From: Guillardia theta CCMP2712
Lineage: Eukaryota > Protista > Cryptophyta
Direction of reading: 5' to 3'
Length of the DNA: 64,000 nt
Assembly (NCBI RefSeq): GCF_000315625.1
Contig: NW_005434587.1
Span: 186,001-250,000 of the forward strand
Shown: positions 1 through 64,000 of the stretch, piece by piece
Layout: every line of letters begins with the position of its first letter
Numbering within the stretch: the stretch's first letter is position 1
Notes under the pieces: model-generated
Seen by the model: the letters and a program-made list of their open reading frames with translations, nothing else
The model's database searches: none
What the model was told of the DNA's origin: nothing
Translations under genes and position numbers: made by a program

Positions 1-3000
1 GCATCCCTGGCCTCAACCGAGGAGACTTCACCGAGGAGGACCCCTCCAACCTGCTGGCGCTGGAGGCGTTCAAGAAACGTTTGCACTCCATAGACAACCT
101 GCCGGTGGTTGACAACTACCCCGAGCCCAGCAAGGTCATGGACAAGATCCAGAGAGACCTGAAGAAGGTAGTGAAGCAGGTCTACGACAAGGAGACGAGG
201 AGGAGGCTGTTGAGCCCTCAGCGCAAGTTCAACCTCTCCTACTGCAGTGAGCCGATCGCTCACTACGTGCTGGACCCTGAGCCGGGGCTGCGACTCAACA
301 ACTACGTCGCATTCGATGACAGGAGCCTGATGCTGATCTTGGGCCCCAACGGCAGCGGCAAGACTTCCTTCATCAGGACATGGGCCAACATCTACGAGCT
401 GAGAAGATGCAAAGACGTCTTCTTCTTCCTCCACTTCGACCTCGGCGCTGCTGGGGTAGAATCAGCTCGGGGCGTGCTGAGGAGAATCTTGTTTGAGATG
501 AAGAAATTCTTCGGCATCGAAGGAGACGTTCCCATCGACTACGTGCAGATCAAGCGCACGTTCCTCTTGTGGATTCTGCTGGGGACGACCAAGGGTGGGG
601 TCATCCTGGTCATCGACGGGGCCGATGGGTTTGACGAGCCGAACGACGGGATCTTGTCGTTGCTTGAGTGCATACCGGAGACGCTCCCCAAGGGCCTCAA
701 GATCATCCTCTCCATGACTGCCGGCGCTCCTGTGTCGAATCTCATCTTGAAACGGATGCACTCCTGTCAAACCATCACCCTGGGCGCGCTCTCCGTTCAA
801 ACCCGACAAACGATCTGCGAATCTGTTTTCAAGTCACATGGAAGGGACCCCAAAGACCTCGATGATAAGATCATAAACGATACAGACAGCAGGTCTCCTA
901 TAAGCCTGAAGCTTAAAGTTCAATTGTATCTTCACACAGGTGAATTTTTCCACGCGCAGACGCTGCAACAGACTGTCTTACAGCTTCTGTCGTTGCTTGA
1001 AATGAAATTTCACGATCAGTCACCGGGTTTGGTAGAGACTGTTCTGACTTCCCTTGCAAGGTCTCGACGTGGATTGACGGATTCTGAGCTCATCGCAATT
1101 GGAGGGATCAACAGGCACATGTGGAGTAAATTTTCTCGAGCAAGTGAAGAACTTTTGACGGGGATGGCAAGTTTGGTGAACTTTCAGCATGAGATCATTG
1201 ACGAGGCAGTGAACATCAGATATCTCGATACCGAAGAGAAGAAGCAGAGGAGAACAGTCTCCCTGGCGACCTTCTTCGAAGCAAGTCCTCTCTCATTCCG
1301 CAAGGTGGAAGAATATCCCTGGCTGCTGGCAACCAACGCTCGGTACTGGTTCCAGACAGCACAGCCAAGCGAATACAAGAACGTCTGGAAGAAGCTCCGA
1401 GACTGTCTCACAGACTTGGACTTCTTTCAAGAGATCTATCAGGATTGCTTCGTTTCCGATTTGCATGATTTGTGGGAAGAAATGTCGTCGGTGTATGACC
1501 TGGTGGAAGAGTATACCAACAGTGTGAATGCATATGCGTCGAAGACAGCTTACAGCAGTTCTTCGGATAGAATCGTAGCCAAAGTGCATTTGGCTCTGTG
1601 CCAGACAAAAGTTGCGAGGTTCTTTCGAGATTGCTCTCGGTTTGAATCAGCGCAAGGCATGTTCCTGCGCTCGCTGGAGTCCTGGAAGCTTTGTCCTGGA
1701 AAGGAGAGGGAGGTGGTGAACGTTTACTTCGAGCTCGGGCTGATGCTGCGCACGTGGGGAAAATACGCGGAGGCCGAAGAGACGCTGAAGGGCTCCTTCG
1801 CCTTCATGGAGAATGCGCAAGGGAAGGAGAGCAGCGTCAAGATGGGAGAAGTCCTGCACTTCGTCTCAGATTGTCTTCGGCGGCAGAAGAAGGAGAGCGA
1901 GGCTTACTACTACGCCGACCGATCTTACCATCGGCTTCAGGACAGTCTGGATTCCGATCAGCTCGACAAGTCGCCGTTGTACGCGAGATGCTTGTACAAC
2001 CTGGGGGTAGTGTGTGAGATCCTGGACAGGAAGCAGGCGGCGCTCGAGCACTACGACAAGTCTGTGCTGGTGTTTGAAAGGTCTCTTGGCACTCTCAACG
2101 TGGAGTACTCGCAGGCCCTCGAGAGTCTCGCGGCCTCTTACCAAGGGGTCGGCGACCTCACCAAGGCTGCCGCCTCCTATCAGAAGCTCCTGCCGGTGAA
2201 GGCCGAGATGTCCTTCCTCGGCGGCAGCCTCGGCGACGTCACGTCAGCTCAGAACAACTTGGCGGCGATCTTCGTGAAGCTGGGAGACCTCAAGGCCGCA
2301 GAGGTCCTCTACCGCAAGGCCGTCAGGCATCGCGAGCACTACTACGGTCACTCCCACCCCACCGTAGCCAGATCCCTGGAGATGCTGGGGAACCTGCTGG
2401 CGGAGGTGGGAGAGCTGCAAGAAGCGACGTTGCTGCTGCAACGGGCGTTGAGTATCCGCAACGAAGTGTTTGGCAAAGACGACGTGGAGTCGGCTGCCAC
2501 GGTTCTGAACCTGAGCACGGTGCAGTGCCGACGGGGGCAGTACGTGTCAGGTCGCGACCTCTTCAAGAAGTGGCTGAGGATCATGCTGCAAGCTCTCGGC
2601 GCGAGTCACCCAACTTGCATCTGGGCTGTTCAGTGGCTCGACCGCTGGCCCGAGGGAGGAGCCCCGGGCAGCCGACTGTCCAAGGCAGACGACGGCCGGC
2701 ATGGAGCACTGCCGCCTGGCAAGCTGATAGTCAAGGTTCTGAGAGGAAGGAGGCTGAAGGCGATGGACAGCGGCAAGTCCAGCGACCCCTACGTGGTGGT
2801 TGAGCTGTCAGGGCAGCGGAAGAAGACCTGGCCCAAGATGAAGACAACGAACCCTGAATGGAATGAAGTCATGGAGTTCAACGTGAGTAAGGACGACAGG
2901 ATGAACGGGGAGTTAGCTCTGCAGTGCTTCGATAAGGATCTGATAGGAGAGGACGACAACATGGGATCTTTCACCTTCAAGGTCAACCAGGTGACTCTGC

Positions 3001-5560
3001 TTGACTTGTTGCATTGTGTTGACACCGTCACCTGTAGCTGCCGCTCGCCCAGCCCTATCGGGTCTGGCAGGCGTTTGATGACCCTGAGGAGTTTCCAGGG
3101 GAGATCGAGGTGGAGATGTTGCTGCTGGAGAACGAAGTGATCGGGATGCCCTTCCAAGCAAGCAAGGAGGGTCCAAGTCTCCTGACTCAGATCGAGGACA
3201 AGCGAAGAGCTGAGAAGTTGAGGGAGGAGCAGCTGGCAGATGCCTCGCAACAGCAGCAAGAGAGAGAAACGAGGATGAAAGTTCGAGAAAAGATCAACAG
3301 AGCGTCGGAAATGAAGATCGAGAGAGAGCGAAGGAGGGAGGCTAGGATAGCGGCTGGTTTGGATGCTGACATGGACAACGAGTCCGAAGCCCTGGAAGAC
3401 TTGGAAGAGGTCGATACGGGGGAGCAGGGACTTGAGGACAAGGGCGACGAGGCTGCTGCTGCTCACGAGCAGGCTGAAAGTCAAGGAGGAGATGATGCAA
3501 ACCTGGATGGAGACGCTGCAGAAGCGAGCAAGGATGAGGAAGAGGACGAGGCCTGGGACGATCAAGGCGCGTCGAGGCTCCACTACGCTGCGATGCATGG
3601 GAAGGAAGACAAAGTCAACGAGCTGCTGGACAAGAAGTTCAACCCCAATGTGCGAGACAAGGACGGGCTGTCTCCGCTCCATTACGCGTGCGGTGAGGGG
3701 CATCTGGGTATCGTGGTGATCCTCTTGGAGCGAGGAGGAGACCTGCTTGCCCAGGACAAGGACGGTGACGGGCCTCTGCACGTTGCCATCCAAGAGCACC
3801 AGGAAGAAGTCTGCACGCTCCTGTTGAAGCATCATCCCGACGTGGTGAACATGCGGGGGGCCCATGGCAACACTGCCCTGCACATGCTGGCGGCCATGGA
3901 GAGCGAGTGGGAGAGCATGTTGGTGAAGCTGTTGGAGAGCGGAGCTGACGCCACCATCAAGAACGATTACGGGGAGACTGCCGTCCAGATGGCCAAGGAC
4001 GTGTTCGATGCTATCTTCAATCACCCCCATTATCTCATCATCTGCAAGGCCCTGGGGTTGTCAGAGAGCAGCGATCAGGTCAAGGGAGCTCCTCTCAAGC
4101 CCAAGATCGCCCTCAAGCTCTGGTCGGTGATCGAGCAGAACGACACGGAGGTCATGTTGAAGTACCTCAGAGGAGGTCTGGACATCGATGGACGGCTGGA
4201 TGAGACAGGTCTGACGATGCTGATGCTCGCCTCACAGCAGCTGAGACGAGAGATGCTGGAGCTCATGGCGGATCCTGGTTGGGATTTGAACATCAACATC
4301 GCGACTGATACAGGGCAAACAGCTCTCCACCACCTCGTGCTCAACGGCAGAGCTCTCACGGTGGAGTGCCTCGATATCCTCTTGAAACTGAACCCCGATG
4401 CGAACATCCAGGACAGCAAGGGTTACACAGCGCTGCATTACGCAGCAGAGTTGTGCAGTGAAGAGGTGGTGAGGGTGTTGATCGAGAGGGGAGGAGCGGA
4501 CACGTTGGTGGCAACCCATGCTGGCGACACTCCCCTCCACCTGTCAGCGCTGGCGTGCAGAGGTGACGTGGTGCCTCTGCTGGTGAAGAAGCTTGAGATC
4601 AGATCGAAACAGCAGTTCACATTTGTGAACTCGGAGATGGCCATGAGAGATTTTATCAACAAGATCAACCAGGTCGGAGATACCGCCCTCCACCTCGCCT
4701 GCAGATCTGATTCAAACTCCCGCATCGTCAGCCTTCTGCTTCAGAACAGCGCCAACCTGCACTCCATGAACAAGTTTGAAGAGACTCCTCTCGACGTCGC
4801 GCAGAAGTACCGACAGGGAGATCTGATCAACCTGCTCAACGAGTGGTCGAAGAGCGAAGAGGCTTCTGTCAACACCGACCTCGTCAGAGACATCACTCGA
4901 TTCACCTTTGCGATCAAGGATGACGATCGCGAGACCGTGAAGACCATGCTCGCCTCGGGGCACTTTGAACTCAATGCGGCCTGCAATGAGATAGGGGACA
5001 CGTACTGCCACATCGCAGCAGCAGAAGGGCGGGTAGAGATCCTGAAGGAGCTCTTCTTGCAAGGTTCCTACCTTCACAACCAGAACCTGATCGGTTGCAC
5101 GCCCCTCCATGCGGCTGCGATGAGGGGGAGTGTGGGAGCCATCAAGTGGCTGCTGCAAAATGGAGCTGATCCTCGGGCAAGCGACAGCGAGGGGTACTGC
5201 CCGATGCACTACGCAGCTGGGGAAGGGCACGTGGAGGCCATCGACTGCCTGCTGAGCATCGGGAGATGCGACGAGACGCTCAAGACGTTTCAGGGGCTGA
5301 CCATGCTTCACATCGCGATATCGGAGAGAAGGAAAACCGTGGTCGAGTACCTCTTGAAGCGCAACCCGCAATTCGCCTCCATCTCAGACTCCGACGGGAA
5401 AGTACCGCTGGACTACTGCGACTTGAATGGGAACGACGAAGAGCTGGTCAAGCAGCTCAAGGTACTTGTTGATATCGTCACGTGTGATCTCACTCTTGTG
5501 TGCTAGGCTGCCAGCACTGGGAGCAGAGTAATGTTGCTGGTTGAAAACATGCGAAACTGA
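1..5560 (+). CDS. NPHP3-like STAND/NACHT P-loop NTPase + TPR repeats + C2 domain + ankyrin repeats (5'-truncated, 2 introns)
   Basis: The frame is open from the window start. Walker A GPNGSGKT and Walker B VILVIDGAD; TPR units (e.g. YARCLYNLGVVC, SAQNNLAAIF, HPTVARSLEMLG); C2 domain (GKLIVKVLRGRRLKAMD..SDPYV..NPEWNE..FDKDLIGEDDNMG). GT-AG intron 2991-3037 joins ORF 81..3140 in frame to ORF 3110..5506, which has many ankyrin G-x-T-[AP]-L-H motifs. Intron 5462-5506 then leads to TGA at 5558-5560. Confidence 0.88.
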
Positions 5561-6036
5561 AACTAACGCTGACTCGGTGCGGCCACTCGGAGGCCGCCAC
5601 TGACTCCTGCTGTCACGTCACAGTGCCGTCATGTCTATCTTGAACTTCAAGTTTGTGCATTAAAGTTTCTTGACTGAAATGGAAAAAGGCAAACCGAAGC
5701 AAACGCACTCAGGGCCGCTGTCAGCAGCTCCATGGTGATCCGTCAAGTACCAGAGAACCCGCAAAGCGTCAGCACTGATGAATATAAGACCATCCGTACC
5801 TGCAGTGAAGGGACTCCCGGAAGGCTTTCGGCGGGTGATGGGTAGAGCTCCATTGCGTAGCTACCATCGGGCCCGGAGAAGAGCTGCCTGAACCTGCCGG
5901 TATGGTAGCCTGATGGCCCCCCCGGCCCGCTAGTTTTACTCACCGGTGAGTTTTAGTTATCACACCGGGCCAGCCCCGCCGTGTCGAATGTGGTGTGAAA
6001 CGGCTCGTAACGGTTCAGCGAAGGGGCGCCGAAGCA

Positions 6037-8190
6037 ATGGTGGCAGTCTACGGAACCACCGGGAATGGCGTCCATGAGCGCATGTACCAGCGCAGTACCA
6101 GGTGAGAGGAATGAACTGAACGTGAAGGAAAATGAACATGAGGATGAACATGAGGATGAACATGAGGATGCGATCGAGAATGGAGGAGGTGTTGGAGGGA
6201 TGAAAGTGCAGGGTACAATCAGAGCGATTCTCATGTCTTTTGAAACTGTGTTAAGATGAGCTGGAGGTTTCCCATCAATTCAAAGATTCAGTTAGGTTAT
6301 GAATCATTACTGACTCTCCGATAGATCAGTTGATTGCATCTTCTCCTTACTTGTTCTCTCGAGACACTAACTCTATGTTTTCCCTGCAGCAACTCCAAGC
6401 GCACAGTTTTGGCTGTCGCATCTGTAGCCGTCGCATGTTTGTGCGCGTATCTTGTGGTTTCATCTGAAGTTCGAAGTGGGCCGGCAATGCTGTTGTTCCC
6501 CACACCCACCCTCAAAAATCTTCTTGGCACCTTCATGAGACAGCAAGGAGCTTCCAAGTCGGATATCTCCAAGATGAACAAGTATTACTCCAAGAAGGGA
6601 CGTGTTCAGATGCTCGACGACTTGAGCGGCGAGTTCGATCCCATCTCTGACGCTGACTCCAACTACGCCCGTGCCATCGGCATCAAGTCCGTCTCCAGGA
6701 CGAACCCCGTTATTACCGAGGACATGGACTTCTCGCCGGAGAAGAAGGGGCGTGTTCAGATGCTCGACGACTTGAGCGGCGAGTTCGATCCCATCTCTGA
6801 CGCTGACTCCAACTACGCCCGTGCCATCGGCATCAAGTCCGTCTCCAGGACGAACCCCGTTATTACCGAGGACATGGACTTCTCGCCGGAGAAGAAGGGG
6901 CGTGTTCAGATGCTCTACGATGTCGACGGCCCTCAGGTAATTCTGTTGTTAGGAATTTCGGTTTCGGTTGTATTGAATTTAAATTTCTCCAGGCTTCTGA
7001 TCCCAAGAAGACGGTTCTTGCCAGGCATGCGATCCATCAAAAGAACAGGGCTCAGAAACAGCAGGTTGGAACCTCAATCGCAGTTGCAAACATGCTTGAG
7101 ATACGCGATTGCATTGTTCTTTTCATGATAGCAAGTTGCGTTCTGTGGATATTCCTGCCTATTGAATATTGCAATTTGGCAGAAGAGCCTTGCATTCATG
7201 ATCAAGAATAACATTCTTGGAACTGCGGACAAAGCCAGAGTTCAGGTTTGATGTTTTGACAGCTGTGCAGCAGTCATTGAGTATCTCTCAGATGTTGTCC
7301 AATTCTGCAAGGAAGACGGTCAATGTCTGGCAACAGGTCTCGCTCCGATACTGTGCCATCAATGTTTGATCCGAGTTGCTTCACAGATTGGTGCTCAGGA
7401 GCCTTCCAATGCTGCGCAGTCAGTAATGAAGCAGAATGACGATGCCGGATACAAGGTTCCGTTTGACTCAATCTCTATGACACCTTACTTACTGGCGGTC
7501 AGGCTCCCACCCAGAAGCTCGACGACGTCAGCAGCGAGTTCGATCCCATCTCTGACGCTGACTCCAACTACGCCCGTGCCATCGGCATCAAGTCCGTCTC
7601 CAGGACGAACCCCGTTATTACCGAGGACATGGACTTCTCGCCAGAGAAGAAGGGGCGTGTTCAGATGCTCGACGACTTGAGCGGCGAGTTCGATCCCATC
7701 TCTGACGCTGACTCCAACTACGCCCGTGCCATCGGCATCAAGTCCGTCTCCAGGACGAACCCCGTTATTACTGAGGACATGGACTTCTCGCCGGAGAAGA
7801 AGGGGCGTGTTCAGATGCTTGACGACGTCAGCAGCGAGTTCGATCCCATCTCTGACGCTGACTCCAACTACGCCCGTGCCATCGGCATCAAGTCCGTCTC
7901 CAGGACGAACCCCGTTATTACCGAGGACATGGACTTCTCGCCGGAGAAGAAGGGGCGTGTTCAGATGCTCTACGATGCCGACGGCCCTCAGGTTCGAGAC
8001 CCATCATATAGTAGTCATGCTTGACTTGGCACACAGCCCAGTGATGGATCATCTGCAAGCTGGGCCGCCGCCGGACGCGTTGATCAGGTGCAGCAATTTT
8101 GTCATTGTTGTACATTGAGCTTCCAGTCAGGCTGGCCGGGCATCCAGCTCTCTTGCAAGGCAGATCCGAGCTGCTCAACCCCGGTTTTGA
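6037..8190 (+). CDS. Membrane-anchored repetitive polyprotein/peptide precursor (~480 aa, 9 exons)
   Basis: Deduced exons 6037-6101, 6390-6936, 6993-7064, 7183-7245, 7292-7318, 7387-7455, 7503-7991, 8037-8087, 8131-8190. All introns are GT-AG and the frame is kept. The N-terminus MVAVYGTT..NSKRT is followed by hydrophobic VLAVASVAVACLCAYLVV. Five 50-aa repeat units and repeated KKGRVQML/KARVQML/KAPTQKL motifs follow. Confidence 0.8.
6592..6936 (+). repeat. Coding tandem repeat, 150-nt unit, block 1 (2 full units + partial)
   Basis: Units start at 6592, 6742 and 6892 and are essentially identical at the nucleotide level. Confidence 0.95.
7521..7991 (+). repeat. Coding tandem repeat, 150-nt unit, block 2 (3 units + partial)
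   Basis: Cores start at 7521, 7671 and 7821, followed by the YDADGPQ module at 7971. Two core variants occur (DDLSGEF, DDVSSEF). Confidence 0.95.
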
Positions 8191-8681
8191 AAACTGAGAT
8201 TTTAAAGCATTTGTACAATACAGTGCAGAGTTGCAGAAACTTCATGCTCTCCTCATCCCATCAATGCTTCGGTTGTGTTGCTCAAAAGTTAGCATCACAA
8301 GAATGTCTCTAGAACTCTTTATTCATCATACTTCTCGTTCTCGTATGCATTTAGCAAGAGGAGTTGCCAAATGGGTCGCACACCTGTGTGACACTTCAGA
8401 TGTACATCTCAAAACATTAGACAAAACATAACAACAAAAAGAACACCAAACAATGAGCCAAACAATGATGGGGGGCGGGGGGCAGCAAGAAAGAAAATAA
8501 AAGCGAGTAGACTCCACCCACTTGAGTGGGATCCAGTGATGAAACATAATTAGCACAGGAATAAGAAAAGATGAACGAAGAGGACAGAGAAGTCCCTTCA
8601 AAGCCACCGATGCACCAAAGGCAAAGATGAGAAACTTGCAACATTGAGGTCAAACAAACGAGCTCAAGCCATGAAACGTGA

Positions 8682-8783
8682 TCAGAGGAAAACACTGGTG
8701 GAGATCTCCACCTTCTCGGGGGTCGAGAACTTGGCGCGCAGGAGCTTGTCGTTCTGGTAGGTGGAGATGAGCGAGGAGAACAT
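8682..8783 (-). CDS. 33-aa micropeptide MFSSLISTYQNDKLLRAKFSTPEKVEISTSVFL
   Basis: ATG in gcagcaATG context. 30 of 32 non-start codons end in G/C, against AT-richer flanks. It lies below the ORF-track size cutoff. Confidence 0.6.
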   Translation of the reverse strand: MFSSLISTYQNDKLLRAKFSTPEKVEISTSVFL

Positions 8784-10296
8784 TGCTGCGCCGGTAACGA
8801 GCTGATACCCTACCCCTCATTCATACTATTGCTCAAGGGTTATTCAGAAGGGGGGTGTCTGGGACCAGCAACTCCTGCCGGGTTGTCGCCTGTCACCGGA
8901 AAGAGTATTAAAACATTCTTGAAATATTTATCAATTAATTGAGAGTAATTTTAAATTTACAAAATGATTCAAACACATTGTAATCATATTTTGTCAAAAT
9001 TATGATTACCGGTAGGGTGTTTTATTTTGGTGTCTGTTCAGTTGCCTCTTCACACAAGAAAGACACCACACTGCCAGCTAGCAGAGAAATTACTGCCTCT
9101 CGTTTTACCCCTATTGGACCGGGTGCGCCCCGGGGATTGAGCCGGGCCGTCCGGCGGCCGGGCGGCGCACTCCCCCTTCAGCCGGGCTGCGTGCCTCTCT
9201 TCGCCCGGCAACCCGATCGGACCGTTCAGGGTCATCGGACCGAGTCGCGGCGGCGGCGGGGCCACGGCGGCCGGACCCTGACTCGGCGGCGGCAATGACT
9301 CACTCGGACCGTACGACGATCAGTGTGCCAAGTTGATTCAGGCTAGAACTTCGGAAGCGGCTAGGAGTAGCCTAGGCCGCTGCACCGGGCGGCCGCATGT
9401 CGGTCGGATGATCCCGCCGGGCCGCAAGTTAAGTTAAAAATCAGCACACTGCCGCAGAGCGCCATTTTTGAAATCCTGATTGATTTTTCAATTTCGTTTC
9501 AAGTTCGAAATTTCGCGGCAAAGTAACTTCCGTACAGGGTCTAGAGTGTGGCTTTACAACTTTCGGACCCTACTGAACTGACATGAGAGTGATGCGGTAG
9601 GGGGTAGTCCGTGGAAAACAAAGGGGTAGTGAGGTGCCAGGCTCAGCCGCTGTGTCCGGCAAAGGACCGGTCATGTGTACTTCTGATAAAACCGGGGGTA
9701 CTAGGGTAGCCGCTCTACTGAATGATCACGTTGTTCCAGTCTGTCGGGGGTCAGGGGGTGGTGGAGTCGCAGCTACTCTTTCAGTGACCCCTCAGTTACC
9801 TCGATATTCGATGTAAATCTGGGGGTGGGGTAGACTCGGTCAAACTTTGAAACTTTCAAGGGATAGGAGGGGTCCCGGCATGGGGTTGGGGTCGGTAAGG
9901 GGGGTGGGGGTTGAAGCAGAGTGGTGGAGTGGTTGATACGATGGCTGGCCCAGGTGGGAGGGGGCGAAGGAGGAGAGGGGAGAAGACAGACAGATATGAA
10001 GAAGAGAAAACGTAAAGAGAAGAGAAACGAATCAACAGTTTGAGGAGGATTTTTTGAGTGTGGGAGTTGGAGCAGTGCAAGATTCAAGCAAGCAGGAAGG
10101 AGGCTATCATAGAAGAATGAAAGGGGTGGTTGTATGGCATAGGATGGATAGCAGACGGATAATTACAAGTAGATGTATGCCAGATCTTTTCAGATTTCTG
10201 TTTATTATTAGCATAACTCACTGATGTCTTATCTAGGCTAAAACATATTGATAACAAATGAGGTGATTTGAAAAGGCGACTTGAACGGTACCTACT

Positions 10297-13200
10297 ATGA
10301 AGAGTTTGTTCCGACTGGGGGGTTACGGAAGTTCTCAACGGGCAAAGTCGTACCTAAATCCAGAGGTGCGTTCTTCACAAACTCAAGCATTCGAAGTTGA
10401 ATAGGAATCTGTGCGAAGGTTTCGCAAGATGGAAAAGTCATGTGCGAGTTGGTTGCGGGCGACGAGGTCTCAACCACCACGAAGCTTCAAAATTATTTGC
10501 CACCGGTGATTTGTAACTGTATGTGCACACACTGTTGACCTCTAGTCGTGCTTTCAGACCGATGGGTTGATTTGGAAAGATAAAGGTGCTAGTCGTGGAA
10601 CCCTTGTGAGTTTAAGGCCCTCAGTGCTTTCAGATCGTGAATTTTTCTATCATCACAGGTGATCGGTGCAATTTCAACAACAAACATGGTAATTTGAGGA
10701 TCTCTTATTGCGGTGTCATGCCATTTAATGTCCACGTCCGTCATGATTCTTGATTTCATTTTAATGGAATGCCTCCAGAAACTGGGCAAGAAGTCCAAAA
10801 CATCGAAACATAATCCAAACAAGGTCAGGCGACAGACTCTCAATTCGCAGATTCCATTCGCTTCATGATACCCACATCACCTTTTTCTGAAGACATTGTG
10901 CAAGGAGACTCATTTTTCCTACTCACAGGTGTATGGGGGAGGAACCCTACCACCAGGATGGGAACATTTAAGTGCTCTTCGAGCCGATCCTTCCGCACCA
11001 AAACAGATGGAAAAGGAGAAGCCGTCCTCTCACAAGGCATTTTGCGATTGCAACCTCGATGCTCTTTGTGATACTGCTTTCTCCTCCTCAGAACGACGAT
11101 CCTGCAGTTGTAGATACTGACCTGATGAGTACCTTCGGTCGCGTCCGCTCAAGCCACGAGTCAACGAATGCACCAGAGCCATCAACTCAGCATCCTGACT
11201 CTAGTTCGGAAGATGCGAAGAGAAATGCTTGGAAAGAGGACATTGAAGCTCTGTACAAAGAAGCTGAAAGCGCACATCATATTGGGTGAGACGATCAGTC
11301 GATGACCGATGATCTGTTCCAATCTCGTTTGATTGCAACAAACTTGCAGAGACTTCGAGGCAGCTGCTCATCTTTATGATGCCATTCTTTCGCGCGATCC
11401 ATATCATACAAGGTTGATACATGCACAACAGATTTTGCCATCGTGAAATTGAATTTAGATCGTTGGCGGGCTTTGCGATGCTGATGCGTATGCGAGGTCA
11501 TCTGGAAGAAGCCGAAGCGGTCTGTAGCATGCGTTCACCTTCCTATGAGGGAATTGACATGCAATGTTCTTTCTCAGCTTTACTTGCAAGCTATAAAGAT
11601 CGATTCCGCATTTCCTGATGCTCTCTGTGGATATGGTCTTCTGCTTCGAACTATTGACAGGTAGTGGGCGTCACTGTCACTGCGTTTAAAGAGACTTGAA
11701 CAAATTTGTGAAGGCATGAGGAAGCAGAAGACATGTACAAGCGAGCTCTGGAACTTGATCCTTGCCATGTCAACACACTTTGCTCATATGGAGCGTTCAT
11801 GGTCTTGTTGTCACGACGGCTGGACGAGATTTGATCCATCCTTACAGCATACTCTTAAGAACAACCCTGATGAAGCTGAAGCCATGTACTTGAAGGCTTT
11901 GAAGATCGATCCGCACCATGTGGATAGGTCTCGTTGACATCGAATTTAAGTCTGCCTGACCTAGGTCCAGCATTTGCAACTATGCCGCCCTCAAGCATGT
12001 TGTGAGGAGAGATATGGAAACTGCAGAAGTCCTGTACAGGTCTTGCTAACCTCCCCTACAAGCCAATCTGAATTCTGAGTGTTCCTATGGCAGAATGGGC
12101 TTAGAAGAGAACCCAGATCATGTTGGAATTTTGTACAACTATAGTTCTTTGCTTGAAGAGATGGGCAACGATGATGGAAGGTACGGATGTCTGAAAGGCT
12201 TGCCCTTGCTCAGCTGTGATCATAACAGGGCGGAAGAAATGTACGAAAGAGCGATGGAGCTGATTCAGCTTCTATCTCCGGGAATAGTGGAGAGCGAATC
12301 TGATTACTGCACAGAGTCCTCGGTCAATGACGAAGAATGGTAGCGTGCTCAAAGCATGTTAGTTGGGTCTAATGTTGTGGTTTGGTAGGGATGGAGAGTG
12401 CGATGACTATGGAACGGACGAGTACGACGATGAGGCGCAAGAGGTTGCCGATCAACTCTACAAGTTTTCTTTTGGACTCGACATTCATGTGCTCGCAGGA
12501 TGGTGTCAGTCAGAATGAGATGGCAGAGGAAAAAACAACACCTCAGCTTGAGAGCCATAAACAAGTGAGCACTTAGCCGCAAGATTGGTCTCTTTTAGAT
12601 CGCGCAGTCTGACGGTTCCTTCAGAGCAATCCTTCCGGCCATGTTGTTGATCACTCACGTGAGTACGCAGTCGCGTGAGGTTCCTAGGCTGCTGTCCTAT
12701 TTCCCGTAATCACAATAGCACAAGGGAGGAGGGAAGGAGGAGGGAGGGCTGGGGCCGGTAGTCCATCGACTCCATTCAATAAATTCTTACAACATCAGCT
12801 CATGATCATCCCTTCTCAGTTTGGGGCGACAGGAGTGGACCTGTACCAGTGGCTGAAGTCGCCGTCCGCATTCCAAACGCCATAGCCCTGCAGGAGGAGG
12901 TGAGCGAGGTGGAACGAAAGACCCTCAGTGGGGGAGCATGCTCTACCGCTACGGCATCGCCGTTGGAGCTGCCATCCGTAGACACTGCGTCCCCGTCAGC
13001 AAGAGATATCTTCAGCGCGGGTGCGCGTCAAATAAACAAGACATCGGGAGCACGGGAGCACAAGTTCGGTACGAGCAATGAGGGAGAAGCTTGCAAACCA
13101 ACAGATGACAAACTTGACTTACCGCAGGTGTCATCAAGTCCACAATCAGCCCAATTGTTCTCCGAGGTAAGGCATTTCTGACAACAAGGATCAGCAAAAG

Positions 13201-13318
13201 CACAGTCAACGGTATTCCGGCTACCTCAGACCAGCATGGTTCGGCCAACATGGTGACACCGAAAGGACTAGCTCTGTCGACACTGCGAGTCAGCGACACG
13301 CCAGCTGATCAAGAATGA
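10297..13318 (+). CDS. TPR-repeat protein with low-complexity C-terminus (multi-exon, ends approximate)
   Basis: Spliced TPR units in ~11360-12260: EEAEDMYKRALELDPCHVNTLCSYG, DEAEAMYLKALKIDPHHVD, GLEENPDHVGILYNYSSLL, AEEMYERAMEL. Confidence 0.7.
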
Positions 13319-14197
13319 TTGAGGGACAATGAGGATAAGGAGGCACATGGAGCTCAGAGCAGCATCAGTCGCGGTCCGATCAGAGAAGGGGAGAACAAGT
13401 GAAGGGAGAGGGAGAGGGTTTTGTTTTTAACGGATTAGAACCTTTGATGAAAACCCTTCGTGAATCATGAGCATAAAGACAGGAAATTAACATGGATTTC
13501 GATTGAATGAATTTGTTCATGAGGAGTCTAGCAACATCTATCGCGTGTTGATTTGTTATGTGACCATATGTCAAGATGGGTGCAAACAACGTCAAGCAAA
13601 GACATGAAGATCGTCAAGGTACATGAATAAACATGATTGTAGAAAATGTATCACATGAATTCATTTGAGATAGTGAAGATGGGCCCTGATGGAGGGAGAA
13701 GAAGGTAAAGAAACGACATACCTGCGCATAATGGCGACGAGCATAGCGATTTTGATCTGGTAGGTCGGGGTGGATAATTCAGGGGTACTCGTTGGATCTG
13801 GTGGGGTGATAGGTACCCACCCCCAGGAAGGACTCTGCTGAAATCCTCTCCAGTGTACGGTTGTTAAAGGATAATTTGTGGGTGTATGGAACTGTACCAT
13901 TAAAAGTACCGGTAGTCTAATTTCTTTCAGGGTCCTCCCATTTCTGAGGGTGGGTTGAGTCTGAAGGGGCACTTGTGCCCTCATCCCACCTCATTTTTGA
14001 TGAGTAAACTTTTGAGTTGGAACCGGTACGAAGCAGGCCCGCCCCAGAGAATCAGAGTGCGGCAACGGTCTGTCAATTTTCGGTGATGATCTCCGGACCC
14101 CCACCCCCCCATTTCACATCAGAACCACCCCGTAAGTGGACAGCCTGCGGCACGACGATCAAGTCAGATCGTCCTCATGTCCTGAGCCCTGAAATCG

Positions 14198-16040
14198 ATG
14201 CCAAGGAGAGGAGAAGGGGCGGCCGCAGTCGAGGAGGAGGAGGAGGAGGAGGAGAACGCGAGAGGAACACGAGGAGAAGACATCCATGAGCCGCTCACAT
14301 CATAGTAGCCTGTGACTCTGTCAAACCTTGAGCACGCGGAAAGAGGATCAGACAGTTTTTTGTGCCAGTCAAATCGACTTTGGAAGCTGCAGGGTCCTGG
14401 CAAGACTCTCAACGCAAGCCCGGGGACCTTGAGGGTCTGATAGCTTGACAACGGCTATCTCAGAGCTCCTTCATATCTAGCAGAGTCAGGGACCGACGGT
14501 AACTGTCGCAAGGATGGGACAGGAATGCAGCACCTTTGAAACGTGCACTGACGCGCCTGTCGTTTCGATGATGACGACGATTGAGGAGCAGCCAAGTGTC
14601 CCGTAAGTTGTTGATTCCTGCATTGAAACAGTTTTCGCGCTGATCGATTTGATTTGGGGCATTCCCTTGGATAAACGTGTAGAGGTGATCAGAGTTTGAG
14701 ATTTTTTTCGTGTTTTCCTCATCATTTGTTTCATGGCATGCTTGTCAAGAACAGCCTCAAATCACGTCCATGGAAGGTTTGTAGATTGAGATCGGCTCCG
14801 ACAAGCTGAAATCTCATAGCCTGCTCAGAGACGCGGAAGATGAGGAGGAGCAGGAGGACGAAAGTCTATCCCACGCTACTGCAGACAATGTACATACGAG
14901 ACAATCTTGAAGGAGAGTGAAGGGAGTTGATGCCTGACCCTTCAGGATAGCGGCACGGCTGCTTCCCCTCTCCATCGTGCGGCTCTGCTAAACGAGGCGG
15001 ATGAATGTGAAGCCAATCGGAGGCTCGTCGAGGAATGATTCCGCTCTTCAGGTTTACAGCTCATTCAAAGTCGGGCCAACGTCAACGCCAGAGACAATCT
15101 TGGAAGGACTCCTCTTCATGCAGGTGATGACATCGATCAGTAGGAGCAAACGTGATGCTGCTGCAGCCGCCTATGCTGGATCACTGGAGGCCGCCAAGGT
15201 CCTTGTAAAGTTTGGTGGTGACATTTCATGGTATCCACATTGCAAATCTTCCTGCAGTTTTCTTTGAGTGAAGTCGAATCGATGTTCACGCAGCATCACA
15301 AAACAAGGAAAGACGCCTATGATCTTTGCAGCGGAGCAGAGAAAGGCTGAGATGATGAAGTGCTGAAGTTGTCGTTCTAGTACATACATTGACCAGCTTG
15401 TTTGTTGGTGCAGGTTCTTGATTTCGCTGGCATCGCCTCCTCAGGTGATAGATCCTCCTGTGCAATGTGCGTTTAACATGTGGAGAGAAGAAAATGAACA
15501 AGCTGAATGGCTGGAAAAGGAACTCATTCCAAGGGCGAGTGAGTCTCATGTTTGAGTTGATGGCCCGTCCTCACTCCTCCTCGCCTCCAGGGTTCCCCGG
15601 CTGCTTCCGCCCCTCAGTCCCCCCTCTCTCAACGAGGGTGATATGAGCTCCTGCTCCTCCTCCTCCCTTCTCGTTCTCCTCGTTCTCCTTCTCATTCTGC
15701 TTCTGCTCCTTCTACTGTTCCTTCCAGTTGTTCTTTCTTCTCATCCTCCCCTTCTCTTCAATCTGCTCCCCCCCTTCTGAACGGCTCGTGCAGCTCGTCC
15801 ACCATTGACCGTGAAGAGAAAACTTCAAGGTAACTGCTCCTGTCCCTTTCTTGTTGATCTTCGAGTAGGAGTGCGCCCATTGCATCTCCTTCCAAGTTTG
15901 CCAGCCCCATCCAAAACGAAGTGCATTACAATCTCTACACGCCTGCGCGGAGGTAGATGGGCAACCACGAAGAGAGGAGCTGAGACTTCATACAGCAGCT
16001 TGAAGTTCTGACTGCTCGTGTCTGTGGTTGACGAGAGGTA
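14198..16040 (+). CDS. Ankyrin-repeat protein (core 14945-15430; ends uncertain)
   Basis: Spliced reading SPLHRAALLNE..ANVNARDNLGRTPLHAAAYAGSLEAAKVLVKFGGD..KQGKTPMIFAAEQ. Confidence 0.6.
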
Positions 16041-16432
16041 AGCACAGCAGGATTTGAATGCTACGGAAGAAGCGTAGCTTGCACATTCATGATTCTTTCA
16101 AGTCCTATGAATGAAAGCATCAGCGCCATATTGAGTTTTTGGATGAACATTTTTGATGTAATACTGAAGATGAAATTCGTTTCATGTCCTTTTCAACCAT
16201 CTGACATTCACACTACGATGGTGGATTCAACGATCCTCTGTTTGTTTGTGCGTTCACACTCAGCAAGGAATTATATGATTTCTCGCTGCCATATGCACAG
16301 ATTCTGGACACATAGTTGTTTGAAGTGATAAAAATACTAACAATCACTCGCACAATCTAGGTGAATTCGGTCTACAAATGTTCTAGGCGATGAGAAGTAG
16401 CATGCTTGACTCCTTCGCCTCCAGCTGGAGCC

Positions 16433-16576
16433 TTAGGTTCTGCCAGTGATCTTGAAAGTCCACTTCCAGTTGTCCTCTGTGTCGATCACAAGGGTAGCCT
16501 ACACCACACAATGAGATCCAATCTCCCCTCTCCCAACAAGCTCCTCTTCTCCCCGACCCCCTTCCCCACCTCCTCC

Positions 16577-16608
<32 letters not shown>

Positions 16609-18350
16609 AGCCTATCCTTCTTCTGCTCACCAGCTTAGGTTCGGCGACGGGACCGCTGGGGTTGAAGCGGACTGTGAACTCAACAGGATTTCCTGCAGCA
16701 TCTAGTGAGAAGCAGCTGGCAGGGAGGAGTAGAGAAACCTCGTCGAGGAAGCGCGCCAGTGACCTCTCTCTCACCAAGGTCATAGCCTTCAACATGTCAG
16801 GAGAGACGACAAAGGAGAGAGGAGGCGTTGGGTTACCTGTCTTTGCAACAACGAACTCGGGAGCAGAGTCTTCCGTGAAACGAGCGATGTACTACAAGAG
16901 AAGTAGTAGTGAGCTCGCGGAGGGAGGGAGGGAGGGAGGGAGGGAGGGGAGGGGAGGGGAGGGGAGGGGAGGGAGGGAGGAGGGGGAATATTTTACCTGC
17001 TCGGAGACCATCGAATTCGGCTCGACGGGAATAGTCGCCAAGCCCTGCGGAACGCCAGGTTCAGGACGAGGCAAGGGAGACAGTCTTGTCCGCACCTGTC
17101 CCATGATCTCGAACTCTCCATCGATACGGAATCCAGCTTTCACCTACATCAAGATGTCAAGGAAATTCTCAGGAGGAATCAAACAAATCTTCACCGGCTT
17201 CCAGTCGTTCTTCTTCAGGATCTCAGTGTTGTCGATTCCTTTCGCCCCAGTAGCGAAGATGACATTCTGTGTGCGACGTATTACCTCAGGCTCACGTTGC
17301 ATCTCTCTCTTACCTCCAGCTCATCCTCGTTCAAAGTCTCGCTGGTGACACCCTTGTTGAGAAGTGACTTGTAATCATCCGTGTCCTGAAGCAACCATCA
17401 GCGAACAATTCATAGGACCGTGCTTCAACCTTCTGCCTCTTCCCGTTGTTCAGAGCTTCCATCTGATCCCTGACCAAGATTCACACAGTACAAATATGAT
17501 CGATTTCACCCTACCTCAACTTCCTCTCAGCTTGCCATTGTTTCTGCTGGTTGAACCAGTTCTCATACTGCTGCCTCTGCACCTGTTTCTTGTCCTCTCC
17601 AGTGAAGATGTCGATGTCAACCATGCCATCTGCCTTGAGCTGATCCTTGACTGAGTTGTCCGTGCTGTCTGCTCTCAACTTTGTCAGAAAGCAACGCAAC
17701 AAGTGGTGCTCCAGCTTGCCTGCTCCCCACGCATTCCAACGCTTGTCAATACGGTTGCCGCTAGATCCTCCAGCAACTTTTCCTCTGCCAGCTCCTCCGA
17801 TCGAGTTGTCAATGACCATTCGATCCTCGAACTCCTCCATCGCGTTCTTTCCGTCACCGACGACACCAACCTGACCGTCTCCTCCATCGAAACCTTCTCC
17901 ATCGATGAAGCCCTGCGAAATCATGTCACGTTTTTCACCGGCTGCAAAGGGAGAGGTGGGACACTTGGACAAGAAGCGGCACAGAAAAGGAGAGCACAGT
18001 TCAGACATGCATGGTAGGAGGGGTATCAGAAGGAGAAGCAAGAGAAGCATCAACAACCTTGTAGTCCATGTCAGGCATGATCTGGTTTCCCTTGCCATCG
18101 GTGGTCTTGGCTTTCGGAGGATCCAAGTCATCGAGGTATCCCATCCTCAAGCTGCCAACAGCTACACGTCTGTTGCTCCTCAAGAAACATGATCGGCCAT
18201 GCGCACGTCTTGGCACGGAAGAGGGAAGGTAAGCTTGGAAACCATTAACAGTCGCAAGGGTTACGGCAAGGAGCACCACCCGGAAGACTATGGTGAAAGA
18301 CAGATGTCAGTGTGAGGCAGCGAAAGCATGAGACATGCATTAATTCTCAT
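16433..18350 (-). CDS. Hypothetical protein with bipartite (signal + transit) plastid-type leader
   Basis: N-terminus MRINA..FRVVLLAVTLATVNG-FQAYLPSS, then an Arg/Ser-rich transit region. Gly-rich segment GFIDGEGFDGGDGQVGVVGDG. About 10 exons ending ..WKWTFKITGRT* at 16433. Confidence 0.65.
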
Positions 18351-18410
18351 AGCAGATCCTCGTCCTCAAGTTAAAGCAGCAAATTGGCATGGACAAGTAG
18401 AGTTCGAACG

Positions 18411-18781
18411 TCATAGAACACCATCGAACACCTGGAACTGCAAAGCTGCAGGGTTCCAGCCCATGTACATCAAAACGAGAAGCAGCTCTACTGTCTTTGT
18501 TGTACAAAACAATGCCTCAACAAAGACAAATTCCTGCTCAACAAATCTCCTGAACTGACTCAGGGAGGACACAGGAACCTTTCGGATCCCCATCCACAGC
18601 ATAGAGAAAACTGAGACCAGCATGGCGAGTTCCCACGTTGCATTCGATATCTTGTCTTCATCCTTGCCTTCATTACCTAAATCATGTGCCCCCCTGCTGT
18701 ATCCTCCCCTCTGTCCTCCTCTCTGTCCTCCTCCCCCGTCCTCCCTCCCTTGACCCTGCCCGCTCCTCTCTTACCTGCCAT
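18411..18781 (-). CDS. Small hypothetical membrane protein
   Basis: Micro first exon ATG GCA G|gtaag and a GA-rich intron, then ..WELAMLVSVFSMLWMGIRK.. and ..LLLVLMYMGWNPAALQFQVFDGVL*. Confidence 0.4.
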
Positions 18782-19255
18782 TTTCACTTGTAAAGCTTCT
18801 AACAACAACCGTGTATTTAAATTTGCTACTGCTCAACATACATATAATATTAAATAAGTTATAATTAGTACCATCATTATATTTATTGTTCCTTTCTTGT
18901 AGGAAACTCATTGTAAATAGAGCTCTTGTTTGTGGCCTCCGCCTGTTTTGCAAATATCAATTTTAATTGTTCTACCACAAATATTCTAAAACTATTTTAA
19001 TCTGTCGGGTCAGGGTTTTACAGGACAGCGGGCCGGGCGCAACTGCTGTACTGTACTGCAGCTGTCAAGCATTGAGAAGACTCGCCGGTTTTCACCTCCC
19101 CGAATCCGAGTGCATCAAGTTCAGTGTCATCGTCTGCTGCTCCTTCTCCTGCTTCTCCCTCCCTCCCTCCCTCCCTCGAATTCTCATACCATGCCAGTGA
19201 CTAGTGATGTCGAAGTCATTTAGTCATGTTACTTCATTCCAACCAAAGGTGTTGA

Positions 19256-20340
19256 TCACTTCAAACCGAACAAATCTTCGAACGGATCTTTTGTGCCACC
19301 CTGTGTATTTGACCCGCTCTGCGAGAAATTGGCCATAGATGCAGCACCTTGCTGAACAGATGGTTCAGTGAAACCGAAAGCAAGCAAGTCTGCTGAGGTA
19401 GAAGCGTTCGCAGAAATGTTCATCGTCAGCATGTCATCTAAGAGCGTGTTGGCTGCCGCTCTTGCTGGTTGAGCAATCGGTACATGGCCCGCGTCATCAT
19501 CGAAGGATATCAAGTTTGCGGTGGGCGCGACAGCTGCCAGTGGTGCTTCTTCCTTCTTGGTGGCAGAAGACTGTTGAATCTTTGTTTGAGTTCCTGCAGC
19601 TGTTTCCCTCTGGCTGCTCTCCCCTCTGTCACTCTTAACCATCCCATCCTGATCCCTGGACGCTCCTGTCGGTCTGATCCACTTCCTGCCCGCGATCAAG
19701 TTACATGGAGCGATCCAAGTGACGTGCTATGCTACCTCCTGACGTACTTGTTCCTGATGAATTCTTCACGTTGCATGTCCTGGCAAGTTTCAGAGAACAA
19801 GTTTCAGAGAACGAACAGAATCGAATCTTGTGGCATCACCGACGCTTCTGGCGATGGCCTTTGTGATTCTGCTAGCCCATGCTCCCATTCTGCTGCCTGC
19901 AACACAACAAGCGTCATTGGTCCCTTCAGTGTGGAACATCTCTCATGAGTTTCAGACACATATCACGTGGTTGTTCAGTCAGACTCACAGCCTTGTCATT
20001 TCCGACAGATGTCATTGCTCGGATTTGTTCATCGTTCCATGTATCCAAGGTCACTGATCGCGTGCGCGATATATGAGTGCCAAGGCCCTATCATATAAAG
20101 ATATTCACACACAGAATTCAGAACACAATGGTTCCAGGGCAATAAGATCATCTTAGGATGGAGAAGATCAATGCATACCCTATGCACGCCGAAACAACGG
20201 TTGCATATGAAAACCCCGAAAGTCAGAGATGTATATCGCGGATTTCGAGCATGGCAATCTGCGCATAACTTGTTTGCTGGTAGCTGCAGCATTGGTTGTC
20301 AGACCATGCAAGAATTGAAATCCTGGTCATTCTTCATCAT
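19256..20340 (-). CDS. ADP-ribosylation factor GTPase-activating protein (ArfGAP, SMAP/AGD-like)
   Basis: CADC-x16-CNRC zinc finger, GVHR|GLGTHISRTRSVTLDTW, EEFIRNKY, and C-terminal LISFD and DPF motifs. The start is approximate. Confidence 0.88.
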
Positions 20341-20514
20341 ATTCTTGTTTTAGTAAGGGTCCGATTTTCATCATAGATCTCCAAAGAATTTGTTTTGACA
20401 CATCCTGGAATCAGGTGCTTGAATGATTGTGGGTTGCTAATGGTATCAAAACAACAAAACAATGGACAGTCCTATGAATGTTTGTTTTGGATACATCATC
20501 ATGTGAGTGGTAGA

Positions 20515-20547
20515 CACCACCACCACCACCACCACCACCACCACCAC
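20515..20547. repeat. (CAC)11 microsatellite
   Basis: Direct inspection; intergenic. Confidence 0.9.
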
Positions 20548-20877
20548 ATTCATCATTCTTGTCCTCATGTTCTCACTTGTTCTCATCAACTCTTTCATCT
20601 CTGCCATTCATCGGCTCATATCGCACCTCCAGCATTGCCTTTAGGGCGGCTGCCATGTCGGATTCCCCGACTATCTCTTATTTTTACTCACTTCACAATC
20701 CAAAAAGGCTGCCTCAGAGGTAACTTCAAGGCTAGTGACAAGTCACTCGAGCTGATAAATCGGATCGAACGATGTGTGTTCTTCGTTTGATGTTTATTCA
20801 GTTTGAAGTGAGCAATTCGTCACTACTATATCACAAGAAGATCGGACTACTGCTGAGCTGTCGATCTAGCTTGGCTT

Positions 20878-22339
20878 TCAAGGAGGGGGAGGAGCAGCGC
20901 AAAAGCTCTGAATCTTTTCGATGATAACCTGCGACAAGCAGGACGGTAAGATGACGTCATCAATGAATAAGGTGAAGGAAAGACCTGTAGGATGTAGATG
21001 GCTCGTTCAGCTGGAGGCGCGACAGTCTCATACTCCTCATGCTCGTCGTTGTAGGACTCAGCTGAGTTCTTCTTCAGGCCGTTCATCTTCTCGCGCTGCA
21101 TATCGGTTTCTGCTGACTTCTCTTTGGCCTTGTCGGCGGAGTTGGAGAGGTCAACAACTTCCTTCTCGTACTCGATGAGCTTGTTGAAGTGCGAGCTCAT
21201 CTCTTCCTTCGCCTCATCTTCCACCTTCTTGACAACTTCCTCGCGCGTCTCGAGCTCCTTGAGCATATCCTGCAGGAGCTTCCTGACCGCGCTCGTCTCT
21301 GTGAAGGAAGCGAGCTTCTGTTCCAGACTGTGAAATCCCTTGATCTTGACCGCATTGTTGGACTTCTGGGCCCACTCTTGCAGCTTTGAAAGCTTGGCCT
21401 TGATTTGCTGTTTCAAAAAGATTTCTCAACATCCCCGACAAACCAATCAATGTTCGCCCTTACCAACAAGGTGTTTGATTTACCAGTTTGTTTTGCCTGT
21501 GAGAATTGCATCAGGAAAAAAACAACATCGATTCGAACAATCAACCTGATCAGTGGGCTGACTTTCAAATGTGTCCAAAAGCAGAAGAATCTCCTTGATC
21601 AGCGCTCTATACAACGAGTCATCACCACTGTTCGTCACATTCAAGACCTTGGATACCTCTCAGCAGCAATGCTGGCCAGCTCCTTGGGATAAGATTTCTC
21701 GAGCTGTTGAACCCTCTCCTTGGCATCCTGGTATGATGCCTTCCACTTCTCGTACTGGACACGAGCGTAGGTAGCTCCTTCTTCTGCTTCTTTCGCCTTC
21801 TCAGACTCAAGCCTGTACGAGCTTTCCTCCTGCAACCAAGCTTGGAGAGATTCCTTCTTCTCTTCAAAAGATTTTGCATCAGTCAAGTTACGAGCAATAG
21901 CGTCGGCTGTAAGCTTGTTCAAGAGGGACGACAACTTTTCGATGATTACATCTTTTTTGTCGCAAACTTTGGAAGAGGACTCCTGGAGCATGGTATTGAT
22001 ACCCTTGGGGAACACCGCAAGCATTTGTGATCGGACATTGCGAGCTGAGACTTGCTTGTCTTGCCACTGCTGCAGCATGGCATACATTTGCTGAGTTGAA
22101 GCCTTGGGGACTACCGAAAGGATTTTTGAAGCCAAGGTCAAGTCGGACAACCTAAGGCTCGACTTGGTGGCCTTTGTGGTCATAGCAGTGGAGTTACGAT
22201 AGCCACGAGTGCTGAAGATCGCAACAGCAGCCATGGCGACGATGAAAACGCTGCCCACAATAGCCATGCGACTGGACTTCGCCCTCTTGGGACTGTTTCC
22301 AACATAGACGGTGAAGACTTGTTGGTCGACGGAAGTCAT
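20878..22339 (-). CDS. Type II membrane-anchored/secretory alpha-helical coiled-coil proprotein
   Basis: ORFs 21641..22363 and 20847..21416 join through short introns. TM segment MAIVGSVFIVAMAAVAIF, motifs RSQML, INTML and EQKL, long E/K-rich heptads, ending IIEKIQSFCAAPPPP*. Confidence 0.75.
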
Positions 22340-23107
22340 CTTGAGAACCTGCGCACGTTTCAAGAGGAGAAATCAAGAACTTGATCAAGACAACTTGTCA
22401 TGAAACACTATGCTCAGTCTTCATCGCCAGCAAACAAATGAAGCAATCAAATGAATTGTGCCAGATGCTAAAAGATTAACTTCATGCTTTCCAGCGACTT
22501 CCCTCATACATATCCCCCTCAACCACGCCATCCTTCCTCTCCCTCTCTCTCTCCCTTCCTCTCTCCCTCTCCCTCTCCCTCTCTCTCTCTCTCCCTCTCT
22601 CTCTCCCTCTCCCTCTCCCTCTCCCTCCGACTCCTCATTGCCGCTTTCATGACAGCCTCTGGTCACTCGACCCGATATAGAACAGGACCCCATGATGTGT
22701 CAACTTCTCGTACATGATAACCCCTACCCCCTTTTAATCATCTATCTGTAGTTCTAGATATGGTCCAGCCATGGCAAAAAGTCACCCACACCCTCCTAAA
22801 ATCAGCCACCCCCCTTGCCACATACGAAACATAAAAAAAGGTCAAAGACGGTACAGGATTCGGCAGCACTGAAGTCAACTTGAGACGTCTTCAAGTCGCC
22901 AGGACCGTCACCGTACTTGAAACTCGGCCGGGCCAGTATGCGAACATCGGATCATGTCGGGTCCGGCCCGGCAAGTTTCTGGGCCCGGGCGTGGGCGGTC
23001 ACGGTGTTCCGGAAGTGATTTCAGGTTTCATTACAGCACAGATCGTACGAAAAAGACCGTCTCTGAGACTCGAAAGAATAACAGCCGTCAACTCAGCAGT
23101 CCGAACA

Positions 23108-25310
23108 TCAAGGACGGAGCCATTCCTTGCTTGGCCAAGGTACATATTCCTAAAAGTGTACATCAGCTCAACCGCAGACAGGCAGAATTGTTTTCAACCA
23201 GCTTCTTGCGGAACTGATCAGCAAGCACTTTGATACCCAGAGAAAGAAAGAATGTGCATACGCAGAGAACCTGATTCTATGTCATTTCGACATGCACCAC
23301 ATGCCAAGTAGCCCCTGACCTTCATGCGAACACTTTGTGCGAAAGCAGAAGCAACTAATGCGGCCGCAGCAGCAAAGATTGAAATCTTGCTTCCGCGTGT
23401 CAGACGATGGTGAGCTCTAGAGCATGAGCTGCATATCTTCGTATGTTGTTCGTACCTGTGCGCACGAGTGATGAGGGATGAGACTGCTCTCACCAAACCT
23501 GTCCAGCAGCTCACGACGAGATCCCTTCTTCGGCAGCATGCTGGGGGTCCCCAACCATGCAGGCTGCCCTCCCTGCTTTTGAAGCCATTGCCGGAACGCC
23601 AGCACTGGTCTATCAGCCGCTGCTGGGACGTAGTATCTGATCAAAGACACTAGACGGTCAACACAGCACGATGTAAGATACAAGTGACACCTCTTGAAGT
23701 TCGAAGAGTCTTCGTCGCTACGTAGCTGCGATGTGAATCAGCAGGAGAAGTGGAAGGGAGGACCGAGGTAGCAAAACCTTTGATTCCAGTAGAGAGAGAA
23801 AGACATTGTCAGAATCGATCACTTGATTTTGAGACAAGTGAGTCATCCATCGCGGTTGCATTCTCACTATGTTTGCAACTATCTGGTTTGGGAAGCGAAA
23901 TGGGAATCTCGTAATGAGTCGGCTGTGGCCGGGAGCGGTCGGGATGCAATAAGTTCCAAGTCCGAGGAATGTTGAGTTCTTTTCCGGATCACTGCTTGAC
24001 TTTCTTTCTGTTTGACAATAAGAAAGGTCAGCTTGAAATGCTGATACCCAGAACATGATGAACATGAACTTGATTCGACATGTATGTATGATTGTGCAAA
24101 CATGACGAGTTAGTGATGGACGTACCGATCTCATACGAAATCAAGCAGGGAGGACGAAACTTGATCACAAACCTGGAGCTAGTGAGACCTTATAGAGCAA
24201 ACCTTCGACGACACGATCCCACACCTTCTCGAAGTTGAGTTTTGATCCATGTCATAGCCTTCGAAGCCTGCTTCGTGACTCTCAACATACAAGTTGATAG
24301 GCCTGCCTTGATCTCGGGCTTCGATCAACCCTGTCATCGTCAGATCAGAACAAAAAGCCTCAGCAGCAAAGTGATGAACCGTGATGCGCGAATGGAACAT
24401 GGCTGGGATCGACAAGGTTCTCAATAAGGGTATCCTGAAGAAACTATCAGCCCCTCGGGCATGGAGGTCTGAAACGTTCCATTACCCATCCATAAGGCAC
24501 ATCACGCATGAAGAAGTTGGTGGGATCCACGAAGGCAGGGTCGTCAAACTGTGGAATGATTTTTGGTGATTTTGACATGGCAAGATTTCTGTCTGTGTCG
24601 GGGAAAATCCAAAGTAATCCCTGAATGAGTTTTCACATGAAGGTTTCCCAACAGATGCCAACTTGCCTGCTCCTCCATCACTGGGTATGATGTTGCACAT
24701 GCCTTCTTGTCACATTTCATGGTATCCATGGAATCTTGCGGAATTCTTTCGCAGCTTCCTTTCTCGCTGAACTCCCAACCATGATAGGCACATTGCAGAT
24801 TCCCGTTCTTGTCTATCCTTCCTTCAGAAAGGGGAGCAAGTCGGTGTGGACATTCGTCGGCAAAACAGCTCCAAGTCCCGCTCGGCTGATGCCACCAGAC
24901 TACGAGGTCCAGACCTGTGAGACACATCAACGCTAGAGAAAAGAGGACGGGAGATCATGGCTGTATGGGAGATCATGTCACATACCAAGAAGAACAACTT
25001 GATTCGGTTGATCTTTTTTCAAATCTTTCGCCGGACTGACCGGATACCAGTCCAGCCATGAGAATTTCGAACTTACAGCGTCGGACATGCTAGACGTTTC
25101 AGCTCTCCCCAAGGTCGATCTTGTCTGCCTCTTCACCAAAGGATGCAGGGCAGGAGAGAACGAAGATGGTCTGTGATGAGGAGCCGTCAAGCTGGGCACT
25201 TTCTTGTCTAGCCTATGCTTCCCTCCATTGATCGGAATATGAGAAGTGACATGAAACGACGACGCGGAGCCGATGAGATATAAGTGAAGGAGCATGCGGG
25301 ATAACCGCAT
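23108..25310 (-). CDS. Plastid-targeted Rieske non-heme iron oxygenase, pheophorbide a oxygenase/PTC52/Tic55 family
   Basis: Leader ..LYLIGSASS-FHV. WYPV; Rieske motif DECPHRLAPLSEG..LQCAYHGW; Fe site NLVDPSHVPFAHH; RELLDR|YEQHTKICSSC (CxxC); C-terminal TM helices. Confidence 0.9.
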
Positions 25311-25866
25311 CTTTCTGTCAAGCAATGCAACAAGTCAGACCGTGACTGTCCATAAGCATTGCAGATGTTCTGTACTAGTTCAACATGAGTTCAGGATCGG
25401 ACTTTCCCTCAACGTCACATGAGCCTGTCTCTGATCACACCTCCTCCTAGCCTCTCTTATCCAATCTCACAGATATTTCCCCATTCTCCCCCAACCTCGC
25501 GCTCTCCTCCTCTTGGCTCGTCTCCTCTTCACTCCTCGCGCGCCTCGTTCTCGCTTGCATAGCTCATGGATCCCCGACGGGGTTGCTGCCTTTTCAATCA
25601 CGTTGGACTCAAAGGCATTTTATTTTGATGCCTTCTGTGTCAACAACAAGAGTCATCCGAGGCAGGCTTGTTATTCTTCAAACAAGTGTGCTATGAAACA
25701 GAGCGGTCACAGGCTCGGAGGGCCGTGCACTTGAACGAGCGCCGGAGGAATCAAGAAAGTGTGCACGGCTGGTGCACGGTAGAAGAGTCAAACAGACCCC
25801 AATGAAGTGATAGGAAGAGAAAGACATGCAGCACACTGTAACCCATTGGCAAACAACCGTGAATAT

Positions 25867-28133
25867 TTACACATCCTCCTCAAAAACTTTCCTGAGCTTC
25901 TCCTCCTGTTGCTTCGAAAGTTTTGGTGGGATCTTGACCGCGAAATGCACAACAAGATCCCCACGATCGGCTTTCGTTGATTTTCCCTTCATGAATCCAT
26001 AACCCGGAAACCGCATCTTCTCGCCCATCTTTGTAATCTCCTTGTTGTTCAGTACGACCTGGCTCCCGTCCAAGTGATCCATCTTCCTGCTGAACCCCAG
26101 CAGCGCTTCCCGCAAAGTCAGGCTAATATTGGCATGCAAGTCATATCCCTCGCGCCAGAAAGTCTTGTCCTTCTTCTCCTTCAGCACGAGAACAAGATCC
26201 CCAGCATCTGCTTGCGGCATCTGATTGCCCTCCCCATAAAAGACCAATTTCTCGCCTTCCATCATCCCAGGAACAACCTTCACCTGCACGGTGTGCTTCC
26301 GAGACACCTTGCCATGTCCATGGCAGACGCTGCAGTGCTCTGTGACGACGAAGCCTGCCCCGTCGCAGGCTGGGCACTCCATCTCAGCAAGACCGAAGGG
26401 GGTCTGTACCACCTGAGCTCCCCTCCCGTTGCAGTGGGGGCATCGCTTGCTGTGCTTTGCTCCTGAGCCTCGGCACGAGGGACACACTTCGGTCCTATGG
26501 TACGAGTAGTTGGAGACTCGACCCTTGAAGCAGTCTTCCAAGCTCATGTCGTGATATACCACTGTGTGCTGTACCTGCCTCCCCCAACGCTTCCCGCTCT
26601 GGTGCGAGCTTGCAATCTCTTCTGGCCCATTCACATACATCCAGTCGGAGGCAAAGTATGACAGAACCCCGACAAGCAACGACCACCAGAGCATGTTCCA
26701 CAAGAAATCATCTTTGTGGCCTTTTGTTTCCTGATTTGTTGCCACGGACGACAGGTCAGATCCAAACTGCTCCCGCAGTTTCCTGTTCAATCCGACGAGT
26801 TCTTCTTCAGCTATCTTGAGGTCCCATCCTCCGTTGCTTCTTTCTGCCACTTTCTGTTCGAACTCTACTCTCAGGTGTTCAACCGCTGCATGTTGACCTA
26901 ACGTACACAGTCAACCAAACATACACATGCTCGTCCTGTCCTTTCCTAAATTAATTTCAAGACCATTTTAACCTCTAGCGAAGAATTATCATCATTCAAA
27001 AACAACCAAACATCTTCTCCCATCCTTCTCTCATTCCTTTCCTTGTTTCGTTTGCATACACTGACATGCGTGAACACCTGGCGGGCTGGCTTCAACGCTG
27101 TCACCCGACCTCAATCTCCCTCTCTTCTCACATCTCTCTCCTCTCTCCTCTCTTCTCACCTTCATCCACCTTTTGCTTGAACCTCGCAAGCTCCTCCAGC
27201 GTCTTCTCGCGTCGCGCCATCACTGCGGGCCAACCCTCTAGTGGTGTTTGCGAGGCAGGGTGGAGCAGGAGGCAGCCCTCCAGGTGGGGTAGTGTTGCAG
27301 GGAAGTATAGACTATGGGGGGTACTCCCATGCCCTTGGTGGGGTACCTACTGCTGGGGGTGGTATATGGTGATCTGATGGGGTGGGGTTCAGTAGTTCGC
27401 TGTCTCGTGCATGGTGAGTCCAGCAGCGCTTCACCCCCTGCTCCTCTCTCCTCTCTCCTCTCTCTCTCTCTCTCCCCCCCTTCTTCCTCTTCCTCCTCTT
27501 CCTCCTATCCTATCTTGCCTGGGTTCGCATTTCTTCTCCACATCTGATTCCTAGTCCCTGCTTTCATGTTTCTCATCCTTATCGTTGATATCTGTCGTTG
27601 ATCAACACTTATACACTTGTAGACGAGATGGCCTTTCAACGAAATGTTGCAATTGAAGGATATCGATAGCTTTCAGGTGACATGATTATGTAATTGATTG
27701 TGTTGAAGTCAGAATGTCGATGATTCAAAGAAAAACAATGATAGGACTGAAGGGCTTTCGAAGGGCCTATTCATGTCGAAAATTTGCCGATTTCTTGAGA
27801 CATTTCATACCCGTCTTTCTCCCATAACATCCGTTAGTGTTGTGTGAGATGCTGATTACACCTCCTTTACAGATTTTCTGAAGGCAATGCGTTCCGACCT
27901 GTTGAGCCATGGCTTCCCCATGCTGTAAATTGTTGTGCATAACTCATGTCTTACTAGTAGAGTAAATGATGATGTGTTGTATGCGTATGCTGTATTTGTC
28001 TCTCGATTCCTACTAGTCTTATGGTCGTGAGCAAGTTTGGAGTCGTCTCCATCACCGCTATGGCCTCATGTAACAAGTCTACCATCCTCTCCTCCCAGTT
28101 CAGCCATGGAACTCCCGGATCTCTTGCCGCCAT
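25867..28133 (-). CDS. DnaJ/Hsp40-like protein: TM helix + 4x CxxCxGxG zinc finger + C-terminal substrate-binding domain (N-terminal exons uncertain)
   Basis: Large exon ~25867-26899 with CPSCRGSG, CPHCNGRG, CPACDGAG, CSVCHGHG, GEGNQ..GDL and ISLTLREALLGF..HLDG. It is preceded by hydrophobic LWNMLWWSLLVGVLSYF. The upstream exons to the ATG at 28133 are tentative. Confidence 0.75.
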
Positions 28134-28194
28134 GTTGCCATCACAAGATGCGAGACTGAAGTAAGGTGGAAGAACAAGACGAAAATGCTACTTC

Positions 28195-28521
28195 ATGCGT
28201 GAAGATGCCGACTTCTTGTCCAATATTTCTCCTCCTCCTGTACCTTCCTCACTGAGCAACACGATCCAATACAGAGCGCATAGATTCGACAGCAAAGGAG
28301 CTGACTCGAACCGTAGATCGAGGGCCGCAGTCTGTTCCATGAGGAGAGACACTGACAGTCCAGTTGAAAGAAGCGGGCAAGCAGCCTCCGAAGCTGCGAG
28401 CAGCCTCCGAAGCTGCGAGGAGCAGCAAAAGAGACTCAAACTGAACATCGGACGGTCTACATCACATGATGTTGATAGCTACTACGATACTTGCGACAAA
28501 ATTTTCGGCCCTCATCAGTGA
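28195..28521 (+). CDS. Possible small hypothetical protein (108 aa)
   Basis: ATG-initiated ORF divergent from the DnaJ-like gene; no recognisable domain. Confidence 0.3.
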   Translation: MREDADFLSNISPPPVPSSLSNTIQYRAHRFDSKGADSNRRSRAAVCSMRRDTDSPVERSGQAASEAASSLRSCEEQQKRLKLNIGRSTSHDVDSYYDTCDKIFGPHQ

Positions 28522-28874
28522 CTTGGTGTGTGATCGTGCGAATCTGAAAGCTGATGGGTGTGATCAAGGATTGATCGATGAGTTTGATCACTGATGACAA
28601 CTTCATTGATGAGTGTGATGATAATCATAGCTTACGTCTGTCGTCATCGTTCAACGTCACACTGCCAACGTGACGGTGACTGAGCTCAGCGGCTGACCCC
28701 CGGCCATGTCAGCGGCCCGGGAGTCACTGGGCGCAGCAGGCGGCTGACTGAGCAGAGTCAGCAGGAGTCCACGGGGTCCGATCAGCAGGCCCGGACTCGA
28801 GTCAGCAGGGGAGTCAGCCCGCCGGTCGGTCAGAGAGGGGACGAGGCCTGGTCGGGGAGATCTAAAGGGAAACG

Positions 28875-31063
28875 ATGCTGGAGCTTGGAGCGGGACGAGG
28901 GATGGCGGGGATGGCGGGGATGGCGGGGACGATGGCAGCAACAAGGATGATGAATGATGATGTGAGAATGAGGAGATGTGAAGTTGCCTTCATGCCAAGC
29001 TCTGGCTGTATGCTTTCCCAACCAGGTTGGGTCAGAGCCCCGACGGTCTGCAGCAAAGGCAATGGCGGGTTCAGGGAGGTGCGGAGGAGCAGCAAAAGTG
29101 TCTTGCGGATGCAGGTGAAAGAGCGGGCAGATGAAACCATCAGGCTGAAGAACTCTCTGTTTGTTGTGCTAACTTCGCTGGCGATCTCCATTTGCTATGC
29201 CGATCGTGCAAACATTGCTGATGCTATTTTACCCATGTCAGCGGAGCTAGGCTTCGCAAGAAGCGTAGAGGGGATTGTCTTATCCTCGTTCTTCATAGGA
29301 TATGCATCCACGCAGATTGCTGGTGGTTGGCTGTCCGACAAATTCGGAGGAAAGAACGTGCTGTCTGTCGCTGTCTTCCTCTGGTCAGTCGCCACAGTCT
29401 TCACTCCCGTGTTCGCTCGATCGGGCCTGTACAACTTGATTCTGATCCGCATCCTCATGGGCGTGGGAGAGGGTCCGGCGTTTCCTGCGATCCATTCGAT
29501 GATTTCGAGGACGATACCGAACGAGCGGAAAACCACAGTCGTCGCTATCGTCACTGCCGCGAGCTACGTCGGATCCCTCCTTGCATTCGCTGTTTGCCCG
29601 GCGATCATGGCTTCCTCCTCCTGGGACAGCGTCTTCTACAGCTTTGGTAGTCTGGGACTTGTCTGGCTTCCACTCTGGTTTTTGTATACAAGGTTTTTCC
29701 CTTCCCTTGACAAGTCAACAGTCGCAATTACAGGTGAAGGAACTGAGATTGTTTTGCGGGGGGAATGAAACCCTTGCTTGTCAGACGTTTCAGGCAATAC
29801 TGCACCAGGAAACAATGTCTTGGAGCTAACAAGATCACTTCTGTTCAAGAAAGAAGTCTGGGCGATCATCGTAGCACAATACACTCAGAGCTGGGTAGTG
29901 AACATTTGTCGCCTCAACTTCCTCTCAGAAGTGTTTCAGGGGCTGTATGGAGTGATGAACTGGCTTCCAGCATACATTAACGAAGAGTTTCATGTGTGTG
30001 CGACTGTGAAGTTTTCTCTGCGCTGACAACTTGATGTCTTCAGGTCAAGGTGGAAGACTTAGCAGGATTCACTGTCCTTCCCTACCTGCTGCAGGTGGGA
30101 AACTTTTTCATGAGACACGCAGTAGAGAGAAGGACGAGGAGGAGAAGTTGGGACTAGAAGGAGGATGAAGAGAACAGGGTCTAGGAGACAGAGATTGAAA
30201 TGGAGGAGGAACAAGATGAGTTGGATTAAGGGGTAGACACAAGCAGACGAGGAGGAGGAGGAGGAGGAGGAGGAGGATGAGGAAGAGGAGGAGGAGGAGG
30301 TCACTTGTTGGATCAGGGAGGAGTTGGACTGGTCTCTGGAGTGATAGCAGATAGCCTTATCAGCAAGGGGATTCGAGTCAAAGTTGTCAGACAGGTCAGT
30401 CCTCTACTATCCCCTCCTCCACCTCCTGCTCCTGCTTCCCAATCCCTCCTGATCCCTCGCGCCCTCGTCTCACGTTCCAGACTAGCTGACTTCAACCTTC
30501 CTTGTAGGCGATGCAAGGGATCGGCATGCTTGGTCCTGGCCTCCTCCTGTGCTTTGCGGCAGGCTCGCATTCTGCTCAGGCTCCTCCAGCCGCTCCTGCC
30601 ATCTCCGTCTGACAGGTCCAGCAGGAGGCGACTCTCTTCCTTGCAGGCGGCCTGGGGCTCTCAGCTCTGACGTTGGGGGGAGTGTCTGCCAACCATCTTG
30701 ACATCGCCAAGAGTGAGCACTTGCTCCTGCTGTCCCCCTGCTCATCCCCAGCAGAGAACAGCGGCCTGGTCTTCGGCATCGGCAACACAGCTGGCACGTT
30801 GGGAGGGTTTGTAAGCGTTGCACTTTGCGGATGGCTGCAGGAGATTACACACTCATGGCCAACGGTGAGGAGGATGAGGATGAGGATGAGGATGATGATG
30901 ATGATGAGGAGGAGGAGGTAGACACATTTGTCCCTTCGAGCTGAAGTTCGTGCAGGTCTTGACAGTCATCGCAGCCCATTATGCTGTGGGGGCGTTGGCT
31001 TGGGTTGCCTGGGTGGGGGATGAGGAAGTTGTGCAGGACACAGTGGTAGAGGGGAGGAGATGA
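28875..31063 (+). CDS. MFS anion/phosphate transporter, SLC17/PHT4 (ANTR) family
   Basis: ICYADRANI, LSSFFIGYASTQIAGGWLSDKFGGK, RILMGVGEGPAFPA, GVSANHLDIAK, LVFGIGNTAGTLGG. Multi-exon; TGA at 31061-31063. Confidence 0.92.
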
Positions 31064-31159
31064 CGAACTTCGGAGCACAGAATTTTCAGTATCATAACAA
31101 AAAGAATCAAGACAAAATTACAAATCCAAACACGACAGTTTGGAAACTGAGCAGCCGTT

Positions 31160-32794
31160 TCACTGAGTGTAGCTCTCCCTAATCGCCGCCGACTGCTCGA
31201 GCGCGTCAAAGATCCTTGCCCCCACCTCCAGCCCGTCCTCCTCCTCCTTCCCCTCTCCTGCTACCACCTTGAGCACGTTGTAGGCCTGCGCGAAGCCGAG
31301 GACGACTCCCTTGAGCAGTTGGTCGTGATCGAGCTCCATCTGCGACACGGGCTCTGACTTGGAGACTGCGAGGGGGAGCATGTGGACGCCTCTGAAGGGC
31401 GACCCCTTGCCGGCCTCGTTCAACCGGAGGATATCCTCTCCGTAAACGCGCGAGTGCCTGTCCTCGAAGAGAAAGTCGAGGATGCGGGGGAAGGAGCTGA
31501 GGCAGGTGGGGGCCAGCAGCCGCTCGAAGATCTTGAGGAAGCTCTGGGGAAGAGGAATCTCGTCCGGCCAAGTTCGAAGCACAAGGAGGTGCGTACAGCC
31601 GTCCTCTACCGCTGACCTGTACGGGATGGGCTCGAAGACAACAGCATCCACCATACGATCTCTCTCCAGCCGCTCCTCCCCCTGCCATCTCTCCACAGGG
31701 ACGGGGGAGCAGCCAGCGATCCCGGGGAGGTAGCAGGAAGCCCTCAAGCACTCGAGCAGGGAAGGAAGATCCTCGAAGTATCCTTTCCGGCTGCTCATTG
31801 CCACCGCTCGTCCTCGCTCGACGCTGCTCGCTACGATGTTGAGAGGTTGATGCCTGTTCCTTGCAGCAAAGGACGTCCAGTTGAGTGCAGCCGCTCCATC
31901 ATCCTCCATCATGAATCTGCAGATCCTGTCGAGGGAGAGGACAGGCACCAGCTCCTTCTTCCTCGAGTGCCGGAGCATGTCGATGACTCGGCGGGTGTCA
32001 ATGAAAGTCTTCCCGCTCTTGGGCAGCAGCTCGAGGAAGAAACGATGAGTCTCCTGTACTCCTCCTCCAGCAACAAAGTACGTCCCGATGAGCGAGCCTG
32101 CCGAGGACCCGTAGATCGCGTCAAATGCTTCCTGCATCCCCAGATGCTCAATCGCCGCTGCCATCCCAGCCGAAACGCATCCTCGCATGCCTCCTCCTTC
32201 GATCACCAGGCCCAGCTTGAACTTGTCCCCTCTCTTCCCCGGCTGCGATCTGCTTCGCAGCCTGTCGCCCAGGATCTTGAGCACGGCATGGTTGCCAGAT
32301 TTGACCATGTTGTCTTCCGAGCATCCTCTCCCCTTGATCTGTTTGTAAGCGTCATCAACCGGAATGCGGCAGTTGTCGATCAGATGAGCGAATTGCTCTT
32401 CTGTCTCCACGCTCATCGAGATCTTCTCTTTGGACCAAACTTTTGTGAGCGCCATCAACTTGTTGAGCACTCGCTCGTACATGCTCGACCTCTTGGATCG
32501 GAAGCCCTCTTTGATGTACGCATCGTCAATGCTCACAGTCATGCGTGTGCGAGCAACTGAAAGCTTCTTCTTCGGTCTCACCTGTACTTTCTGTGGCAAA
32601 GGCGATCCGGATGGAAGTAGCTTTGTGCTCAGAGCACTAGGCACGAACGCGCAGTCTCGCGCATGTGCAAGGGGCAGAGGAGGACTGAGTCTAGAAGCTC
32701 TGCCCGCAGCATCTTGATGCACGTGATACCCACCAGTGAACCCGGCGATGCACAAGGAAATGAGAGAGGTAAAGGCCGCAAAATTTCCCATCAT
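31160..32794 (-). CDS. Patatin-like phospholipase (YjjU-like), N-terminal signal/targeting leader, intronless
   Basis: Oxyanion hole EGGGMRG, nucleophile elbow GSSAG, LRASCYLP, and catalytic Asp in MVDAVVFEPIP. Confidence 0.9.
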   Translation of the reverse strand: MMGNFAAFTSLISLCIAGFTGGYHVHQDAAGRASRLSPPLPLAHARDCAFVPSALSTKLLPSGSPLPQKVQVRPKKKLSVARTRMTVSIDDAYIKEGFRSKRSSMYERVLNKLMALTKVWSKEKISMSVETEEQFAHLIDNCRIPVDDAYKQIKGRGCSEDNMVKSGNHAVLKILGDRLRSRSQPGKRGDKFKLGLVIEGGGMRGCVSAGMAAAIEHLGMQEAFDAIYGSSAGSLIGTYFVAGGGVQETHRFFLELLPKSGKTFIDTRRVIDMLRHSRKKELVPVLSLDRICRFMMEDDGAAALNWTSFAARNRHQPLNIVASSVERGRAVAMSSRKGYFEDLPSLLECLRASCYLPGIAGCSPVPVERWQGEERLERDRMVDAVVFEPIPYRSAVEDGCTHLLVLRTWPDEIPLPQSFLKIFERLLAPTCLSSFPRILDFLFEDRHSRVYGEDILRLNEAGKGSPFRGVHMLPLAVSKSEPVSQMELDHDQLLKGVVLGFAQAYNVLKVVAGEGKEEEDGLEVGARIFDALEQSAAIRESYTQ

Positions 32795-33679
32795 TGTGTA
32801 CAGAAGGACCTTGAAGGGATTTCCAGTGATGAAGCTCCACGTTCCTCCAGACCTTTCAATTCAAACAAGGTCCATCCTTCTTCAGGCTTCTGATCGCCCT
32901 GCTGCAGCACCGTGTACCTATCGTTACCGACGAGTGTTTCGGGCTTGTTGTTAACTGTATTCTGGTGATGGTTTCAAGTGTGATGCTTTCAGTTGATCTT
33001 GTACAAGCACTCGCTAGCTTGTCTCACTCACAATCTTGCTTGTTTCCTCCCTGTTGCTCCCTGTGCCGGCGTAGTCCTTCACTCAAGCAGTTTAAATTGG
33101 TTTTATAAATCTAAAATAATGTTAAAATGTCATAAATAGTTTTTTCATATTTAAAATTAGTTTTTCCCTGTTAAACCACCAAAAACCGATATAGAATATG
33201 AAACACTGGACGGTTCAATTCAATTTCCTACTAAGTTCTATAGTCAACTTGGACCAAATATTGACTATATACCATCATGGAAGTCAATTTTCAACTAATT
33301 ATATTGACTACAAGCATTGATTGGAATCTCAAGATATTTACTATAACCCCTGCAGCGTTAAGTCTCTTCATAGCGTGCAAGGGTTCCATTCCACTACCCG
33401 TACCCCTCATCCATGACCCACCCTCTACAGGATCAGGGTATCAACACCCCTGCTCTTCAATCATTACCCTACCTTTTTATCACTATTACCCCAGTATTTT
33501 TCTACAATGTGGATACCCCTGCTTACACACACCCAGTAATTCAAAGGACACAATGGGATTACCCCCTCAAAACACACCCTACCCTCCTTTAAACCTGTCA
33601 CGTGAGAAGACGGATCTCTTCCTACACCCCTTGATATCATCAGGCACGACTCACCGCCAGTTACAAAATCGTTACAAAC

Positions 33680-34330
33680 CTTTCACCTGCGCGGCCCGGC
33701 CGCCCGGCCGGGCCGGCAGTTACGCCGGGTGCACGCCGCGCGGCGGCGGCGGCTGAGCCCCCCCCCCCCTCCACTGAGTGACTCCCCCCTAGCCTGGCCC
33801 GGCCCGGACTGGCATTCAATGATTCACTGAGTGTGGCGGCCCGGTCACGGTGCAGCCTCGCCGGCGGGTAGTCACGGCGGCGAGCCTCACAAGGCAAGTT
33901 CATTCCGCCGTGAGTCACAAGTTCGGTGAAGTTCATTACGGTTTCCCGGCGGAAGTTCTTTCAACTTACTGACAGTGAGTGAACTTTAATTCCTTTGATT
34001 CGAGGTGGCACATGGCGGGCCGGGCTCAGTCCCGGCCCGGCCCCCGGCCCGGCACTGGGCCGGCCGTGCCGCTGCCCGGGTGGCACACCGTGACTGGGGG
34101 TGAGTCGGTCATCATGGCGCGGCCCACTCCGGGCCCGTCGGCATATCATCCTCGTATGTCTACTCGCTACCGTTTTACTAGTGACTACAGTGATTTCTTG
34201 AACTCAGTGTTCACGATTTTACTGACTGCCCTCCCGGGCCCGGCGGAGGCCGCGCGCTCGCGGTGACACTTCAGCTGTCACGGTGTAGCGGGGCCTCAGG
34301 GCCTCCAAGCCTGGCCGCACTGCGGCTGGC
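33680..34330. promoter_or_regulatory. CpG/CCGG-rich intergenic island with GAGTC/TGACTC motifs (similar islands at ~9110-9425, 22920-23010, 28660-28830, 36200-36890)
   Basis: Locally very high GC and CCGG density with recurrent TGAGTC/GACTCA words. A regulatory role is inferred only. Confidence 0.4.
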
Positions 34331-34684
34331 AACACTGAGCAGTATGATGAGGGGAATTCATGGCATGATCATTGCCAGGAGGATTTCCGATGGCACGCAG
34401 TCACCAACTGCATCATGAAGATGTAAGGACCGCATAGTTCCTTTAGGCCGACGCTCCAGGTTGTGCGCATTGCTGTTGCAGTATTATTCTTTTTCATTTA
34501 TTTGATTTGTGAGCGAGCAGATACTTCAAACCCCAAAAAAGCATCCTGAACCTACGTGAACGATACTAGACGTCCTACGACACGTGAGAAGCAAAAACCT
34601 CATCGAAGCAGAGACACAAGTCAGGAACAACAAACACAGCCATCACGACACGACATGATCTAATTTCGTAAATACATTCGTCCG

Positions 34685-35043
34685 CTAATGCTTTGCAGAA
34701 TCGGCATTGATGTACTCTCCCGACGCAAGCCCATAATAGTTGTGGGAGTTGCGAACACGCAGCTGTCCAGCTTCTGCACGGACGTATGGGCTGAGGTGAC
34801 TGTTGATGTATGCGATATCCTTGGGGACAAGTTCTCCCTCGTCCTCCTGTAAAGTTCGGTCAGAAGCAAGAACTCTCTCAAGCATAACAAACGCACCTTC
34901 AGCTTCGCAAGCTCCACATGATCGTGTGCCTTGTGCATCTTGGTGGAATGAGTGCTGTAGTGCTCCACTGCAACAAGCCCACCGATCCCGAAGGATGCAG
35001 CAACGAGACTCAACTTCAAGATGCCCATAGATCGATTACTCAT
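34685..35043 (-). CDS. Small membrane-anchored/secreted hypothetical protein (~100 aa, 1 intron)
   Basis: MSNRSMGILKLSLVAASFGIGGLVAV..HVELAKLK, a GT-AG intron (~34848-34896), then EDEGELVPKDIAYINSHLSPY..DSAKH*. Confidence 0.6.
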
Positions 35044-36973
35044 TTTGATTGGTTTTGCTCAAGAAATTTAGAATTCTTTGCCAGAAATTGATTGGAGTTG
35101 AAAGCTTAGAGAGAGTGAAGTGTTAAGCAGAATCACGCGCCACAAAATGTGGAATAAGCGACTGAGAGTCCTTGACGGGGAAGAAGTTATCAAGTAGATC
35201 GGAGTTGGATCAAATAGAAGCTGTTAAGAAGATAGCACAAAACTCTTCGATGTTGCAGAGTTCGAGACGGAGTGGAAGCAGGAGGACAGGCGGAACAGAA
35301 GAAATGGACGGGGAGGGGGGGGGAGAGGTATGATGTTCAAGGATGTATCTACGCTATACGGGGTGGTACTTTTTGAGGTGATGTGGGGTAATGACAAGGT
35401 CATGGGTACCAACAATTGAGAAAAGGGTGGGTATTTTGATATTAAAGTAGGGGTAATAAAGACTGTAATTTCAAGAGTAGGTGGGTGGTGTGATGTTGGG
35501 TAGGGTGCATTGCTGACTTGGTGGTTTTCAGGCTACAATCATGGGTCTTGCAGGTAGGGGTACATTGCCTTATTACTTCGCTCTCACAAGTGGATTGTGT
35601 AGTTGGGTGGGGTGGGGTGCTTATATTAAGCATCCAGTGGCCGCATCAGATAGTGAGGGTTGAGGGGGTGGGGTAGTAAAGATAACGGGTGATGTCACGA
35701 ATGAAAGTAAAATCAAAGGTGAATTCCTGGATATGATCAGAATTTTGGTGGGTGGGGTACGATCGAGGAGGTGGTAGGTGCATTTCATGAGACTGCAATC
35801 ACGTCAGTGGGTGGGGTCAGTTACTTTTAGAAAGACTAAAAGTTAATATAAAGTTCCATTTTTGGAAAATAAAATCCAAAAACAAGGTCTTTCGCGGTGC
35901 AAATGACTCTCCAGGGGTCACATCGACATTCGGCCCCACTTTCCATAGCACCATAGGCTGGCATGTTCCTCAGACCAAGCTACACCCAGTTCAATGGACC
36001 TGTGAGTCCTAGGGGGTGGACCTAAGGCTACTACTGCTTACTGAGACATGCTGAGACCTGAGGTCTTAGGACTGTAGGACTTGATGAGCTACGAATGTAG
36101 ATTGAAACGTTTGGTGCGCTCTGTCCGAAGTTACACCTCTGGCCTGCGAAAGTAATTTAAAGTGCTTACTAGTTAGGCGCCATGATCTTCAACTTTAGTA
36201 ACCGTTGAACCGTGCCGCCGTGCCACGGCACGGTCACCTATAGAGCCGGCCCGGTCACGCCGGGTGCCAGCGGCCGGGCCCCGCCCGGCCCGGCGGCGGA
36301 CTCACTGAGTCAAGTCGTCATTCACGCCGAGTCACTCGGTGGCACGTACCCATAGAGACGGTCACGGGTGTTTCCGAACGGTTACTACTTTAACGCATCC
36401 GGTCCAGGATCTTTCGTCAGCTCAAGGCCTCCCTGTCCTACGCTGCCATCATCGCGGGTGGCCATCCCAAGTTCCCGGTATGCGTCAGTCATTCCTTCGG
36501 CGGCGGCGGCGGCGGCCACCCGGCGACACGCCGACGGTCGCTGGCCGCGATCATCGGATGGCCGCGCGGGGACTTGTCCTGCGCGCCGTTAAGTGAAGGT
36601 ATCAGTTAAGTTTGGGGGACAGCAGTCGGCAGGGTTAGGTTTGGTTCTCGCTGTCTTTTCTCTTCTCGCCGTTTGGCCGCTGTGCGACAGTGTCAGGGTC
36701 AAGCCTCCTCGCCTCTCCTGATTGTCCTCGTACTGATTTTTAACTTAACTTTGAGTAAAAGTCTACTTTAATCGGATTGCGGCCCAGGCTGTGAAGTCAC
36801 GGTGGCACACTGAACTGAACTCGGGCCGAATGAGCCCGATCGGACTTCCAGTGAGGTGACTCAGTCGAATCCGAACCGGCCGGGCCGAAGTAAGGTTATG
36901 TGCCGCTGTACCTTTCAGTACCGGTGATTTTCTGTCTCATTCAGATGGTGGGGGTACACCCCGAATCGGGGAG

Positions 36974-39900
36974 ATGCGGGATGTTGGAGTCAACGTTTAT
37001 GGCGCGAGGGGGGAGATGGCGGCGGCCATCGCAGACGCGACCATGGCGAACTACATGGAGGCCGTGCAGCAGCGAGGGAGATTCGTCATAGCGATGTCCT
37101 GCGGCCCAGAGCTCGAGCTCCTGGCAGAAAGATTGACCTCGGAGCCGTACGTTTCCTTTGTCGACTGGAAGAAATGGTTCCTGTTCATGGTGGACGACCT
37201 GTGTGTGGACCTGACCAACGAGAAGAGCAAGTATAGACAGATGAACGAAATCTTCCTCGAGAAAGTGAGGATCCCCGAGCTCCAAGTCTTCCCTGCGTTC
37301 AACTCCGACATCTTTGCCGACGACAAGGGCAACGTGTGTGAGCAGGCGGCTGTGGATTACGAGCAGCGGATGCGAGAATGTCTCGGAGAGGGAGAGAAGA
37401 TCCCGGTGGTCGATCTTGTTGTGCTGTCATCGGATGAGCATGGGAACGTGGCGTCTTTCGTCAAGGACCATCCTCTCCTCAGGAACCAAGTGCGCAACTA
37501 TGAGCTGACGTGGGGGGCGATGGGGAAATATAAAGAGCTCTCACGCAATCAGGTAAGATCTTGCTGCTCTGCTGCTCAGCAGTGGAGGGAAAGACAAGAG
37601 GGAGACGGAGAGATCAAGGTTGAATGATGGGTGCCATATGATGCAGATAGTGGCACCTTTGTATGAGTGCGAGGTCAGGGAGGAAGCGAGGCTCACGGAA
37701 GGAATGAAGCACAAGTTGTCACAGGTGAGAGATGTTATGTTGAGAGATGTTATGTTGATTTTTCTTCTTCAATGCTTTCATGTCAATGGGATTCATGATT
37801 GATGGGACATTTCAATCTCAGAAAGTCTCTATGACATTGAGTCTGATCAACAACGCGCGGGAGATTTTCCTTACACTGACAGGAGAGGGTAACGATGTTT
37901 GTTGTTTGAAGGATGTGAGGAATATGAAATGTTGACCAAAACAAACAGCATCTGCACCTCTTCTCAAAGATTACTTTGGAACTTTTCCCGACAAATCACT
38001 TCCGATTAACATGATTGGTATCAGAACAAGCCCTAAGGTGACAAGTGCGAGATGAAGAGAGGGAGACAGAGGGAGGGAAGGAAGGAGGGAGGGAGGGAGA
38101 GGAGAAGTTGACAATTCTTCTGCTCTCAGCTGTTTGTAGATCAAGACAGCATGAAAGATGTCGAGTTAGCACACTTGTTGAAAGGTTTTCAGGTGATGTG
38201 ATAAATTCTAGCGCAAAGGGCAACTTTGATTACTTTGTTCAGGTCAAAGATTATAGCTACCTGATTTCTATCAAGCTTGAAGAGATGAAAAGTCGGCTTC
38301 TTTACTCTGTCTTGAGAATGTGCTTTACATGTTCTTTTCTGGTTACAGACGATGAGAGGGGGTTTGGGGATGTTGAAGATTATCCTTTGCCTGGGAACGT
38401 GCTTCGTCGCCGTGAGAAGGCGAAAATTGAAAGGTTTGTTGAGATTTGTTGTGCAATATTTGATCATCTTCGTCCCATCAAGGGTTCACAGCGAACATGA
38501 AGTCAAATTGTTCGATCAAGAATTCACGTGAGATGTGAAGGAAATCATATGAAAACACTGCTGATCATAAAGACAGGATAACAGCGATGGACCGAAACTT
38601 GTCACAAGTCCTGAGCTTGAAAGATTCAGAGGATCTGTTGTATGATGTCACGACGTTGGACGAAGAGGGTGATGGAGAGGATGACATGTTGGAACAAGCA
38701 ATGTTGGAGGAAGAGATGTTCGAAGAAGAAGAAGTTCCCCCTGATTACGATGTTTTGATTGTTCCTGATGACTGTAATCTTGCTACTGCTGTCAGGTCAG
38801 ATGTTTCTTACTGACCGAGTTGTATTCTGTATCTGAATATGAATTCAGAAATATTCAAAACACAAAGAAGCGAATTTTGTTGAGATCAGGTTGAGCTGAT
38901 CCTTGTCTGCAGTTCATTGGTTACATGAACTACAGGAGTTCACAGTTGGGATGGTTCTATTGTTGTGACGGGAAGCATACACGTTGCAGGTGATGATTTG
39001 TCAGTCGTGTCTTTTGATTTGTTTTCTTACGATCTTTTTCACTCCTCGCAGGAGCTTACAACTGTGGAAAGGTCTTCCATTGACGTTGCTGCTTGATGCG
39101 ATTGGTTCTGACATGTTGAATCTTGCTTCATCTTGCCCCTCAGAACTCGGAAGGTAAGATGTCCTGTGAAGGAGTCCGGAGCATTAGATGTAATGTCGAA
39201 TCACACCAGACAAGACAGTGCTGTCAGGGATGTGGAAATTCGAGGATGGGAGCAGCTGCACATTTCAGCGGGTATTTATGATTGTTCTTTGTTGTCGCTC
39301 GTCGAGAATTTGACAAGTTTTTACAGTTGACATTGATGCATTCAAAGTTTGACGCAATTGTACAGATTGACAACAAGACTGGTGTGTATGTATGTTTATA
39401 TGTGAGTGTTTGTACCTTTTGTCCATTTCATCGAACTAGTTTTGTTGATAAACTTTGTCTCGTTCGTGACTTGCAGTGATTACCCTTACCATGGCTTAAT
39501 GCTCACAGTTTTGTTCAGGTGGAACATTTGACTTCATCAACTGTCAATTCCAAAACGATCTCGGGCGATGTTTAACGATCAGTGGAGATTGTGTTGCAAA
39601 CATCAAAAGATGCACATTAGGGGCAAACTCAGATGAAACTCGCGTCCCTGTTTCATCCTGTTTACATCTCTACGATCAGTCGAAGGTGTCTCAACCGTCG
39701 TTGAGGGATTTTTATGTGATCACAATGACAGATCAATGTTGAAGCCTCCCGAATTCAAGGATGTTTGAATTGTCTTGTTCTTTTGGACAACAGTGAGGTA
39801 GGAAAACCTTGGTTGCACTGCAAGTTTGTATTCCTAAATTTTCATCGCATCCCATCTCATCCCATCTCATCCCATCCCATCCTCGTCGCATCCTCGTCAA

Positions 39901-40439
39901 CTCCTAGTGTCTCCTCCTCTCTTCCCGCTGACCTTTCCTCTTAAGGCTTCCCTTTCACACTGCGAGTTCGCTGAGAACAACATCTTTGCGTTGAGCATGA
40001 AATCGAGGAGGTGAGATAAAGATGCCCTGTCTTGTGTTCACTGTTGTTTGCAGCAAGGTGACCATGACCAACTGCAATGTTTTGATGAATAATGGAGCAA
40101 CGCATCGATGGAAGAAAGAAAACACATTCGCAATCTTCTGGATTGGGAAGAACAACGAGGTTCAGATTGTCTTGAGATATTGCTTGTTTGCATGTGAGAA
40201 AAGAGAGTTGTGGGCATCGAGCGGTGCTCCTGCTCAGTTTGTAGATGAGCTCAACACCTTTGCGATGTGAGTAGTGAGACATGGGATGTTATGTACAATG
40301 ATGATGATGATGGAGATGATGATGATGTAGAAGAAGAAGAAGAAGATATGACCATGAAAATTATGATGACAATGTTTTTGTGATGACGGCCAGCGTGATG
40401 AAGATGATCAAAAAGAACACAATCTTCGCTGTAAGATAG
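36974..40439 (+). CDS. Degenerate 6-phosphogluconolactonase-like domain, apparently fused to an acidic linker and a pectin-lyase-like beta-helix (end approximate)
   Basis: 6PGL fold cues: AVQQRGRFVIAMSCG, VDWKKWFLFMVDD, AAVDYEQRM, VSMTLSLINNAREI, LFVDQDS. In-frame splicing runs through introns such as 38165-38211 to LIVPDDCNLATAV..RILLRSGVHSWDG and I/V-x-x-C-x-F/L beta-helix-like repeats. Confidence 0.6.
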
Positions 40440-40587
40440 ATTGCAAACAGAAAACCTTTCAACAAGACACCAAAAAAGAATAAACGACAGAAGCGAATGT
40501 TTGGATGAGAGACTGGAAAAAAAACGTCGCGAGGATCTTCACGCTTGTTGCCCGAGCAACCGAACGTCGTCTCGCAGCTCGACGCCT

Positions 40588-41039
40588 TCATGCGGCTGAC
40601 CCAAGGAAGTCAGAGGCAAGCGATTTGAGAACAACAAGTGCAAGGGTTTGACGGCATACAGAAACACGAAAGACAATCAAATTCACTTTCATCTCATCGT
40701 CATCTTGTTTACATACCGTTTGCGTTGTGAGCGTGAGATCCAAACCCTTGACAGCATACCACCTGAAACATCCCAATCATCATGTACTTCTCACATCATC
40801 AAGCGCGCATACAAGTACACCGATGCTCCAACAAGTACGATAGAGTTGAGAACTACAACACAGATGTTCTGAACCTCAACATTCCATACGAGGACGGCGA
40901 TGAGGAGCTGAAAAAGACGAGAAAGTCAAATGATTTCTTCTCCGCCTCCCTCTCCCTGACTCCTGCTGCCTGTTTTGTCGCTCCCTCAGTGAGCTCAACC
41001 CTCCTTTGCCCCTTCTACAGTTTTGGCTGCTCCAGCTCA

Positions 41040-41100
<61 letters not shown>

Positions 41101-42951
41101 GCTGCTCTTGACCTGTTGGAAGTCAAACGTCCCATGCACCAGCAGCGAAGGCAGCAGGATCCTCGGGAAACCCCAGCTCTTCCCGAGCACGTGCTTCTTC
41201 GTCAGCCCCACCCCCACCAGCCCCCCGCAAACTCCATGAGCCGTAATGGCCACCACCTGCCCAGCTGAGGGATCATTCCCAGCTCCTGTCCCAGCTCGTA
41301 ACTCACAGCTCTGGAGTAGGCGGTGTACGCTCGAGCTGACAGGCTTGCCTGCCCCTCCTCCCCGCGCGACCCCATGGCGTATCCCATGTTCTCCACGGTA
41401 GAGAAACCCAGCGCACAGGAGACGGCGCAGACGAGGAAGACGAACTTGCTGCTGCTGTTCCTGCAGGCCTGAAGGAAGTTTTAGAGAACGATGAGAAAGG
41501 ACGAGAGAGGAGAGAGAGGAGGGAGAGGAGAAGAGAAGAGAAGACGATCAGAAAAAGGTAGTATGAAGAGGAGCAAGGGGAGGAGGAGGAGGTAGGTAGG
41601 GAAAGAACGGGCAGAAGAGGAGCTGTATTTGCACAAGACCTGAAATCTCAGAGGAGTGAAATATTTGAGACTCTCTTCAGTCCCCGCAGCGATCACATAC
41701 GCCATCAAAGCGATGAAGAGGTAGAACCCGGGTGACCTGGTATCAACATCAAATGGCTTCACCTGCTCCTTGCTACCTTGTCTTCTCCTTCTCCTGCCCT
41801 ACCCTCCCTGCCTCCCTGCCTCCCTCCCTTCCTCTTGCCGACTTTCCCTCACCCTTCCTAACACAACTAGAGCACACGTCACCTCTTGATGACAATTCCG
41901 TACGCGCTCTCGATGTCCGTCAACGGGTCTGTGTCTCCTCCCCCTTGGGCTTGCAACACATGGTCCACCAAAGTCCGCGAGATCTGCTGAGGGCGATGGA
42001 GCCTGTGGAAGAGCTGTTGGGCGATTGTGAAGTGAACCTCCCTCGGTGCGTTGCTCCCATTCATGGTGGTGAGGGAGGACAGCGCAGAAAACCAGCCCTC
42101 TATCTGCTCGTTGAAGCAGACGAAGAAGAAGATACCCTGACGGAGAGGGTCAACCTTGCACTGATGTCGAAGTTCCTCCAAACATAATGGCAGGACAATA
42201 CAGCATAGGAGAAGGAGAAACGACAACAACAAATCACCGCCAGAATGAGCTCCAGTATCATCACTACGGCTGCTCCCGGCAGGAAACCGAAGGCAAAAGT
42301 CTTGATGACAAGATCAAGAGGGATCTGAGTTGAGAAGTATCAGCCTCCCCCTCATCCTACTTTCTCCCGCCTCCTCACCCTACTCCTTCCCCTACTCCTT
42401 GTTCTTCTTCTTTCCTCTTCCTCCTACTCATTCCTACTTCTCCGTGTTCCTCTTCTCTAAACTCTGTTCTCCTTCTCCTCCTCCCCATTCCTCTTCCTCC
42501 TCCTCCTTCCTACTCATCCTCTTCTCTAAACTCTGTTCTCCTGCTCCTTCTGCTCTTTCCCTCGGCCTAGATGTTCGATGTCATACCTCGTCGCGCAGTT
42601 TCCTCCAGTAGATAACATACAAAATCTGTTCACCGATGTCAGGACACACCCCGGTACCACTTCCAGCTCCTCACCAGCACAGGAGGGACGAAAAACCCAG
42701 GGAGCAGGGCAGCGTCGTCAGGGTTGTGGTAGGTTATGTAGATGCTAGTTGCTAGCAGGAAGAGGAGGAAGGCCCAGCTGCAACAAGATCGAGCAAGTCA
42801 AGATTGAACCCAACCATGAAATCAGTGAAAGTGATCTTCTTGATTTCGACTTCTTGTCTTTTCTCTTAGCTAAGATTTCGATGCCGTTCTAGAATTTCCA
42901 GAGGTCTCTGGGGCAAACAGTGTTTCTCTTACCTTCTGAACTCCTCGACAT
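40588..42951 (-). CDS. PrsW-family (M82) intramembrane glutamic/metalloprotease
   Basis: Motifs AAGTEESLKY (EExxK), ALGFSTVENMGY (FxxxEN), AHGVCG and LLVHGTFDF; several TM segments; multi-exon. Confidence 0.8.
41041..41100. repeat. (CCTGCT)10 microsatellite
   Basis: Direct inspection; inside a PrsW intron. Confidence 0.9.
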
Positions 42952-43864
42952 GCTCGTACTGTATACTTGTCTCTACTCCTTCAAAAGGCTCTACTCCATC
43001 TTCATTCTCTTACATCTCACTTCTCCCTGTTTTCAATCTCCTTGTTGTATTTCCTCCTTGTCTTTGTTTTGCTCTCTCTCCTCCTCGTCTCCTCTGAATA
43101 TCTCCCCTCTTAAACGCCCAACTACTCTTCTCTTCATTCCAAACTTTCCACTCAACCCTTCTCCTCGATTTGCCCTCTGACAATGCCGCTGTCATCTCCC
43201 CACTCTTCCCTTCCCCTCCCCACCCCCCCCCTATTCTCTTTTATCCCTTCTCCCCCCTCATCTCCCCCTTCTCCACTCTTCTCTTCGCTTGTCTTTTCGT
43301 CTCAACCAAGATTCTTCTCGTTCCCACCAGCCCCCCCACACCCCCCCACCTCTGCTCTGCTCCCCATAGTCTCCCCTCCTCTCCTCTCCTCTCCTCTCCT
43401 CTCCCTGATGTTCTCACCATAGTCTCCTCTCCTCAGCTCTCCTCTCCTCGTCTCACCTCCATGCCGACAGGCTGTGTCCTTCTCCTTCGGCGCCTTCCTC
43501 CGCCCAGCTCCTCCCTTCCACCATCCCGATAACAAACACCCACCCCTACCCCCTCATTTACACGTTCTCCAGTGGGTCCTGAAACTTTTAAAGTGAAGTT
43601 TACATCTCAGTTATTATTTCTCCATCCGTTACATTTCAGTTACATTTCCGTTGATAATCCATCAACCTGCAAAGGAAATGTTGGACAGGGAGGGCGGCTA
43701 GAGGACAGGAGCACAGGACAAGGCTGGAGGAAGAGGAGAGAAGAGAGGAGCAGAGGAGAAGGTGGTTCAAGACAAGATGATTGAAGGGAGAGGGGTTGAT
43801 TGAAGGTAGCTGAAGTGTAATAGAGGGAGAGGAGCAACAATGAAGAGATTGTAGATCAACAAGC

Positions 43865-44761
43865 ATGAAGGGAAGGGCGCATAGCACCACCCCCGAGCCT
43901 TCCAGAAACAGTGAAAGGCAGGATAACATGAGACTACGTCGAGGTACAATGCCGGATACAAGCAGGACAAAATTTCCACAGATTGCAAACAGCAAAGCAA
44001 ACGATGCGAAGAAAGTTGAAGGAGAGAATGACGAGTACACGTTCCTCTCCCACCTTCCGATGATCTTGCTCAACATCGCAACTATCTCCATGGAGCAGTC
44101 CTCGGAGAAGCGCAAGGGCATTGCATCGCTGGATGACTTGAGGAAGGGCATGCAGTTCGAGCAACGAGCTTTGGATCTTGCTGAGGAAACGCTAGACGAC
44201 AAGCTGATCATGAAGGTTCTTTTGCGCAATGTCAAGACAAAGATCCAGATGTGCATGCATGAAGAGCTGAGCAAGGAAGAGTCGTCCGAGATGGCGAAGG
44301 ATGCAGCAAGGCACTTTTACCGGTGAAGTTTGTGAAGTTGCCTCCTCTCGTTTGATCGTCTCTCCAGCCTTGTGGAGCTCGGGAAGGTCAATGAGGATAG
44401 AGAAGTGTTCGAATCGTTGATGAGGCTGCTCGACGCCTTCCCTTCCTGGGCTGGTTGATATTTTTCTCTTCTCCGTCTTCAGATGACTCATCGGTTGCGT
44501 AGCCGCCTGGGTGTTGGACCGGATAGCGAACAGAAAGATTCAGGTGAAAAACTTGCTAGAAGTGAAACGAGAGATGATTGAATAGTTTCAGATTCAAAGA
44601 TCTAGCAAAGTCGATGTCAAGGTAGACAAATCTTTGTAGTTTAAAGGGCAGAATGTCACAAAGGATTTGTTTGCAGAAATTGTTTGCACAGTTCGATGGA
44701 GAGAAAAAAGCGCTCTCGCCAATGAGAAGGAAAGAAGCAAAGAAAACATCTCCGGTGATTG

Positions 44762-44837
<76 letters not shown>

Positions 44838-47800
44838 CAAGCTATGTCTTGTCGTTCGCTTCTCCTTCCTGTCATTGAATGTCTTTGGTCTAGGTTGCAG
44901 TTGTCCCCTGGGGATATCACGGAGACGCGAAAAAGCTGAAAGAAAAGTTTAGAAGGTCCAAGAACATCAGGTTTGACAAGTTTGCGCCTTTCACAAATTT
45001 GACATGGTCGGTACCAGCACCACATCCACCCTCAGCAGCCCCATCAGCAGCCCGGAAGATCTAGAGGAGAGAGATCAATGGGCTCGAGTGAACTCTGCGA
45101 GCATACAGGAAGGGGATGCTCTAGAGGTGCTTCCTCCGGCCAAGGGGGAGGTCTTTCGCAGAGGCGATGGGAGCAGGTTGGAGGAGGAAGGAGGAAGGAG
45201 CAGGGACCTGTCGCCTCCGAGCTCGAAGGTGGAGGGAGGGGGGAAGTTCAAGTCGCTGTCGGTCGACGTGTCGAGCAGGAGTAGGAGGGATGGGAAGGGG
45301 AAGAAGGCGAAGGCGTCCCCGCAACGAGCTCTGTCTCCTTCCGCCATCCTGCACAGCCAGCTGCTTGCCAAGATGAGCCCAGCTGAGAAGATCGCAGAGT
45401 CGGTTCGCTCGCAGGGGCTGCGGCAGCGGCATGGCTACACGCTTGCTCGGCATCCTCCTCTTTTCAGCGTGAGTGGCCTGGAGGCTCCTCCCTGGTGCCT
45501 GACGGGAAGTTCAGGACGAACCAGAGTCGTTCTCAGGTGGGGTAGCGGCTGGAGGGACCGCAGCACAGCTGGGGTTTGTGCACTACTGGAAGAAGCAGGT
45601 CGACTCGTCTCCAGCAGGTTCGAGGAGGAGGAGATGGGGGAGAGCAGGAGCAGGCGCAGGAGCAGGTGCAGTAGGAGTGGGGGGAACAGGAGTTGATTGT
45701 GGGAGGAGCAAGAGGAGCAGGAGCAGGAGCAGGAGCAGGAGCGGGGAGTGGTTATGGGAAGGAGTTGTCATTTGATTGCAGTCTCGTCTCCTGCTCTACG
45801 GACGGGAAATGTTTCTCGGTTTCTCAACTTCTCCCACCACGTTGGCGAAGACGAAGACCTGTCGCCTTTGGAGGAAGCAAAGGAGCCAAGATTCGCAAGA
45901 GTTCTTTCCCTCTCCGCTCCTACCAAGTGACGAAGCGTCGACTGGCATGCTGCTGCTGATGTTGATCGGCAGGCCACTGGGAAATGTTGTTCTTGCCGGA
46001 CCTCTCTTCACCAACAACGTCAAGTCCTTCTCGTGCTTGCATGTGTTGATGTTGTGTTGCCAGGTGTTGTCAAGAGAGCAGATTGAACAATACCTGAGAG
46101 AGGAGATGAGGAACTTTTTCAGGAATGAGAGGTCTTGCTGGTTGCTTGTTGTTTGACAGATGTTCATGCAGTTTCAAGGAGAGGAAGTCCGTCTGTGAAC
46201 GATGGATGCCCTTTCTTCATGTGTTAGAGAAGTAAGATGATGCTGGTGACGTGCGGAAAGTTGCAATCATGATGAAGTTGCGGACTAGGATATCACGATG
46301 TTTGCGTGAGAATGTCGTCACTGAAGATTACTTCTACGTGAGGGAGGTGCTTGTGGAGGAGGAAGGCGAGGACGATCGGGAAGAAAGGGAGAAAAGAAAT
46401 GGGCTGAAGGAAAGGAGGAGGACGAGCACAAGGTAGATGATTGAGCTCGTCAGAAATGTAGAAAAGTTTATCTGTTCTATCAGGAGCTGTCGGAGCCTCT
46501 TGAACCCAAGGAGGTCATTTCTTGTCTTGTTTTCCTGCTCCTGTTCTGTGCTGTTCGTTTGGTTTACATTCTCTCTTCTATTCTCCCTCTCTTTCTCTCT
46601 CTCGCTCTCTGTCTCTCTGTCTCTCTGTCTCTCTGTCTCTGTCTCTGTCTCTGTCTCTGTCTCTCTTCGCTTTACCTTCTCTTTTCACCATCTTTCTCCT
46701 CTTTGTGTTCTTCATCTTTCGTTTATTGTACCTCTCTCTCATGGTTATGCAACTTCTGATTTTGTACTTAATTTCTGTTTCTCACTCGTCATTCTCTCTT
46801 TCGTTTGCATTCTCATCAGGTTTGGAAAGAGAGGTCACTGATGGACAACGAGATCTCAATCTCCCTGGAGGACAACATGTCGCGTCCCCTTCCTCCGCTT
46901 CCCTACGGTGAAGAAGATGAAGATGAATGGCCTGAGTTGCCTCCTCGAAACATCGGAGTTTCAGTCGACATGGTGAGAGGTCCCAAACAGTCTGATGTTG
47001 ATGTCTCATGAGAAAATTTCAAAACTATGGAGACAACAACATTTGAACATTCACTTTTTTCCCTCATCCCATTCCACTCTGTTTCTGGTTCAAAACGCTG
47101 CAATGACGTTGATGCTTGTCAAAACCTCTTTCTCCGTCCTTGTAACTCACAGATGTCGCAATAGATCTTGGCGTTCTCAAAGTACGGCGGGGAGAAGCTT
47201 CAGTCTGAGATCCTTCAGCAGTCATTCGATGAAGTGCACATTCCTGCTTCGGTGACACGTTTCTGTCCACCATCACCCCAGCTGAACCTGAGCAACAGGA
47301 GAACGAGAAGCTGAGAATCGACCATGTCCCGGTCTGCAGACTTGCCGAGCTGATCAGCCTTGTGAGGTCAGACGATGATATTCACATCGACGTTCTCCTT
47401 CACGTTCTCCTCCTCCCCCCCCTTCCCCGCCCGTCGACTCCATCCTGCTCCTTGTCCTGCTTCCCATTCCCCTCCTCCTCCTCCTCCTCCTCCTGCTCTT
47501 GCTCCTGCTCCTGCTCCTCCCTCCCTCCCTCTCCTCCTCCTCCTGCTCCTTGTTTGTTTTGTTATTGCCGATGGTGGTGAGATCGTTGAAAAGAGATGTC
47601 GTCAGGCAACAGGTCAACTCTTGTTATGATCATGACATCATGGTCCAACAATGCTCTTCGCGCATTGAGGTATCAGGAGCTGCCGACAGCCATGGCTGAT
47701 GTCCTGCTGGGCAGCTGCTCAAGGAGAAGCTTTCAGTGCTCAATTGCAACCAATCGGATCTCGAGCAGATCTGTGAAAGCATGAGGTAAGGAGGAGGAGG

Positions 47801-48380
47801 AGGGGAGGAGGAGGGGAGGGAGGAGAAGGGGGAGGGGGAGGGGGAGGGAGGAGGAGGAGGAGGAGGAGGAGGAGGAGGAGTGGAAGGGGGAGGAGGAGGA
47901 CTGAAGAGAGAAATACGAATGAGAGGGGGAGGAGGAGGCGGCGGTGGAGCCGAGAAACTGAATGCGGGTGCTCAGGAACGCGATGAAGGAGGAGAAAAGG
48001 AGATCAGCCATTGTCTCCTCGTCAGTGAACATCAGCTACTATCTCCGACATGGCGGGCTGAGTCTGGGCGGCTTCACTCCTCGAATGACCAAGGAAGGGA
48101 ACGAGAGGCTGGTGAGTAGAGGGAGGGGGAGGAGGGGGACAGGGGAAGAGAGAGGAAGGGAGGGAGGGACGAAGGGGGAATGGTGAAGAGAGAAGAAGGG
48201 AGGCAGGGCAGGGGAGGGCAGGGCAGCTAGGAGAAGGGAGGGAGATGAAGGAGGGAGGGGAGGGGAGGTTGGGGAGGTGGGAGGAGAGGGAGGGGAGGAG
48301 AGGGAGTTGGTTTGATCATTTGCGGTGCAGATCAAGGCATTGAGTCCTCCCCTCGTTCGATCCTCTCTTGCTCTATAGAA
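43865..48380 (+). CDS. Large multi-exon hypothetical protein (helical N-terminus, low-complexity middle)
   Basis: Coding-like exons (43865-44322, ~45000-45535, 46820-46972, ~47960-48110) are separated by microsatellite-rich introns. No domain recognised. Confidence 0.45.
44763..44837. repeat. (GAT)25 microsatellite
   Basis: Direct inspection; probably intronic. Confidence 0.9.
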
Positions 48381-48544
48381 TCAAATGTATGTATGTAATG
48401 CCTTCCCGTTCCTCCCCCTCCTGCTCCCTGCTCCTCCTCTCGCTCCTGTCCCTGTTCCCGCTCCCTTCCCCAATCCTGCTCTTCGTTATCCTCCTCTTGC
48501 TCCCGCTCCAACTGCTGCTGCTCTCACAGTCTCTGTTTTCCACT

Positions 48545-51440
48545 CATCCTCAGGGCTCTTTCTCCTTGGGAGGCCTGACAACTCCTTAGTTCCTCTTCGT
48601 CTCTCCTCCTCTCCCTGTCACCTTCCTCGCCGTTTTGCTGCTGGTTTCGGCGCAGGAGGGAGGCCTGAAAACGTCTCAACAAGCGAGGAGAGGGGACGAG
48701 AATTTTTCACCTCCTTCCTGCTTCTCACCCTCCTGGTCTTCCTGTTGGTCCTCTTTCTCCGGCTTGCTCGACGTCGCAGCCGCCGAGTCGACCTTGCGAG
48801 GGCGACCTCTCCTCTTCTTGGTTTCGGTGCCAGTCTCCACCTTCGCTTCTGTTTCTGATGTCTCTCCGCTTTCTTCGAAGCTCGATTCTCTTTCCGCATC
48901 CTTTCTTGCCTCCTCCTCCTCCTTCACCACCTTGGTCCGTCTCCTTGCAGCCGGAGCTACGACCTCCTCCTGTTCCTCCTTCACCTTCCGCTGCCTCTCG
49001 TCCCATCCAGCCCTAAACTCTGTGCTCGATCCCCCTTCCATTTCTTCGTCCCTCCCCTCAGGCCTTCGCACTTTCCTCACCTGCCACTTCTGATTGGCGG
49101 GCAAACGCTCCCGCCTTTCGCCTCCTCCTCCTCCTCCTCCTCCTCCTCCTTCCCTTCCTTCCCAATCTCTCACACCTGCCCCTTCTCTATCTGTCCTTCC
49201 TCTTGCTCCTGCTCCTCTCCCTCCTCCTCTTGGGTCTTCTCCCGCTCCTTCTCGCCACTGGCCCGTCGGTCTTCCTGTGAATTCTCCTCTCCCCCCCGCG
49301 GCTGCGCTCCTGCCTCTCCTCGTGACCTCCTGCCCGTCTTGTCGGCCGACTGCGCGATGTCAGGAAGAGCCTCTTGGAGAAGAGCCTGCAGAGGAGATCA
49401 GCATTGGCTCTGACAGGAAGAGAAGGAGATGAGGAGACAGGGGGGGAGAGACTAGACGGAAGGAGAGGAAGAGTAGAGCAGAAGTGGCTGAGATGAATTG
49501 GGCTGAGAACTGCATCTCAACGGAGAGGAGAGGAGAGGAGAGGAGAGGAGAGGAGAGGAGAGAGAGGAGAGGAGAGGAGAGGAGAGGAGAGGAGAGGAGA
49601 GGAGAGGAGAGGAGAGGAGGAGACGAGCGGTGGAGAGAAAGGCAAGACCTCCTGCTGCTGCATTTTGTCAAGGATAGCCTTGCTCTGAGAGCTAGCTCGC
49701 TCCATCAATGCTCGACGGGGACGGCGCCGACCGAATGGATCGACGATGCCGCGCGTGATGTCGGACTGGGAAGTGGAGCCGGAGTAGGAATCCTGTACTC
49801 ATTCATGAGAAACGAAAAACAGAGCAGGGAAAACAGAAGACAAAGGGAAACGATGAAGAAGTACAGCAGCAGACTTCAACAAGAAGTAGCACGAGAAGGT
49901 ATGAATTCAACAAGAGATAGGAGCAGAACGGAATGGAGAAGGCGTTGTAAGAGCAGGAGCAGTTTGCACCTCAAACATGTCGTTGTCTTCAACATTCTGC
50001 AAGTTCTCAATCAATCAAGATCATGGCGTGAGATTAACATGATATACCTTGACGCTTTCTGTCCGAGGTTGCTTTTCTTTTTGTACATTGTTCTTCCTGC
50101 AGTACCAGCAAATATGAAAGAATGTCACGTCCTCGTCGTGTCATGTTCATTTTCATCATCATCAAAACCCATTCTCCATCATCCTCATCGTCTCCATGAA
50201 ACGAAAGCACCAACCTTGCTGGATCTGCTATCAAGTAGGTGGACCCATCCGGCAACACCTGAAAACAAATGGTTATTGATAAGCAATGAATCGAAGAGCA
50301 AGAAAGCAGAAAAATTATCACAAGCGTGTCAATCCAAGAATAGAGAATGAGACCAAACGGTATTGACACTTGAACATGACAGGAACAAGCAAACGCAGAG
50401 AACAATAAAAAAAACTCTTTTTCCTTCTTCTGTCCCTCTGGCATAATCACGATCGCCATCATCATCATCATCGTCGTCGTCGTCATCACCATCGTCATCA
50501 TCGTATTCGCATAATATTATCATCGTAACATGTATCATTCTCATGGTATGATCTTTTCTCGAAATCTACACCTGAACAGGGTCCGCATTGAAGTCGTTGT
50601 CCCAGTCAATAGACCGATTTGAGCCTGGCTTGTCGGTTAGAAAAGAACTTCGAAAAAAATGCAGAACATTGTCCAGACAAAACCATAAAGTTAGACATGT
50701 TTGAAGTCCCAAAAGATGATTGATGGTAATTCATAGATAGGATCGATGATGAAATCAACAACTTCAACAGTTAAGATCTTTCTTGCGAACTGACATGAAT
50801 CATGATAGATGCAAATGAAAGAAAAAATGTTGATGATGTATATGACACCATATGATCAATTCTGGATCAACGAGAACAGATGCTTTTACCTTTTGGTCGA
50901 ATGGGCTCGACTATATGACCGAAAATGACCTTGAAAACGATTCCGTCAGAGCAGAATATCAGCAGGACAACTGTTATTATCATCATTATCATCATCATCT
51001 CTCATTGATCTTTGTCATCATGGCAAGGGTGGGTGCTGAACTCGAGAAAAGAAAGCACCTTCTTCTGTATGGGATCAAAATAATCAACTCTCAGGTTGTA
51101 ATGCGTCCAATCCTGTCACAACATCAGGCAAGAGAACACTTCGTTTGACAACAAACAGATTCATGGTCGTCATCGAAGATTTCAACGGGATGCCAATCGT
51201 CGGCTGCAAACTTCCTTCAGCAGGGAGGTCTGATCATTCCGATAACAACAACCAGTTACGTTGTACTTCGGGTCCTTGCACCTGAAAAATACAAATTAAG
51301 ACAGACAGGCAGGAAGGTTTTCCATCCAGGATGGAAAAGCATGCAAGAGTTTTTGATAGTGCAATAGAAGATCTGTGTCAGAACAAAGTTCGCCTCACCG
51401 CTCGAACAAGTCAGAGCCAACAACGTCCCTTGCGAACCTG
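48545..51440 (-). CDS. Hypothetical multi-exon region with acidic/basic tail and AT-hook; may be the continuation of the RRM gene
   Basis: Exon ~48676-49085 contains KKRRGRPRK (48793-48819). Many short exons are bounded by GT-AG on the minus strand. Confidence 0.4.
49522..49620. repeat. (GGAGA)n microsatellite
   Basis: Direct inspection; probably intronic. Confidence 0.9.
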
Positions 51441-51460
51441 AAGCAAACGAGATGGAATCA

Positions 51461-52551
51461 TTACAATACCCTGTCACTCCAACTTCCTTCCTCCCCATCT
51501 CCACCTCTCCCCCCCTCGTCCTCCCTGCTTCTTTCTCTAATTTAGGATTCATTCAGCCTCTTTGTCTTGATCCCACCCTATTCTTGCTCTTCCTCGTAAT
51601 TTCCTCCGACCCAAACTTTCTCCATTACCTGTATGTCATTTTCTCCTTCGAGATTGCATTCTTCTGCTCCTCGTATGTCGGATTGTACCTCAAGGCCTCC
51701 ACGCATACAGTCAGCCTCCTCCACACGCTCTCCCCCCCCCTCCTCCCCACTTTTCCCCTTCCCCACTCCCACCCCTCCCACCCCTCCTGCTCCTCCTGCT
51801 CTCCTCCTGTTGAAAAACCAACTCCGACTTCCTCTTCCACTTCCCCCCAGCCAAGCACTCTCACTCTAGGGTCGAGCCTGACAGCTTGAGGAGGGATTCG
51901 TTTCCTCTGAGCCAGGTGCACCTGTCGATGGCTGAGCGTGAAAAGACAAAGATACAACTCAGGCACCTGTATCCTCCGACCTCCGACGTCCCTATCATTC
52001 ATTGCAAGGATTGCTGTCCGCGCATCTTCCGCATTTCTGAAGGCGAGCAATGGTGGTCAAGAGCGTTCTCGAAGCATTTCCTCTGATTCACCTGAACACA
52101 ACGTGCCCGTACCCTCTAGAACGATCGTTCTTGTCATCGTATGAAACCTTCACGAGGGAAGAAAAACGTCAAAGACGGAATTCAGCAGCAACGAACGAAA
52201 CATGATCACCTGAGCGTTGAATATGGGGCCGAATTTTTCGAACAGCTTTTGCAGCCCGTAGCTGTCAACAACCCAAGGAAGATTTCCAACAAACAGCACT
52301 TTGTCGTCATCCGGTTCTTGTTCCGACCCAGACATGTATAACCGAACTGATTTTTGCCTTGTGCTGGCCAGCAAAAACTTGTTTGCTGGATTCAACATTG
52401 GCGACACAAAAGATTGGAGGAGGAGAGAAGAGGAGAACGAGTTCTGCTTGTTGGGATGGCGCAAACAGATGCTGTTGACGTCAACCCACCCGGTCGTGAA
52501 AGAAGCAGCGAAGTTGAGAGTGAAAGCAATCAGTACCCAAGATCGAATCAT
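51461..52551 (-). CDS. Plastid-targeted RRM RNA-binding protein
   Basis: Leader MIRSWVLIAFTLNFAAS-F; RNP2 LFVGNL; RNP1 RSRGYGHV; AILAMNDRDVGGRRIQV. The 3' end is uncertain. Confidence 0.82.
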
Positions 52552-53012
52552 CTTGTCGCTCCTTCGAAGCAAAACAGAGCCTCAAGGCGGCTTATGATTG
52601 TCCTGATAGAAACGTCATTCAGGATTCAGTACAGCAAGCAACCGAGCAAGCTTCATTGTTTGAGCTTGTCTTCTGTAAGCGTTTACTTCCCTCACACAAA
52701 ATGATCCTACGCTTCGACTATAGATCTTTCATTCAATTTTCTTCCCGTCTTTCCCACCCATTATACTCAATATACACCACGAGCTTCCATCCATACGTTT
52801 GCTTCTGATCACGACACTTTCCTGATCCTGATCCTGCACTTGCCCCTGCACTTGCCCCTGCATCTGGCCTACTAATCCTCCTCCTGCCCCTTTGGATTTC
52901 TCTCTACCCCCTCTCCTTCTTTCCTTCCCTTCTCTGCCCTCGTTCAACCTCCCTTCCTCCTCCTCCTCCTCCTCCTCCTCTTCCTCTCCCTCCACCTCCC
53001 CCTCGCTCCGAC

Positions 53013-54380
53013 ATGCGGCTATACGACATGGGCTCGGCCCAAGCCGGCCACCCAGCCACCAAATACCACCTACCCCAGCACTTCAATGCAGGTTGACCAG
53101 TGAATATGGGGTAGGGGAGGAGGGATCCTTGGAGCGAGGGGTGGGGTCCATGGTCGAGAGGCAGGGAGCTTAAAGGTAGGGTGAAGCAGTGGGAAAAGAC
53201 CGGTAGTGATCCGGATCGGGGGTGCGATTATGGAATCGGGGAGAGGGATGGCGATGGCGGTTAAGGGAGGAGGAGGAGGAGGAGGAGGAGGAGGAGGAGG
53301 AGGAGGAGGAGGAGGAGGAGGAATTGTGGTCAGTTCAGCGTTTTCAACGCTAGATGGACACTTGAATCCGATAATGGGCAGCCAGAGGAGCAGAAGACCC
53401 ATGGACATGAGCAGAAGTTTGAAAATGCGCAAAGACAAGGCGAGCTCGGAGTTTGAGATGCACAAACGGATATACTGGCAGGCGAGCTACGCCAACTTGA
53501 TTGTCGACAAGGAAAGGGGGAAAGAGAAGAAGGTTCCCTTGAAAGGTAGAGAGGATGTGATTTGAGGCCTTAGTGATTGTTGTTGTTCAGTGCTGAACAT
53601 GAAGTTCATGGTGAGGGAGTCCACAAAAGGTGAGGAGAGCCATGCAGGCATGGCCTATCTGACATGGAGATCAGAGAAGTACAGCATCATGAAGCTCGCC
53701 TTCATCTACCTCATAATCTCGACCTTCTTCCCGGCACTCCATGTTGTCATGTTCACAATTGTCATGTTGCAGCGAGTGACGGTATCTTCGCCCATGGCCG
53801 AGCAGTTCTGACAGTTTTTCGCAGTTTTACGCCACTTTGAGTCCAGAAGAGCAGGAACAAGAGCAAGGGTCCAAGTTTGGCTTCCTGCGCTCCTTTGCTG
53901 CCCTGGTTGCCACCATCACCGTCGTCTCATTTCTTCGTCTCCCCCGAGGACCATGATGGAGTTGGCAGAGGGGAGGGGACGATGTTGAACCGGGGAAGTG
54001 GGAGCAAGGGAGAGACGAGGGGAGCGAGAAACAGAGCAGGGAAGTAGTAACGAGGAAGAAGGAGAATGGTGAGATGTGGGGATAGATACGAAGTGGTCGG
54101 AATATTCTTGTATATGATTGTGGTTCTATGTGAATAAGTTCATGTACTATGATCTTCTCTCTCAGGCTTCCATCGATATCCATTGCTCGAGCTCGAACTT
54201 GGCCCCGAGCTCACTCATGTTCTTGTGCTGTTGCTGTGCACGCCGTCAGGTCGTATGGTAGGGATACGACAAGTGCAGGGGAACTGAGTATGCTGCCAAA
54301 TCCTCCCAACTGTTTGCAAACCTTTCGAGCGAACATCTACGAAGCTTTCTTGACAGCAGTAGCCGTCGACTTCATTGGAC
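53013..54380 (+). CDS. Hypothetical multi-exon protein, possibly membrane
   Basis: ATG at 53013 with a GT donor near 53092. Coding-like exons ~53354-53545, ~53675-53750 (hydrophobic KLAFIYLIISTFFP) and ~53825-53955. Confidence 0.35.
53266..53322. repeat. (GGA)19 microsatellite
   Basis: Direct inspection; probably intronic. Confidence 0.9.
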
Positions 54381-54384
54381 TCTG

Positions 54385-57300
54385 TTAAGAAGTTTTTGAC
54401 TGCAAGGCTTGCTCCGTCTCACGACTGGGCTCATTCTTCACCTCGCCCTGGTCACTTTTGGTACTGCTCGTCACTTCCTCCTTCATCAAACCAGCAGGCG
54501 CATGCCCACCCTCAGCTGCTACCGATGGCACAGGGCTGGAAGAGGCGCCCTTCTTGGGTTTCATTGGTCGAGGAGGAGAGGAGATGGGGAAGGAATTCAG
54601 AGCGACTTCGCCATTCAGAACTTTTGAAAGTTCGAGCACGAGAGCACCGAGATCTGAGACGACCAGCACTTCTGACCCTTCGCTGTCCTCCTTCTCCACC
54701 GAGACGGGTATCCAATGGTTCGCTACCAGCTGCAGCACGCCCGGCTGCGAGCTGGCGACGGCAAACTTGATCTGATTGTCTCCGCTATCCGCCCTAACCC
54801 ACTTCCTGCCTTTGCAGGTCCCATCGTCATAAACCCCCGTCGTGATCTCACACACGTGACAGGCCTCGGCTGTGCACTCCCTCGCGTTCTCTGAGCACAA
54901 GGCAAACCAACTCTTCGTGGGTGGATGCTTGTAGAGAGTGCCCAGCAGCCTCTGGCCGGGCGCTGCCTTGGCCGGAAACGCCTCGGGTATCAGCTCTCCT
55001 GCCAGGATCCCGTAGGCTTCATCGACGCTCTCCTTCTCCTCCAAGACTCTTACGCACTTCTGCTCCTCCCCCTCCACTGTCACAGGACTCGGTCGAGCTG
55101 CTGTTTCCCCTGCATATTCGACAGACTCAACCTGTACGGGGATCCAACCCAACCATGGGAGGGTGAAGAGCTTTGGGTACAGAGACGCAGGGAGGTAGCG
55201 CGATGGCCCGCTGTCCTGCCCTGATCCCAAGTCCTTGAGCCACTCTATCGCCTTGCACGTGCCGTCGGTGTAGACGCCACTGTGAACTTGAAAGATTCGG
55301 AACCCTCGCAGCTCTCTGTCGTCGTCATCCACTACCATGGCAAACCAGGGAGTCACTGCCGGGTGTTTTGAGTCCCGGGGCTCGCGCTTCTTGGCAGAGC
55401 TCTGCTTCTTCTTCTGTTTCTCGTTCTCGCTCCTGGCCTTGTCTTCCCACTCGTGCTTCTCCTCGGGCGTCTGAGGGATCGTCAGTCTGACATGAAAGCA
55501 CCTTGCTGGGATGTCTTACAATCTTTTTCCATCGTTCGCCCATTCTCTGCATGACCTCTTTCATGGGCATCTTAGGATTCTCCTGCACAGCAGTAAAACA
55601 ACCGTCACACGAGTCCACACCAAACTCGCATCGAGCACCCAGACTCTCACCTTTCGAATCTCCTCACGAGCTTGATGGCTCCACAACCAGTACGCTGAGA
55701 TCGATTTCTTCGTCCCCGCATCATCATCATCGCCCGCACAATCTCGTTTCTTCTCTTGAGCATCCGCGCTGACCTGAAACTTGGGCCTTATGCCATGGGC
55801 AGCGCAGTACTTCTTGTAAGCTGCGACATCTCGATTCCACTGATCCATCAGCTGAGAGTATTTCTTCTTGTAAACTCCCTTCTCAATCTCCTTCATCGAT
55901 TTCCAATGCTCAGACGCGACGCTCATCAGCTCCGCATGTTTCAATCCTGGGTGACGTTGCTTCATGGTGTTGGAAGGATCCAGAAACCACAGCAAGAAAG
56001 CGTTCATCGGCTTCTTGGGGCACTCGGTGACTTCACGTTCTTCATCTTGATTGCTTGCAACCATGGAGATACTCCCAACGTTGGCCTGATTGACACGAGG
56101 ATTCAGTTGAAAATCCAAGTCTCTCTTCCTCCTCCGCTCTTCAGCGTCCTCCCCAACATCAGCCCAGCGGTCGGTCTCGTAGGATAAGATCCCATCTTCA
56201 ACCTCAAACTCCTCCAGGTCTTCTTCTCCCACCGCCGCAGAATCGAATTTCACATGCCACAGTGCCGCTGGAACGTTGAAGTACTCGCTGACAAAATCAG
56301 AGACTTCCACAGGCAACCATCCTACGATAGTTCCGTCAGCTGCCGAGATTACTTGCTTCTCTCCAGCGTCATCGTACAGTGCTCTCCTGACTCGCTTGCC
56401 AAGGAATTCACTTCCTTGGGTCCACCACTCGCCGTCTCCTTGTTCTCCCTGCTTGCCCGGCTCAGCCCCCGCGCGATTTGCTACAAGGTTTGCTTCTTGT
56501 GCCAGCGCAGAACTCGTAACAGCAACGACGTGGGGAACAACTTGTGAAGAGACCGAGCTTTGGCCATCGTATGCTTGGTGGGTCTGGTTGCTGTCTGGAG
56601 GAAGCTGGTGAGGCTTCAGCGGTGTGGGCAAGGGCTGAGCCTGTGGAACAAACGGAGGATTGTTGAGATGAGGTGACTGAGGTATTATCACGTCCGGCGT
56701 CATAGCGTTGTGATGCATCGAGCTCAATTGGGTAGGAGCTTTCTTGTGCCTCGCCATTGAAGCGTCCACCTCTGCTTTTCTCTTCCTGCCTCGTTGCGGC
56801 CGAGATGGTGCAGCGGAAACCGAATGATAGGAAGGCTGCAAAGTGCTCCTTGCATGCACTTGACCCTGTTGATATGACAACACATGTGCCTGCGTGCTCC
56901 TTTGGCCGGCATATTGATTCTGCATCGAGTAGTATGCTGGCATATTTGAGGGAGCAGCTCCACCAGGATACATGCCATACGTGTCTCCACTGAGAGGTTG
57001 TGAAGGCAAGACGTCGTGAGGCTGATGGTACATCGGCTGCTCTGATGTCCACGAGGGAGGCAGGTCGGTGCTCCTTGACTGAACTGGATGCAAAGATCTC
57101 GAATCGAATTCAGATGGCACGTAGCTTCTATCTATGCGATTCATCGCATCCCTTGAGGCCACAGTACGGGGGTAGTTCGCCGGTGCATTCAGGTAGGAGG
57201 CAGGGGATGGCATCGTAGCGTTAGAAGTCCAGGCATCGGACATATTTACAGGGTATGCCTGCGGAGTAGCAAAGTTGCCAAGAGGCATGTTGGGCATGTT

Positions 57301-57852
57301 GGAGTACTGCTCATAGGGAGCATTAACCGCTGAAACGGGTTCTGACAAGTCCTGAGGAATCGTAGGTGGCTGCAGATTGCTCGGATACGAATCCATGTCA
57401 GGAACTTGCTGATCAGTCCAGGCTGAATCCGGCAGGAGCCTCGGGGCATTCGGATCGTTGTATGTCACTTCACATGCTGGATAATAACTTGACTGTGAAA
57501 TCGCTGGGTTCAGCGAGGCTTGAGAAGGCATCCCCATCGCATTGTCTGCCTGAGCCGTCCAATTACCTGTGAGGCTGACAGGGTAATGAGAGTTCTCATC
57601 AATAGGATCATTGGTCACATAACTATGTTGAGATGCAAGGTTGCTGTGGATAGGAACATTGTACTCGTTCCTCTCCTGAAGAGCTGCCCGATTGTACGGA
57701 AGAGGGACTGTCTCAACGTAACTTTGCTGCGGTATGAACCCGGAATCTCCGCTCATGTCTGCATAAGTGTATGTCACGCCTTCACCCGCTGTAGAGTAGT
57801 TGATGCAATGGTCTACTGGCACATTGGGACAGAAATTTTCATCGAAGAGCAT
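54385..57852 (-). CDS. Chromatin-type protein: Pro/Gln/Tyr-rich N-terminus, Tudor-like domain, two HMG boxes, duplicated C-terminal domain
   Basis: Tudor-like FLGKRVRR..GTIVGW..LWHVKFD..EEDLEEFEV. HMG1 PKKPMNAFLLWF..SEHWKSM; HMG2 KKSISAYWLWS..|ENPKMPMKEVMQRMGERWKKI|TPEEKHEW. Two short introns link it to ORF 54385..55356. Confidence 0.85.
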
Positions 57853-58673
57853 GTCCCATCTCCTTCCAAAAGAATATGTCGGCTTTGAAGCAATGAAGCT
57901 TTCGGCTCAGATGTCCGTGTTCTGCGCAAACTGACGATTAGAGTGCGTTTGATCGGTTTGACATGAAGTTCAATACTCTCCATATTCTTGCTGTTTTCCT
58001 TGAACTACCTTTCTCTTTCTCTTTCCGCCATGGCCCTCCTCTCCCTCCCAGCTATACTAAACTCTAACCTACTCAACCTCATTTCACTCCCTCCTCAAAT
58101 CCTCGATGTTTCTCCCTCGCCCTCCCTTCTCACCACCAACACAACAAATCCTGTTCCCGCTCCCACTCCTGCTCCTGTTCCCACTCCTGATCCGCCTGCT
58201 CCTCCTGCTCCCCTTGTCATCGTCCCAGCCATGCTTCACCCGCCAAAACAGTTTGAAATCAAAACATGGAGCTGTGGAGCTGTGGAGCCCTATAGTCAAC
58301 CGAAATGGGTTTGTAGTCAATAATCACTCAAGTAGCCTTGTGTCATCAGTGTGTCGGACCAACGTGACGCGGCCGCCATGGTCTGACCACCACAGAGTCT
58401 GCGTACACCGTAGACGGTCGGCCGTGACGACATTCAAGGTGCACCAAGACCAGAATGACAGTAGGGCACGGTACGAGTTCAACCGCCCTGGTTGCGAGCC
58501 TCGGAGTGTGCTTTAATGTAGATTGTAACTCATTCTCAGCCGAGTCATGAGAGTGGAAAACTGAAGTTTTAAATGTTGTACGCGCTCAGAACATCACAAG
58601 TGATGATCCATGGCCTTGCATCCCACGCTGAAATCGAAGAATGAGCATGACGAACAGACATGGATCACTGTGA

Positions 58674-59865
58674 CTACTCAGTACCTGCTGCAGTGAATCG
58701 TCGGTAGCTGCGCTCTCGCGCGTGACGCCATAGATCTCCAGAGGAGGAGGACTTGGTCCCTGCAAGACCGATGAGGCAGAAGGAAGTAAGGCAACGAGAC
58801 CTCACCGTTATCTCGTTGGTGGCAAAAGTCTGCAAAGGAGCGAGCGAGGGCTGCATGCAGAGATAGCCCGCTCCCTTCAAGCCGTGGCGAGACGGGAACT
58901 TCAGCTTCCTGCTCACCAAGATCAAGGGACATAGGAAGCAGACTCAGAGTTGACCCTCACCCCTTCTCCTCCACCACGCTGTTGCCCTTGGCAAGGGGTG
59001 GGGTAGGAGAGAAGATCCATTGCAACCTTCGCGCTGTCTCCTCCTTGTTCATGTCGCCCTGCAAGAAGCAGTCAACACACGAGAGAGACGCCTGCAGCTC
59101 CTCCTCGCCTTGATCCCAAAATCTGAAAGCGTAGGCGTGGATGTAGCTGGCTTTGACTGCACCGCCAATGTCACCAAGAGCCGTTGATCGAGAAGTACAG
59201 AATACCTGACTGCTAGATGCGGTAACTTGAGACTTGCCGTCCTGAGGAGGAAGAGGAGGCAAGAGAGAAGGATCCGTGTCCTGTAGGAAGAGATCGCGAA
59301 GGTACGTGGGGAAGTATCCAGGAACCTCCTTCTTGCTAACATATTCTTGCATCATGGAAGCATCCGCATCTACATTGTTGTTGAAATTCATGCGAAAGAT
59401 GCTCCTACACATGTCTATCCCCATCATCTCCAGCCCGAAGAACAGATCCACCTCGTAGCTGCCATTCTGCCGCATCACCGTCCAGTTGCTGTTCTCGGGG
59501 TGCGGGTAGAGATGGATCCTCTCCTCATAGATCACGCTGGATCTTCCAGTCTCGTTGACGGCGACGATCTCCAGGTCTCTTTCCTTCCACCTGAACTTCA
59601 TCGTCTCCACCATGATGAACTTGTCTGCAGGGTTCACCGTTCCCTGGAGGAGGAGGGGCACAACCTCGGAGTAGTTGTAGACAACCTTCCTCTCAACGAC
59701 CGCCAGCCCTTCCTCAACAACGATCCTCTTAGCTGTGACCCTCACATCTTCTCTTTGAGGGAATCTTGAAGCCCGAGCATGCCGCCTCCACACTGCCTCT
59801 ACCGTCTCCTCCCATGGCCTCGCATGCTTGTGCTCATCTTCATCCGACGCCGTCGCTCTCCCCAT
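58674..59865 (-). CDS. PRELI/MSF1-domain lipid-transfer-like protein with C-terminal extension
   Basis: HKHARPWEETVEAVWRRH..VERKV..VETMKFRWKERDLEIVAVNET..YEERIHLYPHPENSNWTVMRQ matches the PRELI consensus. Confidence 0.8.
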
Positions 59866-60749
59866 TCCTGCCCCTCCGAACGCCACTGCAAGGTATCCGT
59901 GAGTATCCGTGAGACATGGATTGTACGTATCCATGAGTATCCGAACGTTTAGTGGGGTACTTTTGAAATTTTCCCAATATATTTGAATTTTAAGACCAAA
60001 TGTTATCTGTATAGTTCGATTCCTGTGGACGCTCCCACTCAAAAGCACCCCCTCCTCGAACTAAAATCCCTACAGTACCGGTATCGTTTAAACTAAAGGT
60101 ACCCACCCTTCCATTGTTTTGAAATTTCAATACCACCCCTACCCCCCTGACAGAATCGATCCTTTCCCCGCCTCGATGACCATGGTGAAGTTGCATGCTA
60201 GAAGCGCTTGCGAAGATGATCAGTACCCCACCGATGCATCCATGCACATCCAGTTCTACATCATCTTCATCCTCTATCTTGATCCCAACTTTTATGCTCC
60301 TCCCCTTACTCCCTCACACGTGCTCTTCGTTCATCTCCCCCTCTCCATGCGTTTGAGCTGCGAATTTTCTCCTTCTCCCTCATAATGTCCTCTACCATCT
60401 CATCCAATGCAACAGACACGTCATTTCTCTGCTTTATATCTGTAGAATGAATCCAACATTCCCTTGCCGCCATACTCTGAAACCTCATTCAATCATCCAT
60501 CCATTCCCCTCCCATTCAAAAGCTCTATTCTGAATGTTTTGGAGGTTCCATAATGTGTGTACCCGGTCTTCAGCTTGACCATTTTTTTGAGTGAAGAACG
60601 AACTCGATATTTGCTGATGTTTTACCCGGACAGCTTTAGCCTCATGCTCGATATTCTTGAAACAACTCAACGTGTCTCTCCCCTTCTGTTCACGGCTGCC
60701 CTTTAAATTTTAGGACCAGTGATCCTGTTATGAAAGATTTTTCAGTTTG

Positions 60750-63700
60750 ATCCTCCCTTGTCCTTTCTGCATTTTCTTGAGGATGTGTGTCAAATTATCT
60801 GTTTCCCAGTCAATGTCAACATGTCACCAGCTCACTCCTTCAGTACAGCCACCTGAATCAGTTGCATGCCGAACAGTTTTTGATCCCCATCAAGTTGACG
60901 TGTCTGCAGGGGAGAAGGTCATGGGCACAAGATGTGCAGAATGACATGAGAGAAAGTTCAAGGACTTGTGTTGCTCCTTCACTTCCGATACGAGCTTGCA
61001 AGCTCGTGACAGTCGCTTGCTTCTTCCTTGTATGCTTCCCCGCGCGAGTAGAGGTATGTCGCTTGCTCTAAGATCCTTGAAGATTCAGATTGAAACATCC
61101 TGCACTGCATATTTGTGGAAATTTACTCAAAACTCATGGTTTGGCAGTTGCTTGTTCTCAAGCAAAGCAACGTGTATAAGCCCTCACTGACGATTTCGCA
61201 ATTCGAAAGCAAGGTTAGTGTGACGTCTTCCATGGAGTAGCTGGTATATCAACCTGACGTTGATGTTTGCAAGTGCACGGCAGGATCTCTTGTCAAACGC
61301 GATGGTGTAGACCAGCTGCAAAGATTACGTGGCGGTGGATCTTCGGCAATCTGTTTCATGCTCTCTTGACGGAAATTGCTAGGAAACGGGGCAAAGCCAG
61401 ACACAAAACACGCGATCATTGTGGGGAGTGTATGCGCCTTGATCTTGATTCTGAACGAGTTCAACGTGGTGAGTCTGAGAAGAGGATGTAAAGTAGAAAA
61501 TCAGTTGGAGAGAGATACATGAACTCATTGCGAGATTAGAGCTCGAATTGTTTCATAGTTTCTGAATCCAGTCTTTTCGCTTGATTCGTCGTCGTCAACG
61601 TGCGCCAGCTCTCTGCTATCGTTCGAGTCTCGCTCACTTTGCTCCTCTCCCTGACGTTCCTGCTGGTCAAACTCGACTGTGGCGGTTCACATCCGATCCG
61701 ACTGACCCTTTGGCAGGCGGGTATCAACAAGACAAACCCGACATTTCACAAGCCCACGCATCTGTTCTTGGCAAACATGTGTGTTGATTTTATCGTGTCT
61801 TATTCCTTTGTTGAAATTGCCTGTCAAGGTTTCCGGACATCTGCAACAAAGTCTGGAAGCCGATATGTGAGAGATGCGAGACGTGCCCTGTCTTGTCGTT
61901 CTAAATGTCCTCGTGACTTCTAGTTGAGAAAGCCTTGACATCAACATGTCGCTTCTGCTGTAAATATTTTTCATTTCTCAAGAACACTTGTGGGCAACGC
62001 GACGATGGATCGTTCACGTATCCTCCTGCTCAAGGGAGCTGGGAAGCTAACGGGTTTGCCAGGTTGCCCAAGTCCATCTCTGCCATGGTTACCCCAGCCT
62101 CCTTCATGCACTCCAGTACGACCGCGGAAGCTGCTGACAAGTCTCTCAACGTGTCGCAGTTGGTCAAGTGGAGGTTTCCTGCGCCATGCTGATGCTCATC
62201 TCGCTTGCGGGCACGGGGTCGAGGGGGCATCGCGTCCCTCTCGCTGAGCTCAGTGAGTTATGAGCTCGTGGGCTGCTGGGACTGACAAGGTGGCAGGCAA
62301 CGTCGTGCTCTTCTTCTTGATGGTCGGCGCTACTTACAGTCACCTCGTGAGGAGGCCCTGGCATGTCGCGCTTGTCTCACCCTCCTCCTCCCCAGGTGCT
62401 CATGGACGGACGGTGGATTCCCTCGGCAGTGTTGGGTATGCGAGGAAGCTTCTCGTGTGAGCGCTTGTGATCGCATTGCAGGTCTCCTGCTCTTTGTGAG
62501 ATTCATCACTCCCGCACCCTCGAGGAAGGGGAAGGTGCGTCGTTGTGCGCATTCAGGAGAGATCATGACGATGTTGATGTCAGTCGGGCAAGGGAAAGAA
62601 GCAGGACAAGTGAGTGAAACAGTTGCTCCAACCTAAAGGTCACCAGATACAACATGAGATAATCTACAACGAGATGAGAACCCTGGCCTTTGGATTGAGG
62701 GTCACCCGAGGCCCGCGCGGCGTGTAAGCTCTAGGAGACAGGAGCGTGCTCGAGCTGCTGCTGCGTGTCTGCATTGAGTTGCTCGTCTCCTGAACATCTC
62801 TTCAAACATGTTAATAAACAAAATGTTTCATCTCACCTCGTTGAAGTCGCTCAAGTGCCTGGCTGCAGACTCCCTGTCTACATCAGCAGCCCAGGCCCCG
62901 GGCAAGACGTCCCCGTCAGAAGTCACGGGCCACGAGCCGTCAGAGACCGGGGGGTCCAACAGGCCCATCAGGAGCTTCTTGGAGTTGGAGAAGGCGGTGA
63001 AAGAAGAGTCTTCGTGGATAATTCGCTGCGGAGGGACCGGAAGGATTTTCGCCTCTGCCACGTCTGCCACTTCATGTTACAAGGTCGGCTCAGGATTTTC
63101 TCTTGCTCACTCTGGTATAACCCGTTGCTCGTCGTTGCCGTCAGCCAGTTTTGAGCCTTGTCGAATCTCATCTTGTACGCTTGCAGCTCGTCCTCAAGAT
63201 CCTCAATGCGGCGCAAGTAGAGCTCGCGCTGCTTCTCATGCATGTGAACACTCTCCTCCAGCTCCATCAGGCGTTTGTCTGCTGCTTGCGAAAATTTCCA
63301 AAAAGACTTGGAAGGCGAGACAGTAGCAAACACAGGGAGCAGATGCCTGGGAGTGGAATGAGTCACGGGAGCTTCGTTCTGCAGGAAAGTTAATAGATGC
63401 AGTCATGTCGTCGTCGTGACCTCGTCGACTTCTATCGAATGGATGGTCTCCGTGAAGTGATCAGTGTCATCGAAGCAACTCTCAACCTGCTCATGATCAG
63501 GCAGCGACCGGCCTAGTGACCTTCTTGCACCTGCACACCCACGTGCTTCTGCCCGACGGACATTCTGGGACGACGATGAGCCAGCATGTCAGCTGCCAAC
63601 TAAATCAGCTTGTCTGGTCTTGGAATAACCAGCTCCAACCTGGAGCAGGAGCCATGGCAGAGCGAGAGTCACTCTTGGTCAGAGCTGGCAACTGCGACTT

Positions 63701-64000
63701 CTCTCCCTGTTGCTCATGTTGAGGTTTGAATTCTGAAGTTTGTTGTTCTCCATTACGCACAGTCTTCAACAATCTGATCGCTACATGAGACGAGGAGAGA
63801 GAGCAAGGCCCGGCTGTCATGATACACCTGAAAATCTCGTCCAAGATCTCGATAGGCGCGGCGTCTGCACCGCAGTAAAGAATCTTCTGCAAGCGGTGAA
63901 GTCGGTCAAAGACAACCTGCAAGAACCGTCAGTCCAATGTAACTCCCCGACTCTTCTCACCTCGAGCGCGCGATGCCGTTGGTTCTCGTCGTCATTCGTT
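60750..64000 (-). CDS. Multi-exon hypothetical coiled-coil protein (5' end beyond window; may be more than one gene)
   Basis: Exons such as AADKRLMELEESVHMHEKQRELYLRRIEDLEDELQAYK and FDRLHRLQKILYCG, with GT-AG boundaries. Confidence 0.45.

What the first reader, a model, noticed from the sequence alone, without database searches (positions are those of the whole stretch)
6037..8190. Modular polyprotein precursor punctuated by eight K-x-x-[VT]-Q-[MK]-L motifs: candidate undescribed peptide-processing system
Seen: after one TM anchor the spliced protein reads KKGRVQML|core|KKGRVQML|core|KKGRVQML|YDVDGPQASD..DKARVQML|SNSARKT..GYKAPTQKL|core|KKGRVQML|core|KKGRVQML|core|KKGRVQML|YDADGPQPSD..PRF. 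The core is a 42-aa acidic peptide, DD(L/V)S(G/S)EFDPISDADSNYARAIGIKSVSRTNPVITEDMDFSPE. The motif also delimits non-repeat segments; one copy (ARVQ|ML) is split by an intron and is invisible in the ORF track. It therefore looks like a functional signal rather than a by-product of duplication. Known: fungal Kex2-processed repeat proteins, alpha-factor and neuropeptide precursors use this one-gene-many-peptides design, but cleave at dibasic sites. Inference: a secretory-pathway protease cleaves after ..Q-M-L, possibly with trimming at KK, releasing several copies of structural (periplast, scale, extrusome) or signalling peptides.
Basis: partly seen in the sequence, partly recalled or inferred. 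Interest (0 to 1): 0.85.

Follow-up and report, generated by a model that had tools for sequence, protein, structure and literature searches.

The report
Cryptophyte modular precursor with heptapeptide punctuation
This is a real, spliced, strongly transcribed gene of a cryptophyte alga for a secreted, apparently unfolded protein built of 35-47-residue modules that each end in the same seven residues (K-A/G-R/P-V-Q-M-L), and this design recurs in over a hundred undescribed cryptophyte proteins, which suggests, without proving, that the proteins are cut at that motif into many small peptides.

Summary
RNA contigs confirm all eight GT..AG introns and a 486-aa product. It has one N-terminal membrane anchor, five near-identical 42-aa acidic cores and eight K-x-x-[VT]-Q-[MK]-L copies, one of them split VQ|ML by an intron.

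Six copies lie in 150-bp units that differ by only 1-5 nt, so within this gene they are not independent evidence. The decisive evidence is comparative:
- 112 related proteins carry 297 K-x3-Q-x-L motifs against about 6 expected from composition.
- Every named source is a cryptophyte: Baffinella, Rhodomonas, Hemiselmis, Guillardia.
- The motif ends at least seven module families that BLAST does not link.

The motif is therefore a selected, phylum-wide punctuation mark and not a by-product of duplication.

AlphaFold2 models of two subfamilies have low confidence (pLDDT about 44), which suggests no globular fold. Pfam, PDB, the ESM Atlas and the literature hold nothing on the family.

Cleavage at the motif is the best reading (about 0.5). 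It parallels the diatom RXL-processed silaffin and silacidin precursors but has not been tested at protein level. An uncleaved scaffold with a repeated docking or cross-linking motif is the main rival.

I rate it a new variant of a known kind. The scan holds two other unchecked "polyprotein" notes on other DNA of this genome.

The parts
6037..8190 (+). Coding region of the gene: 9 exons, 486 aa, stop TGA at 8188-8190
   Evidence: Joints in RNA contigs and reads. Translation of the spliced exons.
6037..6101 (+). Exon 1: start codon and cytosolic N-flank. Intron 1 (6102-6389) holds a 12-nt repeat.
6390..6936 (+). Exon 2: membrane anchor, conserved N-domain (LLFPTPTLKNLLGTFM..QGAS..), repeat array 1 and the start of the YD module
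   Evidence: N-domain conservation is visible in P0008, P0014, P0015, P0076 and P0058.
6403..6459 (+). Signal anchor or signal peptide core, aa 27-45 (TVLAVASVAVACLCAYLVV)
   Evidence: Hydropathy 2.5 over 19 residues; positive N-flank.
6592..6915 (+). Array 1: two 150-bp units (motif + 42-aa core) and a closing motif copy. Motif copies at 6592-6615, 6742-6765 and 6892-6915.
   Evidence: TRF and repeat finder. Unit comparison.
6916..7227 (+). Basic 'YD' module (YDVDGPQASDPKK...ILGTA, aa 198-243, pI about 9.9), spread over exons 2, 3 and 4
   Evidence: Orthologous module in P0045, P0051-P0055 and P0003.
7228..7297 (+). Diverged motif copy DKARVQ|ML (7228-7245 + 7292-7297), split by intron 4 (7246-7291)
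   Evidence: Joint 7241>7288 (cut +4), GT..AG, in X1 and X2. Codons differ from the repeat copies.
7298..7449 (+). 'VW' module (SNSARKTVNVWQQIGAQEPSNAAQSVMKQNDDAG, aa 252-285), spread over exons 5 and 6
   Evidence: The same module stands in tandem in P0028, P0057, P0061 and P0078.
7450..7520 (+). Diverged motif copy YK|APTQKL (7450-7455 + 7503-7520), split by intron 6 (7456-7502)
7503..7970 (+). Array 2: three 150-bp units and a closing motif copy. Motif copies at 7647-7670, 7797-7820 and 7947-7970.
7971..8187 (+). C-terminal tail module (YDADGPQPSDGSSASW...QIRAAQPRF, aa 444-486), spread over exons 7, 8 and 9
   Evidence: A conserved tail YDxDGPQ..SW..A...I.A..P ends most complete family members.
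8191..8300 (+). 3' UTR, approximate end. Plus-strand read depth peaks at 8128-8224 and falls after 8224.
   Evidence: X18 raw RNA reads. The end is not mapped precisely.

Best explanation
The locus is a nuclear gene of a cryptophyte alga for a type-II-anchored or signal-peptide-bearing secretory protein. The luminal part is Cys-free, has no N-glycosylation sequon and is probably unfolded.

After a conserved N-domain it is a string of short modules: five acidic 42-aa cores, one basic 47-aa 'YD' module, one 35-aa 'VW' module and a 43-aa tail. Each module is closed by the heptapeptide K-[AG]-[RP]-[VT]-Q-[MK]-L.

The gene belongs to an undescribed superfamily known only from cryptophytes. In it, at least seven unrelated module families are all closed by K-[AGS]-[RP]-[VTL]-Q-[MQ]-L.

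Most likely mechanism (inferred, not shown): the protein enters the ER by its anchor. In the Golgi or a post-Golgi compartment a sequence-specific endoprotease recognises the heptapeptide and cuts at or next to its final Leu. The heptapeptide is either kept as a C-terminal tag or trimmed off.

The first cut would free the chain from the membrane. The later cuts would release peptides of about 4-5 kDa in fixed stoichiometry: five acidic, one basic, one near-neutral and one tail. The high transcript level and the mix of acidic and basic products suggest building blocks of an abundant lineage-specific structure (ejectisome content, surface periplast or scales) more than hormones.

Steps shown: gene structure, transcription, repeat anatomy, conservation and over-representation of the motif, hydrophobic N-terminus, and absence of a predicted fold or known domain.
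Steps inferred: secretory route, cleavage, position of the cut, fate and role of the peptides.

My odds: about 0.95 that this is a conserved punctuation motif of a new family, and about 0.5 that it is a proteolytic site.
For: 1. Real gene. Eight GT..AG joints in RNA contigs; contig depth 3283-3351 for exons 1-6 in X2 against 184 for the contig that joins exons 8-9 to the neighbouring gene's 3' end. Open 486-aa frame.
2. Selection on the motif within the gene. The two diverged copies keep K-A-[RP]-[VT]-Q-[MK]-L with different codons.
3. Breadth. An exhaustive phmmer search of 1.84 billion representatives gives about 35 true relatives. A profile search gives 82. All named sources are cryptophytes: Baffinella frigidus, Rhodomonas abbreviata, Hemiselmis andersenii and H. 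tepida, Guillardia theta.
4. Over-representation. 297 K-x3-Q-x-L in 26,590 residues of 112 family proteins against 5.8 expected. Segments between motifs fall into 7 clusters that BLAST does not link, with tight lengths of 34, 39-47 and 43 aa.
5. Position weights over 177 sites: K 98%, A/G/S, R/P, V 66%, M 76%. Q and L were fixed by the search pattern. An unforced check finds Q at the fixed offset after 74 of 87 cores, and many of the exceptions are unspliced 'VQVR' intron read-throughs.
6. Any module type can follow any other, always through the motif. Copy numbers differ between close orthologues.
7. A motif copy often follows directly after the signal sequence (P0065, P0027..LVQYQKL|DD), like a propeptide site.
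8. Modules are not exons. The introns of this gene cut inside modules and inside two motif copies. The Baffinella orthologue has a single intron inside a core.
9. No fold. AlphaFold2 gives pLDDT 43.9 / pTM 0.13 (core-type orthologue) and 43.8 / 0.16 (complete PDAG-type member), with the module region below 50 throughout.
10. A hydrophobic N-terminus is present in 48 of 111 relatives; most of the other 63 start inside a module and are evidently truncated.
11. Precedent. Diatom Sil1p repeats end in RRIL/RRNL, which are removed on maturation, and RXL closes the repeats of frustulins, cingulins and silacidins (PMC4557024).
Against: - There is no protein-level evidence of any cut.
- Seven conserved residues with a near-invariant Lys at P7 is long for a cellular endoprotease site.
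- The invariant K and Q could equally mark a transglutaminase-type cross-link or a docking motif.
- No candidate protease lies in the window.
- Both AlphaFold2 runs used shallow alignments (22 and 14 rows), so 'unfolded' is only suggestive.
- Family counts include close orthologues and fragments, so the 177 and 297 sites are not independent events.
- The contig holding exons 8-9 is far shallower than the upstream exons in X2 (184 against about 3300). This is unexplained.
Confidence: 0.5

Rival explanations
1. Uncleaved multivalent scaffold. The protein stays intact, either membrane-anchored or shed once. The heptapeptide is a repeated short linear motif that docks a partner or is a site of covalent cross-linking. 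The invariant Lys and Gln, four residues apart, would suit a transglutaminase-type isopeptide bond that knits a surface or extrusome matrix.
For: - K (98%) and Q are the most constant positions.
- The chain has no confidently predicted fold, as in many scaffold and matrix proteins.
- The 41-54-aa spacing is regular.
- High expression fits a matrix protein.
- Nothing shows cleavage.
Against: - The final Leu and the hydrophobic V..ML are as constant as K and Q, which cross-linking does not require.
- A motif copy directly after the signal sequence in P0065-type members looks like a propeptide site.
- Free shuffling and copy-number change of unrelated modules is typical of precursors.
- No transglutaminase link was tested.
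Confidence: 0.3
2. Structural repeat. All modules are diverged copies of one ancient unit of about 45 aa. The heptapeptide is its most constrained part, for example a beta-strand that stacks between units or molecules (a cross-beta or solenoid-like fibre). Neither cleavage nor a partner is involved.
For: - Constant module lengths.
- YD(V/A)DG resembles the core start DD(V/L)SG.
- V-Q-M-L is a short hydrophobic patch in a hydrophilic chain.
Against: - Module families show no detectable similarity to each other outside the motif.
- AlphaFold2 predicts no strand pairing or solenoid in either subfamily.
- Half of the sites have Pro at the third motif position, which fits a regular strand poorly.
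Confidence: 0.12
3. By-product of recent tandem duplication. The motif recurs only because a 150-bp unit was amplified. It has no function of its own.
For: Six of the eight copies in this gene sit in units that differ by 1-5 nt.
Against: - The two diverged copies conserve the residues with different codons.
- The motif closes unrelated modules in other genera and other subfamilies.
- It is about 50-fold over-represented.
Confidence: 0.02

Closest known systems
Diatom RXL-processed biosilica precursors (Sil1p silaffins, silacidins, cingulins, frustulins)
   Same: - Algal secretory precursor with a signal sequence.
- Tandem short peptide units, each closed by a short motif that ends in Leu, with a further copy just after the signal sequence.
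- The motif (RRIL/RRNL) is absent from the mature peptides (PMC4557024).
- Silacidins are likewise acidic peptides.
   Different: - The motif here is K-A-x-V-Q-M-L, seven residues, with Gln and not Arg at P3.
- No Lys/Ser-rich silaffin composition.
- Cryptophytes make no silica.
- No sequence homology.
- Cleavage is untested here.
Fungal Kex2-processed repeat proteins (KEPs), alpha-factor and Ustilago Rep1-type precursors
   Same: One gene yields many peptides: a signal sequence followed by repeated cores flanked by a constant site, with variable copy number between species (PMC7329392, PMC6339444).
   Different: - KEPs are defined by dibasic KR/RR sites. Here KK is a peculiarity of this species, and orthologues have E-R-K-A-P or D-K-A-P.
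- The constant part here ends in Q-M-L.
- The cores are 34-47 aa, longer than typical KEP cores (my recollection, not checked here).
- One protein carries several unrelated module types.
PEXEL/TEXEL export motifs of Apicomplexa (RxLxE/Q/D, cut after Leu by plasmepsin V / ASP5); from general knowledge
   Same: P1 is Leu, and P2' is Asp or Glu at 75% of sites. Cleavage would take place in the early secretory pathway.
   Different: P3 is Gln, not Arg. There are many copies per protein, not one near the N-terminus. The lineage is different and no protease has been identified.
Site-1 protease / SKI-1 substrates (R-x-hydrophobic-L); from general knowledge
   Same: A non-basic P1 (Leu) with a hydrophobic P2 (Met), cut by a Golgi subtilase.
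   Different: P4 is Val, Thr or Leu, not Arg or Lys. The basic residues sit at P7, and at P5 in only half of the sites.
Plastid-targeted polyproteins of Euglena and dinoflagellates (LHC, RbcS, PCP units joined by short linkers); from general knowledge
   Same: Polyprotein design in a protist alga with constant short linkers.
   Different: Those units are known folded proteins bound for the plastid. Here the modules have no Pfam or PDB relative, no predicted fold and no transit-peptide-like region.

Membership tests
Kex2-processed repeat proteins / prohormone-type precursors | N-terminal signal sequence | tested here: met
   Hydrophobic segment at aa 27-45 with a positive N-flank. Relatives with apparently intact N-termini also have one.
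Kex2-processed repeat proteins / prohormone-type precursors | Several peptide cores in tandem | tested here: met
   Five 42-aa cores plus three other modules.
Kex2-processed repeat proteins / prohormone-type precursors | Conserved dibasic (KR/RR) site flanking every core | tested here: not met
   KK occurs in this species only. The position before K is R, Y, E, D, T or K across the family, and the constant residues are K..Q.L.
Diatom RXL-processed precursors | Each repeat closed by R-x-L | tested here: not met
   The last three residues are Q-[MQKS]-L at all 177 sites. Arg occurs only at position -5, in 44% of sites.
Diatom RXL-processed precursors | Motif removed from the mature peptides; association with silica | not testable with these tools
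   No proteomic data could be reached. That cryptophytes lack silica walls is general knowledge.
PEXEL/TEXEL | Single RxLxE/Q/D shortly after the signal sequence | tested here: not met
   Eight copies along the chain. P3 is Gln. P2' is D or E at 75% of sites only.
S1P/SKI-1 substrates | Arg or Lys at P4, hydrophobic P2, Leu/Thr/Lys/Phe at P1 | tested here: not met
   P4 is V 66%, T, L, E, M or S. P2 (Met) and P1 (Leu) do fit.
Plastid polyproteins (Euglena, dinoflagellates) | Units are known plastid proteins | tested here: not met
   No Pfam family passes with a significant stretch of its own in exon-wise queries or in seven relatives. There is no PDB relative.
New cryptophyte K-A-x-V-Q-M-L modular family (proposed here) | Signal or anchor sequence, two or more short modules each closed by K-[AGS]-x-x-Q-x-L, no known domain | tested here: met
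   105 of the 112 collected relatives have at least one motif.
New cryptophyte K-A-x-V-Q-M-L modular family (proposed here) | Proteolytic release of the modules | not testable with these tools
   This needs peptidomics, N-terminomics or immunoblots.

The most novel reading that the evidence does not exclude
Cryptophytes have their own proprotein-processing code. A dedicated secretory protease reads K-A-x-V-Q-M-L and cuts a whole superfamily of polyproteins into dozens of different 35-50-residue peptides. Acidic and basic peptides then co-assemble into a lineage-specific structure such as the ejectisome content or the surface periplast. The system would be analogous to the diatom RXL system but independent of it.
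Probability: 0.4. Interest if true: 0.82.

Novelty: new variant of a known kind. Interest (0 to 1): 0.68.

Why it matters
To my knowledge almost nothing is known at the molecular level about the proteins of the cryptophyte periplast and scales, or about ejectisome proteins other than the ribbon proteins. I did not check this systematically.

This gene exposes a large, highly expressed family known only from cryptophytes, with an unusually strict seven-residue punctuation mark. That gives three things:
- a concrete protease-specificity hypothesis that one semi-specific re-search of any cryptophyte proteome could settle;
- a sequence handle (the motif) for cataloguing a whole class of secreted peptides in an ecologically important algal phylum;
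- a second, independent case beside diatom RXL of Leu-terminated repeat processing in algae with red-algal plastids.

If the motif turns out to be a docking or cross-linking site, it would still define a new extracellular matrix protein family.

Tried and rejected
1. Known domains. Pfam on exon-wise translations and on seven relatives gave only sub-threshold sums over repeats, with no significant stretch of their own. A PDB profile search gave 0 hits at E<=1. The ESM Atlas gave no usable hit.

2. Literature. Motif and core strings, accession numbers and locus tags of relatives, 'polyprotein + Guillardia theta', and ejectisome or periplast proteomics turned up nothing relevant.

3. 'Only a duplication artefact'. 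Rejected on comparative grounds.

4. Exon-shuffling origin of the modules. Rejected: introns fall inside modules and inside two motif copies, and the Baffinella gene has one intron, inside a core.

5. Self-cleavage by N-O/N-S shift. Unlikely: P1' is D, Y, A or F (Ser at only 8 of 177 sites) and never Thr or Cys.

6. 2A-type ribosome skipping. No NPGP-like string is present.

7. Folded repeat domain. Neither AlphaFold2 model supports it. I ran no fold search because the models are too poor to be meaningful.

8. It has no homology to the family profile (hhalign probability 0.4%) and no strict motif. It has only the loose strings VRSQML and KASTQQM.

9. Weak hits P0030, P0032, P0034 and P0039-P0041. 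I excluded them: P0032, P0039 and P0041, once read, are TPR or other repeat proteins; P0030, P0034 and P0040 were dropped on their scores alone (19-35% identity, 1371-3346 aa, several short stretches) without reading them.

10. The full spliced protein has no reference, so it was never sent to a database tool. I used exon-wise references and orthologues instead.
Full report
**Observation**

The region was read and translated. Two arrays of a 150-bp unit stand at 6592-6920 (2.2 copies, 98% matches) and 7512-7975 (3.1 copies, 95%).

Public runs were found for the stretch and four were laid on 5800-8700. Contigs of X1 and X2 lack the introns and cover only exons. They show eight joints, all GT..AG once the stated cut offsets are applied. 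The last two joints also appear in raw RNA-seq reads of X18.

The resulting exons are 6037-6101, 6390-6936, 6993-7064, 7183-7245, 7292-7336, 7387-7455, 7503-7991, 8037-8087 and 8131-8190. They give an open frame of 486 aa ending ..AAQPRF-stop. All eight motif copies are there, and intron 4 does split DKARVQ|ML.

One hydrophobic segment (aa 27-45) with a positively charged N-flank is the only candidate membrane segment. The rest of the chain has no Cys and no N-glycosylation sequon.

Contig depth for exons 1-6 is 3283-3351 in X2 and 134-247 in X1. The contigs that reach into the neighbouring gene show 184 and 23. The gene is therefore strongly transcribed.

**How much of the repetition is independent**

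The 150-bp units differ from each other by only 1-5 nt. The exception is the first unit of array 2, whose 5' edge is degenerate. Both arrays close with the same 45 nt (KKGRVQMLYD[V/A]DGPQ) followed by an intron.

So six KKGRVQML copies are one sequence, recently amplified or homogenised. Within this gene they say nothing about selection.

The two other copies do. KARVQML is encoded AAA GCC AGA GTT CAG ATG TTG and KAPTQKL is encoded AAG GCT CCC ACC CAG AAG CTC, against AAG GG[AG] CGT GTT CAG ATG CTC in the units. The residues are kept while synonymous sites have drifted.

A six-frame scan of all 64 kb finds the motif in no other place. Shuffles give 0.14 hits.

**Relatives**

An exhaustive phmmer search with exon 7 against 1.84 billion representative proteins returned 41 hits, about 35 of them true. 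Of the six I excluded, three proved on reading to be TPR or other repeat proteins and three were dropped on their scores alone. Word-indexed searches with an orthologue and with a family profile raised the set to 82 scored relatives and 112 collected sequences.

Every relative that carries an organism name is a cryptophyte:
- Baffinella frigidus (KAJ1478669.1, KAJ1486448.1)
- Rhodomonas abbreviata
- Hemiselmis andersenii and H. tepida
- Guillardia theta (GUITHDRAFT_165895, a paralogue)

The rest come from metagenomes and metatranscriptomes. All are labelled hypothetical or uncharacterised apart from one evidently spurious 'DUF302 family' label from a source. None has a precomputed Pfam domain apart from one listed family on a 186-aa fragment.

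**What the relatives show**

Orthologues such as P0045, P0051, P0052 and P0054 repeat the architecture of the window gene: cores, YD module, VW module, cores, tail. Their copy numbers differ.

Other subfamilies use quite different modules:
- 'PDAG' modules (..LPDAGxxGT[ND]xAF..GxGQST)
- WANDD..TYWN modules
- a CGxGGPCP module
- ASILGSGAxRR..GFGTD modules
- a YEW..GGIPG tail

In all of them each module is closed by K-[AGS]-[RP]-[VTL]-Q-[MQ]-L, and the next module starts at once.

Over 177 sites the Lys is 98% constant. Position 2 is A, G or S. Position 3 is R or P in equal shares, position 4 is V in 66% and position 6 is M in 76%. Q and L were fixed by my search pattern. An unforced check at a fixed offset after 87 cores still finds Q in 74. 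Many of the exceptions read VQVR, which is an unspliced intron after VQ, the very position of intron 4 here.

The 112 proteins hold 297 K-x3-Q-x-L against 5.8 expected from composition. The segments between motifs fall into seven clusters that BLAST does not link, with narrow length ranges. These counts include close orthologues and fragments, so they are not independent events. The diversity of flanking modules is the stronger argument.

Forty-eight of the 111 relatives have a hydrophobic N-terminus. Most of the other 63 start inside a module and are evidently truncated ORF calls; a few have unclear starts.

**Structure and known domains**

AlphaFold2 was run on a core-type orthologue (22-row alignment) and on a complete PDAG-type member (14 rows). 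The models have pLDDT 43.9 and 43.8, and pTM 0.13 and 0.16. The module region is below 50 throughout. Only the signal helix and the C-terminal tail rise to about 60-69.

The alignments are shallow, so this suggests the absence of a globular fold but does not prove it. Pfam, PDB and the ESM Atlas gave nothing.

The Baffinella orthologue has a single intron, inside a core. The introns of the window gene cut modules and motifs. The modules are therefore not exon units.

**Mechanism**

The data establish a secretory, probably unfolded 'beads on a string' protein family whose one universal element is a heptapeptide at every module boundary.

The arguments are:
- unrelated modules of fixed length that shuffle freely and vary in number;
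- a motif copy right after the signal sequence in some members, like a propeptide site;
- a motif far more constrained than the modules it separates;
- a close precedent in diatoms, where Sil1p repeats end in RRIL/RRNL that are missing from the mature silaffins, and RXL closes the repeats of other wall-protein precursors (PMC4557024).

In this gene, cleavage would give five acidic peptides (pI 4.05, charge -6), one basic peptide (pI 9.9, +4), one near-neutral peptide and a tail, each 3.8-5.2 kDa. High expression and mixed charges point to assembly of an abundant structure more than to signalling. This last step is inference only.

I cannot place the scissile bond. Leu as P1 is suggested by the module boundaries, but a cut elsewhere in the heptapeptide is not excluded.

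**Rivals**

The main rival is an uncleaved scaffold in which the motif is a docking or cross-linking site. The invariant Lys and Gln would suit an isopeptide bond, and no result here excludes it.

A purely structural repeat is less likely. The module families are unrelated, Pro is frequent in the motif and no strand stacking is predicted.

'By-product of duplication' is contradicted by the comparative data.

**Comparison and novelty**

The design works like Kex2-processed repeat proteins (PMC7329392, PMC6339444) and like diatom RXL precursors. It fails the defining site of each: it has no conserved dibasic pair, no R-x-L, no P4 Arg as in S1P substrates and no P3 Arg as in PEXEL.

The family and its motif appear in no paper that I could search. 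I rate it a new variant of a known kind, namely multi-peptide secretory precursors, with a new and unusually long punctuation motif. The caveat is that processing itself is untested.

**Surroundings**

Neighbouring ORFs encode NACHT-TPR-C2, ankyrin, DnaJ, MFS, patatin, HMG-box and PRELI proteins. No protease was seen among the large ORFs.

Two earlier notes of this scan mention other 'polyprotein' candidates elsewhere in the same genome. I could not see their sequences.

Noticed in passing
window 8225-8420, minus strand: A convergent transcript. X18 reads lie on the opposite strand at 8225-8418 (depth up to 163). 35 reads carry a poly-T loose end before 8304, so a minus-strand mRNA is polyadenylated near 8304, within about 100 nt of this gene's 3' end.
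   Followed up: no
window 8031-8224 compared with 6020-7562: In X2 the contig with exons 8-9 has mean depth 184, against about 3300 for the contigs of exons 1-2 and 3-7. In X1 the figures are 73 against 134-247. Possible causes are coverage loss near the transcript end, an alternative 3' end, or more linker copies in the real gene than in the assembly.
   Followed up: no
window 6600-6751: A low-depth DNA contig of run X14 joins 6600 to 6751 and so lacks one 150-bp unit. This is either an assembler collapse of the repeat or a copy-number variant.
   Followed up: no
window 6132-6170 (intron 1): A perfect 12-nt tandem repeat, ATGAACATGAGG x3.2, inside the 288-nt first intron.
   Followed up: no
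window 20847-22363, minus strand: An ORF pair for a membrane-anchored protein whose sequence looks coiled-coil-like by eye, with VRSQML and KASTQQM strings. It is not related to the family profile (hhalign probability 0.4%) and does not fit the strict motif.
   Followed up: partly
relatives P0005, P0008, P0014, P0053, P0055, P0056: Metagenome ORF calls that run ..KARVQ-VR.. and then lose similarity. This indicates an unspliced phase-0 intron after VQ (CAG|GT). An intron inside the motif, as in intron 4 here, therefore recurs in other cryptophyte genomes.
   Followed up: partly
window 81-5506, plus strand: Two long, overlapping open frames encode a NACHT-TPR-C2 protein and a protein with many ankyrin repeats, directly upstream of the gene.
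   Followed up: partly
window 20446-20644: A simple-sequence tract that reads as an 11-residue His run in one plus-strand frame, an 11-residue Thr run in another plus-strand frame and an 11-residue Val run on the minus strand. It stands next to the 20847-22363 gene.
   Followed up: no
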